Positions 1 to 64,000 of a DNA stretch of 64,000 nucleotides are shown in pieces. The notes beneath the pieces are model-generated. The model did not search any database. It was not told the DNA's origin and was given only the letters and a program-made list of their open reading frames with translations. The DNA lies in assembly GCA_963709405.1 (NCBI GenBank), contig CAVPXM010000060.1, forward strand, positions 1-64,000, written 5' to 3'. The first letter of the stretch is position 1; each line of letters opens with the position of its first letter. This stretch comes from an uncultured Nitrososphaerales archaeon. Lineage in GTDB: Archaea; Thermoproteota; Nitrososphaeria; Nitrososphaerales; Nitrososphaeraceae. The position numbers were made by a program, and so were the translations under genes.

Positions 1-127
1 ACATTATTCTGACCACTCGATGAGAAAATACATTGAAAAATATCGGAGGATGAAGACTCTTACCAATAAACAAATCAGCCTGCTAATTTACTCTATAATT
101 CAAAAACAAAAATCAAAAATAAGTAAT

Positions 128-406
128 CTAATGCGCCGTAATAACTAGCATAGATGAATACCAATCAGCTGTTAATTTATGTGCCATCGCACTCATTAGG
201 TCACCTGATTTTATATTTGAGTCTGCCAGTTCCTGTTCTTCTTTGATTTTCTGAATAAAATATTCGTGTTGACGTATTTGTTTTTGCTTAAATATCTCAT
301 CCATTGTTTTTTGAAATTTGCTTAAGTCACCAGAAATTTTTTCATTGAGTTTTCGGGTTAATTCATCTTGTTGTACTTGTATTTCACGCATCTCATCATT
401 AATCAT
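128..406 (-). CDS. hypothetical helical/coiled-coil protein
   Basis: 92-aa ATG ORF, E/K/Q-rich; TTTAAA TATA-like element ~25 bp upstream. Confidence 0.55.
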   Translation of the reverse strand: MINDEMREIQVQQDELTRKLNEKISGDLSKFQKTMDEIFKQKQIRQHEYFIQKIKEEQELADSNIKSGDLMSAMAHKLTADWYSSMLVITAH

Positions 407-676
407 TAGTAGATCTTCAAAATATCATACTTTTAAACATTTTTTCTAGAATGGCCCTCATTTCTAGCATATCTGAGTTCCAACGACTGTAAGATTAGTA
501 GTTTTAATATGTTTGTTTTAACCCTGCAGATACAAGAACAACATTGGCAGGTGCATAAGCCATCATAGCCATCATATTCTCTCAATGACTGCATTTTAGG
601 TTAAATCAAAAATTGTATATTATAAACATCTAAACAAAGAAAATTGACACAAAAAAAATTATTGTTTGTGGAGGAA

Positions 677-1144
677 CTATTGGTGTTGAACTGGGCGGAA
701 TGAATTCCAAGCCTTTGCGGCGCTCGTGTTATATTCTGTCACAGACTCAATTGTTCGATTAAGGGTTCTGAAGTTTTCTGCTGTTGCATTTATCGCGTTG
801 ACTGTCAATTGGTTGTTGATCCTAACTGCTTTGACTATGTTCTCGGTTATCTCGTTTGATTGCTTTACAAATTCATCAGTGTATGGTGGTGTTACTACTG
901 GAACGTTCCCGTTACTTGCAAACAACTTTTGAGCTGAAACCATACTTTGGATAGTATCCTTTGCTGCGGCAATGCAATTAAGCTGTAGATTAGAGACCGA
1001 TTGTGCATATTGTGGTTGAGCTTTTGCAAACTCGTCTACTATTCTAATGCAGTTTTGTCTTACTGTGTCATAAAAGTTAGCCGCTTCAGCTGACCTAGTT
1101 GAAGTGGTGGTTATGTCGTCTTTAGATTTAATATTATCTACCAT
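677..1144 (-). CDS. hypothetical amphipathic helical protein (phasin-like?)
   Basis: ORF 677..1243; more plausible in-frame ATG at 1144 (MVDNIK); A/Q/N/T-rich helices ending KAWNSF. Confidence 0.6.
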   Translation of the reverse strand: MVDNIKSKDDITTTSTRSAEAANFYDTVRQNCIRIVDEFAKAQPQYAQSVSNLQLNCIAAAKDTIQSMVSAQKLFASNGNVPVVTPPYTDEFVKQSNEITENIVKAVRINNQLTVNAINATAENFRTLNRTIESVTEYNTSAAKAWNSFRPVQHQ

Positions 1145-1709
1145 TTTTATCTCATCTATAATATTATTAGCGTCCACCTCATATATACGTTGGTATTTAA
1201 TGGGTCTACATTCCATATAAAACCATATAATGTCGCAATTCACTTATCGTAATGTAAAAGGATTAGCACTGAAGTAATACAACTTCATTCCCAGTAAATC
1301 TACTTCTGTTGAATCATCAAATACCTACAATCTGCCAGTACGCCATTCAGATTATTATTTTCAGAAGCATTGTCTACTAACTAACTTTCTTTAGCAATCA
1401 ATTTTCTGATTCATTATGATGATCGAATTCTGCTTTCACAAGGTCCTCAAAGGGATCTTTTCACAAGTCTGCTTTAATAAAATCAATATTCTCAGGCATT
1501 GCGATACGATAGTTTCTTCTCGTCTAATTTGCAGATGCAATTGGCGTCCTCCAGTGCATCGCATTAAGTGACCGCCCTTTGTGCAGTCTTTAAATAATTT
1601 TACATTGATTTTGTCCTGAAACTCGAGAGTTATTAAGATGTGATACAAGCTAATGGGTTCAGAAATTGGGATCTGTATTCATATAAAGAATGACGCAACA
1701 ATATTAGTT

Positions 1710-1829
1710 ATGGCTGATCATGTTTGTGAGTGTACTCATTGTGATTGTAAAGTAAAATTTGATTGCAATGAGAGTGGTTGCTTATGCTGTAGTACGACGA
1801 TTTGTTATTTGGACTGGTCCAAGGATTAA
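1710..1829 (+). CDS. 39-aa Cys-rich metallothionein-like microprotein
   Basis: Manual translation MADHVCECTHCDCKVKFDCNESGCLCCSTTICYLDWSKD (9 Cys); TATAAA at ~1682-1687; below the ORF-track cutoff. Confidence 0.6.
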   Translation: MADHVCECTHCDCKVKFDCNESGCLCCSTTICYLDWSKD

Positions 1830-1974
1830 GTAGAAGAAGAGAACCATTATTTTAAGCGTAGCAGAATGCAACTATTTAACTATTGATTGAGTTTTATAAC
1901 GACTGTATTATCTGCCTGCCAGAAGACGGTATAGTCACATTAGACTAGCATTAAACGCTTGGAATATGTGGCAT

Positions 1975-2480
1975 TAATAATGCTACAGTTTTTGCTACTC
2001 CTCATGGTAGGGGATCTGATAATGTAACTGTAATAGATTCAACTGCCAAATACTGTGATTTTGCTATAAACGGCTAATGTGTTGTTTTTGCATTGAAATG
2101 GATACAAGAAATATTCAAGCCAAACTAATTGCAGAATGTTTGATGATAAAGGAGAATTGACATATACCAATAGATATGTAATCAGAGAGAGTCATATGGG
2201 ACTCAGGATACAGATTATTTACATAATGATTCTAAAATATTTCGTAAATTTATAAAAGAGATCAATAGCGAGATTCCTTATAATAAAGACGCAACGACAA
2301 TAAATGCATTAGTCATATTATCTTACCATAAAATAAATAACGAGAAAACGCATCCAAGTACTGAACATAGCTTTGTTCAGTAAAGAGATGAGATATTTAT
2401 TCGACAATGGCTTTAAAGTAGTATCCGTGTCTGACTTGGCATATGATAAAAACAGCAATTACTTCTACTTAAAGAACTAA
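1975..2480 (+). pseudogene. degraded polysaccharide deacetylase-like gene (C-terminal part)
   Basis: Fragments FATPHGRGSDNVTVID..., ILSYHKI, EMRYLFDNGFKVVSVSDLAYD...YLKN* interrupted by stops and frameshifts. Confidence 0.55.
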
Positions 2481-2539
2481 GAATTAAGAGACTCTAGAAG
2501 CCATCTTTTGCATAACCGTTAGAGCTTTGTAGGAGCTCT

Positions 2540-3281
2540 TTAACGCACACTCCACCCGCCATCCACAACTATTGAAGCGCCGGTTACATAATCCGACTCA
2601 TCGCTAGCCAGATAGAGCGCAGCATTGGCGATATCGATTGGATCACCCATCCGACCAACAGGAATAGACACCAGGGTTTGTTTTAATATCGTCTCATTCT
2701 CTTCAATCACCCTGGTCATACCCGTCTTGATAGCACCTGGACATATGCAATTCACGTTTATTTTCTTTGGCGCAAATTCTAAGGCCAAAGATCTAGTCAT
2801 CGCAATAATTCCGCCCTTTGATGAGCAGTAGGCAGAGAGGTTCTCATAGCCAATAATACCAGCGATGGACGCTATGTTTACAATTTTGCCTTTATCATGT
2901 TTCTCAAAAATCGGCAAGACCTCACGTGTTAGTAGGAAGGGTCCTTTGAGATTGGTATTAATCACTGAATTCCATTCTTCGTCGCTTGTTCCAGAAATTG
3001 GTTTTTGGCATAGTATGCCTGCATTATTGACCAAAATATCAATTGTGCCAAAAGCTTCAAGTGTTTTCGCAACCAAATTCTTGACTGACTCTGTGTTGGA
3101 AATATCACACTCAACGAACAGAGCTTTCTTACCAGTAGCATCAGCTGCGGCTTTGCCGGATTTATTGATATCACTAAAAATGACCTTGGCACCCTCTTTG
3201 ATAAAAAGCTGAGCAATCCCCAAACCAATGCCAGAAGCGAGCACCTGTCACGATTGCAACCTTAGTATCTAGTCTTGACAT
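2540..3281 (-). CDS. short-chain dehydrogenase/reductase (FabG-like), N-terminal frameshift
   Basis: MSRLDTKVAIVTGA from 3281 joins ASGIG (TGxxxGxG) across an indel at ~3240; NNAG, YxxxK (YCSSK), VDGG motifs. Confidence 0.9.
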
Positions 3282-4079
3282 AAGACATTCAATTGCTATC
3301 TGAGACTTTTATTGTCTTCGATAAAGATAACACTGACAGTAATTTGGCCATTGTCGATCCTACGGTGAGTTTTAAGCATCCATCTTAGATCAATTTATCG
3401 TATTATTTGTTTCTTGTGTCCACATAACTATTTAACAGATCATGAATTCCATCTATTGAAAAAAGCATAGAACACTGCTACAAATATAGAGAGTGAAAGA
3501 GAAAATAAAATGTCTATATTCGCTATACGTAGCGGAGTTTGCCAGTATTTTTGTCGATGACATTGATTATTAAAAGATAGCATTAACAATTAAAAGGATT
3601 ACGAAGCTCTACAATACGTTGAGTAATTTAGACAGAGAACTATATCGGATTTCTGACAAATCCCGCATAATTCTATCTGAAAAAGTATCTTCTATTACGA
3701 TATGGAGCATATCAGATTATAAATATTTTCGAAAATAAGACATCGGATGTATAGGATGACGACTCGGTATTCTTAGACAGTGATGATAAAGGTTCATGTA
3801 CATGTCTATCATGGGGGCGCGCCAAACAATGTGTTGTTCCTATAGATAAGAAATCTTCAGGGATTTGATGAATTTTAGCTCGTAATCGTGAGGCCGCTTA
3901 AGCAGGATCACCCCCACTTCTCAAACCAACTTGTAAACTTGTAGATCTCTTACTGTTCCAACTCTTGGATACTATAAGTAGTCGCGCTCAACTCTGGCGC
4001 GAAGTTGAACTTCGGAATCCAACTAGCTTTTTTTCAAGTGAAGAACAAGGTTCAGGGATCAATATACGAATTTGGTAAC

Positions 4080-4306
4080 TATTCCCAGCAAAATTCAACC
4101 TTGAATATCGGATTGTAAGTGCGGCCGCCCACTTCAGATGTTAATCGCGATTGACTAACAGTTATGTTGTATATTCCGTGTCCGCTAGGAGTTATTAAAA
4201 ACGGGCGGGTGGTTGTCTCGATCATGTTGGTAATTTTCCCACTGCTATTTTTTAGATATATTATGAGCTCCACAAGATTAGTACTTGTAGACACTTTATT
4301 ATTCAC
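4080..4306. repeat. direct repeat copy 1 (fragment of a decayed gene)
   Basis: 4127-4306 nearly identical to 7299-7478; 4080-4118 similar to 7133-7170. Confidence 0.9.
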
Positions 4307-4600
4307 TCTAGTTTAGAGTTTAAAATTAAAATATTCAAATTTTGATAAGACACTAGCCTTGTCATCTCTCAAGCCCTGCGATCTGACTGTTAGTGTAACA
4401 AGTTATTTAGATAATCGTGCTTATCGCATTGTCTTTTACACTGTTAGGTTGCCTTAATATTAATTTAGATCTTCCAATTCTTCTGCCTAAGCGATGTTTC
4501 GACGTGATAGTATAACTGTATCTTTAATGATACTATCATTCACATACCAAAATCATTTTTCCGTTCAAAAATTTAATTATAGAATAGAGGTTTCCTAACA

Positions 4601-4762
4601 CTATCTAATAGGTACATATTCAGAGCCTAATCCAAAAGCGTTCTGTTGTACATGATCATAAGAACTCGTAAATTCATCACTATCTAATTGCGCCAGTGTT
4701 TGTTTAATAATGCTAGAGGCAGTAGATATTGATCTGACAGGCTCTGCTTTAGTACTTGTCAT
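4601..4762 (-). CDS. possible 53-aa small protein
   Basis: Manual ORF MTSTKAEPVRSISTASSIIKQTLAQLDSDEFTSSYDHVQQNAFGLGSEYVPIR; no recognisable motif. Confidence 0.25.
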   Translation of the reverse strand: MTSTKAEPVRSISTASSIIKQTLAQLDSDEFTSSYDHVQQNAFGLGSEYVPIR

Positions 4763-5197
4763 GTCGTTCCCCAGTGGATGAGGTCAGTCGCATCTTAGTC
4801 TCAAATAGTTGCTAGTCCAAATAATATTGAGTCTGTATACCTTTAATGCAATAAGGTAGTGCCAAAGCCCCAACAATTCCAATTTTCAGGTTATAATCGC
4901 TAAAGCTAGAATTTGCCATACACGAGAGTATTCAGCGACTTTAGTGACAATACCAAGAAACATCTTATTGAAGGGTCCAATCAGGTCAAGAATCAGAATT
5001 GTGAACTCAATTCTAGGTTATGTTTTCGTCAAGCAAATAATTGCACTTGATATGATTAGACAAAGTGAGCTTACTAGAAATTAATATTTGCCTGATCAAT
5101 CATGCTTTGGGATTTCTTGCTTAGTCGGAGCTTGCTGTTGTTCAGAAAAAAATGTATACCACATTGGCAAAGCACTAAAAAATATGCCCGTAGGCCT

Positions 5198-6449
5198 TCA
5201 TGTGGGAGGGGTTAATGGTGGCCTAATGCTGGTAGCAGGTGCAACAGGATTGGTGTGTACAACTTCGACTGCCTGGTGTGACTTGACAGAAAGCAAGCCC
5301 TCCCAGCCGCGACCTGACTGTGATTCGAAGTGTGAGTGTATCATGTAAAGTCCTGGTTTATCATATTGCCATTCTAGTATTGCACGATCTCCCTGAGCCA
5401 TAGATATGATATCATGTGTCATTAATGGTGTCGTTGTATCTCCAGATCTTGCATGTTTCTGGATTCTCTGTACCTGCAGGGTATACTTTGAACACCTGAC
5501 CGTGCAAATGGAACGTGTTGCTAAAATCAAAATCAAGCATATTTGTAAGATACAGTCTGTATGGTTCATTCAATGCTATTGGTATTGGATGTACATCATA
5601 ATAGAAAGCTATTCCATTGGCTGAATATACTTGATTATCCCTCTCTTGTGGTAATGATTCAGATGCATTTTCTGCTCTTGTATCATTTCCTGACATCATA
5701 ACATTAGCTTCTTGTGCAGTTGGTAATCTTGGTAATTCAGTCTCAGGACTTATTGTTAGATCATATCCATTGAGAATCATATTCATTTCATGCATAGCTG
5801 GTCTTGGTTTTACAGGATCAATAATCATATGACCGTACAATCCTTTCACAATGTGAAGAGATATTGGCATTTGATGACAGTGGAATGGCCATAATCCTGT
5901 AGGAGCTGCAACGAAATTATAAGTAAAGCTGTGTCCTGGAGTTATCGAACCGCTCTGATTATTGAACATCGTACCATCCACACTTCCAGCGTGAATGCTA
6001 TGCATATGAAATGAATGAGGAAGTTTGTTTTGTTTTAGATTGACTACCTTGATTGATATATGATCTCCTTCTGTCATTCTTATTGTTGGAGCTGGAATAC
6101 TCGAATTAAAAGTCCATGCCGTATACATTATCGGAGGAGTCTTTGTATCTAGATTTCCCATCGTAACAGGCACTTTATGATCTTCGTGTATAATCATTGT
6201 AAATTGTCTGAGTGTTGTTCCATTTTCTAATTGGCTGACATGTCCACAAGAAAAGTATGTCAGATAAGTCATTGGATTTAACGGATGGTTATCGGTGTCC
6301 TGATTTGTTGCACAGTTCTTCGTTATGTCATACTTTTTGACAATATTGGTTGAATGTTTACTACTATTTCCCTTGCTGAATACCAGATTTGGTACTAACA
6401 CGATTGAGGAAACTAGTAAAATTGCCACTAGAAGTATCTTGCTATTCAT
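5198..6449 (-). CDS. secreted two-domain multicopper oxidase, split by frameshift near 5440-5470
   Basis: Signal peptide; HSFHMH, WPFHCH..SLH, TFHLHG in ORF 5412..6449; THDIISMAQGDR..PGLYMIHSH in ORF 5198..5569. Confidence 0.9.
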
Positions 6450-6850
6450 TCGTTTCTTTCACTCGGTACAGATATCATAGATGGGTCTGATGTAACCGGA
6501 CTAGTCGCCACTATTGGTCGTACTGGTATCTGATTGGTCTCATTGGCCGAACTATCAGTATTGTCATTCGCTTGCAAATTTCCATTATTAGAGCCGTCTG
6601 TATTAGAGTCAGTAATTTTAGCATTATCATTATTTTTCGCATTATCGTGATTGGAAGACTTTGTGTATAGATTAAAAGAATTTGGACTATTGTAGGATAT
6701 TGTAGACCGTACTAAGAGAGCTACCGTAGCTATCAAAAAGTAACTTCCAATAACAGGTCTCCTAGTGTTCAAATAAAACATACTTGAAAAAAAAGATATG
6801 AACACAACCAGGGCCCTGAACTTAGATTCTAGATTATTTGAGATAGGCAT
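6446..6850 (-). CDS. hypothetical membrane/exported protein with N/D-rich tail
   Basis: Hydrophobic N-terminus, low-complexity tail; stop overlaps the MCO start (ATGA), so probably co-transcribed. Confidence 0.5.
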   Translation of the reverse strand: MPISNNLESKFRALVVFISFFSSMFYLNTRRPVIGSYFLIATVALLVRSTISYNSPNSFNLYTKSSNHDNAKNNDNAKITDSNTDGSNNGNLQANDNTDSSANETNQIPVRPIVATSPVTSDPSMISVPSERNE

Positions 6851-6874
6851 TGAAACTTAGGCTTTAAAGTTTTT

Positions 6875-6902
6875 TCTCACTATATAAACTACACCTGTGA
6901 GA
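6875..6902 (-). promoter_or_regulatory. TATA box bracketed by inverted repeat TCTCAC-N16-GTGAGA
   Basis: TTTATATA (minus strand) at 6881-6888, ~30 bp upstream of ATG 6850, with 6-bp inverted arms on either side. Confidence 0.4.
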
Positions 6903-7132
6903 CATCGTCATACGTTGTTAGACAATCTTAGTTGTTAAATTCAAATTATTAATTATCTTAGCTATACATACGACGTCTTAGAATCTCTTATTACATATTT
7001 TTAGTACTTATCATGAGATAGTTTTTTCCCTTAAAAGGATACAGGATTTGCGGGTGGAGGATTCTTTGGCATAAATTATCAGAACTTTCTTATGTATTTC
7101 TATTATAGTTTGATTCGATTTTGAACTTCCTG

Positions 7133-7478
7133 TATTTCCAGCAAAATTCAAACTTGAATTCGCATTGTAAAGGAGACTGACTATCTTTAGAACACTGGAC
7201 GTAGGCCAGGTTCAATTCAATACTTTACATATAGCAATTAATAAACCAGAAGTATTAGAATTGCAATTCATCTGGAAAATGCAAACGCCCCGGAGCTTGC
7301 CCATTCAGATGTTAATCGCGATTGACTAACAGTTATGTTGTATATTCCGTGTCCACTAGGAGTTATTAAAAACGGGCGGGTGGTTGTCTCGATCATGTTG
7401 GTAATTTTCCCATTGCCATTTTTTAGATATATTATGAGCTCCACAAGGTTAGTACCTAGTAGAGCCTTCATTATTCAC
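7133..7478. repeat. direct repeat copy 2 (contains ~120-130 bp absent from copy 1)
   Basis: Matches 4080-4306; encodes the same peptide TNLVELIIYLKN..MIETTTRPFLITPSGHGIYNITVSQSRLTSE. Confidence 0.9.
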
Positions 7479-8838
7479 CGTGCCTGAACAATTCAAGATT
7501 TCCATCTCTTTAACGCACTTATGATCTACAACTCTTAGGAAAGATTCGTTATCAGCAGCAGCAGGAGCAGCACAACGGCCAGGTCAATAACATGTCCCTG
7601 AGGCAGGGAGTCAATACAAAAGATCACTCCAATTACTAGTAATAGTATTATCATGGTCTTGAGCATGATTAGGCATACATCTCAGATAACTGAATTTATG
7701 CGATCCTTAATAAGCTAACGACCCCTTTTTGGTTGAATCGATTTTTTGTTAGCGATGTGAATCCTCAGCAGCTGTTTGAATAAACGCCTTTTAGATTCCA
7801 GAACTGAAAAAGTTTCAAAACTGGATGACAATAATGGCAGCTTTCCCGGTTTCAAGTTCAGCACGAGCCTTTTTTTCGAGAAATAATGATAACGGTTCGA
7901 CTAATCTCTCTATCTAACAAATTTATTGGAACGACATGCATTAATAAATTTGTAAGCATGGTACTTTTTGTTACGTATTGATATGTGATCCAACTATTAA
8001 ATGTCGGCAATAGTCGAGGTGTGACGCGTTAAACTTAAGTATTGCAAGCTGTGTTGACGAAAATAGCTGCCAGCTTGGGGCATATTGAGACCTAGCAAGA
8101 GTTGGATTCTGAGTGTTTGCAGCAGGGCCTCGATACATAGCCCATTCATGTACATAACGAAGATTTCAAACAACTGTCTTATTCTTTAGCGTGAGATACA
8201 AGTGACTTGTCCTACTCATAAACAAAATTCTTCACTTTCATGTGTAACTCTTCGCTTAGTAAAATTGCTGACTTTTGTCGTTTGTTGCATAATCTGATGA
8301 TAGCTTGTATAAAAATATATTATCGATTATGATTGAAAGCTGTTGTCGCCCTGGTGACTTTGCAATAGATATATGTATAACTATATAGGTATATGACTAT
8401 ATATCAATAAATAAAGTGTTTGAAGGCATTATTTATAGGTAGATTCTATAACTCCTCTTACTAATTTGGCATTATTTGTACCTTGTTACCAAAATTAGGA
8501 TCCGCTCCTAGAAAGCGGATGGTCTGCGTTTGAGACAATTATATAGGAATTTTTTGATTGTATACCTCTCTTAAGTCCAAAATAATCTGGATCCGCATTG
8601 CAATAGTACGATTGAATCTTTAGTCTCGGGTCATATATTCCAAGAACTTTCAGATACTCAGATAGGTTACAATTTAGATTGCTCACACCGGATAAACTCT
8701 GCCGCTTGCTTCCTCCATACATATTGGGGCTTTATAGAAAGATATGCCATATGGTAATGCAATTACTCCATAGATGTTTCCATAATTTCGTTTTATGTTT
8801 TAACGAAATGTAACGCATAATTCATTATGTTATAAGTA

Positions 8839-9118
8839 TTACTTAATTGCCAGTTTAACATCAATATTATATTTCTCAAATGCTTGGTATGTCTTTAACC
8901 AAAGGTTTCCTGTAGATTCACAGACTGCTGTGGATTTAACACCACCATGCTTCCTCTTAATGGATGAAGCAAAGGATTCAGCTTGTTCCAACGTATTATT
9001 GTAATTAGTTTCTTCTGATTATAGAACCATTCGAATCCATTATACAAACTACACAATTCCGTTTTCCAATATCTACTCCTATATAGTTCAGCAATCCTTT
9101 CTTTTTCCTATTTGGTAT
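8839..9118 (-). mobile_element. IS110-family transposase/recombinase N-terminal remnant (DEDD domain), truncated
   Basis: Manual translation YIGVDIGKRNCVVCIMDSNGSII/EETNYNNTLEQ..AVCESTGNLWLKTYQAFEKYNIDVKLA matches the GxDxxK and E-x-T-G motifs; GGAGGTGA SD at 9128-9135. Confidence 0.85.
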
Positions 9119-9144
9119 CCTCTTTTCTCACCTCCTCTCTCTTT

Positions 9145-9340
9145 TTTCAGTATGGATAGCTGGATTAAGCTCCATACATCTATCAGAGCTCAAGGCTCAC
9201 TTTGACAGGCAGCTTGTAGGTACGCCCCATTCAACAGACTAGACCTATGTGGTCATGCATGATAAGGGGTCAGCTAACCATATTGTTATAGAAGGCGACT
9301 TTTACATGTCTTTCAACAGAGCAGACTTTCGCTAGAGCGG
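9145..9340 (-). ncRNA. candidate IS110 bridge RNA / structured left non-coding end
   Basis: ORF-free region directly upstream of the IS110 ORF with several stem-loops and a large internal loop. Confidence 0.45.
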
Positions 9341-9394
9341 CATATCTATAAGTATTCTTTAGAAGGTATTACAAGAAGTAGGTTATGTAGATAT

Positions 9395-9802
9395 ATGACG
9401 ATCAGCAATCAACTCAAAAAAAAGAAGGCAAACGAAGGTGTTATAATAATATCCACGTTTCCAAACCGCAGCATACTTTCTAGCGCTTCAACGAGGTTAA
9501 TTCTAGATAAGCACCTGTGTGCATGTATAAACGTCATTAAAGTCAACTCTCATTATCTTTGGAAAGGCAAATTAGAAAATCATGATGAATACCTTGCGCT
9601 ATTCAAGTCAACACGTAAAAATGTACCTGCTCTTAAAGATGAAATAAAAAAGATTCATCCGTATGAAGTTCCCGAAATTGTAGAATTGAAGACGAATAAA
9701 TTCTCTAAATCATATCTCTCTTGGTTAAATAGCACGACATCAAGGACAGCACAAGTGCCATCCAAGAAGATAATCTCAAAACAACCTTTAGTAAAAAAAT
9801 AA
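9395..9802 (+). CDS. cutA: divalent-cation tolerance protein CutA
   Basis: LCACIN, SHYLWKGKLE, HPYEVPEI motifs. Confidence 0.92.
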   Translation: MTISNQLKKKKANEGVIIISTFPNRSILSSASTRLILDKHLCACINVIKVNSHYLWKGKLENHDEYLALFKSTRKNVPALKDEIKKIHPYEVPEIVELKTNKFSKSYLSWLNSTTSRTAQVPSKKIISKQPLVKK

Positions 9803-9915
9803 AATTTAACTTCACCTTCGAACTTTATCAAAATCTGTTTAAATCTAATATGATGATCTGAATCATGCTGTTTCTTCTATTTAAGACACAGAAAATGCGG
9901 TAAAACAAAAACAAA

Positions 9916-11026
9916 CTAAGATAACTGATATCTTAACAGAGCTATTATTCCACCTAGCGAGGACACCCGTAGGCCCATGTCAGTTGACGTATCTACAGCA
10001 TATGTATTTGCACCGTATCCTTCGACTCTATTTAATAACTGTATTATCACATCTTCATCAGCGCTTGAATAGATGGAATCAGAATATGCGAGACTTTCGA
10101 TAGCTCCAACAGAGGCAGCGTGTGATACTTCTTTTATGCCCATAGCATATTTCGTTATACCCTTTTGCACCTGCCGCATTATTTCATCTATGATTTTTGA
10201 AACGGCAACAATTTTACTTGTACTCATAACATCCTTGGCTGAATCTGAGCGAAGAAACACTAAAATTCCATCTTCGCCAGCAACATCTACTCCATTTACA
10301 ATCGATAATCTTTCGCTCTCAAATGCTGGCTTGTCTGTAGGGAGGAAATTATAAAGTTTACGTTTCGTTTCTCCGGGACCAAATATAAGTATTTTTGCTT
10401 CAATCCCTCTGCTAATGTTATTATCACTATGCGCTACATCAAGAGACCTAATAGTTCTAGCAATATCATCTAGAAACGTCTCTTGGCTACCTTGTATAGA
10501 GTGTTGTTGATATCGCTTCCCGCTATAACCAGAGTATATATTCTGAACGATATTGAGATGCGTCCCAGAAAGCTTGGCAACTGTCTGCTTCACGATTATC
10601 AATGGCTACAAGTATAAAACTTGCTCCCATACTACCAAGAGATCTCTTAAAGATAGCAAGTTCTGACGCTTGCCACTCTCTTCCCTTATCAATGGTTATC
10701 GATTCACCTATCTGAATCGTAAGTGAATGATGTGCTCCTCTAGGAACTAGATCGTTATCAGTGTTTGTAATTACGCCGGATATCCGCAACCTATCAACAA
10801 GGCTGTCAAGGCTGACCTTTTCAACTTTGAGAGCGACTCTGATTTTGACCCTGTCACCTTTGTCAGGTCTTGAATATTCCTTTGCTTGTTTTATGACTCT
10901 ACTCGTATTAGCTATGACGTGATCATCTTTCTCGATAATCCTTCGTATTGTGAAGAGATCGTCGGCATCCTCGGGTAGTGCAAAATAAGCCTTTTCAGAA
11001 GATCCTTTGACATCCTTAATGATCAT
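9916..11026 (-). CDS. pelA: mRNA surveillance protein pelota (frameshift ~10590-10600)
   Basis: PEDADDLF, RLRISG, HHSL in the N-part; GPGETK, YAMG, SLGGIIALLRY in the C-part. Confidence 0.9.
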
Positions 11027-11074
11027 TTAAAAGCGCAATAAATTTGTCTATCGTCATATTCATATCTCTTTCCT

Positions 11075-11539
11075 CTATACATCCTTCATAATCTTCTCGT
11101 TCTCTTGAGACAGCGAGCCGGGTGTTGGCCCTTGCTCAGTATTCTTGTATTTAAGTTGGGGCGATTTTAAATAGCTGTCTACCCATTCCTGAGTAAGAAC
11201 TCCGGATTGTACGAGATTAACTAGAGCATTAGCCGATGCTTCACCATGTACTTTTCCAGATCTTTTCCTCGTTTGCCTCCACTTTAATTGAGTATTACCA
11301 CTCTTTGATGAATAAATGATACCCAGAATCTCTTTAGCATTTACAAAGGTCATTTCACGAATCTTTTTTAATGTCACTTTATCCGCTGCTTCTATATATA
11401 TAGCCCCAGGACCCTCTTCACGCTCGGGAAATACCTCATAATCTCTCAGATAGATTTCAGGAATAAATGACCTACATGTACTAAAGATAATAAATTGTCG
11501 AAAACTTTCAAGTGAAGCAGTTGTTTCAATATGAACCAA
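11075..11539 (-). CDS. hypothetical protein
   Basis: 154-aa ORF with TATA upstream, co-oriented with pelota. Confidence 0.7.
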   Translation of the reverse strand: MVHIETTASLESFRQFIIFSTCRSFIPEIYLRDYEVFPEREEGPGAIYIEAADKVTLKKIREMTFVNAKEILGIIYSSKSGNTQLKWRQTRKRSGKVHGEASANALVNLVQSGVLTQEWVDSYLKSPQLKYKNTEQGPTPGSLSQENEKIMKDV

Positions 11540-11972
11540 TTTGCGATATATAAAAAGATTTAGCCACTTATCAAGTTTATGACTTTGCGGCTTCCAATTG
11601 GCATAATTTTATTTATAAACATGGACAAACTCCAAACTCAAGATCTACATCACACACGACTCAGTAGGGCTGGTTTCGTCATTGTTTGTCTAATCATAGC
11701 AATTTGATGGTTGCATAAAAGTGATCGTACTATTTAAGAGATATATTTAGTTCGACGTCGCAATTATTACAGTAGCAGATTTGATGAGACCGACTGTATT
11801 AGAAAGACCTATCTAGTCACATTGTGTCGAGATTTGCTTTTACCCAGTTTTGGTACCGAATATCTGTCAGCAATGAACATGTAATTAATAATTTAGTAGG
11901 AGGAGTGGATGGGGGAATTACTTCTTATGATATTTTTGGTCGCATTAGATGGATAGTTAGATAGTACGTTTC

Positions 11973-13703
11973 TTAGGCTCCAGCCATCCCGTTACGCAAC
12001 TCGATACCTTTATGATCATCGCCGGCCAGATCGGCTTGAGCAGACTCAGCGGCTGCTTTGTGCATTTCGGACATGGCACACCCCATTTCTGCTTCTGGCT
12101 TGCCCCGTCGCATTAGACCTCTGTATAATCCTGCCTCTAGCGTATGGCCTTGTGCCTTTTCCCATTCTTCTACAGGGATACTATATTTTTTCTGAATTCT
12201 ATCTCGATACCATTCTGGTATGACATTGAAAGCACAAAATGGGATTATCCTAAGATCAGGAGTGAGGTAATGAATGTCACATCTTTGTAATCTTTCGAGG
12301 TCTTCGTTATATTTGTCTTGGAAGTGCATCATTCCTAAAAATAGTGATCTACCATGCCATGATCCTACAGAGTCAAAGTTCTGCTTTAAGAGAATACTAG
12401 AGAACATCTTGGCAAGGTCTAAACCATGAGGCTGTTTACTCTTGTCAACAAACTGATTCGTCTTACGCATTACCTCCAGCATAGCCAAATATCGATTGGA
12501 ACCTGATTTTATTTCATCACTTTTTTCTTCGAAGTATTCTAGCAGTCCCTTAATATCAACAAAAGTAGTTAGCGGAATTAATTTCTTTGTCTCTGAATCT
12601 TCGAAAACATATGTACCTGCACCGCAGGCGAAATGAATTGAGAGTTCATATTTTGGTTTTTTCGAAAATGCTTCTATTACATCAGTCATTGGCATGCACG
12701 ACGGAACTGGAAACCACGCGTCTGTCGTAATTTGGCCATTAGTCTGCTCTTCGATTCTTTCAATACAATCAGGAATCGTGATTCTGTACTTTTCGCGTTC
12801 CTTCTTTGTCATTCTCCCAGTCAATGAAACTGGTTGGAAATTTACTGCGTGAACTACATCCATGTTCTTTTGTGCATATCCAATTATTCCACCTAATTCA
12901 TGATCATTAATCGATTTAATTACCGTTGGCACAAATACTACAGTCATTCCACACTTTCTTGCTGACTCCAAAGTAGATGGAACTTCCCAATGGTTCTTTG
13001 GATTAGTTCTAGGAGTGACCCCATCAAAGGAAAGGTAAAGGTTACTAACTCCAGCCGTTCTTATCTGTCGCATGGTTTCAGGAGAGAGAGCCAATTTTAT
13101 ACCATTGGTATTAAGCTGAATATGATCAACACCTTCTTCCTTCATTATACGAATCAGATCAGTAATGTCATCTCTTAGCATCGGTTCACCTCCAGTTATC
13201 TGGATTGAGTTTCCGGCGATTGGTTTTTCAGCTTTCAAGGTCTTCATCATTGCTCTTACCTGTTCGTGCGATGGTTCATACAAATATGCACCTTCAAGAC
13301 CCTTCTTCACATAAAAGAAACAATACCAACATGTCAAATCGCATCTATTGGTCACAATCATATTTGCCAAACCCGAATGTGAAAGATGGTTTGTACAAAG
13401 TCCACAATTTGTTGGGCACGCACATTTATCGATCATAACATTTGGGGCATGAGCTCCCTTTCCATCCTTCCAGTATGTGCTGAATTTTTTATACATATCA
13501 TAGGATCCAAAATACAATTCTTCACATTCACCGTGGGTGGGACAATTCTTGGTCATGTAAACTCGTCCTCCTCGTTCGAAAACTTCTGCATCCAATATCA
13601 TATTACAATCTGGACATATACTTTGCGTGTATCTAATTGAACGTTTAGATAGATCAGTAGTTCTAGTTGATAGATTCGAAATTTGTATTAAATCCATTGT
13701 CAA
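11973..13703 (-). CDS. tes: tetraether lipid synthase Tes (GDGT macrocyclase, radical SAM)
   Basis: N-terminal CPDC..CPTHG, CP.NCGLC..H, CDLTCWYC (CxxxCxxC), HFACG, RCDIHY..IPFCAFN, typical of the MJ0619/Tes family. Confidence 0.88.
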   Translation of the reverse strand: MTMDLIQISNLSTRTTDLSKRSIRYTQSICPDCNMILDAEVFERGGRVYMTKNCPTHGECEELYFGSYDMYKKFSTYWKDGKGAHAPNVMIDKCACPTNCGLCTNHLSHSGLANMIVTNRCDLTCWYCFFYVKKGLEGAYLYEPSHEQVRAMMKTLKAEKPIAGNSIQITGGEPMLRDDITDLIRIMKEEGVDHIQLNTNGIKLALSPETMRQIRTAGVSNLYLSFDGVTPRTNPKNHWEVPSTLESARKCGMTVVFVPTVIKSINDHELGGIIGYAQKNMDVVHAVNFQPVSLTGRMTKKEREKYRITIPDCIERIEEQTNGQITTDAWFPVPSCMPMTDVIEAFSKKPKYELSIHFACGAGTYVFEDSETKKLIPLTTFVDIKGLLEYFEEKSDEIKSGSNRYLAMLEVMRKTNQFVDKSKQPHGLDLAKMFSSILLKQNFDSVGSWHGRSLFLGMMHFQDKYNEDLERLQRCDIHYLTPDLRIIPFCAFNVIPEWYRDRIQKKYSIPVEEWEKAQGHTLEAGLYRGLMRRGKPEAEMGCAMSEMHKAAAESAQADLAGDDHKGIELRNGMAGA

Positions 13704-13870
13704 TTACCTACAATACCTTTTACGAATTAGCCCATTTTATCTATATAAATATAATCTACCTACTCATACGGTGAATGGGTAGTTAAGCAAAATGTCCAAA
13801 AACATATATAAAAATGTTCTAGAAGTGACGTTTATCTGTCTTAAAGGTAAATATATTACAAAATTGAATT

Positions 13871-14698
13871 GTGTTTCGACGCGCAGGTATGAGTATCAGT
13901 GACAAATCGAAAAAAGCAATGGAAAGCCTTGGCCTGACAGGCTATGAAATCCGGGTGTATATGGCATTACTAGAGTATGGGCAAATGACTGCAGCTGCAA
14001 TCAGCAAGACTTCCAGTGTACCATATTCAAAGATTTATGAGGTATTAAACAGTTTAGAGGATAATGGCTGGCTCGAGTCAGATAGCTCTAGACCACAAAA
14101 GTTCTTCCCAAAATCTCCTTCAACAGCGCTTGATGCAATGAAAATGCGGATGGAGAACGTTATACGCGATAATCAAAATCTGATAGAAAGTGAGCTAATG
14201 CCAATATATGAAAAGAGTGGTATGAAAGAGAAGCCTGAAATTTGGGTTGTACGTGGAATTTATAATATTGCCGCTAAAGTAAACGAAATTATTCAGTCCT
14301 CCGAGCAAGAGTTGCTCATAGCACTGCCTCAGGTAGCCGAGGATATCGCTAAGCTTACTCAGCCGTTGCTGAGAACGATACATGAAAAAGGTGTTCGAAT
14401 TACTGTGCTCGCCTCTGAAGAAACAAATCAAGAAACGGTACGAATGATATCTAGAATTGCTAGTGTACGGCTTAAGAACAATATGTTTGGAGGAGGGGTA
14501 ATAGGCGATAGTAGACAGGTAATGATATTATTGGCGGAGGGCAGAAATGATAACAACGCCTTCGAACCGATAGCTATCTGGGCTGACCACCCAGGACTAG
14601 CTCGTTTTGCAAAGGACTATTTCCACTATCTTTGGACCGATGCAGGTGGAGAGGATAAACAAAAAATCAATAATCATAATAATTCTCAAAATTCTTAA
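13871..14698 (+). CDS. TrmB-family transcriptional regulator
   Basis: LGLTGYEIRVY..VPYSKIYEVLNSLE..GW HTH plus C-terminal effector domain; likely start MSISDK at 13889. Confidence 0.9.
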   Translation: MFRRAGMSISDKSKKAMESLGLTGYEIRVYMALLEYGQMTAAAISKTSSVPYSKIYEVLNSLEDNGWLESDSSRPQKFFPKSPSTALDAMKMRMENVIRDNQNLIESELMPIYEKSGMKEKPEIWVVRGIYNIAAKVNEIIQSSEQELLIALPQVAEDIAKLTQPLLRTIHEKGVRITVLASEETNQETVRMISRIASVRLKNNMFGGGVIGDSRQVMILLAEGRNDNNAFEPIAIWADHPGLARFAKDYFHYLWTDAGGEDKQKINNHNNSQNS

Positions 14699-14776
14699 TG
14701 ATCGAGTTTTTATTCTATCGCCTGCTGGGCCAGTTTGTCGATAAGGTTTAATTTAAAGTAATAGATTTCGGTAATT

Positions 14777-15688
14777 ATGTCTAGCAGTATGAAGTATATA
14801 CAACTCGAACCTTTAGGGGAGATTGCAATCATTAGGATCAACAGGCCAGAAGCTCTAAATGCCATGAACATCGACGTTATTGCAGAGCTATCCCGGGCCA
14901 TCGAAATAGTTGGCGTTGACGATGGCATAAAGGTTGTAATCATCACCGGTGCAGGTGAAAAGGCGTTCTGCGCAGGCGCAGATATCGCGTACATGGTTGA
15001 TATCGACCCGATAAAAGCCGAAAGGTATGCAAGTTCTGCCCAAGGAGTTCTCAATAAAATAGAACGAATGGAAAAGCCAGTCATTGCGGCTATAAATGGA
15101 TATGCATTAGGTGGCGGATGTGAGCTTGCTCTGGTATGTGATATAAGAATAGCCGTATCTACTGCAAGAATCGGTCAGCCTGAAGTCACAATAGGAATTC
15201 CACCAGGATGGGGCGGGACCCAAAGGCTTGTTAGGATCGTGGGCCCAGCAAAAGCCAAGGAATTGGTTTTTACAGGCAAAATGATCAGTGCAGAAGAGGC
15301 GTTTCAGATTGGCCTCGTCAATACTGTGGTGAGCTTAGATGATGCCAGTGCGAAGTCAACTATTCAAGTCGGATCTTCTCACGACCAAACAACTGTATCA
15401 ACCCCTAAGAATGAGGTCGAAAAAGGGAGCCCCTCAAATAAGGGAGCTAGTTCTGAAAGTGCTAAAATCCTCAATAAAAAGCTAATTGACGAATGCATCC
15501 GGTTTGCAACGGAGATCACAAAGAATAGCACCAACGCAGTTAAAACGAGCAAGATGTTAATTAATAAAGCAATGGATGTGGATATCGATGCTGGACTTCG
15601 CTTGGAAATTTATGGATGGGCTCTATGTTTTGCTCACGGTGACAGACAGAGAATGATGTCCGATTTCCTTAATAAAGGAAAAAAATAG
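14777..15688 (+). CDS. enoyl-CoA hydratase (3-hydroxypropionyl-CoA dehydratase/crotonyl-CoA hydratase of the HP/HB cycle)
   Basis: NRPEALNA, AFCAGADI, GYALGGGCE, GQPEVTIGIPPGWGGTQRL. Confidence 0.88.
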   Translation: MSSSMKYIQLEPLGEIAIIRINRPEALNAMNIDVIAELSRAIEIVGVDDGIKVVIITGAGEKAFCAGADIAYMVDIDPIKAERYASSAQGVLNKIERMEKPVIAAINGYALGGGCELALVCDIRIAVSTARIGQPEVTIGIPPGWGGTQRLVRIVGPAKAKELVFTGKMISAEEAFQIGLVNTVVSLDDASAKSTIQVGSSHDQTTVSTPKNEVEKGSPSNKGASSESAKILNKKLIDECIRFATEITKNSTNAVKTSKMLINKAMDVDIDAGLRLEIYGWALCFAHGDRQRMMSDFLNKGKK

Positions 15689-15813
15689 CATTAATAATGG
15701 ATGAACCTTAACGAACGACGTTCGTATAACATATTTCTTTGAAGGCCGAGATAATAACAGAACCCTGAATAATGGTCGGTATGAAAGGTAATTTTGGTTT
15801 GTGATTGTGATTG

Positions 15814-16845
15814 CTACCCTTGCATGTTTATTATTCTAGCACCACCACTGGGTCGACAGACAAGGGCTTTGGTATTTTCTATACCAGACTCGATGAATCC
15901 CTGAGCCATCGATTTAGCTACATGACTTGCAATCTCTTTATCATCAAGCACAGAGATCATGGATGGACCTGCACCGCTAATTGTTACAGCTAGTGCTCCT
16001 TCCTTGAATGCTTTTCGCTTTACCACATCATACCCCGGGATTAGGTGTTTTCTTGATGGCTCGACAATTAGATCGTTTATACCTTTTGCGATCATTTTCG
16101 TATCTTTCAATGCAAACCCTGCCACAACGGTACTTGCATTAGAAATATTTTGAACAACATCGTCCAAAAGAGCTGTTTTTGGCAAGACTGCCCTAGCTAT
16201 AGCGGTCTTCTTCAAAGGAACATTTATCAGGGGAACGGCTACTGCCAAATAAAGATCTTCAGGAGCATCAAGTCTGATAAATTCAATCTCTGGAGTAGAA
16301 CGGACTATAACAAAACCTCCAAGCATGGAACTAGAAACATTATCATAATGTTTTGCACCGGCGCTGGCTATCTCACCCTCCGCGGCATATTTAATAAGAC
16401 TAGTTTTAGATAGTCCTAAATTGAATAGACTATCGAATGCCATCGCCGCTGCCGGCTGCTGAGGCAGCACTACTACCCATACCGTAGCCGGTGGGTATTT
16501 CCTTTGAAATATTAACGTCTAGCTCCCAGTTTGCTTTACCGCCGAGATTGAAATCATAACTCATCCTTCTTACGACAAGCCCAGCAGTGTTCTCGGTCAT
16601 ATCTGTAGATATCGTTTCAGTACCTTCTCCGGACACGCAAAGATTGATATGAGGATCAGAACTTTGCATCCTCTTTCCCTTTGTAATGGTGACCGTATCT
16701 TTGAATGCATCGAGAGCAAGTCCGAAAACGTCAAAGCCAGGACCGAGATTAGCAGTTGAAGAATATGCCACAGCGCTACAAGATGTGTATGCAGTTCGCT
16801 GCTCACTTGAAGCGAGCGGGATTATTAGAAGCCTTGTTGAGCATT
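15814..16845 (-). CDS. thrB: homoserine kinase (frameshift ~16465)
   Basis: STANLGPGFDVFGLA, PTGYGMGSSAAS, HYDNV, ISGAGPS; exact start uncertain (16771-16845). Confidence 0.9.
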
Positions 16846-16852
16846 CACTCTA

Positions 16853-17611
16853 TCAGTCCCTTACTTCTTCTCCTTGATTAAGTATTCTTGCTAGGGCCGC
16901 CAAGAGGTTAACCATTCCACTCATGGTGAGATTAGAAACTGCGAAAAGACCCTCAGTGAACCCGCCCAAGTTATAACTTCTTGCTATTTCTTTACATAAA
17001 AGAGAGTACTCACTATTCTTCTCATTATCAAGACTCTTTTCTAAGGAAATATTCGAGGTCGACCATTCGAGTATCTGCTGCAGTTTATCGATAACTAGAT
17101 CTCGTTTTGTCAAAGTATTTATTTGTGCTATCTTTAGACGCAACTTTACGGCCGAGGATAATAACGAAATTGAAATAAAATTAACAGGCGATGAAACGAG
17201 CATTCCATCAAAAATAAAAAGTGATGCCTTATTGTCTGCTTGAAAATTTGTTACAAAATAAGGTCCACTCGCTCTGAATGCAAATAGTTCAATCTGTCCT
17301 GGTGTATCTATTATGACGTAATCTGGATTGAGCTCATTGACCTCAGTCTGGATTTCATCTAATCTTGTGGCTATCAAATCACTTGCCATGACTAAGGAGC
17401 CGTTGGGTCCGAGATCATATTTTTCCATTAGAGGAGCAACCTCCACGTAGTCTCTTACATCCACATCCGGCTCGTAAGGCAATTTATAAGCTCCAGGATC
17501 CAAATTTAGGCTCACTGGATATGCTTTGTTATCTTTATACCATTGAATCAACCTAGATGTTAAAGCAGACTTACCCGAGCCTGCTGTACCTGTTATAAAT
17601 ATAGCATCCAT
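16853..17611 (-). CDS. GPN-loop GTPase
   Basis: GTAGSGKS, NLDPG, LGPNG, DTPGQIELF. Confidence 0.93.
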   Translation of the reverse strand: MDAIFITGTAGSGKSALTSRLIQWYKDNKAYPVSLNLDPGAYKLPYEPDVDVRDYVEVAPLMEKYDLGPNGSLVMASDLIATRLDEIQTEVNELNPDYVIIDTPGQIELFAFRASGPYFVTNFQADNKASLFIFDGMLVSSPVNFISISLLSSAVKLRLKIAQINTLTKRDLVIDKLQQILEWSTSNISLEKSLDNEKNSEYSLLCKEIARSYNLGGFTEGLFAVSNLTMSGMVNLLAALARILNQGEEVRD

Positions 17612-17696
17612 GGTTTATTTCCAACAAAGGGATTTATGTAAAACTCCTTTCTATTGATTATTATATGACTGTCTTGTAGACCATGATGGAAGATTA

Positions 17697-18900
17697 TTGA
17701 ACTGGCGGTTGATCGCAATCCCGGCTAGTGTTGTACCTTTCCTATTTATGATTTTTTTTATTCATATTTCTCCAGCGGATATCTTCAAGGTTGGCCTAGT
17801 TCCATTTGTTTTTTCTGCGATGGCCGTTATGACCAAATACCTTTTGCAGGCAGTCCGATTCAAATATTTCATTAAAAAATTCATAGGCCATAATGTGAGC
17901 TCCACAGGGGAAACCATTTGTGCAAGCTTGGGCGCACAATTTGTTACCCAAACAACACCGTCCTATGTAGGAGGAGAATTGGTAAGGATCGCTTGGCTAA
18001 ATAGGAAGGGTGTACTAGCTGGGAAAGCGAGCTTGGATCACGACTATGGAAATTATATCTGACGTGTTTGTTGGTACATTCCTTGCGTTTATTGCTGGTG
18101 CAGTATCAATCTTACACGGGGGTTATTTCATTGGAGTTATTGTTATTTTGATTGCGATCCCAACATTTGTTTTTTGGTTTTTATTGATCTTCTTTTCTGC
18201 CCGCCGTGTCCTTAGACTGCCCACTTTTTCTTTACGGGTAGTTCAAAGATTTGTCCCTAAAGAAAAGGCCCAACGATCAATTAATTCCATTAACACTGCT
18301 ATTGCAGACTTGTGTCAAATGAGTAGACAAAACTTTAATTCAAAGGCAGCTGGCAAGACCTTTGCTGTAGGGATTGCGATTACGTTTGTAGCGTTCATAT
18401 TCCAAGGCATATCATTTATGGTACTAATAGACACAGTCGGACCGTATCTAGGGCTATTCGACTCCCTTATGGCTACCTCTGCATCCACAGCATTATCAAA
18501 CTTGCCTATTACTATAGGTGGCTCTGGGCTAGCAGAACTGGGAATGTGGGCGTATATTTCGAATTTGAACAATCTTCCATCATTTCATGATATAACAATG
18601 AACTCTCATCTAAACGTGATAATAGCATGGAGGATTGCATCATATCACGTTCCATTACTTTTCACTTGGATCGCGCTTATGAGGCTAGCTATAGGCAAAG
18701 TCACAGTTACCAGTACGAACGTGTCCCAGTTCTCAAACAAGGCAATAATTCCGGATTCATTGTCTTTAGGTGACAAGCGACCCAACATGTATAATGCCAA
18801 CGAAATCAATCACGACAAGGATAACAGTTTGGATAAATCTCCTTTGGAAAGGAATGGCTGGAAGGATGAGAAAGACAAGAAGGGCATCGTAGACAGGTAG
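17697..18900 (+). CDS. UPF0104 / lysylphosphatidylglycerol-synthase TM-domain (flippase-like) protein, frameshift ~18030
   Basis: TPSYVGGE, LPITIGGSGLAE, WRIASY motifs; multiple TM helices. Confidence 0.85.
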
Positions 18901-18985
18901 GTAGAGCATCAGATATTCCAGTAAACTGAGAATTGCCACCTAGTCTATTCTATTTGATAATTTACTTGTAGAATGATGTCTAAAT

Positions 18986-19420
18986 TCAATCTGTCTCGTT
19001 ATCCAAACTCTCAGGAGTATCAGATTCAACGTCCATTAGCTGTAGTGCCTGCAACTCAAACCTGTATATTATGCTCATCTCAAGATCGAACTTTGATTTC
19101 AAAAATTCTGTGACTCTTTCACTGAGCGGTCCCTTGAACATCTTTATCTTGAACTCATATACATAACCTTTCATGAACTCTTCTATCTTCATCGACCTAG
19201 GAACGTCCAAACCCTCGATAATGTTTCTACCATCTGGAAGAGATTCATAGAGTTGTACGTCTATTTTGTAGTCTTTTTCATAAATATCGAGTATATAACC
19301 TGTCCTTGTCAAGTCCTCGGGTTGATCAAATTGAACGGATTTGATCTCTTCCTCAGCCCATTTAGGTATAGATTCGTCCTGGTCTTTAGCTCTGTTAGAC
19401 GCACTCTTAGTCTTCCCCAT
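18986..19420 (-). CDS. hypothetical protein
   Basis: 144-aa ATG ORF with TTTAAA upstream. Confidence 0.7.
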   Translation of the reverse strand: MGKTKSASNRAKDQDESIPKWAEEEIKSVQFDQPEDLTRTGYILDIYEKDYKIDVQLYESLPDGRNIIEGLDVPRSMKIEEFMKGYVYEFKIKMFKGPLSERVTEFLKSKFDLEMSIIYRFELQALQLMDVESDTPESLDNETD

Positions 19421-19688
19421 CTCAATTCTTGTACCGATCCGTACTAGGTAAAAAGTCTTTAAAAATCCGTGCGTCCCGCTAATTCATAACAAAAAGGATT
19501 GATAATCGCATTGTGTTCAGGCATTGACGCTATTATTACATTCCAGAGGATAATACCGACCTACACGAAGAGAATATCGCCAACTAGTTCATAGAAAACC
19601 CGTTAGCAATATGGTATAATGCAAGCCAAAGCATTGACGCTAAAAATGTGAAACCATATTAACCAATAGATCACACAAAGCATTTGTT

Positions 19689-19805
19689 ATGGACAGTGCA
19701 TACAAGTGTGATAAGTGCAATAGTCAATTTCCCGATAAGGAAACCGCTACAGAACACAGAAATGCAACGGGGCATCCGTTGAGTACGGTGACACTAGAAA
19801 AGTGA
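19689..19805 (+). CDS. 38-aa C2H2 zinc-finger microprotein
   Basis: Manual translation MDSAYKCDKCNSQFPDKETATEHRNATGHPLSTVTLEK = Y-x-C-x2-C-x3-F-x8-H-x5-H. Confidence 0.7.
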   Translation: MDSAYKCDKCNSQFPDKETATEHRNATGHPLSTVTLEK

Positions 19806-20168
19806 TAACTCCTATCGTGATAGTTAATCCCGATATCCAAATCGAATAGTCGGAGATTGTAAAAAGAAAAAATAAGGAACCTCACGAATATTTAGCAAAT
19901 CAGTATCTATATTCGACATTACAAAGAACCCTGGTGAATAGAAATAAGTCTGAGGACTGATCTGCGTAAGGTGCTAAAATGATTACCATGAAATCCCTTT
20001 ACGCACAGTAGAACGAGATATATTATAGCGTGACATTTTTGGGTAGGTATGTATGGACTTTATTAATTTGATCCGGGCACCCAAAACCTGTATGAGTTAT
20101 TATGATTGACTGAGAACTAAATCCTCGACTAACTAATCCTTTTATCCTCGAAATCCCAACTTATTTGA

Positions 20169-20630
20169 GTGTCAGATGCAAGTCAGCTACTAGTACGAAG
20201 GATTAAAGATGGAACGGTAATTGATCATATTGAAGCCGGGAAGGCACTAGTCGTGTTGCGTGTCATCGACATAACTGGTAGAGACGGAAATGTCATCACG
20301 GTGGCATTAAATGTGCCAAGTAACAAGCACATCAAGAAAGACATCGTCAAAGTTGAAAATAGATTCTTGATGAAATATGAAACCGATAAGCTTGCGCTAA
20401 TCGCTCCTCGAGCTACAATTAATATTATAAGAGACTACAAACTCGTTGAAAAACGCAAAATTCAACTGCCCGACTCTATCATAGGAATTTTCAGATGTCC
20501 TAATCTTAAGTGCATCAGTAATAGCGAGGAAGCCATCAGATCTACGTTAGACATTATAGACAAGCAAAAGATCATTCTTAAATGCAGGTATTGTGCGCGA
20601 ACTCTCACAATCAATGACCTGGTGTCATAA
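20169..20630 (+). CDS. pyrI: aspartate carbamoyltransferase regulatory subunit
   Basis: IKDGTVIDHI, KKDIVKVE, CPNLKCISN, CRYC. Confidence 0.95.
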   Translation: MSDASQLLVRRIKDGTVIDHIEAGKALVVLRVIDITGRDGNVITVALNVPSNKHIKKDIVKVENRFLMKYETDKLALIAPRATINIIRDYKLVEKRKIQLPDSIIGIFRCPNLKCISNSEEAIRSTLDIIDKQKIILKCRYCARTLTINDLVS

Positions 20631-20732
20631 TCGAAAAAGAATCACGGATTATGAGAGAAATATACGATGAGACTTTTGTTTCACAATATTCAATATCTTG
20701 ATCGCTATTTATAAGAACCATGAAATCCTATT

Positions 20733-21521
20733 ATGTTACGAATGGTTGGTCTGATAATCTGTTTTACAAGAAGTATCCGCGATATTTTGAGAACACTATT
20801 CGAAAATAGGAATAAGCTTTTAGTTTCGGGCTTGCTTAGTATTGTATTTTTGTTTGTTCTTCATTCTATTGTGACAACAGGAATCGTCCATGAATCTATA
20901 GTTCAGGATATCATACTTACCACAACTATTATTCTACTTTTCTTAGTTGGACTATCCGTTGTCTGGGCTGGAGCCCTACCGATGGGTATCTCCATATTGG
21001 GAGTTGTTCTGATTTTTACTGGAATTGCACTTCCATTTTATGGAATAGACATTCCCCGAGAGGGTAATTTTAAGGGAATAAAGATACTCGTAACACAGGA
21101 ATCGATTATAGAAGCTGCCGATGCTTACTTTTTTCTGGGAATTTCTATGTTGTTTTTGAGCATAATAATCGCATTTAAGCCGCGTCTGCTTTATACAAAA
21201 AATAGGCCCGAACCTATGGACTCGATATGGGATAATTACCAAATTTGGAATTATGACCCGAAAAGTGGAAACGAAAGCGTTCTTAGTTCTCAAAGTACGG
21301 ATTATGCGACTCAACTTACGGAACCAATAATACCAATAAAAACATTGATGAATGAGAAGGAAAAATATCTTCTCTGGAGATATGAATATGTTCTAGTAAT
21401 CATCTATGGTCATCCCTATCTAGTTGAGATACATAGTGAGGTTCCAGTGAGCTCACAGATTTTACGTGATAGTAATGGACGTATGATAGGGAAGTCAAAA
21501 TATCCAGGGTACTTTGTTTAA
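20733..21521 (+). CDS. hypothetical membrane protein (~4 TM plus soluble C-terminal domain)
   Basis: 262-aa ORF with hydrophobic segments. Confidence 0.7.
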   Translation: MLRMVGLIICFTRSIRDILRTLFENRNKLLVSGLLSIVFLFVLHSIVTTGIVHESIVQDIILTTTIILLFLVGLSVVWAGALPMGISILGVVLIFTGIALPFYGIDIPREGNFKGIKILVTQESIIEAADAYFFLGISMLFLSIIIAFKPRLLYTKNRPEPMDSIWDNYQIWNYDPKSGNESVLSSQSTDYATQLTEPIIPIKTLMNEKEKYLLWRYEYVLVIIYGHPYLVEIHSEVPVSSQILRDSNGRMIGKSKYPGYFV

Positions 21522-22360
21522 CAATTCCGTTGTTAGATAATGATAAGGATCGGAATAATTTGTCTTCGAGTCCATCGGCAATGCTAAGGCGGCTCACCTC
21601 ATCCCCAATCCTATGACATTTTAGGACAATCGTACTATAATCACCATTGATACGATGAACCTTGTCACCGTAATTTAGATACAGTAGATTGAATCGGGTT
21701 AAGCACGGATCACAATTATTAGAAAATTGAGTTCTATCCTTTACGATTTGATAATTCTCTTAACCATGCATTGTCAAAGGAGGGTTTTACTCTGCAGGGC
21801 AATTTTGGGGAGTACCCTTGCAGGTATCGCCTTAGACCCCCCAATAGATCGAATTCCACCATACTTCCAAGGTAACGACTTATAATACTACTGTCTGCTT
21901 AATTCAAAGTCTGGTTAAATAGGCTGCAGAAAGGTAAAGAATTAGATACAGTGTAATGGATGCTCTGGCAGCAACTAACTTCTGCATAGTATCACCCATG
22001 AGATACGCAAGTGCCTCATTCTTTGATGCTGGTTATCGAACGTGAGTCATTGTATCAAGTTCCATACCTGAACCTCCTTTAGATAACAGATAACAGATAA
22101 CATCTAATGTAGGTTGTAGCTTAATTGCGAAAATAGCGTCATTCAAGGACTATTTCGAACATCATAATGAACAATATGATGTTCGTATTACTCGTTTACT
22201 ATCCATACTAATTCGTAATTCAAAAACTGAATTCGAAATTACGCTACAAACTACGTCTAATGAACAGATATATTTTCGTCAATCACCTATTCCGACGTAT
22301 TTCTTATTGTTATCTATAATGACTTATCTATAATGACTTTTAGGATATGTATTTTGTTTA

Positions 22361-24515
22361 TTACACTTTCTGCTCTTGTACTACCTTCTCCTCCTCCCTA
22401 TATACTCGAGGGGCCTCTTCTTTGCCACTCTTCCAGATGGCATTTGAATATAACATAGCAGGCACCAATCTCTTGAATTCCACTCCTTCTCCTATATACC
22501 ACTTGGGGAACCATTCGTAAAGATGTAATCTTATTGTCTGAATGTAAACGATCAATCCCTCTATTAGCATAATTCCGATATTCCCACCTATTAGTACCGC
22601 AAGCCCTCCTCCATGCAAATACGATTGATTCACAGTCACTAGGAGAGCTGAATGTACTAACAGCATAATCCCTATTCGACTATAGCTTATAATATTTGAT
22701 AACATTTCCACTATTCTAACAAGAATTACTTCAATAACAACACCCATAATCCCTCCGCCCTCATCGTGACCGTGTTTGGCTACTTCTTTCTGTTCCTTCC
22801 ATCCACCGTAGATCATGATCGCAACAGTTGCAAGAATCACAGGAACAGCTGCCTTAGCCACAATGTCCACCGTAACCCATCGACCAAATGTGAAGGACAA
22901 CCAGGGAACAGGTTCTGTATGAGTGTGACCTGCAACTCCAAACATTCCAATGATATCGTATTGAGAACCGATAGCTGCTAGTACCAGTGAGACTATTGCA
23001 AGAAATTGAATAATATTTGGAATATCATGGGTCCACACAAAGAGCTTATTACCGTCCTTAATATCTTTGTGAAGTCTGAGAAAGAATGCCATTAACAAGT
23101 GCACAATGCCAATAGCTACTGAAACCTTCAGAATTTTAACTACTTGTGCGAACGTTAGCTCTGAAATGTTTAAGACCCCAATGAATGGGATATGGGATGT
23201 TATTGGTGCAAGCACTGCTATTCCGAGTATGTGAAAGCCAAAAACCTCGCCAGTGCCCAAGCCAGCAATGGCGAGCTGCGGCCCCACTAGCAGCAATTAG
23301 GGTACCCCATGTGGTAATCGATCCGTTACCTCTTTGTCTTAATAGCATACCTAGCCCGAAGAGCAACAATCCATGACCTAGATCGGCAAACATTAATCCG
23401 AAGAAGAGAGGCCAAACAAAAGCGATGATAGGAGTTGGATCTACCTCATCAGTTCTAGGTATTCCTTGAGTTTCGGTAATTACCTCAAATGTGCGTATGT
23501 ACTTTTTGTTACTCAAGAGTGTCGGTAACACCAGCTCCTGATCACCTTGGTTCAAACTATGAACGCCTGCATCCTCAACTATCGAAATGTAATTTTTTGT
23601 AAGATTTTTAAATTTACTCTGCATCTTCTCGGGTATGTAGCCGTTGATCAAAGCAAAATTCCTTGTACCACCGGGTCGTCTAGTTATTTCTAAGACGTCC
23701 TTTGCAGCCTTTGCCACCTCATGCAATGACAGGATTTGAATTAAATTAGCTTTTCTTAATTTTTGGATCTTTTTACCAATTTCCGTAGAGCTGGCTTCCA
23801 ACTCCTTTACCTTAGCATGGGCTTCTGAGTAGGCAATACTTGGGTTTTGAGTGGTATCTACAGGTATTTGTATCGGGTGTATGCCAAAACCTCTAAGTAC
23901 CTTTACGATTCTTTCGGATTCTTCAGATGCGCCAACTACCACGATCGAGGTTTTATCATCTGACAATTTGTTGGTAAAGACCTGAAGATCGCCCAAGCTC
24001 CTCTGTATCTCAACGAGGTCTTTAGAGTCTATAATAAATATCTCGGCATAAAAATACTTCAAAGCTCTGAATAGCGCCAAGTTGAGATTCAAATCAGCTG
24101 CGAGTTTTAGCGCACTCTCGACGTTCCTGTATTCCTCTAACTGCTTTGCTATTGTGTTCTGTTCTACTATGACTTTTTTTGGCTCATCAAGGATTAACTT
24201 GCCTCTATCTTCCAAATCAGCTACGAAATTCTGTATGTCATTTATTACGTACTCAGTTTTTCCTTTTGGAGCACCCTTGAACATTGTATCGATAACGCCA
24301 GTCTCCAATGGAATGTTTAATGCTCTTGTCACATCGTCTATATCTTGATATACCTTTTGAGCCTTTAACATTAAATCATCTAAAAGAGGGTCAGAGTGTT
24401 CAGAACTGTTTGGAAGGGTATGAATCCATTCTAGCTCAGCTAACTTGCTGACCACTTGCTGTGTTTCTGCTCTAGGGAAGATAACAGTGGCTTTCATCAG
24501 TTTGGCCAGGCCCAT
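22361..24515 (-). CDS. atpI: A/V-type ATP synthase subunit I (a), frameshift ~23275
   Basis: EVDPTP, FFGLMFADLGHG, SNIISYSRI, QTIRLHLYEWFPKWY. Confidence 0.93.
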
Positions 24516-24592
24516 TTTTATACTTGCTTGTAAACGCAGTCTCTTTAAATTCTTTGCTCTTTTTATTTTTAAGGAAAGAGTTACTCGCGGTC

Positions 24593-24613
24593 GTCATCCC
24601 CGCTCGGGATGAC
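24593..24613. other. GC-rich hairpin in the atpK-atpI spacer
   Basis: GTCATCCC-cgctc-GGGATGAC perfect 8-bp stem in AT-rich surroundings. Confidence 0.55.
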
Positions 24614-24686
24614 TTACCCTCTGACATTTATAATAAAATATCTTGAATTACTATCTTTAGAGCAACAAGATTTCAAACATTATGGT

Positions 24687-25049
24687 CTATTGACCAAGGA
24701 TGATGAACATCATTACAATGCCGTAAATGGCAATGGATTCTACCATACCTACAAAGATGAAAACTCTTGACTGCATCTTTGGATTATCGCTAATCGCCGC
24801 TAAACCAGCTGCGCCTACAAACCCCAAACCTATGCCAGCCCCAGCTCCGGCCAAACCGAAGGCTAGTCCTGCACCAATAAGTTTTGAAGATTGAGCTGCG
24901 GCGCCAGCTGCGGCGCCAACTACGGCTGCTTTTTGTGCATTTTGTGCATGGGCCAATGGAAATCCAGGTACTGCTAAAAACGCAAAGGTAATAGTTATTG
25001 TAATGACCAAAACCGGAATGAATGCACGCTCGCCCATTTTAGTAGTCAT
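24687..25049 (-). CDS. atpK: ATP synthase subunit K (c, proteolipid)
   Basis: GAGLAFGLAGAGAGIG, GMVESIAIYG with the ion-binding Glu; N-terminal extension. Confidence 0.95.
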   Translation of the reverse strand: MTTKMGERAFIPVLVITITITFAFLAVPGFPLAHAQNAQKAAVVGAAAGAAAQSSKLIGAGLAFGLAGAGAGIGLGFVGAAGLAAISDNPKMQSRVFIFVGMVESIAIYGIVMMFIILGQ

Positions 25050-25186
25050 AGGGTTTCGAGATCAAATGCCCTATTTATTTATAACGAAATGCAACAAAGA
25101 TTTTATGTGAAACTCCAAAAATAATGAGACATTAGCCTATATGAAATCGGGAATATTAACTCTAAGGTTCCCTTTTATTAGAGATG

Positions 25187-25828
25187 CTAACTTGATTTCT
25201 TTCTGTCCAATATAGCCTTAACCTTTTTCAGACGCACAAAGTCTTCTCTTTCACGTTCTTCTAATGTAGATCGTATAAATGAGATTGCGTGCTCATATTG
25301 AGGGATAATGACATATTCCAGCGCGTTGATAAGTTTCTGAGTCCGTTCTAGCTCTTTAGCTAAACTAAAGATCGCATTTTCATATTCAGGAGCTTTACAG
25401 ATTTTCGGAAGTATATTTTTAATCAGCTTGGCCGCCTTGTCCACTGAAGAATTCGTTTCAATGAACCCATACGACAACTCCTGACCACCTTCCTTAGTCT
25501 TTACCTGAAGAGTTGGAATTTTTACATCAACAATCCTCCTAACGTTAACATCTACCTCCATCACACTTGGTGTGGAATCGGCGATTGATTCCAATGTAGT
25601 TGTACCCAATGACATGTACGAATCATAGACGGAAGTGTAAATTTGGCCAAGCGGATTCCATATATCGCTTCTCGCCCTGTTTGCTTCTTCGATCATTTCA
25701 TCGATCTTTTTTAGTAGAACCTCTCGTTTATCGTCCAAAATTTTGTGAACCATCCTTCCTACCCGCAGGGAATGCCGGATCTTTATTAGCTCGATCTTTG
25801 TTGCTACAACTCGGCCTCCGAAGGACAT
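25187..25828 (-). CDS. atpD: ATP synthase subunit D
   Basis: TKIELI, LDDKREVL, INALEYVIIP, LEEREREDFVRLK. Confidence 0.95.
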   Translation of the reverse strand: MSFGGRVVATKIELIKIRHSLRVGRMVHKILDDKREVLLKKIDEMIEEANRARSDIWNPLGQIYTSVYDSYMSLGTTTLESIADSTPSVMEVDVNVRRIVDVKIPTLQVKTKEGGQELSYGFIETNSSVDKAAKLIKNILPKICKAPEYENAIFSLAKELERTQKLINALEYVIIPQYEHAISFIRSTLEEREREDFVRLKKVKAILDRKKSS

Positions 25829-25834
25829 TTTACG

Positions 25835-27223
25835 TTAGCTTTTCCCCTTATAATACTGCCTGACATTCTTTTCTTTTATCTTGGTTAATTCACCTTCAGG
25901 TAGCGAGGAAAGGACATCCCAGGCCCTGCTTAGAGTTTCTTCTAAGGTCCTATTCTCGTCTTGATTTTGCTTTAAAAAGTGATTTTCAAATAGATCTCCT
26001 ACCTCAAGGTATTTGAGATCCACGCCGGTCAAACCCGCTTTACCTACAATTTCGGCTAGCGATCTCACCTCTTGTGCTCTCGAATAAGCATCGTACAACT
26101 GATTTCCAACTTCCATATGATCTGCTCTTGTCTTTCCTTCCCCTACTCCGTCCTTCATTAATCTTGACAAGGACATGAGCACATTTACAGATGGATAGAT
26201 CCCTTTTCTAAATAATTCTCTACCAAGAACAATTTGACCCTCGGTAATATATCCAGTTAAATCTGGTATCGGATGAGTAATGTCATCGGCTGGCATTGAC
26301 AAGATAGGGACTTGGGTCACACTCCCATTCTTACCCTTTATTCTTCCTGCGCGTTCGTAGTTATTTGCGAGATCGGTATATAGATAGCCTGGATATCCTT
26401 TTCTACCAGGTACTTCTTCCCTAGCAGCGCTAATCTCTCTCAAGGCTTCAGCATAGTTGGTGATGTCAGTCAAAATGGCCAAAACATGCATCCCGAGATC
26501 AAATGCAAGATATTCCGCCACAGTCAGGGCGACTCGGGGTGTGATTATTCTTTCGATTGCTGGATCATCCGCTAAGTTAAGAAATAATACACTACGACGC
26601 AAGGCTCCTGATTCCTCTAAACTGCGCTTGAAATACTGAGCCTCAGAGTACTGCACTCCTATGGCCGCAAATACTACTGCAAAATCTTCCTTAGTTCCTA
26701 CAACGGTAGCTTGTCGTGCGATCTGCGCAGCCAATATATTGTGAGGCATACCGGAGCCAGAGAAGATTGGCAGTTTTTGTCCTCTAACCAATGTAAGCAT
26801 TCCATCGATTACTGACACACCGGTTTGAATGAAAGAGGTAGGATATTCTCTTCTTTCAGGATTCATAGGCTCCCCGTTAACGTCAATAAACCTATCTGCA
26901 ACAGGGTCCGGCAACGAATCGTTTGGCCTACCAAGGCCATCGAAGACCCTTCCAAGTAATTCTTGGGAAACAGGCATAGTCATAGTCTTTCCGAGGAATT
27001 TTGCCTTGGTCCCTGAAATGGCAAGACCTGTTGTACCTTCAAATACTTGAACTACAGCCTTGCCATAACCAACTTCCACGACCTTACCTAACCTTCTCTC
27101 ACCGTCGGCTGTTTCGATTTCGACGAGCTCATCAAATGACGCTTTCGTGATGCCATCAATAACCATAAGAGGACCTTTAATTTCTGCGACTTTGGTATAC
27201 TCTATTCCTACGGTTTCAGACAA
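25835..27223 (-). CDS. atpB: ATP synthase subunit B
   Basis: [44 protein letters not shown]. Confidence 0.97.
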
Positions 27224-29003
27224 CTACCTTCGCCTCCTCTGGTGAAATGCTTTTATGAAACTCCTCAGAGAGTCTTTTATCTAATTCATCAAGCTTTGAG
27301 ACCTGATCGTCAGGAATTTCAAATTTGGCCTTTAAAAGGGTAGTAATGATTGGCATGGCTCGTATATCAGCCAGAGGAATACCCTCTCTAAGTGCTTTTT
27401 GAGATTCTTTGTAGAATTTGAGCATTAGTCTTACCAATTTCACTTGCTTTTCAGGACTGCAGTAAGTGTCGACATTATCAAAAGAATTTTGCTGCAGTAT
27501 TCCAATTTTGATCATTCTTGCCAGTTCCAACACCAATTTTTCTTCGTCCGGAAGAGCCTCTGGCCCGAGCAATCGAACTATCTCTTTTAAGGTGTCCTCC
27601 CTTTGCAAAATATGATAGGACTCTGCCCTAAGTTCATACCAGTCAGCGCTGACATTTTCTTTCCACCACTTTGATACATCTTCTAAATAGCCAGAGTAAG
27701 ATTGCATCCAATTAATAGACGGGTAGTGTCTTGAATAAGCTAGCCTAGTGTCCAATGCCCAAAATGTCTTGATGAATCTAATGGTATGCGTTGTCACAGG
27801 TTCTGTAAAATCTGCTCCTGAGGGAGATACCGCACCAATTAATGTGACTGATCCAGCTCTCTGAGGCGAGCCTAAGGGCCTTACACGACCAGCTCTTTCA
27901 TAAAACTCAGCCAGCCTTGAGGCCAGATACGATGGATATCCTTCTTCAGCTGGCATTTCCTCAAGTCGGCCGGACATTTCCCTTAATGCTTCTGCCCATC
28001 TACTTGTCGAGTCGGCAACAAGTACAACATCAAATCCCATATCACGATAGTATTCTGCAATAGTTACACCGGTATAGATAGAAGCTTCTCTGGCTGCAAC
28101 TGGCATGTTACTCGTATTTGCAACAAGCACAGTTCTTTCCATCAGTGGCCTACCTGATCTTGGATCAATTAAGTGAGGAAATTCTACAAGTACCTCGGTC
28201 ATCTCGTTACCTCTTTCTCCGCAGCCTATGTAAACTACAACTTTTGAATCAGCCCACTTGGCGATCTGATGTAATGTAACGGTTTTACCTGTGCCAAATC
28301 CTCCAGGAATTGCTCCGGTCCCTCCTTTGGCGATCGGAAAGTAAGTATCAATTATACGCTGTCCGGTAATAAGTGGGACTGACGGATCATATCTCTCAGC
28401 GTAAGGTCGAGGCTTTCTGACCGGCCATTTATGATACATCCTCAAATCTGTCTTGTACCCACTTCGTTCAGTATTGGCTATAACTTGATTTATATCGTAG
28501 TCTCCCTCACTTACGATCTCGCTTATTATCCCTCCCAAATGATCTGGAGGAACCAAGATACTGTGAGTTAGTAATGGTGTTTCCTGCACTGTCCCGAGGA
28601 TAGATCCTGCTTGGATTGTATCCCCCTTCTTGACTTGGGGAATGAATTTGTACTTTTTCTTCATATCGACTGGAGTAGTCGCAATACCTCTTCCGATGAA
28701 ATCTCCAGTTTTTTGGGCCATTTCAACAAGTGGTCTTTGGATTCCGTCATAAATTCTACCAATAATTCCTGGTCCCAAAAGAACAGAAAGCGGTTGACCA
28801 GTGCCCACTACTGGCTCGCCAGGTTTTAATCCAGAAGTGGACTCATAAACTTGTACAAATCCAATATCTCCTGTTAATCTTATTACCTCTCCGATCAGTT
28901 TCGACTCTCCTACTTCGACTGTCTCGTACATCTTAGTTGAAGACATACCATCTGCCCTAACAGCTGGACCGCTAACCCAAACAATCTTGCCACTGGCAAC
29001 CAT
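27216..29003 (-). CDS. atpA: ATP synthase subunit A
   Basis: GGFGTGKT P-loop, [22 protein letters not shown]; no intein. Confidence 0.97.
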
Positions 29004-29007
29004 GATC

Positions 29008-29640
29008 TTAACTCTCTCCTCTTAGCATCTGGACAATACTTTTCCTTATTAAAGGTTTGAGTCTTTCAATTCTAGAGTCTAAAGTTCCATCGTAGGTCAG
29101 CGACAGATCAGCTGATCTTACACGTACACCACCAATAGCGTCTATAGGTTTTTCGCTTAATACCAGATTGATTCTTTTCTGCTTATTCGAGGAAGCCATC
29201 AATTTTTTGACCAATTCTGTATCATTCTTGTTGCACTCGACGATCATGCCATCCTTTCCTATGGCAGACAAACCATCCTCAAGTAACTTATTCATTAATT
29301 GTTTGTAATTTTCATCCCTTCCTACAGAATGTAATGCTAATTTGGCCTTTTCAAACACTTCGTTAACTGCTGCCTCGACTATCAATAGTTGCTTGTTCCT
29401 CGCATTCAGTCTAGTCGAGCCAACTATCTGTCTTTTCAAATTATCTGCTTGCTTCTTTGCTGCATCAATAATTTTCTCGTATTCAGATTCTATCAATGTT
29501 CTAGATGATTCTAGATTATTCATTGATTCATGGTAAGCCGAGTCAATCTGTGTGACCAAATCCGACTCTTTTTGAGATAAAACCTTGTTGACAGTGCGCT
29601 CAAGGGCTGTATTTGAACTCATATCAATTGTTTTTCGCAA
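29008..29640 (-). CDS. atpE: ATP synthase subunit E
   Basis: Coiled-coil N-terminus, [15 protein letters not shown]; first gene of operon; likely start 29622. Confidence 0.9.
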
Positions 29641-29788
29641 AAATACGTGATTTTAATCTTTTGATAGCATATGCTCAATAATTCACAAAAAATTCACCAA
29701 GACTAGTGTTATCGGAGCATTAAGGACTGATTAACTAATTAATTATTCGATGAAATTAAAAAAGAGTATATTCTTCTTCTTGGGTGCG

Positions 29789-30400
29789 TTATGACGAACC
29801 GCACTTACTATTACCAGTCAACGAGGAGCTCTTTACTCTTTCCTCAATTAGTTTTGCCATTCTTCTTAGTTGCTGAAAATGACTGCCCTTCCAATAGATC
29901 TTGTTGCAAGAAGTGCATCGGAAAATCTCCTTGTAGTCCATTCTTATCCTGGCTGGTATTGAATTACTTTCGATATCGGTAATCCTCTTGATTTCCAAAA
30001 ACCCATTGCATGCAGCACAACGGGAGCGATTAGTATCCAGATTTACTTGGTTAATACCATATTTTACAAATATGTAGACAAGATTGTCTGTATCGTTAGT
30101 ACCATTTAGGAGGGATCCGTATCCCCCGATCTTAAGGATTCTTTTGAAGAGTTCTTTGTCACAAGTAAGCATAATTCTATTTTGTTTAGAGGCTATATTC
30201 AAAACAGCATCATCATTAATATCCGGAACATATATCGTATCAAAGCCAAATACTCGCAATTTGCGAGCGATACTGCCGAGCATAGCGTCGGCAAAAAAGA
30301 CCGGCCTAATATTAGTTGGCGGTGTCAGCTCTACATTCTTCACACGTAAATGTTCCTTCCTGATATTGCAAAAGATCAGACCATTCACCACATTCATCAC
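29789..30400 (-). CDS. Mut7-C RNase domain protein
   Basis: FFADAMLGSIARKLRVFGFDT, LTCDKEL, RCAACNG, CTSCNKIYWKGSH; true start likely ~30343. Confidence 0.9.
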   Translation of the reverse strand: MMNVVNGLIFCNIRKEHLRVKNVELTPPTNIRPVFFADAMLGSIARKLRVFGFDTIYVPDINDDAVLNIASKQNRIMLTCDKELFKRILKIGGYGSLLNGTNDTDNLVYIFVKYGINQVNLDTNRSRCAACNGFLEIKRITDIESNSIPARIRMDYKEIFRCTSCNKIYWKGSHFQQLRRMAKLIEERVKSSSLTGNSKCGSS

Positions 30401-30899
30401 AATATCCTGAGATGTCGTTTGCCGAACGACCGATTTCTCCCCTGATAATGGCGGCTTTTTCAGAAATTACGTCTACCAAATCTGGGGTAACGGCAATGAC
30501 GTCGGACGCGGATATAATTCCCACTAACCTACCCTTATAAACCACACCCAATCTCTTTATTCTGTGTTGGCGTAGGATTCTAGCTGCCTCAGTTACTCCT
30601 TCCTCTCCCTCAATGGTGTACAGCTTTTGCATTACATCCTTGGCCTTTATCATACTTGGTTTGACATCTTGGATCACCGCACCTGAAACAATATCCCAAT
30701 CCGTGACAACACCATCAGGATCACCCTTCTTATTAGTAACTACAATACTGCCAACCCGTTCATCTTTCATTTTTATAGCAAGGTCCCTAATAGTAGTGTC
30801 CGCAGATGTTGAAACTACAGGACTATTCATAATATCTCTAACTAGCACACGTGTTATCATATTTGCATCTCTATGCCGTTCGGTGGGTTGCTTTACCAC
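30312..30899 (-). CDS. CBS-domain protein with C-terminal zinc ribbon
   Basis: VRDIMNSPVV, IKRLGV..LVGIIS, GYCDECG..CEEC. Confidence 0.9.
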   Translation of the reverse strand: MVKQPTERHRDANMITRVLVRDIMNSPVVSTSADTTIRDLAIKMKDERVGSIVVTNKKGDPDGVVTDWDIVSGAVIQDVKPSMIKAKDVMQKLYTIEGEEGVTEAARILRQHRIKRLGVVYKGRLVGIISASDVIAVTPDLVDVISEKAAIIRGEIGRSANDISGYCDECGEWSDLLQYQEGTFTCEECRADTAN

Positions 30900-30934
30900 A
30901 ATAGTGAGTTATGATTATTGCTTTAATTACTTTC

Positions 30935-33000
30935 CTAATCTATACTCGTCTTTCGTTTGTCCGTTGATAAATCAGCCGCAGCTGGTATCTTGGCATCCCC
31001 TCTAGTGGTTTGGGAAATTTTTGACCTACCAGCTGGAAGGATCATCATCATCTCGTCATAAGAAATTGCCTTTATGTACGAGGAGAGTTCTTCGCCTGCT
31101 TCATTATTATTAAAATATCCAGCTTCTGTACTCGCCCGGTACAGCTCGTTCCTCAACCTCTTTGTAATCTCCATTGGGTCGTATCCTCCGGGAAGCAAGG
31201 TGCTGTAAAGGACTGATCTTTGCTTAACTGCGTCTACTGGTCCGCACACAAACGAATACTGATTATTTGTAGACATAATGCCAGCCGCAAGTTTAATGTC
31301 AATGCCTTTTATGTAATTCCTTTTTCCTTCGATTACGAAGGAACCCTTTGGTAGATACTGTCCTGAGGGGGCTCCTTTTTTAAGCTGTCCCGGCAGGACC
31401 CAGTAGGCGTCTGCGGAAGATAATCCATCCTTCCATGCTCTACTGAAGGAAACTGTGGCTTGAGCAACTTGTAGAAGACTAGTTTGCAATGTAGATGTCC
31501 TACCGTTTTTAATAACAAAAAAAGGAGAACCGTGTATTTCGGCGTGAAAAACGATATCCTGTTCAGTAAGGTACTTGCGAATAATCGCTGAGTTAGAAGA
31601 GGCGTCTCTACCACCGATCGCCAGATATCCGTCACTTGTGATAAACCAGCGGTAACGTTCGTACCATTCCTTCTCTTTCTGGCGTTTAACAAAAATATGC
31701 TTCTTGTGAATCGACTCAGCTTGATTCTTCAATTTGTCAATCTTGAGCTGTAGCCTATTCTTAGCCTCTTCTATCGAAGTTCCTCCACGCTCCATTTCCT
31801 TTGCTCTGGCAAAAAGCAAGGAGGATGTTTTGGCTACGTTAGATTCAAGCTGTACGAGTTCGTCGGCTACTTTTATATATTTTATTCCTTTTGAACTGAC
31901 AATCGAAGCAGATTTAGAGGCGATCAGTTTTCCTAGCGATTCTGGGTCGATCGTCCCAATTGGGTGCTGATAGGAATACGAATATGTCATCAGTGCTGGC
32001 AGCTAAATCTCTAATCTCGGAGGCTTTCAATATGACTAGGTCTTTGGCTCTATCCTGTTCAGCTATGTCGTGTTCCAGTGCGGTAATCTCCTTATCGATT
32101 TCGCCTGTTTGAGCATTTTTTCCTCTACTGATTATGTTGTTACTAAGCACGAGATCCAGGGCTTCCATATATGACGAAACTCTCTTTACGGAGAATCCTT
32201 CAGGATAAGCGTTATCGATATTACTAGGAGATATTGGTAGAGCTTCCAGATACGTCCCTGTCTTATCAGTAATGACAACAGGTGTATGATTTGTACCCGT
32301 ACTTACATTGATTACCAGCTGATTCAAGCTTGTATATAGTTTCGAGAATTCCGTGTCAGATAGTTCGACGACCTTCTTTGCCTCCACGTTGGCTGAATGA
32401 ACTATTTCCTCAACAAATTTTTTTGGGAGAGACATGGTTCTTCCTATCCACTTCGATACATCTAGGTCCTTCGCTGAGTCTTTCCTCAGAGATTGTAATA
32501 GCTCAAGACTGATATTGAATACATCTATACCACGTGAAGGGGGCTGAGAATAGCGTAGACCAATCTTTAAAGTCCTATGTCGTACCTCTACTGGATTCAA
32601 TATCGATATTATTTGAAAATTCTGATCGCAGAGTATTATGTTACCATCTCTGAAAAATTCCAAGACAAGAAAATTTTGTTTACCGTCTAAATTGATAAAC
32701 TTGATAATAACGATCCGTTCGTTATTTATCTGTTCTATTGAATCTATTTTGGTCCTTTCAAGTTCTCTCCTAAATGTGTCTATTAATGCACTTTCCTCAA
32801 GAGATTTAAATTTGAGCTTCGTTAGCCATATGCCCTGTGTCGAAATCATTAAAATGATTTCTTTTTCCATTGGGTGATGCAACCTAAAAAGAAATGAGTT
32901 TTTCGTAACCGAATTGATAGAACTTACATAATAACCAGATTTTATGGTCTTATTGATTTCGTTGACAATATAAGGAAGCTCAATTCCCGATAGTTCCATG
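30935..33000 (-). CDS. rqcH: ribosome rescue protein RqcH (NFACT family), frameshift ~31990
   Basis: MELSGIEL, ERIV, LEFFRDGNIILCD; WYERYRWF, GGRDASSN, FHAEIHGSPF, GQYLPKGSF. Confidence 0.92.
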
Positions 33001-33130
33001 TTTAATCCTGTTATGAATCTATCGCAAATATTAATCGAAATGATATCTACAAATATGGTCGTATGCATTCAGAGACAGTTGAACCGCAAGGAATTAAACC
33101 GAGTGACATTTAATCAGAGAAGTAATATAA

Positions 33131-33427
33131 TTGGATCCGCTTGATCGAGTTTTCTATATGAGGGCAATTGTCGGTTTGATAGCAGGTATAATTACTGGAT
33201 TCATAATTGTGCCTGGCACAAGCCAGGGAAACGCAGTAGGAATAGCAGTTATGATGGCAGTATTTTTCTATATCATTTCTTATATGATAGGGAAGCGTTT
33301 AGCAGGAGGAGTACCTAGGAGCGAAAGACGAAAGCTCGCCACAAACGGGATATTTCCGTTCATATTTCTATTATTAATGTTCATGATCTTTGTCTACACC
33401 GGCCTCCATCAGGGTCTTGCACGTTAA
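33131..33427 (+). CDS. small membrane protein (3 TM)
   Basis: 98-aa hydrophobic ORF at the head of the cbi operon. Confidence 0.75.
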   Translation: MDPLDRVFYMRAIVGLIAGIITGFIIVPGTSQGNAVGIAVMMAVFFYIISYMIGKRLAGGVPRSERRKLATNGIFPFIFLLLMFMIFVYTGLHQGLAR

Positions 33428-33432
33428 AATAG

Positions 33433-34044
33433 TTGTCCATGACATTAGAAATTGCAATGCCGTGGGATTTCTCGACTCCAGGTATTCCTGATGAGCTATT
33501 CGATAGGGATGAACTAGTCCCTATAACTAAGGAGGATGTAAGGTCTTTAGTCATCAGCAAACTACGCCTAAAAGAAGGGTTTTCTGCTATTGATATAGGC
33601 TGTGGCAGTGGAAGTATCACTGTCGAGCTTTGTATCCAGACAAAGAGCGAGAACATATATGCAATAGATTTTGATGAAAGAGCCATAGAATTAACAAACA
33701 GAAATCTCCAAAAATTTGGCCTCAAATCTAGAGTGATCTTGTCCAAGGCTGAGGATATTTTACCTTCCATCCCTGAAGTTGATGCGGTAGTTGTAGGTGG
33801 AACATGGGGTAACACGGAACAAATCATTGAAATGGCTATCGAGAGATTGAAGGTAGGGGGAAGAATAGTTATCGATACTATCCTTATTGAAACTATGTAT
33901 AAAGCCCTAACTGCATTTAACAGATCGGACTTGCATGAGGTTGATGTAACTCAGGTTATAATTGCCAAAGCAAGAAAAGTGAGTAAAGGAACCATGATGA
34001 TTGCCAGAAATCCTGTTCTAATTCTTTCAGCTACTCGAAACTAA
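33433..34044 (+). CDS. cbiT: cobalt-precorrin-6B C15-methyltransferase (decarboxylating)
   Basis: TPGIPDELF, PITKEDVR, DIGCGSGS, ARNPV. Confidence 0.93.
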   Translation: MSMTLEIAMPWDFSTPGIPDELFDRDELVPITKEDVRSLVISKLRLKEGFSAIDIGCGSGSITVELCIQTKSENIYAIDFDERAIELTNRNLQKFGLKSRVILSKAEDILPSIPEVDAVVVGGTWGNTEQIIEMAIERLKVGGRIVIDTILIETMYKALTAFNRSDLHEVDVTQVIIAKARKVSKGTMMIARNPVLILSATRN

Positions 34045-34099
34045 CGAAATGCCAACAGGTGTTTTGATTTAAATAACTCAGTTTTTTAAATTCAGTCAG

Positions 34100-34822
34100 A
34101 TGAAACTCTTCTGTGTCGGATGTGGACCTGGCGATCCTGATTTACTTACCCTGAGAGCTATTAACCTAATAAAAAATGCAGATATAATTTTTGCACCTAC
34201 AGCAAGAGATGGAAAGACCAGTATCGCGTTAACGGTGGTAAAAAAATACATAACAAAGTCAACCGACATCATTACTCTGACCTTCCCAATGCTAAAGGAT
34301 ATTGAAATATTAAAGAACCACTGGAAGCAGAATACTGAAGAAATAGTTAAAGCTGTTATATCGGGCAAGAGAGTTGTATATTTGACAATAGGGGACCCTG
34401 CACTCTATAGCACCTGGATATATATTCAAAGAGAATTAGAGAAATGGCATCCGGATATAGAAGTAGACATTGTCCCTGGTATCACTTCTTTTTCTGCGTT
34501 TGCAGCAAAGGCAAAGATCAGTCTTGCTGAAGGAGATCAAACTGTCGGAATAGTTCCTGCATGCTATGATTTAAGTAAAGTCAAACATGCTGCTGAATCC
34601 TGCGATACGCTAATATTTCTAAAGGATGGACGTTATTTTGATAGCGTGATCGAGATGCTGTCTCATGCAGGTTTCAAGGAGGACTCTGTTATTGCTATAG
34701 CTCAGGACCTGTCCTCGGAAGGTGAGGTAATGGTAATGAACAAGCTCGCGGATTTGCGGAAATCAAAAGGCACTACTCAAAAGTATTTCTCCGTGATGGT
34801 GGCTAAGAAAAGAAATGATTGA
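34100..34822 (+). CDS. cbiL: precorrin-2 C20-methyltransferase
   Basis: GCGPGDPDLLTLRA, LTFPM, LTIGDPALYST, VPGITS. Confidence 0.92.
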   Translation: MKLFCVGCGPGDPDLLTLRAINLIKNADIIFAPTARDGKTSIALTVVKKYITKSTDIITLTFPMLKDIEILKNHWKQNTEEIVKAVISGKRVVYLTIGDPALYSTWIYIQRELEKWHPDIEVDIVPGITSFSAFAAKAKISLAEGDQTVGIVPACYDLSKVKHAAESCDTLIFLKDGRYFDSVIEMLSHAGFKEDSVIAIAQDLSSEGEVMVMNKLADLRKSKGTTQKYFSVMVAKKRND

Positions 34823-35591
34823 GTCTAGTACAGTTTATTTTGTCGGATCTGGGCCAGGCGATCCCGACCTTATCACCTTAAAGGCTAAGAAGTTAGTAGA
34901 AATTGCAGATGTTATAGTTTATTCTGGTTCACTTTTAAATCCAGAAATACTAGGATACGCAAAGAAACATGCCAAACTCGTTGACGCAGCTTTGATCGAT
35001 AGAGAAAGAATTTACGAGATTCTTCGAGATTCAACTAGAGAAGGAAAGCTCGCTATACGTTTCCATGATGGTGATCCCGCAATATTTAGTACCATAAGGG
35101 AACAAATTGACAAACTTGAAAGAGATGGATTACATTGTAAGGTAGTTCCAGGAATAACTGCTTTACTTGCTGCCGCTTCAGAATTGAACACCGAACTCAC
35201 TGTTCCTGGGATTACGCAGACGATTATAATAACAAGAGCAGAGTTAAGAACTCCGGTACCCAAAAGAGAGAGTATTGCTGAACTTGCAAAACATGGAGCA
35301 ACAATTGCCTTTTACTTAAGCGTACATTTGATCGCCGAGGTTGTCAATGAGCTTCTCAAAGGAGGGACATATAGTAATGAGACACCTGCTGCTGTAATAT
35401 TTAGGGCAACATGGAAAGATCAAAAAATCATAAAGGGTACGCTGGGCGACATTGCGTATAAAACAAAGGAAGCTAGAATAACCAAGACGGCGGTTGTGAT
35501 CGTAGGAGAGGCCCTCTTGCCTAGAAAATACGAATTTTCAAAAGTATATGATCCGGGCTTCACACACGGTTTTAGAAAAGCTACAAACTGA
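34815..35591 (+). CDS. cbiF: precorrin-4 C11-methyltransferase
   Basis: VYFVGSGPGDPDLIT, YSGSL, RFHDGDPAIF, ELTVPGITQT, SKVYDPGFTHGFR. Confidence 0.93.
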   Translation: MIESSTVYFVGSGPGDPDLITLKAKKLVEIADVIVYSGSLLNPEILGYAKKHAKLVDAALIDRERIYEILRDSTREGKLAIRFHDGDPAIFSTIREQIDKLERDGLHCKVVPGITALLAAASELNTELTVPGITQTIIITRAELRTPVPKRESIAELAKHGATIAFYLSVHLIAEVVNELLKGGTYSNETPAAVIFRATWKDQKIIKGTLGDIAYKTKEARITKTAVVIVGEALLPRKYEFSKVYDPGFTHGFRKATN

Positions 35592-35686
35592 TGATTTTGA
35601 TCCTTGTTTGGATATGATTTAAATTTTAATCCATTACCGCTTCCAAGTCATTATCAACTAGAATTATGAATAGATGGAGGATTTTG

Positions 35687-35956
35687 CTACGATACAATAG
35701 CCTTTTGATCTTCAACAAAAGACATCAAGCGCGCAGTTATTCTATCTGAAATTGCGAATAACGCAAAATGCAAGCCGAAGCCTATTAAAGCGCTGACTAG
35801 TATATTAGATGTAATATCATAACAGCCCATGAATAATCCAATAGGAGGGAGAGCCAAAATCAATGCTAATGACGTGCTAACCCAAACAGATTTTGTCATT
35901 AGCTCAGGAGTTATATTTTCATATTTTTTAGAGAACAAAAGTCTTGATCTATTCAA
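35687..35956 (-). CDS. small two-TM membrane protein
   Basis: Two hydrophobic helices; resembles 36845..37090. Confidence 0.65.
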   Translation of the reverse strand: MNRSRLLFSKKYENITPELMTKSVWVSTSLALILALPPIGLFMGCYDITSNILVSALIGFGLHFALFAISDRITARLMSFVEDQKAIVS

Positions 35957-36261
35957 TAACTACGCATACAATAGCGAATGATAGGGACATATTAACATTA
36001 ACATAATAATTCTCATAATTTATATTATCATAATTGAATGAAATTATGCCATAAGCGAATTATATTGCAAATTATAAATTTTGAGGCATTTTATGTTAAA
36101 ATATTATATACTTTAATAAATGACCGATCTATCATGAAAATACTATTAGATAAAATATTGCTAATTATGAACATTTTTTGATAAAAAACTTCATATTTAG
36201 AAATTTTTTATTAATATGTTATTAGTTAATTTTATTTAACTGTTAGTGTTTACTAAATAAG

Positions 36262-36738
36262 ATGGATCCTTTAATGCAAGAAAACATACTCAACAAGAGA
36301 CATAATAATTTGTTAGATATGTTTGAAAGAGACGTCGCCCCATGCGACAAGATCTCTGAACTTTCAATGGTAATGACTCCAGTAGGTATCATCTCTTCGA
36401 TCTTAGTTCCACTCTTGTTATACCGGCTTTTAGTTCATGGTAATCCATATACTGCTATTACTGTTTTTCCATATTTTTATTTGGTCGTCGGTGGCATATT
36501 GACTACGTTGCTGTTAACTAGATCAGCCATAGTATATGCTGATCACAAGAAACATCAAATATCTAGGACAATATATCGACCTATTACCGGTTTTTGTATG
36601 TGTGATCTTAGTATGCTTCGGTCGCATACAAAAAAAGTGGAAGGAGCTAGAACAATTGGAGAAAGAATAAGATATGTAAAACTTGTAAACTATTATACTG
36701 ACAAAATCATACGAGAGCGGGACATCATAAATAAGTAA
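36262..36738 (+). CDS. hypothetical two-TM protein with CxC motif
   Basis: 158-aa ATG ORF, GFCMCD motif. Confidence 0.65.
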   Translation: MDPLMQENILNKRHNNLLDMFERDVAPCDKISELSMVMTPVGIISSILVPLLLYRLLVHGNPYTAITVFPYFYLVVGGILTTLLLTRSAIVYADHKKHQISRTIYRPITGFCMCDLSMLRSHTKKVEGARTIGERIRYVKLVNYYTDKIIRERDIINK

Positions 36739-36844
36739 CGATAGTCTGATATCTGGCTTTTCTTCAGTTAACTTGATCCTTGTATGCTTAAGTATGCTAA
36801 TTTACATTTTAGTGCCAAGTTTGCATAAGGAGTAGATATCAGTT

Positions 36845-37090
36845 TTGAACGACGACCTTAATAAATCGGCCAAGATGAGTGTAACAAAAATATTTGCATT
36901 ATCCACACTCCTTGCAGTTATTATTACAGTTCCTGCTATAGTTCTAACGTTACTGCTTCTTTATGTCGCAAAATTGAATACTGTAACGACAATGATAATA
37001 GGTATTTTGACGTTTCTTGCTACCATGGGTTTTGGATTCAAGATTTCTAAACGGCTGATCCCCGGTGATAAGAGTACTATAGATATGTGA
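36845..37090 (+). CDS. small two-TM membrane protein
   Basis: Two hydrophobic helices; resembles 35687..35956. Confidence 0.65.
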   Translation: MNDDLNKSAKMSVTKIFALSTLLAVIITVPAIVLTLLLLYVAKLNTVTTMIIGILTFLATMGFGFKISKRLIPGDKSTIDM

Positions 37091-37539
37091 AGAATAGAAC
37101 AACGCGTTGAAAATTAGATCGATCTATTTTCAGTGCTACAACCGACGTTTGTCTTGGACGAGGTATCAATTAATTTTGATATGCATCTAACACGTTGATT
37201 AATTTGAAGGATCGCCTACTGGTGCATAGAACACAGACACGAAGAGCAAAACGGATAATAAATAATTCATAATTGGTATCCTATGGAGCCTGGGTTTAGG
37301 TAAAAGTGGCCCCAGGATTGCTCGCTTTACCTTTAAGTTATGAATGAAATCTGAAGGAGTAAAACACTCCATTTCGTTTGCAAATTCTTGCTATTTAAAT
37401 AAAAGATTAGAAACCAGGTTTTGCATTCATTAGGTCCGGAAATGCGACTCTTCCATACAGAAAACTGTTCATTTAGATAATAGAGATGGAATGATAACAC
37501 AAACGCTTAAAAAGCATCGTATTTTAATATTGGCTTACT

Positions 37540-37803
37540 ATGACATTACCAAAAGGATTCGGTCAGCAACCAAAAAGTGTGGGGAAAAGGAGTTTTAATG
37601 ATTGGTGGGCTACTGTGCCAGACGATCTCAGAACTAAGAGTCGAAAAGGCGATGAACAGAACAAACCGTTGCTAAATCAAGTTAACTATGTTCTTCTACA
37701 TCTCCATTTGGCTGGAAAACACGACGCGAAGCCCAGTCACGAAGAGCTGAAAGATTGGCTCCACAGTGGCCAGGTAGATGTACTCCGAATGACTAAGAAG
37801 TAG
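37540..37803 (+). CDS. hypothetical protein
   Basis: 87-aa ATG ORF (MTLPKGFG..LLNQVNYVLLHLH..WLHSGQVDV) with TTAAA ~30 bp upstream. Confidence 0.75.
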   Translation: MTLPKGFGQQPKSVGKRSFNDWWATVPDDLRTKSRKGDEQNKPLLNQVNYVLLHLHLAGKHDAKPSHEELKDWLHSGQVDVLRMTKK

Positions 37804-38615
37804 ATCAAAATGAACCACTAGGGTAAACTGGATATCATTCTACATTTTTTATGGTACTCGCGATTTAGGTACAAAGCATTTCTCTGATGGATCATGTCTG
37901 AAAATCCTGACATTAGAATTATTTGTTTGCTAGTACGAGTTGTTGTTAAGTGTGCATTCTCTAACAAGATCGTTAGGAAGCGCAGCTAAGTTGCAGTCCT
38001 ATAAAACTTTAGATGCCCACGATTACTTATTGAAAAATATAGTTGATAGCAAATCATGATTCTGGCTTCACAAATAGATAAGGATCAGTATTAATGCATG
38101 ACTCTACGACAAGGAAGTTTGGAGACTAGATGTGTCATTGTGTGATATCATTTTAAAAAAATGGCAACAATGCCTTGAGCATTAAAGATCTATTTGTCTA
38201 GACGATAAGTATCAAATATTTCCCCATTTCATGTTGAATGGGTAAATAATAGTTAAAGACCTATTTCATATACTATTCAAAATATTCATTTCTTACATAT
38301 CAAGACGACTTAACTGATTACTCACTCAAACCCTTTATTTGGTTTTAGATGCAAGTTCAGATTAAATATCGACAGTGATAGGGTGCAAGAAAGTATTGAC
38401 AATAACTAATTCGAAAAATAACGTAAACGATTAACACGAATTTTATGCCTTCTGATTCATCCAATATACCTATAGATAAGAAAATTCAGGTATAAAATTA
38501 CAGCACTAATATCCTTAAATCAAATATAATCACTATTGTTATTTGAACTTGAAGCAGTACGATTCAATATTATCATTCTCATTACTTTTCGAAGGTTGAA
38601 ATAAGTAATGTATAT

Positions 38616-39002
38616 TTGAATATGTGTTTACCTATTTTCTTTATTTTGATAAACGCTCAACTGTCTATGCAATATACAACTGGCAATGCTTATGCAGAGA
38701 CCTGTTTCAATCATAATATTAGTAATGGCGATGGTGATGTTAATATTGAAACCAGTACTCAATCCTCATGCGATAATTCTCAGGCCCAGTTGCATAATAA
38801 TCAAAATGGTGAAAATTTGGTTATAGGATTTTCAAAAGCTAGTGGCAATAACGCTTGGAATCATATTGATTTATCTTCTACTTCCTCAAATAATCAAAAA
38901 TCAAATAGTTACGATGGCCATAATTACAAAGGTGAAATAAAGAACAATATGGATAAAAATAGCAAGAGTAGTGACACTCCGTTTACCTTACCATTCCCGT
39001 AG
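38616..39002 (+). CDS. hypothetical secreted N/S-rich protein
   Basis: Signal-like N-terminus (AYA), low-complexity body, C-terminal TPFTLPFP. Confidence 0.6.
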   Translation: MNMCLPIFFILINAQLSMQYTTGNAYAETCFNHNISNGDGDVNIETSTQSSCDNSQAQLHNNQNGENLVIGFSKASGNNAWNHIDLSSTSSNNQKSNSYDGHNYKGEIKNNMDKNSKSSDTPFTLPFP

Positions 39003-39009
39003 TATATGG

Positions 39010-39345
39010 TCTTCTTGGACCAAACCTATTATTTAGTCTCAGTTCAAGAATAATCTTTTCCAGTTCTTCGGTTACCCTTCACATTTTTGATATTATGTGG
39101 CTTTCTTGATTGGTTTTTTAATCCATCTAGGCCATATGCATCATATCGTCTCTTCCATTTGTACCATGTTTCTCTCGAAACTCCAAACGCGATGCAAACA
39201 TCCGATATAGTCTTACCTGAACGTTCAGGCTCAATTATCATTCTATACCTATTTTCTATTATATCCATTTGTTATTACACTCCAAGACTGGAGTGTCAAC
39301 TATGTTAGGAAGCTAAAATGTCAACCATGTGTGGAAGCGAGCACA
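39010..39345 (-). mobile_element. IS481-family remnant: left end plus N-terminal HTH of transposase
   Basis: Begins TGT at 39345 with two TTCCnnACATnGTTGACA subterminal repeats; FGVSRETWYKWKRRY..GLDGL..SRKPH, continuing in another frame as ELEKIILELRL..RFGPRR. Confidence 0.8.
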
Positions 39346-39712
39346 GTTTTAAGTATCATTGCCTTGTCTGGTTTCGCATTATTTTCTTAAGTAATATACT
39401 GATAATACCATTAAAATCCATCCTGGCTCAAGATATATCTCAACACGAATAGAATCATACCAATGTCACCGAGAAATCATACGATATTATCTGGCAGGTA
39501 CTACGATTCAATTCGAATGACTTAACTATTTCAAAGTAACCTTAGAGTCTAGCAATTGTATTAATGAATGTTCTCATTTTAAAGTCACTTTAACTTAGTA
39601 TGATTAATGATTGTTGTACCAACAAATCATAGAATATTGAGTTTGTATCTCGAATTACAAAACATTAGAGATGAGGTATGTCCTATCAAGAATTTATTTA
39701 CTAAATCTCTTA

Positions 39713-40785
39713 CTACAAGGCCATTAATTCTACTATTCCGGTCTTATCAGCCTTGTTAGGATGGTCTCTGGGGGTACCATTTGCTCGAATCCCTGCTGCT
39801 ATGGCAGATATATTTCTGACCTCAATTATCATCAGCTTTATAGCAGCAACCATAATTCCCACACTAAACATTGAGCGAAAAGCTCCTATTACGCTACGTA
39901 CACTCATTGCTTCAAAATTTGTCTCTAGCTGCATAATGAACTCAATATCATTTGAAGCGCTTGCTGGAATTATGTCTTTATACACTGTATTGGCAAGTTC
40001 CCCTACAGCCTCAGATATCTTTTCATCGTTAATCATCTTCTGAAGAAGATCTCTTGGAACCTTAGGTGTAGTAGTCACTATCAAGTCCGTTATATCCGAT
40101 GAGCTAAGACCCCAAAACTTGCCTCTCAGGATGGCAAGGATGTTATAAGAATCTATATCAACTGAGGCGATTTTTTTTGCATCAATAGACTGCGATTCTG
40201 CATTCATGGCCCTCCCCAAGTCATGGTAAAAGACATGATCAAGATAAATATCGAACAATCTTAGGTCACCTTTTTCTTTATACGCTGCTGCGGCTTTAGA
40301 CGCATCTTCAGCAAACTCGCTCCCGCAGTAGCTGCTATGGCTTCATCCAAATTCTTGGCAACTAGCGCCTTTACAAGGATATCTCTCCTACCCACGAGCT
40401 CCTCAGCTCGAAGATTTACTTTAGACAACAATTCTTCATAAGATTTTCCTAGAGCCTTTCCCTTCAAGACTATTTTTAAATTCCAAATTATGTATTTCAC
40501 AAAATAAGCATTTAGAATTCCTGAACCACCGGTAATGCTAACCATTTTAGCGTGACTATTTACCAAATACTCTCTCAGCGCTCCTTCAATTTTTTCAGCA
40601 GTATATGGCTTAACCAATTTTGCGAACGCATCCAAGTAAACAGTGTTCTTTATTCTAGTAACCAACTCATCCATGTCGCGAGATTCCGCGAGCGTTTGTA
40701 ATTCGCTTTTCGAAAGCATCCTGCCTCTTATACCATGTGAAAGTACCGTACCGAAAATCTTGGCGGGAAAACTGATCTTGCTCAT
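39713..40785 (-). CDS. atpC: ATP synthase subunit C (V0 d-like), split by frameshifts
   Basis: GIRGRMLS, IWNLKIVLKGK, DIDSYNILAILRGK, EVRNISAIAAG. Confidence 0.88.
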
Positions 40786-40942
40786 ATCAAGCTAGTAACC
40801 AAGGTTTTGATCCTTTAACCTATATAAGAATCTTAATTCAGTGCATGGTTAAGTGAATCGAGATTTAGCGATTAGTGAGGAGAAACATCATAGATTGTCT
40901 GTGCACTATTTCACATTGATATTCTTTCAATCTCATTTCTTT

Positions 40943-41206
40943 CTACTGACGTCCATGCTCCCATACCAGATTGATCCCCCCATCATGTTTACCCATAATT
41001 TCGCTAACTATTATTTCACGTGCAGACATTGGCGGCCACACCATTGCTACATATTCTCCTGCTTCTCCAGCCTTGTCAAGATTAGCAAATTGCATGCGTT
41101 CTGATTTGAACCCATTGGATACTAGTTTTTCTCTAACTTTTTCTTCCAGTTGCTTTTGGCCATGAACAATCAGATAGATAGTTTTAGTGTGATCTACGTT
41201 TATCAT
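40943..41206 (-). CDS. hypothetical protein (C-terminus probably frameshifted)
   Basis: 87-aa ORF; an alternative frame continues GMGAWTSVE. Confidence 0.6.
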   Translation of the reverse strand: MINVDHTKTIYLIVHGQKQLEEKVREKLVSNGFKSERMQFANLDKAGEAGEYVAMVWPPMSAREIIVSEIMGKHDGGINLVWEHGRQ

Positions 41207-41279
41207 GCGTATTTAATTGAGTCAACTGATGCATTCATAATGTATAAACGTGTTGGTATTGTGAACTGATTCATTACTT

Positions 41280-41861
41280 ATGAGCGTTGTAAGCGACTGC
41301 TATATGAATATGATTCTTCCAGAAGATATCTCGATCAGGATAAGGAATTTTGTAATGGGAGAACAGGATTTTCCCTATATCAAAGAAAGTGAGTTAGCAT
41401 GTATATTATATGTCTATGGTAAAGATCACAAAGTTAAAACTGAATTGGGTGTCAAGGAAGCAGTCGATCTTGCTGAGCGTACAGCTGCAAACTTTGCTAA
41501 AGAAATTGAATATTATAAAAATTCAATAACAAGATTCGATTCAGAAGTTATCAAGAGTAAATATATTAGAAGGGAATTACAAATACTGCAAGATCATCAC
41601 ATTTCCAAACCTCAAATATGGAACGATCCTACCATTTTATCAGATTCTTTTGCGCGGCATATTTCATTCTATAGACAGGAATATTTTTTTCAGGTATATG
41701 GTCCACTAAAGGAATCTGAACTGTTAATGGATATACGAGAGAATCTGGTTGACAGGATAGTGATGATAGGCTTTAATAGAAAAGACGAGAGTGCAATCCC
41801 TTTTCAACATCCAATGATACCTGCATATATTTGGTTCAGAGATAATATGAAGCATAAATGA
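41280..41861 (+). CDS. hypothetical protein
   Basis: 193-aa ATG ORF; TATAAA upstream. Confidence 0.75.
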   Translation: MSVVSDCYMNMILPEDISIRIRNFVMGEQDFPYIKESELACILYVYGKDHKVKTELGVKEAVDLAERTAANFAKEIEYYKNSITRFDSEVIKSKYIRRELQILQDHHISKPQIWNDPTILSDSFARHISFYRQEYFFQVYGPLKESELLMDIRENLVDRIVMIGFNRKDESAIPFQHPMIPAYIWFRDNMKHK

Positions 41862-42004
41862 ACAGTTATGTGATTAGATATATTGGTAGTATCATTTCTC
41901 TCCCAACTCGTAGAAGGTGCAATTTTTCTATTATAGTAGGTAATCTAATAGTGTTTCCATTATTGACGTCGCATCTTAATTGGGTTTAGGCAAAATTACG
42001 ACAC

Positions 42005-42859
42005 TTGCCGACGGATGACTGGCATAACTATATGTACGTAAAAAATCCTTTACCAGTATTATTGTTAAATAATCCTATAGCGGTGTTTGACTCTGGTATT
42101 GGCTCTTTGTCAATAGTACGGGAGCTGAGGAAAGTAATTCCCAGCGAGAATTTGTTGTACTTGGCAGATAAGTCTAATTTTCCGTATGGCAGCAAGTCAC
42201 ACAAGGATCTGCTTGACATTATATTTCGGACGATCAAATACCTTAGTCGATACAGACCCAAATTGGTCATCATCGCATCCAATACACCTTCTATTCAAGT
42301 ATTAGACGAAGTTAGGAAAAGAGTAGATCTCTCAATAATAGGCGTAAGGCCCCCGTTAAGACAAGCTTGCATGTTAACGAAGAAAAAGCATATCGGTATA
42401 ATGGCAACTGCAGGAGCGCTGAAAAGCAACGGACTGGAAAGCCTAATTCGAAAAGAAGTCCCACAAAACATATTCATCACTAAAATTAATGCCTCAGCAG
42501 TAATTCAATTAATTGAAAATGGCACTTACCTAACAAATGAAAAGCTAACTTTTAAGACGCTATTGCAAATAGTCGGAGACGAGCTTGATGATAAAATTGA
42601 CGTCATAACTTTATCAAGCACTCATCTTCCATTTGTAAAAAATTACCTTGTTGCTTTGTTGCCTAAAGTCAAATTTCTTGATCCTGCTAAGATAGTGGCA
42701 CAAGAGGTGAGAAAATCTCTAAAGTTTAATAGAATGTTAAGAAAGAGCGGCAATGGACAATTAGAAATCCAAGTTTCAGATGGAAAAAGGGAATTTGAGA
42801 GAATCCTCCACGCAATGGATATACGAGAGCCAATAAGAGAGGTCTTTCTACCTACGTAA
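42005..42859 (+). CDS. glutamate racemase-like protein (Asp/Glu racemase family) with Ser at both catalytic positions
   Basis: IAVFDSGIGSLS, YLAD..NFPYGSKS, ASNT (canonical ACNT), SSTHLP (canonical GCTHYP). Confidence 0.85.
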   Translation: MPTDDWHNYMYVKNPLPVLLLNNPIAVFDSGIGSLSIVRELRKVIPSENLLYLADKSNFPYGSKSHKDLLDIIFRTIKYLSRYRPKLVIIASNTPSIQVLDEVRKRVDLSIIGVRPPLRQACMLTKKKHIGIMATAGALKSNGLESLIRKEVPQNIFITKINASAVIQLIENGTYLTNEKLTFKTLLQIVGDELDDKIDVITLSSTHLPFVKNYLVALLPKVKFLDPAKIVAQEVRKSLKFNRMLRKSGNGQLEIQVSDGKREFERILHAMDIREPIREVFLPT

Positions 42860-42924
42860 TATTATTTTGCAGATTTAGAAGGGATTTTCAGATATCGTTT
42901 AAATAATCGACCCTGGTTCTTGAA

Positions 42925-42938
42925 TTAGGCACACCTAA
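42925..42938. promoter_or_regulatory. TTAGG-N4-CCTAA operator (DtxR/SirR-like)
   Basis: TTAGGCACACCTAA between TTTAAATA (42898-42905) and ATG 42950. Confidence 0.6.
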
Positions 42939-42949
42939 CGGTCTTTGGT

Positions 42950-45077
42950 ATGAGTAAAAGAATAAGAGTTGGAATTGATGTCGGAGGAACATTTACTAAG
43001 GCTGTTGCATTAGACATTTCTAATTGCAGCATTATTGGTAAAGTGACTGTACCAACTACGCATGGGTCTGAGGAAGGAGTATCATCAGGCATCTTAATGG
43101 CACTCAAGACCCTCTTGAATAAGTGGAATCTGCAGCATTGTCAAATCGAATTAATCGCTCATAGTACGACTCAAGCAGTTAATGCGTTGTTGGAGGGAGA
43201 TACTGCGAAAGTTGGAATCATAGGCATGGGGGTAGGATTAGAAAAATCTAATATCATAAGACGCACAAACATCCATAATATAAAATTAGCTTCACATAAA
43301 TATCTTCAAACGTTCTATCGATTTTTAGATACCTCGAAATATTTAGAAGAAAAGGACGTAATGTCAGCAATCGACCAGCTTAAACAGGAGGGGGCAGAGG
43401 TGCTTGTGGTAAGCGAAGCATATGGTGTGGATGACCCTAGCAACGAACTTTTCGTTATGAAAAAATCTGATATTCCATCAACTGCAGGTCATGAACTCAC
43501 TGGGATCTATGGACTTGAGATCCGGACATTGACTGCTGCTATCAATGCTAGTATCTTACCGAAAGCTATGAATACAGCAAGGTTTGTTGAGTCAGCAGTA
43601 CACAATGAAAACATTGTAGCTCCTATTATGTTGATGAAGGGCGATGGAGGAGTTACCGACATGCAAACATTTCGAAATAAACCCATCCTTACGATTCTCT
43701 CTGGACCGGCGAGCAAGCGTAGCAGGCGCGTTGCTCCACCTATCAGTTCTAGATGGAATATTTATTGAAGTAGGAGGTACATCTACTAATATTTGCGTTA
43801 TAAAGGGAGGCAGACCAGAAATCAACTACGTAACGATAATGGAACATCCGACTTGTATTCGTTCACTGGATGTTAGAGTTGCTGGCGTAGCAGGGGGCTC
43901 TCTAATACGTTGGTCAGGAAGAAAAATAACCGATGTTGGTCCCCGTTCAGCACACATCGCGAATCTGCCATATTCCTGTTTTGCAAATCCTGAAGAGTTA
44001 GAGAATGGCCAGATAATTACATTTAGACCTAAGGATGGCGATCCAATTGATTACGTCGCAATAGAGACGGGTGGTTCGAATCGTTATGCTATTACTAATA
44101 CTTGCGCAGCGAACGCGTTGGGATTGATTCCTGATGAAGATTACGCAAAAGGTAATCAAAGATCTGCTAATATCGCCTTATCAATACTAGCTCGGAGGAT
44201 GGGCATGGAGATGAAAGATGTGGCAGAGTCAATCCTCGAGATTTCGGCCAAAAAAATCATCAGGATAATGGAACCCATGTTAAGAGCATACAATCTGAAA
44301 TCAGATAGTATTTCGTTAGTTGGCGGGGGTGGCGGTGCATCTGTTCTAGTCCCATATTTAGCTCGAAAACTTCGATTACCGTTTCAAATTGCAGAAAACG
44401 CAGAGGTAATATCATCCATAGGGGTTGCTTCAGCCATGATCAGGGAAGAACGTGAAAGAACTATAAATAATCCTAATTCCAGTGATGTTACTTCGTTAGC
44501 TGAAGAAGTGAAAAAGTTAGCGCTTGATAGAGGGGTTTCCCCTGAATCGCTTGTTATCGAATCAGAATTTATTAGTGAAAGATCCGTACTGCGTGCGATT
44601 GCTACGGGTAATGTGATTCTAGACATTGGTTCATCAAATACAGAAGAAATCGATGAAGAACAGGCCCGAATATTAGCATGTGAGTTATTTGGTATTAATC
44701 AAGGCGTCCAAAAGATATATGACATGAAGAATTATCACGTCTTTGCCTGCGAAATCAACAAAAAAAAGTTGTTCCTAAAATCGAAAAGGAGACCTGCTCT
44801 AGTGCTTGATAACCATGGCCGTGTAAAATTGTCAATAGATAACGCCTCTATTTTTAATGGAAGTCCCAAGGATGTCGCTGATAAAATAGAGAGTTTACTT
44901 GAACAATCACAAGAACCGGCAAATGATGGAAAACTAGCTCCTCAGGTTCATCTACTGGATGGCACCAAAATTGTCGATTTCTCAAGTTTAACTTCCAGAG
45001 ATCACGTGTCAAAGGCGATACGAGATGAATTAGATAAATCTACCAGTATTCAGGTTGTAGCCATTATAAAGCTATAG
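42950..45077 (+). CDS. hydantoinase/oxoprolinase-family ASKHA ATPase, frameshift ~43712
   Basis: GIDVGGTFT, HSTTQAVNALLEG, RTLTAAINA, ILSGPA/ASVAGA, EVGGTSTNI, GGGGGA. Confidence 0.88.
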
Positions 45078-45449
45078 AGATTTACGCTCCATGCAACATA
45101 ATTATTGAATGTTCTGGTTCATGTGTTCTGTATACATTGTTTGCCACCATATATAGTAGCTAGATATCTTTCTTTTTCCATTCATCTTCTGGGTCTTTGA
45201 TTTTAACTACAATATTTGATATGTATTGGTGAGTTTTGGCCAATAATTTTCTGTAACAACCATGATAGGCGTTCGATCAAATACGAGGTGGAAATGGTAT
45301 GTGAATTTAGAGTTATGTATTCACCTAAATAGAACCACTTTAGTAAAGATATAATCATATAGACTATGCCTTAATTGGTCTGTAATTACTCTTAAATTAA
45401 CTATACCCCTGAATCGTTAGACAGATATAATCACGAGTGCAATGTCACA

Positions 45450-46290
45450 ATGTCATTAATGCCAAGATTATTTGACCCCCATATCCATATGTATTCTAGA
45501 ACAACCGATGATTACGAGGCGATGTCAAGAGCTGGAATCGAAATAATAGTTCAGCCTTCATTTTGGCTCGGAAGTCCCAGAAGATTTGTTGGAACCTTTG
45601 AAGACTACTGGGAGAACATGATATCATTCGAACCAAAGAGAGCCAAGGAATTTGGGATCGAACATTATGTATGCATATCTGTCAATCCGAAAGAAGCTGC
45701 CGAGAGACCTCTTGCCATTGATGCAGTTGAGGCAATGGTGAAAAAAGGTTACCTTGAAAGAGATAGAGTAGTAGCAGTTGGCGAAATAGGCTATGATCAA
45801 ATAAATGAATTAGAAGAAGAAATTTTTATCAAGCAATTGGATATAGCGTCTGAAAGAGACATGCTAATGACGATTCATCTTCCACATAAGAACAAGTTAA
45901 AAGGCATACAAAGCATAGAGCGAATCATGAATGTTAACTCAGACAGTAACAAAGTAAAATACAACACCAGGAAAATGCTTATAGACCACAATGTAGAAGA
46001 GACTATCGAAAAAACGCTGGAAATGGGAATGTGGGCTGGCCTATCTGTTTATCCCGTCACAAAATTGTCCCCCGATAGGGCTATTGAAATATTGAAGAAA
46101 TACGGAACAGAACATGTGATGGTTCATAGTGCAGACTGATTGGGGCCGATCCGAACCTCTAAGTGTTCCGATTGTGGCCCGAGAAATGAGGAAATCTGGC
46201 GAATTTAGTGAGAATGAGATTGAAAAGGTTACATTTTCTAATGCACTAGAATTCTTCAAGCAATCACCAAAATTTACCTGGAGGCCATGA
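45450..46290 (+). CDS. TatD-family metallohydrolase (EboB-like), frameshift ~46138
   Basis: DPHIHMYSRTTDDY, QPSFWLG, NPKEA, GEIGYD, IHLP, DH; C-terminus DWGRSEPLSVP..FTWRP* in another frame. Confidence 0.85.
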
Positions 46291-47477
46291 GGACATTTTC
46301 GATGGATGCAGAATAACGATCCGATGATGTGACAGCGACAGCATCAAAAAGGAATATTATGAAAGCGCTCTGTATGGTTATTTAGTAGCCCGGCTTAAGT
46401 AGGCGTTACTTTCAAATTTCTTAGAGTTGCAATCGTGGCTTAAAGTTATCATATGTGTACCTCTTAATTGCGTTGTGTCTATCAAATCACTGCGGAGTTG
46501 ATCTTTTGTCTAGTCAAGTTACCATAAAATGCGTGTAATTCCGTCGTTAAATCTCCGACAAACCTAGAATAAATTTTAAGGTACGATTCCTATGAAAACT
46601 ATGAAAACGCGAATTGGATTAGTCTATACATTATCGGTTGAAACTGATTTGTCATATCTAGATATAACATGGTATACATCTACAAGACTAACCCAGATGA
46701 GAAGAAATTCGTCAACGAGCTTGAAAGCGTTTCTCCAATTCTGCAGGTATTAGAAAACGATAAGTTTTAGAACATTCGATGAGCGGTACCGTATGTAAGC
46801 ACAGAATTACTCAGATACTTTCAGAAATTACAGAAGTATTTCTCCGCTTAATAATGGTCTCAGATGCAATACGATGATAGTAGAATAATAGACCTGTCTT
46901 ATCAAATTAATACCGTATTAGGTTCTGCGCAAATGTACTTGTCATGATTAGCTTGCACTGCTCTTGTATTCAGATCTATGTACTCATCGTTTGGCAGCAT
47001 TTATTTTAGAATACTAAAAAGCGTGACTTTAATGATCATTAGCAATTTAATTCAAGTATATAATACCAAATTACCCTTCCAGGTCTATTTGATTTGATAT
47101 CTGATGTAGTTAGCTTTTATGATACAATAACCAAAAAAAGAAGTGACTATCGGTTCATATGCCAATCATAATCAATGAGCTTTATCGTCTTTCCTAATGA
47201 GCCAAAATCTCATTTGTGACTGTCATTCCCAATGATACTTGAATTTGTCTATGACAGATGCCTTTGTAGCGTATCCACGCAGAAGAACAGATGATCGTTC
47301 TGGGGACTTAGAAACGGATTTGTGATTTCGATGCTTAATATGTTGTATACTGCTCATTACGCATTATTGTACGCGGACAATGCAGATAATGGAGCTTTTT
47401 AGGCTATGGATCATGCAAATCTGAAGCTAATTTAAATGGTAAAGTATTAACGAGACGTATTGCAATTGAGTTGCTAG

Positions 47478-49808
<2,331 letters not shown>

Positions 49809-50034
49809 ACATTTTCTCAAACAGGAATAGTCAATCAGAATCAAATCCCTTGTTACTGGTGAACGCCGAACAATCTTCCGAATCAAAGTCAGCGTCAGAA
49901 AGATTGTCGACTGCATATTTCGTCTAGTTCTTTGCGATTCAAGAATCTCAGTATTAAAAGATTTTTATTATTTATGGTTCACAACCATTAGTTCATTTCA
50001 AGGATAAGTATGAATTTAGTAGTCTTCACCGCAT

Positions 50035-50580
50035 TCACCGCCACTCTTCGATTTCAGTTATTCGTTTAATTTTCTCAAGCCACGACCCGTTTAGCTCTTT
50101 GGTGACTGATCCTTCCGAACGTTTAAGATCCAATCCTTTTGGCTTATCTGTTCTTACTGTGTTATCATTTGTCAATTGTTTAAATTCACCTGACAATGAC
50201 TCATCTGTATCAGATGGCACTTGTTGCATTTCTCTTGAGCCTTCAGTAATTAAGTTCTCATCTTGTCTAAAGTGCCCCGACCTAACTTCAGAAGCCTCGT
50301 CTACTTTAAGGTTAGGCGATTGGTTATTTTCAGCACCATTCTCTTCTGCCTGCATTCCTAAATTTCTTGTATCTTCCATATCTCGCACCACAGCTACTAC
50401 ATTTTCTCTATTACTTGTAATGCTATAGCCCAGACACTCTTTGATTAATGAGACTTGTCCTAATATTTGGCCCTTGCCACAATCCGTGAAACCATTTGCT
50501 TGCAAGAAATTCATATATTTTATTAATACATTACATTCTGAAAGTTTTACTTTTGCTTCTTCTGTTGAAATTATGCCCAT
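50035..50580 (-). CDS. hypothetical protein
   Basis: 181-aa ATG ORF, acidic low-complexity centre. Confidence 0.55.
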   Translation of the reverse strand: MGIISTEEAKVKLSECNVLIKYMNFLQANGFTDCGKGQILGQVSLIKECLGYSITSNRENVVAVVRDMEDTRNLGMQAEENGAENNQSPNLKVDEASEVRSGHFRQDENLITEGSREMQQVPSDTDESLSGEFKQLTNDNTVRTDKPKGLDLKRSEGSVTKELNGSWLEKIKRITEIEEWR

Positions 50581-51524
50581 ATGCTCAAGATGGATATCAC
50601 ATTTTTTTTAAATCTATTATAGTATAATCATTTTGCTAAATTGTATCTAAAAAGCTGATGTACCAATAATTGGACGAATATATTGCCCATTCAAATTAAG
50701 CACCAGTTGTAGAACAAGATGAGAGTAGGAGCTTGCCGGTATGTACATCGTACGTTTGTAAAAATCCGAATGACGAAACGTTCGTATAGATAGATAATTA
50801 ATGGTATAAAGATTTTGACAGTAGGCAGATAAAAATTCTCTCTTGTTTTGATCGTTATTATCACAATCAACTAGCATGTTAAGGCAATATGATAGTTATG
50901 AATATGTAGTCCAGAACAAGCACAAAAATTACATCACATAAGTAGTGGAATATTTAGACCAATGGTTACTCAAATGTCATGATATAGTTGTATGATGAAT
51001 GACCGTAGCTATTTGAATAATATGCCACCTGCTATCGACCCCGGATAAGGTGCGTCGGCTAACGATAAGGCATCCAATAGCATTCTACCTAAATGCAGGC
51101 AATAGATCCAAGCAGCTGAATATCACAAACATTCTACACTCTCTCTGATTTTTGTGAAATTTACTTTACCATAGCTGGATACCTAAGCATAATGGTCAGT
51201 GACTATTCTTGTTTGTCATAAATAAGATAACAAACTTTGGAGGATTGAATCGACGGTTTAGGAAGAATCAATTAGCCATTATATGAATAATTAAAACACA
51301 TAGAAATCTAGCTTCAGAGATTATTCTCAAGGTATCATGCCGAAATGAGATCTCGAAACTCAACGAATTGATAATTGTGCTGACTAATAGTAGTGTTGAA
51401 GCCATTTCAATCTTGATAAATGGATCGTGTATTTTTTGAACCTAAATATTATGTTAAAATTCAAACCCTATGATGATTTAGCAGAAATCTTTTATAGTAT
51501 AAACTTCTATTTTTTACTTTACTA

Positions 51525-51767
51525 ATGAGCTTACTGGAAATAGACGGTGGTATCAAGGGTGATAGTAACAGAGAGTCTTGTGCTAGAGATCCTCGAAAAG
51601 CAAGTTTCCGGGAAATGCATTTTTTAGTTTGTAATCTGTGTTTTTGGTGTGCTACCTCATGGATGAATTTAGACGAGCTTCATATTATTGGGTGTCCTTC
51701 ATGCGGTAGTGAAAGCATATTCGAATCGATGCCAATATTTGATAGCGAGATTTCGAAGATGACGTAA
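51525..51767 (+). CDS. small CxxC..CxxC zinc-ribbon protein
   Basis: HFLVCNLCFWCAT..CPSCGSE..ESMPI; TATA upstream. Confidence 0.7.
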   Translation: MSLLEIDGGIKGDSNRESCARDPRKASFREMHFLVCNLCFWCATSWMNLDELHIIGCPSCGSESIFESMPIFDSEISKMT

Positions 51768-51842
51768 TCACGGGGTCTGGACTAGAGAATCTTTGCACCA
51801 CAGTATCACACAATTTGTGCTGCTGCAATTGATGTTTGTTAA

Positions 51843-52925
51843 TCAGATTTTATTAGTTACAAACAATTCTATCAACAATTCTTTTAGCTTGCCGATATTA
51901 AATCCAGATTTAGCCGATACTGCCATGGTACGTTCTCTGTTTATCATATCCAATTTATCGATCTTTTCTGACACGCTTTCTAATCCATTGCTTAAATCCG
52001 TCTTGTTTAAAACATAAAAGACCTTGCTAACTGGAACTCCAAGTTCGTTTAACACGCGGATAGAACTATCGTATTTTCTTTTGACTGCCTCGATAGGATC
52101 GCTTATATCCAAAACGAGCAATATGAGTGAGGCATACGTAAGTTCATTTAGTGTAGACCTAAATGCATCAATCATATATGCAGGTAGCTTGCTTATGAAT
52201 CCTACTGTGTCAGATAATAGGAATTTTACATTTTGTACACATATGGCTCTAGTATAAGTAGACAATGTAATAAACATCTTCTGTCCTACATCTTTGGACT
52301 CGCCTGTTAAAGCATTGAACAGCGTAGTTTTACCTGCAGAAGTATAACCTGCAATCGATATCGTTTTAAGACCTAACTTCGACCTTTGGTTCCTATACAA
52401 CTTTCTCCTCCTTTCTTCCCTTTCTAATTTCTTTTTCAAAAGTGTGGCATGATGTCTAATATCCAAGAAAAAAACGTCAGCATCATATTTGCCCATACCA
52501 AAGAAGCCAGGTTGTTCACCCTTTTTGGCAAGTCTGACTTTGTCTCGAGCCCTTACCATATCATATCGCAATTGAGCGAGCTTTATCTGAATCCTTGATT
52601 CGTTACTACTTGCTCTCAATTCGAAGATCTTTAAAATCAAACGTTCTCTATCAATCGTTTCGACTTTGCAAAGCCTAGATAGATTATATTGTTGAGTTGG
52701 TTTTAACACTTCATCGAATATAATCACGTCAATTTTCATGTGATCAACCAGGTCTTTGATTTCCTGTGCCTTTCCACGTCCGACACCATATTTTGAATGA
52801 GTGATATCCTTCTGAGTCACTATTTTCTCAACTGAATATCCAGCAGTATCAGCCAGGGATTTTGCTTCAGCAATAGCATTGTTCTCTGGGTATGTGACCA
52901 GTAGCGTCCTTATTGAACGTGGCAT
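51843..52925 (-). CDS. hflX: GTPase HflX
   Basis: IDRERLILKIF, GYTSAGKT, DTVGF, AFRSTL, NKTD, SAK. Confidence 0.95.
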   Translation of the reverse strand: MPRSIRTLLVTYPENNAIAEAKSLADTAGYSVEKIVTQKDITHSKYGVGRGKAQEIKDLVDHMKIDVIIFDEVLKPTQQYNLSRLCKVETIDRERLILKIFELRASSNESRIQIKLAQLRYDMVRARDKVRLAKKGEQPGFFGMGKYDADVFFLDIRHHATLLKKKLEREERRRKLYRNQRSKLGLKTISIAGYTSAGKTTLFNALTGESKDVGQKMFITLSTYTRAICVQNVKFLLSDTVGFISKLPAYMIDAFRSTLNELTYASLILLVLDISDPIEAVKRKYDSSIRVLNELGVPVSKVFYVLNKTDLSNGLESVSEKIDKLDMINRERTMAVSAKSGFNIGKLKELLIELFVTNKI

Positions 52926-53362
52926 TTATTGAAATATTTAAGATTAGGTATAACTATGTTTCTGGTTTGCCTTCCTAGACAATCCTGATTTGCAGGATAA
53001 AATCGAATAGAGTAGGTTTGAAAATCCTACTGATTTGCTCCAATGCTCCTTTAGTTAGAGTAATGCTCATTTATGGATTAGAAACGAAATCCTATTGTGG
53101 AACGTGTTTCTCTGATTTAGTAACCGATATTATATCAAGGACTTTGGAATTGTATAAATAAAAATATAGTCGATATCTAATGATTGGGATGCTACTATCT
53201 TATTGAATATAATGAACATACTACAAGAAATCGTATATCACCAAATTAATTTAGATTGAGAATATAGCAAATTAAAAAATTTGTTGGCTGATATTTAATG
53301 CAATTTAGAACTGAAGAATCAAATTATTTCAAAATTGAAAAGGCCAACTTTGTTCGATGTAT

Positions 53363-53635
53363 TTATCTTGAAACAATGGTATTTGTCATGGAAACAACTT
53401 CATTCAATCCATAATATATATTTAGGAACCGGTCTCCTTTTTCTGTAGTTTTGTATGTACGTCGAAAGTCGTCATAAACTAGTAACTCATTTTGACGTAA
53501 AAGTACCAAGTAGCTTTTCAAATGATGGTATGACAAATATGCCGTATACATTATTCTTTTCTGGGTCGCACCATTGGTTTCACTGGCGTTTTGTAAAATC
53601 AGCGCAATTATTTCTAACCTATTCCTATGCTTCAT
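53363..53635 (-). CDS. winged helix-turn-helix regulator (archaeal ArnR1/HTH_45-like)
   Basis: HRNRLEIIALIL..IMYTAYLSY..LKSYL..YKTTEKG..FL. Confidence 0.85.
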   Translation of the reverse strand: MKHRNRLEIIALILQNASETNGATQKRIMYTAYLSYHHLKSYLVLLRQNELLVYDDFRRTYKTTEKGDRFLNIYYGLNEVVSMTNTIVSR

Positions 53636-54210
53636 TATATCAACATGATTACTAACTTAAAATAAAAACTACGCTGTTGAGTATTATAGTAATATTTTTT
53701 TATTCATGTGATGAAATCTTTCAATATATATTTTTAATATTATATCATATAATGATATAATTCGGAACGTACATAGAGTCGATTCCGCTGTAATACTTGG
53801 AGATGCATCATCATGAGAGGCAGGTTCACAACTCATCCGATTGCCAATCATACTATGCAAAAGCGACTACAATGCCCTAAAAGCTTTCAGAGTTGAACAT
53901 TCCAATTCATTTGAACGAACAAAATATCCCTAAAAATTGCAGTACTATGGAATATCTGTAACTTTTGGGCTTGTTTTTAGTTGCGCTTCCAAAAGACGCT
54001 AATATCTATTGACAGTGCACTACTCCAGAAGTTCGATATAGATAGATAGATGACATGATGTGATCAAGATTGACTATGGCAACATTTAATGCTATTCCAT
54101 ATTATCGATCAATGAATATGGAAGAGTGGAGATACATTAAATAATCTATGGCAATGTTATTTTGATGCAATACGTCTCCAAAGCTCAAGATATTATTAAT
54201 TTTTGGAATT

Positions 54211-54933
54211 ATGGCCATTTTTGGACTTGGTGTGAGCATTGCCATTATTGCCATTGGCGGTGGTTTTGCTAGTCCAGTCTCCATTTTTAAGCCACCCACA
54301 AGTGCTAATTTGTGGATAATAGGTAAAACAATTCATCCAGGAACTACTTTGAACTATTCATTGACGAGAATAGGTGGTCATGCCTCTCCGTGGAGCAGTC
54401 TAGGAGAACATAGCTCGCTTCTAAATTCGACTGTATCGATGAAGTTTGTGCAGGATAGATCCGATAAAAATAGCCAGAATCTTTGGAAGGTATTATTATC
54501 CGTAGCTAATGATACGAATGCAAAAAATATGTCAAGTTTAAGAAATAAAACTGATGGAATAGTCTTAATGTCAAAGCAACAGTTAACCAATGCCGGACCA
54601 ATAACTGCCCATTTTTCACCATACTATGAACCAGTAGAATCTTCGATCTTGGAAATCAGAGATATTGCATTACAGCCTGAATATCTAGTTGTGGGTGCGG
54701 AATGGAATTCAATATCTACGGATGTAAATACAATTCCCGTAAAAGTGACGGCCCAGGAAAATATACATACTAATGCAGGGACATTTAACGCTTATGTATT
54801 AAGCTATACCTTAGGTCCCAAAACTAGCCGTATTTGGATATCTCCTGAACTTCCTTTGCCAATAAGAGCTGAGGTATTTAATAGCCAAGGTCAGCTTCAA
54901 TACAAGTACGATCTGACTTCCTTTAAAAAATAA
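54211..54933 (+). CDS. hypothetical membrane-anchored/secreted protein
   Basis: N-terminal hydrophobic helix; TNAGTFNAY..SRIWI..LPLPI. Confidence 0.7.
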   Translation: MAIFGLGVSIAIIAIGGGFASPVSIFKPPTSANLWIIGKTIHPGTTLNYSLTRIGGHASPWSSLGEHSSLLNSTVSMKFVQDRSDKNSQNLWKVLLSVANDTNAKNMSSLRNKTDGIVLMSKQQLTNAGPITAHFSPYYEPVESSILEIRDIALQPEYLVVGAEWNSISTDVNTIPVKVTAQENIHTNAGTFNAYVLSYTLGPKTSRIWISPELPLPIRAEVFNSQGQLQYKYDLTSFKK

Positions 54934-55320
54934 TTGAAATTTATTGATACATTAACCGAGAATGTTATATCATCGTCAAACTATTTCCATTGCACATGCT
55001 GTCAGGTGATGGTTTTATATCCGTTTATTAGGGGTCTTTAGAAACCTTCAATCTTAATCAACCTATTTCTTTTGAGAAGATATTTGACGTACATTCCTTA
55101 GCATACTCCTAATTATTTATTACGAAATGACAAGCAATCATAACATGGCCTTTTATGAAGCCTGGGATATAGTTTATGAATTGTGTAATGACCTGGCATA
55201 TCTGCAAAATAATGCCTCAGGTTAAAAATAATTGTTATATATTAGTTTGACAATTGTCTGATTGAACTGCTAACGTTAACTAGAGATCTTTCATCAGAAA
55301 AGAAAGGATATAATAGACGC

Positions 55321-55548
55321 TTGTCAGGACTTAGCGCAGCGGTTTACGTTTTGGATTGCTTATACAAAGGCCAAAGTGAAAGTCAAATTATGCAGAATAT
55401 GGGCTGGAATGAGCAGGTAATTTCATCATGGATGAAGTTTCTTACAGATAATAGATGGATCGAAAAAGAGAATTTCTATGGGTCTAAATGGACAGTGTCT
55501 GACAATGGTAAGCTTTGGATCAAAAGGTATGGGTTTTCAATTAGGTGA
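55321..55548 (+). CDS. small winged-helix-like protein
   Basis: WMKFLTDNRWIE..WTVSDNGKLWI pattern. Confidence 0.55.
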   Translation: MSGLSAAVYVLDCLYKGQSESQIMQNMGWNEQVISSWMKFLTDNRWIEKENFYGSKWTVSDNGKLWIKRYGFSIR

Positions 55549-55785
55549 TCGACCCGATTTCATTATCTAATATCTTGATTGGTCATGGTCAGCAATAGGT
55601 CAATATAACAAGTGTGGCCAGTTTAATACGGATCATGTTCATTGATCACGGAATATTATAATACTTTAAAATTTTAGAAAAAATACGATAATATTCAGGA
55701 ATTCTTATTGATGAAATATCGGTACAACATAATAAAAGAGGATACATTTAGACTTCTGCATTCTCCTGCGATTGCTACATTCACA

Positions 55786-57367
55786 CTATCTCATGTTCTT
55801 TACATAAAGCAATGGTTCGCTTGTCGAGTAAGAGGGACCACTAAAATATCCATGACCATCACTATCGCAGGCAGTGGAGGCTTTTGACGCGAAATTTATA
55901 AGTGAATTCTTCACCTCAGCTGGTGAGGCATTAGGATGAGATGCCTTGTAAAGCGCAGCTGCTCCCGCAACATGAGGAGCTGCCATGCTAGTCCCACTTA
56001 ACGTGGTGTAGGAGCCACCAGTATAAGTTGAAAGGATATTCACTCCAGGGGCAGCAATTGTTATCTTGGGTCCGTAATCGCTAAACGTAGCGAATGTATC
56101 ATCGTTGCCATACTGTGTAGGTTGACCGAGTCCGCCACACTTGCCATCGCTGTCGGCAATGGCAGAAACAGCAATTACATTAGGGTTGGATGCCGGAGAA
56201 AAGTTTGATGCATCTGCCCCACTATTTCCAGCAGCAGCCACAAAGGTTATTCCAGCGGACACGGCGCTATTAATGGCTGCATTAAGCGCAGAAGAATCGC
56301 ACCGGCAACCAAAACTCAAATTTACAACATCGATTTCATTGGCGTGTTGTGTTATGTAGTCTATCCCTGCTATAACATCTGACATTGCACCTGCTCCACT
56401 ACTGTCTAAGACCTTAACGGCCCAAAGTCTTGCACCTGGAGCTACACCTACCACACCAATTGAATTGTCTTTCGCAGCTGCAATTCCAGCCACGTGTGTG
56501 CCATGACCATTATCATCATTAGCTGAGGAAGTCCCAGCGACAAATGTCTTTTGGGCATAAACGTTCAGGTCAGGATGGGTCAAGTCTATGCCACTGTCCA
56601 AAATTGCGATATCTGCATTCACCGAGTTGCCCCCTCCTGTGCCCCCAGACTGTGTGGCAGATTTAGCAACGTTAGAATTTAATGGACCTGCTCCTATTCT
56701 CTCTACACCAGTTGGCACAACTTGAGAAAACATGTGTACTTCTTGATCCCGTTCCACGTACGCGACTCTAGGATCATCCTTTAGACTCGTTAAGAGGTTT
56801 GAATTATCTTCTACCTTTACGGTATATCCACTAAGAGCATTATGATAAATATTAAGAATTTCTGCACCTTTACTCCTCATCTCATTAGCCATTGTTCTTA
56901 TTTCATTACCGTTTGGAATGTCGGATCTTCCCGAAGTCGACAGAGTGTTGGCCTCTTGCTTAAGAACTACAATGTATTGACCTCCTATTGCCTGACGTGC
57001 TTCTTTTTGCAAGGCGAGCCTCGACGAGATAGAATTATCTGTAATATCTGCAGTATTTAAAACTGGATCTTGTTTGCTGCCTGCTCAATATTTTTCCAAA
57101 ATTGGGAATCGTGTAAGGCACATCACTTTGTACCATTGGCGTAATAGAGCTTTGTGAAAACGGCGAATGATCAGCAAAGACTGATGACGAGGAAAACGAA
57201 GGAGAGTTACTCAAAGAATTCGTGATCTCAAGTCGATTTTCCCGAAATTGGTCCTGCAAAGCGAAGGCAGAATTGTTCCTATAATGACCTATCATACTAA
57301 AAGATGCTGAGAATAAAGAGACTGCCAAGGCAAAAAAAAGTGCAATCTTCCTAATATTAATTTCCAT
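55786..57367 (-). CDS. secreted subtilisin-like S8 protease with I9 propeptide (frameshift ~57075)
   Basis: Signal peptide in 57035..57367; YIVVLK..VAYVERDQ propeptide; catalytic ILDSG, HGTHVAG, GTSMAAPHVAG. Confidence 0.92.
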
Positions 57368-57912
57368 TCGTATTTATGCACAGCTAATCTGTATAAATGA
57401 AATATGACGAATAGTACCTGTTATTTTCTAGACATCAATTCTATCCTATAAAAATAGATTTTTTCTAACATAAATAAGGGCATGCATATCGCAGTCCCTA
57501 ACGAAATCACTTCTATCAATTTATTAGCTACTAATCAGCTTGATAAAAGATATATGGATCGGTTTTTGGTTGTGGGTTATAAGACACATATTGTCATTTG
57601 CTCGGAGAAATGGCGAATGGGGCCATCTAGAACTAGAAAATGGTTTATGTAACACCAGACCACCAACTCTATATATTGCAGAAAGTGTCGCACAGGATAG
57701 GCGATGAAACTAGTTAACTATTTCAAAAATTCTTGCAGCGCCAGAATACATCTTTCAAAAGACTATCTTATTTGTCATCGCTATTTCAAACAATGCTCCA
57801 TGATATCACAGTAATCTAAAATTATGAATTTGTGACCACATGATTTTTCATTTGTATAGCGTGGAGCAGATTTGCCTACTTAAAATAGACTAAAGTGGAG
57901 TCTAGTCTAAGT

Positions 57913-58245
57913 TCACCTCTTTATAAGCTGTAATGCCAAACCCTGCTGATTTAAGTTAACCTCTAACGACTTTATCTGACTCCGATAATAAAGGATTTTC
58001 TTACCTTTACTATCAAATCTAATTTTTTCAATTGAAATTAGACCAGTATTGTATAATTTTTGAATTTTTCTATATGTGGAACTCAAAGGCAACTTGTATT
58101 CAGAGCAGATTTCAGACGCCGTTTTCGATGAATTCATAGTAGATGAGATTATACTATAAGTGACCTTATCAGCTATCTCTCTTAACATACGAAGGACATT
58201 AGGGTCGTCATATGGAGAATGGTTAGTTTGGTCAATCATGTTCAT
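57913..58245 (-). CDS. ArsR-like HTH transcriptional regulator
   Basis: KTASEIC..LPLSSTYRKIQKL..GLI..GKK..YRS. Confidence 0.85.
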   Translation of the reverse strand: MNMIDQTNHSPYDDPNVLRMLREIADKVTYSIISSTMNSSKTASEICSEYKLPLSSTYRKIQKLYNTGLISIEKIRFDSKGKKILYYRSQIKSLEVNLNQQGLALQLIKR

Positions 58246-58251
58246 ATCTAG

Positions 58252-58287
58252 TTAGGCTACACTAATTAGGTATACCTAATATTTAAA
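58252..58287 (-). promoter_or_regulatory. two abutting TTAGG-N4-CCTAA-type operators plus TATA box
   Basis: TTAGGCTACACTAA (58252-65), TTAGGTATACCTAA (58266-79, perfect palindrome), then TATTTAAA. Confidence 0.75.
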
Positions 58288-58654
58288 CGGTGTACCGATT
58301 GCAATAGACTACGAACGACTGACTCATTCGTATTGCTAGGTACGACTCATCAGGAAGATTTCCAACGGTTTGTCCATTTATGGAAGCGATCGATATAGTT
58401 AGTCAAGTTCAATAGGTCTAGATGTCTGGATACATATGCCCTACTTGTTAGTTCACTAGGAATTCAGACGAGTCACGGTAAAAGTTCATAATAACGCTAC
58501 GAAGTTCGGGATTATGCAGTGGTTGTTGGCAGAGGGAAAATATAGAATTTATCGGGGGATATCTTAGTTCAGCAGGAACATCCAACTCAAGACTTTACTA
58601 TGACTTAAGACCACTTGCGCTAATACGTTCCGTGTATCCATGCCCAACGAGAAC

Positions 58655-61368
58655 CTACTTTTTATTTCTTTCAAGATCAGCCATTGATTTTCTTGCGCTC
58701 TCGATTGCCTTCTTTCTTCTTGGTTGAATTACTAATATATATACTGAACCTATGGTATAAATTGCCAATAAGATAAGCTGAGCAACTACTGATTCAAGGG
58801 TGGGATGAATTCCTGTCATTTCTGCCAGATTTATGTCAAGTCTTGGAACAACTCCTATAAGACTTGTCGTTGAGATATACCCAATTTCTTGAAATGAACG
58901 TATTGCATTACCCATGAATGCTATAGACATGTAGGCTCCAACTCCCATCGTCAAACCGAATAGTAGACGAAGGGGCAATTTTCTACCCAATCTTCGAATG
59001 AGAAATACTATCCCAATTATTACTGCAAGACCTGAAATAAACCCTGCAATCACATACCATTCCATATATTTTGCAAAAGACAACATTGCTTGATAAAATA
59101 GGACGGTTTCAAACCCCTCCCTATAAACAGTAAAGAAGGAAAGCATAACAAAAACTATGACACTACCAGTAGTAGTTGCCTTCCACACTTTTGCCTTTAC
59201 AAATTCTATCCATTTTTTAGTTTCAATTTTATTTAGAACCCAGAAGCTGACCCAGAATAAAATTGCCACTGCAGAAATACCAGCAACTGCTTCGATAATT
59301 TCCCTGTTAGCTCCTGAGACTTCTATAATGTATTGAGCAACAGACCACGTTACGGCGGTTGCTACAATTGAGATAATTATACCGTAATAGACGTGTTTCT
59401 TGAATCGATAATTCCTAGACGCTTCCAAATATGTTAGAATGGCTCCTATAATAAGTGCGGATTCCAATCCCTCCCTAAATATTATTGAAAATGAAGTCGA
59501 GAAGGCGATACCTGGCGCTACTACACCAGTTCCTGAAACCAGCCTCTCGGATTCATCGAGACCCTGTTTGATCTCGAATACCTTACTCTGAACTTTATCA
59601 TAAGGCACTTTGGTCTGAATTAGATTGCGTAGCTCGGCAAATTTTATTTCCATATCCAATGTGAAGTCCGGGTTAATTGGTCTTAATGGAATCTCTACGC
59701 TTTCGTAGTTATCCAAGTATGCAGAGCGCGATGTCGAAAATGCTTCTTCATAATTACCTTTTTTATATGTCGAAAGCATATCATTCAACTTCGATCCAAT
59801 CTGATCTACATCGTTTCGAACAATTCCCTTCGAGGATTCATCAGCTTGTCCGATACTTCGTCGATCTCCAGTATATACTCCAAATCCTTTACTAAGAGCT
59901 TGAATGTCAGCAAAGCCCTTGCCCTTCGTTTCAATAGTACCAGCAGATGAAACCAACTGCGTTGACAATTCATTTTTAGAAGAGCTGCCCGCAGATAGCG
60001 CTGTTGTCGTTGTCGTAATCACGGACTTGCTTCTTAGTAGAGATTCTGCCTTGTCCAAATTCACACGTATTCCGTTAATGAAAGCAACTATCTCGCTAGG
60101 ATGTGCTTTCTTATTAAGCATATCTCTAAGATGTTCTCTCAATGCCAACTCTATGTCGATCTTCAGTTTATGATCATACTTGTCAATTGGACGTTCAAGA
60201 TATTCAAAATTATCCAAATATGCAGTAACAACCGTATCATCGGCCTGACCATAGTTTCCAGCCTTGACATACGCAATCGCACTCTTAAGATCATTTTGTA
60301 TGGTCGAAAAATACGTTGCATCTTCATCTGTGGCAGGAGTGTTGTATGTTGTAGTAGTATTTCTATTGCTGTTAGCACTAATACTGCCCGTATAATTACG
60401 AGCTGACGATAATTCCTGTGTTAGATCGCTTTCAAGCTCGGAGAAGAGTCTCGAAACTGTTTGCTTATCCGATCTTTTTCCCATGTAATTTATTAGCTGG
60501 TTATACGCTAGTTTAATTTCAGAGTTCTTGTTATTACTTAAAGAATTTGATATTTTCCCATAGTTTGCTTGCGATACCTGAATCAGACCTAATGCATTTT
60601 GATAATCAATATTATCAACGTTTTTTTTGGCAATGTTTGTGTTATAATTATTTACGCTACTCACAGAGGATCCTAGTCCTCCTGCTTTGACACTATTTGA
60701 TTGAGATAAACTGAGATTGGATAGTTGGTAAGACCTGTTCGCATCGTTCAATAAGAGAGCAGCGGTTTGCGCAAGCATCATGTCTCTCTTATCGGTCTTA
60801 AGTATCGGATTTAATATTTGATTGTAAACATTAGTCAAATCATTTCTACTAACTATCAAGTCTCTCTTCACGGTAACTGGATCTCCGGTTTTTATCATAA
60901 ACGTGATATCGGTCAACCCTGATTCAAGCTTCTTGGCTGAATTGGCGTACCCTGCCTTCTCAAGAATGTTTTTTATCGAAGGAAATATGACAGTATGCGT
61001 AATGTATGAATGAGCAAATGCCATATTGCTATCCCCGTTTGCTAGGCTTCGCTCAGTCAACATTAGCTGCCGTCCTAATCCTTTCGAAATTGGTCATCAA
61101 GATTATCGCATCAGTATCATTAACTTTATCCATTAATCTCTCTGTAACCGAACCAGCAATTGCCGCAGGCGATAATAGGACCGGCTCCCATAACATTACG
61201 TCGTACAAGCTGGGCAAAGACCAGATTTTTAGATAGAAGGTAAACTGTCATAACATTTGCTAATAATAACAAGACAAGTATTGTGGCAGTTATCTGTGAT
61301 ATTCGATTTTGACTCGAGTTCTTCTTTTTACCTGCTAGCATAGTTTTTTTCTCCATCTTTCCTATCAT
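58655..61368 (-). CDS. FTR1/EfeU-family iron permease with large extracellular N-terminal region (N-terminal frameshifts)
   Basis: REGLE and REGFE (RExxE) motifs in the TM domain; two AYLDN[FY]E..E repeats; signal/TM segment in 61126..61368. Confidence 0.9.
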
Positions 61369-61812
61369 TCAAGCCTCCACTCGCATGCTATCACTATAAA
61401 TCACTATATTGATAATACTGGATTTCAGCAACTCTAGTGTCAACACCCCTTATAAAGTCTATCACAATTCTCGAGATTGAGAATGACGTGATATGATGAG
61501 TGCAGATCTGTTGGGCTGGTATCACATTTTATACTGGCGTTATTCCCAAGTCAACAATAAACACTAAATGTTAGTAATAATGGTAATACCAAATGCAGTT
61601 GGATCCCATTTTGCTCAGTAAGTTTTTAAAGATATAAATCTTTGTACTAAAAGTTGAGTGGTTGCACGGTATTCCTGAACTCTAAAGAAATGGAGATCGA
61701 TTAGCTATATCGTTATAGCATAGTACCAACACAAAAAGGGAAGATGACAGCAGAACGTGGTATAATTAGGAAGCATTAAGAGTAATCAATTCTAACTCAT
61801 ACAGGACGGCCC

Positions 61813-62004
61813 TTGACTCGAAGTACATATTGTACTAATTGCAAGAAGAATGTCGAAATGATAGAGGAGAAGTACCTGAAACTAGCTAACAGCCGTCTTG
61901 TAATCGAAGGATATTGCTCGGTATGCAAGATAAAGCTGTTGAAGGCAAAAGTAATGCCACAATCAGGAAAGAAACCACATACCAAATGGAGAAAAAGACA
62001 CTAA
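61813..62004 (+). CDS. small basic zinc-ribbon protein (DUF5679-like)
   Basis: YCTNCKK.VEM..NSR..EGYCSVCKIKL. Confidence 0.7.
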   Translation: MTRSTYCTNCKKNVEMIEEKYLKLANSRLVIEGYCSVCKIKLLKAKVMPQSGKKPHTKWRKRH

Positions 62005-62090
62005 ATAATAACTAATGCTAACGATAGATTGGAAATGTAATGACTATAAATGAAAGAAAGATAAGAATTCAAAATGAGAATTAAAATGCT

Positions 62091-62594
62091 TTATCGTATC
62101 TCCAATTTGGCAAGAATATCTTCTATATTCTGTTCGTCTTCGAGCTCAGCATCGAGCAGATCCAAGGCAAGATTGTAGGATGCATTATCCTTGTCTTTCG
62201 TACTGTTAGCCAAGTCATTATACAATTTTATTATGACCCTTTCAAATTCTAAAGCCTTCTCAAGTGAGCTTCGCAAAGTCAAATATCTAGATGGCTGTAG
62301 TTTCCCCAAACCGCTGTCTTGCTCCCACTGAGCAGGATCATCGTTAGGAGTAACCTCAAGCTGCATTAATCTAAATGCCACCTTCTTTGAATGTCCTATT
62401 TCTTCCTTTGCTCGTTCTTCAAAGAATTTTTGTTCCAACACGCCCAAACCTTCGATATTCTGCGAGATATACCAAAAGTAATGAAAAGTTGAAAGCTCGG
62501 CGCCATATGCTTTCTTTAACATCTGGACAGTACCTTCGATACCAGAGCCAGATATCTCTTTAGCCATCTTACCCATGAATAAATTCCATCTCAC
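62091..62594 (-). CDS. ferritin-like (DPS-like/bacterioferritin-like) protein
   Basis: AE..YFW, EEIGH..RLMQL, LEFER..Y, KD..SY; likely start MGKMAKEI at 62576. Confidence 0.85.
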   Translation of the reverse strand: MRWNLFMGKMAKEISGSGIEGTVQMLKKAYGAELSTFHYFWYISQNIEGLGVLEQKFFEERAKEEIGHSKKVAFRLMQLEVTPNDDPAQWEQDSGLGKLQPSRYLTLRSSLEKALEFERVIIKLYNDLANSTKDKDNASYNLALDLLDAELEDEQNIEDILAKLEIR

Positions 62595-62676
62595 AAGTTA
62601 TTTAAACATTGTCGAAGGGGATCACATTTCACGATAGTATGCAAAATACCTAGATTTATAGTGCAGATGGAATCCT

Positions 62677-62931
62677 CTATTCGCTAATGTTTTTATCTTT
62701 TCTAGTATTCGGAAGCTCTAAGCCGATTACGCCCATCATAGAATCACCTATTGGCTCAAATAGTATTCTTAGAGATTCATTGTCATAAAATCTGGCAATT
62801 TCACTTAGTTTAGATTCTATCTTTTTTTGCTCTATCTTTAAAAGAACATATCTAGCTATTAAGGCCTTTACTTCGTCTGCCTTATCTTCTGGTATCGCAT
62901 GTTTATTGTTGTTATTACTTTTAGAAGACAT
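62677..62931 (-). CDS. hypothetical small protein
   Basis: 84-aa ATG ORF co-oriented with neighbours. Confidence 0.55.
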   Translation of the reverse strand: MSSKSNNNNKHAIPEDKADEVKALIARYVLLKIEQKKIESKLSEIARFYDNESLRILFEPIGDSMMGVIGLELPNTRKDKNISE

Positions 62932-62979
62932 TACAGTATTTCGTTATCTACGTCTGCACAACACATCTTTAATTAATTA

Positions 62980-63186
62980 TTATGGCGCGTTCTTCAATAT
63001 AGTTACAGGCCCATATCTAACCTGAGTTTCATTCAATGCATATAACATCTGTTCTAAGGGATCTAGTATACCATCGGTATTCTCACATATAAATATCATA
63101 GAGTTATCTTCATCAAATTCTAGCCGATCCTGTTCCTCACACCTCTCACTTTTGTTTAAATGAAGAAGTTCTTGTTGTGAAATCAT
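62980..63186 (-). CDS. hypothetical small acidic protein
   Basis: 68-aa leaderless ORF with TATA 28 bp upstream. Confidence 0.55.
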   Translation of the reverse strand: MISQQELLHLNKSERCEEQDRLEFDEDNSMIFICENTDGILDPLEQMLYALNETQVRYGPVTILKNAP

Positions 63187-63221
63187 TAGGTGCCCCTAAT
63201 TAGGGGCGTCTAATATTTAAA
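63186..63221 (-). promoter_or_regulatory. two abutting TTAGG-N4-CCTAA-type operators plus TATA box
   Basis: TTAGGTGCCCCTAA (63186-99), TTAGGGGCGTCTAA (63200-13), then TATTTAAA; same layout as 58252-58287. Confidence 0.75.
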
Positions 63222-63236
63222 CGATCTTGTTCTCTT

Positions 63237-64000
63237 GGCTCTGTAGAAACCATGTTTTGAATACCGTTAGAGCTTTCTAGACGTATGATCCAATATGGAT
63301 GTTGAAAGAATCAAGATATGTTAGGCTGGCAAATACTATGTACCGTGTTTTGAAAAATTCAAGGATACCATTGTTTCTTCACAGGAAGAGCAACCATATC
63401 TTTACGATGTGGCAGCATCTAGTATTGCTTACAATAAGACAGTACGAAGGTAAGAAAGAGTTATAGAATGTTTGTTGAGTGGTTAATTGAAGCGTATTAC
63501 TTAAGAATCTTTCTACGATTATCACGTATACCTCATTTTACAACATTGCAGAAATTTACAGAAAGAATTAACAATGCATTGCTCGAAAGGATAATTTCGT
63601 CATTCATTGTAATTAGCGGTACCAAGCATATCTTTGTAGGAATAGATTCGACAGGATTCAAGAAAGATAACTCATGCTTCACAGTATTGTACTGATCGAA
63701 CAGGATTAGAAAGAAGAAAATATGCGAAATTATCTATTGGAGCCGATGTATTACTACAAATCATATGTACTATTAAGATAAGACGAGCTCCAACAAGACA
63801 TGATAATATAGATTTCAAGCCAATCAGTAATAAGGACGTCAAATATCCTTCCATTATCTGTAGTTACAGCTGATAAGGGATATGATAGTGAAGATAATCA
63901 TCTTTTGGTAAGAGAAGACTTATGCGTTCAGTGTAATCCCAGCTCGATATGAGCACGTACCAATATGGAGAACACATGGCAAATACAGAAAGCAGATGAA
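63237..64000 (+). mobile_element. IS5-like DDE transposase element (frameshifted, runs off window end)
   Basis: Putative end GGCTCTGTAGAAAC at 63237; ORF from ~63299; IPHFTTLQKF, GIDSTGF, TADKGYDSE motifs. Confidence 0.85.

Follow-up and report, generated by a model that had tools for sequence, protein, structure and literature searches.

The closest described systems to the element reported here are IS621 and the IS1111 seekRNA elements such as ISEc11. In the bridge RNA of IS621, the 3′ side of a loop is antisense to the core together with either the right flank or the left end (4–7 nt), and this is followed by a 2-nt handshake (Durrant, 2024, PMC11208160; Hiraizumi, 2024, PMC11208158). Members of IS1111 are described as usually having subterminal repeats of 11–13 bp, flanked by extensions of 7 bp (left) and 3 bp (right), and a long non-coding region that is almost always downstream of the transposase gene, with few exceptions, e.g., ISMtsp17 (Siddiquee et al., 2024, PMC11187229). 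That archaea carry IS110 elements is not new, since 662 archaeal IS110 recombinases in several clades have been catalogued (Vaysset et al., 2024, 10.1101/2024.06.21.599552). That catalogue covers proteins and their phylogeny and, as far as its accessible text goes, mentions neither Thaumarchaeota or Nitroso- taxa nor guides of archaeal bridge RNAs. A full-text search led only to that catalogue and to an unrelated paper from 2012, and yielded no published account of bridge RNA guides in Nitrososphaerales and Nitrosopumilales, although supplements might list them.

Here we report that positions 8847–9315 on the minus strand of the window, i.e., of the whole analysed stretch of 64,000 nucleotides from an uncultured Nitrososphaerales archaeon, very probably hold a decayed RNA-guided insertion sequence of the IS110 family from soil ammonia-oxidizing archaea, together with a predicted bridge/seek RNA. 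All features of the window discussed below are on the minus strand. Blastn comparison with relatives delimits the remnant at 8847–9313, which is the 5′ quarter of an element: the left end and the first 88 codons of a transposase gene. The left end is non-coding for approximately 205 nt, from 9313 to the codon at 9109 that is equivalent to the start. The transposase stub (8848–9109) is read in two frames, frame A (9109–9017, translating as ...KKKGLLNYIGVDIGKRNCVVCIMDSNGSII) and frame B (9015–8848, translating as EETNYNNTLEQAESFASSIKRKHGGVKSTAVCESTGNLWLKTYQAFEKYNIDVKLA), and ends in ...VKLA.

Three lesions distinguish the stub from its relatives, the closest of which at the DNA level is L014 (92% identical). 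The codon at 9109–9107 is AGG, where L014 has the start codon ATG; a 1-nt insertion at about 9015–9016 adds a base compared with L014 (ATCA[G]AAGAA); and the gene is truncated at codon ~88, all sequence 3′ of 8847 being gone. By comparison with intact relatives, approximately 270 codons have been deleted along with the right end and the right flank; wherever a blastn alignment extends to the 3′ side (14 of 14 loci), homology stops at 8847–8849. Since the start codon has been lost, a frameshift gained, and the 3′ three-quarters of the element lost, the window copy is a dead relic, unable to move by itself. Blastn, tblastn, and a motif search found no further transposase pieces and no right-end motif in the 64-kb window. 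Truncation at 8847 mediated by the bridge RNA was considered and rejected, the site having neither TG nor a guide-like match, and for this reason a plain deletion is assumed. A repeat at 8831–8845 and 9347–9361 might mark an insertion of the fragment. The locus of L014 was likewise ruled out as an ortholog of the window locus, homology being limited to the element.

The original prediction had recognized a DEDD-type IS110 N-terminus on the minus strand, preceded by an ORF-free leader, and both are borne out. No ORF is present in the ~205–230 nt upstream of the stub. The first piece of the stub matches the Pfam family DEDD_Tnp_IS110 with E=3e-4 and 21 bits, under the 29-bit cutoff, covering only the first 23 positions of the PF01548 profile. 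Of 67 candidate proteins, 61 match the second piece (59 aa) at E <= 1e-3, one of them, at 93% identity, being P0003, a full-length IS110-family protein of 358 aa. This protein carries both PF01548 (DEDD_Tnp_IS110, 6e-30) and PF02371 (Transposase_20, 5.6e-23), and reaches 251.8 bits, against a cutoff of 140, with the NCBIfam model NF033542, "IS110 family RNA-guided transposase". Its alignment with 8wt6, the transposase of IS621, has E 5.9e-9, and although the similarity of the proteins is remote, the positions of the D, E, D..D and S motifs are kept (IGVD/IGID, CESTG/IEATG, KTDKLDAR/KTDTVDAR, and HQSGNS/YESGSS in P0003 and IS621, respectively); the roles of the DEDD and serine residues are those described for IS621 by Hiraizumi (2024, PMC11208158). 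Only the first D and the E of the catalytic residues are left in the window stub. Tblastn against plasmids gave many enterobacterial matches, at <60% identity.

A profile search of genome contigs with an alignment of ten full-length proteins yielded 19 loci, mostly in Nitrososphaerales, Nitrososphaeraceae, Ca. Nitrosopolaris, and Nitrosopumilus bins. The sample amounts to approximately 14 independent insertions in 4–5 lineages, all from metagenome bins except for the haloarchaeal plasmids. The counts given below omit L015, a duplicate of the L006 insertion; L016 is without a left junction. Homology to the window leader extends at least to position 9246 in 11 of the 19 loci and to 9323/9324 in L008 and L013. 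The same leader is found upstream of an intact transposase of 330–370 aa in Nitrososphaerales and Nitrosopumilus bins. The RNA precedes the transposase gene in every copy, at a spacing of 17–100 nt, and between the two all Nitrososphaerales copies have an invariant GGAGGTGA within AAAGGAGGTGA (9128–9135 in the window). Truncated stubs are also common among the relatives (L004, L012, L013, L014, L016, and L019).

Element boundaries were set by comparing copies within and between genomes. An intact element of approximately 1.45 kb consists of TG, a left end of ~260 nt that contains an 11-bp subterminal repeat and a structured RNA of ~135 nt, a DEDD/Ser recombinase of 330–370 aa, a right end of ~120 nt, and TG. 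Directly before the left end, TG is present in 14 of 14 insertions (9314–9315 in the window), and the right end, ...ACATAGA, is followed by TG in 8/10 cases and by AG in 2/10 (L003 and L006). The six copies of group A (L001, L002, L003, L005, L006, and L007) share the arrangement TG-AATAC-ATGTAAAAGTC ... GACTTTTACAT-AGA(-TG), in which 5 nt separate the 11-bp repeat from the left core and 3 nt from the right core; the subterminal repeat is longer in the Nitrosopumilus copies (L010, L011, and L018). Comparison with intact relatives identifies the left copy of this inverted repeat in the window, ATGTAAAAGTC (9297–9307), while its right partner GACTTTTACAT is present only in the intact relatives. 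The left target flank of the window copy, TCTGT (9316–9320), reappears unchanged as the 5-nt guide on the 3′ side of loop 1. The dinucleotide TG was chosen as the core because it agrees with the two junctions as well as with the Nitrosopumilus copies and the empty sites; GC/GT or a variable dinucleotide before TGTTGAA was also tried as the core and dropped, as it does not recur at the right junction. The element end is hence not next to the ORF, the left end beginning ~205 nt upstream of it.

In the 15 aligned leaders, a closing helix, H0, surrounds two stem-loops, each with a large internal loop between an outer helix and an inner one. The covariance model R1 of this fold has a single match in the 64-kb window, at 9151–9284 (115.4 bits, E 6.7e-37), which we propose as the core of a candidate bridge/seek RNA, read here from DNA. 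R1 also picked up a copy outside its training set (L018:15–137, on the other strand, 51 bits). Comparative data place H0 at TATGGTTAGCTG (9282–9271) and CAGCTATCCATA (9162–9151) and define two further conserved helices, AGCTGC (9214–9209) with GGAGCT (9173–9168) and GAGC (9198–9195) with GCTC (9189–9186), the sequences CTGTCAAAGT and TGATAGATGTAT being the two sides of the second internal loop. The stem-loop CCCC[..GACC acata GGTC..]GGGG with its large internal loop, drawn in the original prediction from the window alone, is real and conserved. Among the other stems drawn there, GAGC/GCTC stands, whereas TAAC/GTTA, the CTGTCA/TGATAG extension, and TATGGAGCT/AGCTATCCATA are specific to the window and not conserved.

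All five helices contain compensatory changes, and the sequence of H0 is wholly different between lineages. Thus, CCCC/GGGG becomes CCTC/GAGG in L009 and CCGC/GCGG in L010, L011, and L018, GACC/GGTC becomes GCGC/GCGC, and GAGC/GCTC becomes GCAC/GTGC. In a MAFFT alignment of the 15 sequences, which is not fitted to the structure, 87.6% of 403 cells are paired, compared with 28.9–49.6% when the partner is slid; nine pairs are altered on both sides, and 0 of 500 shuffles reach the observed pairing percentage or covariation score. The alignment fitted by R1, which leans towards the structure, gives 91.6% paired cells (slid, 29.2–47.6%) and 14 pairs changed on both sides, again with 0/500 shuffles, and RNAalifold recovers from it the same five helices with 26 pairs. 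The 18 G-U cells of this alignment would be A-C on the opposite strand and are therefore consistent with transcription in the transposase sense. A scan of positions 8300–9800 with Rfam 15 at E up to 10 found nothing relevant, the only matches being to two microRNA models (E 3.8 and 8.6), far under the gathering threshold. The reading of the leader as a bridge RNA is strengthened both by this covariation and by the fact that intact homologous elements include the region.

The 9-mer TCTGTTGAA, which had been noticed at 9230–9238 and again at 9312–9320 within a repeat of 13/15 identities, is located in the 3′ side of the first internal loop, TAG-TCTGT-TG-AA-T (9229–9241), and not in the donor loop. 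We assign loop 1 as the predicted target-binding loop. Its 3′ side comprises a left-flank guide, the core, and a 2-nt handshake that matches the first bases of the element. The rule is positional: the stretch of 9 nt that stops one base short of the outer helix reproduces 5 nt of left flank, TG, and the two bases with which the element starts. For this comparison, loop segments were read from set columns of the model alignment, and junctions were located by short motifs at the element ends. At homologous positions, at least 7 of 9 nucleotides agree in 14 of 14 insertions, and 8/9 or 9/9 agree in 12 of 14, the other two being L009 (7/9) and the window (9/9, guide TCTGTTGAA against junction TCTGTTGAA). 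The suggestion that the loop still records the junction of its own insertion is hence upheld, and the 9-mer is decoded as flank, core, and element start.

That the repeat and the stems arose by chance in AT-rich non-coding DNA beside a pseudogene is barely credible. Such a reading could draw on the window itself: an exact direct repeat of at least 9 nt appears in 222 of 2000 dinucleotide shuffles of the leader, and the single-sequence fold of the 254-nt leader is not significant (z=-1.0, 30/200 shuffles), the 136-nt core giving z=-2.5 (3/200 shuffles). Against it, 14/14 insertions of differing sequence obey one and the same positional rule, and the structure covaries. The window sequence alone is weak evidence; significance comes from the relatives.

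The 5′ side of loop 1 is the reverse complement of TG plus the 7-nt right flank in the ten relatives with right junctions. By homology, the corresponding segment of the window, TTATCATGCAT (9255–9265), would be the reverse complement of its lost 7-nt right flank and core, and TATCATG-CA in this segment predicts the flank CATGATA by the rule from the ten relatives. Covariation between loops and insertion-site flanks had been proposed as a check on the bridge RNA reading, and it is observed on both sides. Over all lineages, matches number 66/70 for the left flank (14 insertions; 40.1 ± 4.6 under permutation) and 52/70 for the right flank (27.1 ± 4.9), values reached by 0 of 100,000 permutations each in tests that are inflated by shared descent; within groups the signal is weaker (p about 0.002–0.005), with 43/45 left-flank matches vs. 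37.2 in nine close copies (reached by 196/100,000) and 30/42 right-flank matches vs. 23.5 in the six group A copies (reached by 513/100,000). The association is also seen in the pair L010 and L011, which are 91% identical but are inserted in unrelated sequences: the difference between the two loops exactly mirrors that between the flanks (ACTTC vs. ACATA on one side and GTCTTCC vs. GTATAAC on the other).

Other features of the loop and the target are not accounted for by this rule. Loop-1 columns show no excess variability over the rest of the RNA (8/24 vs. 41/133, p=0.49), and no partner was found for the two variable nucleotides that precede the 5-nt guide in loop 1. No guide matches the CTGC conserved at flank positions −6 to −9, and hence the choice of target is partly unexplained.

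The comparison of empty with filled sites, likewise proposed beforehand, could be made at the L010 locus. The loop-encoded 14-mer ACTTC-TG-GGAAGAC of this copy occurs uninterrupted five times within the 6-kb locus, each time as an arm of a palindromic repeat of ~130 nt; these sites are empty and contain a single TG each. Three group A copies, L002, L005, and L007, are found where an IS5-like DDE transposon ends, and the IS5-like element that carries L007 has at its far end an uninterrupted TCTGT-TG-CGCAACT with 2 mismatches. Insertion at the end of another transposon by one archaeal lineage is a habit shared with IS1111, where IS4321 and IS5075 are said to target the inverted repeats of the Tn21 family.

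Loop 2 is the candidate donor-binding loop. Its 3′ side in the window, TG-ATAGA-TG-TA-T (9174–9185), reads in the sense of the right end's final 5 nt plus TG, and in the ten relatives 66 of 70 positions are identical between this side and the right end with the core; as the donor-loop motif TGATAGATG is nearly invariant, the sequences agree but do not covary. The 5′ side, CTGTCAAAGT (9199–9208), contains TGTC, which can pair with GACA just before the left subterminal repeat. Its agreement with the first bases of the left end is 54/98 overall and varies between lineages: 6/7, or 7/7 with wobble, in Nitrosopumilus; 4/7, or 6/7 with wobble, in group A; and 0/7 in the window lineage if anchored on the core, or 4/5 if anchored on the subterminal repeat.

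It could be argued that the leader is only a 5′ UTR, a promoter, or a protein-binding DNA end, the identities between loops and flanks being inherited DNA repeats with no guide role. In favour of this, the RNA is deduced from DNA alone, the invariant TGATAGATG could be a protein site, and loop 1 is not hypervariable. We nevertheless regard it as very improbable, because five helices are kept by compensatory changes among elements whose recombinases are ~41–49% identical to P0003 (L009–L011 and L018), the 18 G-U cells become A-C on the other strand, the matched flank bases are outside the element, differ in the near-identical L010 and L011, and track the loop, and the empty sites are the very 14-mer that a loop encodes.

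The candidate guide RNA can be compared with both described systems, within the published descriptions available for them. As in IS1111 seekRNA elements such as ISEc11, a DEDD transposase is combined with a structured RNA from a long non-coding region; the 11-bp subterminal repeat is flanked by a left extension of 7 bp (TG+AATAC) and a right one of 3 bp (AGA); the RNA segment that would pair with the top strand comes before the one that would pair with the bottom strand; and copies with different guides match different flanks, resembling natural re-programming. Unlike in most IS1111 members, the archaeal RNA is upstream of the transposase and the right end measures only ~120 nt, and the hosts here are Nitrososphaerales and Nitrosopumilales archaea. 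As in IS621, there are two stem-loops with internal loops, loop 1 for the target and, putatively, loop 2 for the donor; guide lengths per side are 7+2 (5′) and 5+2 plus a 2-nt handshake (3′); the left end holds the RNA, upstream of the recombinase; and the target is a repeated genomic element. Unlike in IS621, the strand assignment is mirrored relative to the element ends (Durrant, 2024, PMC11208160, Supplementary Table 1), the core is TG instead of CT, the subterminal repeat is long, and H0 encloses both stem-loops.

The original prediction had taken IS621 as its model, which holds for the placement of the RNA upstream of the recombinase and fails for strand order and ends. A bridge RNA of the IS621 type (IS110 group), with 5′ loop sides in the sense of the left flank or right end and 3′ sides antisense to the right flank or left end, would fit an RNA upstream of the recombinase, a long left end, and a short right end, as described for the IS110 group (Durrant, 2024, PMC11208160). 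It is, however, extremely improbable here. Scoring of ten elements in the IS621 register gave only 1–4/9 for the 5′ side and 0–2/9 for the 3′ side, and the sequences of IS621 itself have the opposite strand order (PMC11208160, Supplementary Table 1). Whereas IS621-like elements have a subterminal repeat that is absent or of 2–3 bp, one of 11 bp is present here, and the empty sites of L010 argue against wrongly placed element boundaries. Judged by these sequence features, the predicted strand order and the ends are IS1111/seekRNA-like and not IS621-like, and the architecture of the clade is mixed IS110/IS1111.

These observations suggest the following mode of action for the predicted bridge/seek RNA. 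The 5′ side of loop 1 would be complementary to the top strand of TG plus the 7-nt right flank, and its 3′ side to the 5-nt left flank plus TG on the bottom strand. Stem-loop 2 would bind the donor, its 3′ side matching the right-end terminus plus TG and its 5′ side being complementary to the terminus of the left end. On the model of the homologous IS621 and ISEc11, the element may be excised as a circle with an RE-TG-LE junction, after which a complex of recombinase and RNA would bind the circle junction by loop 2 and a matching target by loop 1, with strand exchange at TG. The window copy would have been inserted at ...TCTGT|TG, as its own loop still states, and would afterwards have lost its start codon, gained the frameshift, and lost the 3′ three-quarters of its length.

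The orphan RNA of the window might still be in use, i.e., transcribed and loaded in trans by the recombinase of intact copies elsewhere in the genome, for instance directing recombination at TCTGT-TG-CATGATA sites. In favour of this, the only defect in the helices is one G-G mismatch in H3, the score of 115 bits is in the range of L013 and L016, fragmentary copies of the window lineage (110–111 bits), and seekRNA has been reported to work in trans (Siddiquee et al., 2024, PMC11187229). Against this, the 64-kb window has neither an intact copy nor a second RNA copy detectable by R1, and the loop-predicted target TCTGTTGCATGATA occurs in it at chance level (11 matches at 3 mismatches vs. 9.6 expected). 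The left-end donor site is kept and the right end is missing, and the frequency of truncated stubs among relatives points to plain decay. We consider such use unlikely and read the window copy as a decayed relic.

Relatives on haloarchaeal plasmids, at 38% protein identity, also have the RNA upstream, and the same matches between loop and junction are seen by eye, e.g., GTCTAAA-CA against ...CATAGG-TG-TTTAGAC in L020. R1 recognizes the haloarchaeal and Rhizobium relatives weakly, with 12 bits (E 0.016) for L020, 6.4 bits for L021, and nothing sensible for L022. One could tentatively envisage that ammonia-oxidizing archaea and, judging by eye, haloarchaeal plasmids host an architecturally distinct class of elements with a bridge recombinase, with IS1111-type ends and strand order, the RNA upstream within a closing helix, guides re-programmed between paralogous copies in one genome, and palindromic repeats and transposon ends as targets, the window RNA being one of many solo guide genes able to act in trans; we see this broader picture as possible rather than probable.

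For the genome of the window, the element is ordinary genomic debris. Of wider interest, a stub that is dead and unannotated still tells where the element was inserted, and RNA-guided (bridge/seek RNA) transposition is extended to Nitrososphaerales and Nitrosopumilales by evidence at the sequence level, comprising element boundaries, the TG core, the rules for the guides, and the empty sites. The compact archaeal pairs of recombinase (about 340–370 aa) and RNA (about 135 nt) are offered for testing. The clade combines traits that divide IS110 from IS1111, having the RNA upstream, yet long subterminal repeats and the IS1111 strand order, and such mixed traits help to trace the movement of the RNA between element ends in the course of evolution.

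At L010, one of the loci carrying related IS110-type elements, here on a Nitrosopumilus chromosome, the target-binding loop in the bridge RNA of the resident element encodes a 14-bp target that is exactly the sequence of the arms of a palindromic repeat of ~130 nt. Five uninterrupted copies of this target are found within 6 kb at this locus (L010 positions 1071–1084, 2222–2235, 3921–3934, 4814–4827, and 4917–4930). At three further loci (L007, L002, and L005), an IS5-like DDE transposon (DDE_Tnp_1_5, DDE_Tnp_1; positions 3738–4637 in L007) is situated directly to the right of the IS110-type insertion, and a reversed copy of this transposon occurs in L001 (positions 5267–6022). An uninterrupted target-like site is located at the far end of the transposon in L007 (4676–4689, minus strand). 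Some IS1111 members target transposon ends, and the IS110-type insertions beside the IS5-like transposon are similar in this respect.

The remnant in the window is itself bracketed by a direct repeat, TATAAGTATTACTTA at 8831–8845 and TATAAGTATTCTTTA at 9347–9361, with 13 of 15 positions identical, including 10 nt of exact match. The first copy adjoins the truncation point (8846/8847), and the second is separated from the left junction by 32 nt of outside sequence. An exact match of at least 10 nt common to both flanks arose in 6 of 2000 shuffles, the flank windows having been picked post hoc. The repeat could be the mark of a fragment that was inserted along with its old flank; alternatively, the two copies could be arms of a repeated target.

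Between the RNA and the transposase, the alignment of the non-coding left ends (leaders) contains a motif, AAAGGAGGTGA (window 9128–9135), that does not vary among the 11 Nitrososphaerales leaders and is missing from the Nitrosopumilus copies. The motif precedes the likely start of the transposase by 17–60 nt, a greater distance than the usual spacing of a Shine-Dalgarno sequence.

The remnant forms only the right fifth of a 2.5-kb stretch (window 6850–9395) without ORFs of at least 110 aa, situated between cutA and a short ORF downstream of a multicopper-oxidase gene; the remainder of the stretch is AT-rich. Nearby, a Pelota/aRF1-like gene (9916–11026, minus strand) consists of two overlapping ORFs instead of one, with eRF1 domain 1 at 10523–11026 and eRF1 domain 3 at 9916–10602; the split reflects either a sequencing error or the decay of the gene to a frameshifted pseudogene. 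At the end of the window, approximately 700 bp (63306–64000) align at 74% identity with the flank of L002 (5031–5722). The shared stretch presumably belongs to a conserved gene of the host, and the similarity fits a Nitrososphaerales origin of the window.

Near-identical fragments of archaeal-type elements were observed at three loci (L008, L017, and L019) in bins labelled Gemmatimonadales, Woesearchaeota, and Terriglobia; these are likely mis-binned short contigs, while element transfer is possible. A second, diverged copy of the bridge RNA, detected solely by the covariance model (51 bits), is located in L018 (15–137, minus strand). Its loop and left junction have TCTGT-TG in common with the window copy, and its transposase falls outside the locus edge. 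Truncated or frameshifted stubs are common among the relatives (L004, L012, L013, L014, L016, and L019), that in L014 stopping at codon ~108. The clade formed by the remnant and its relatives is subject to frequent decay in these genomes.
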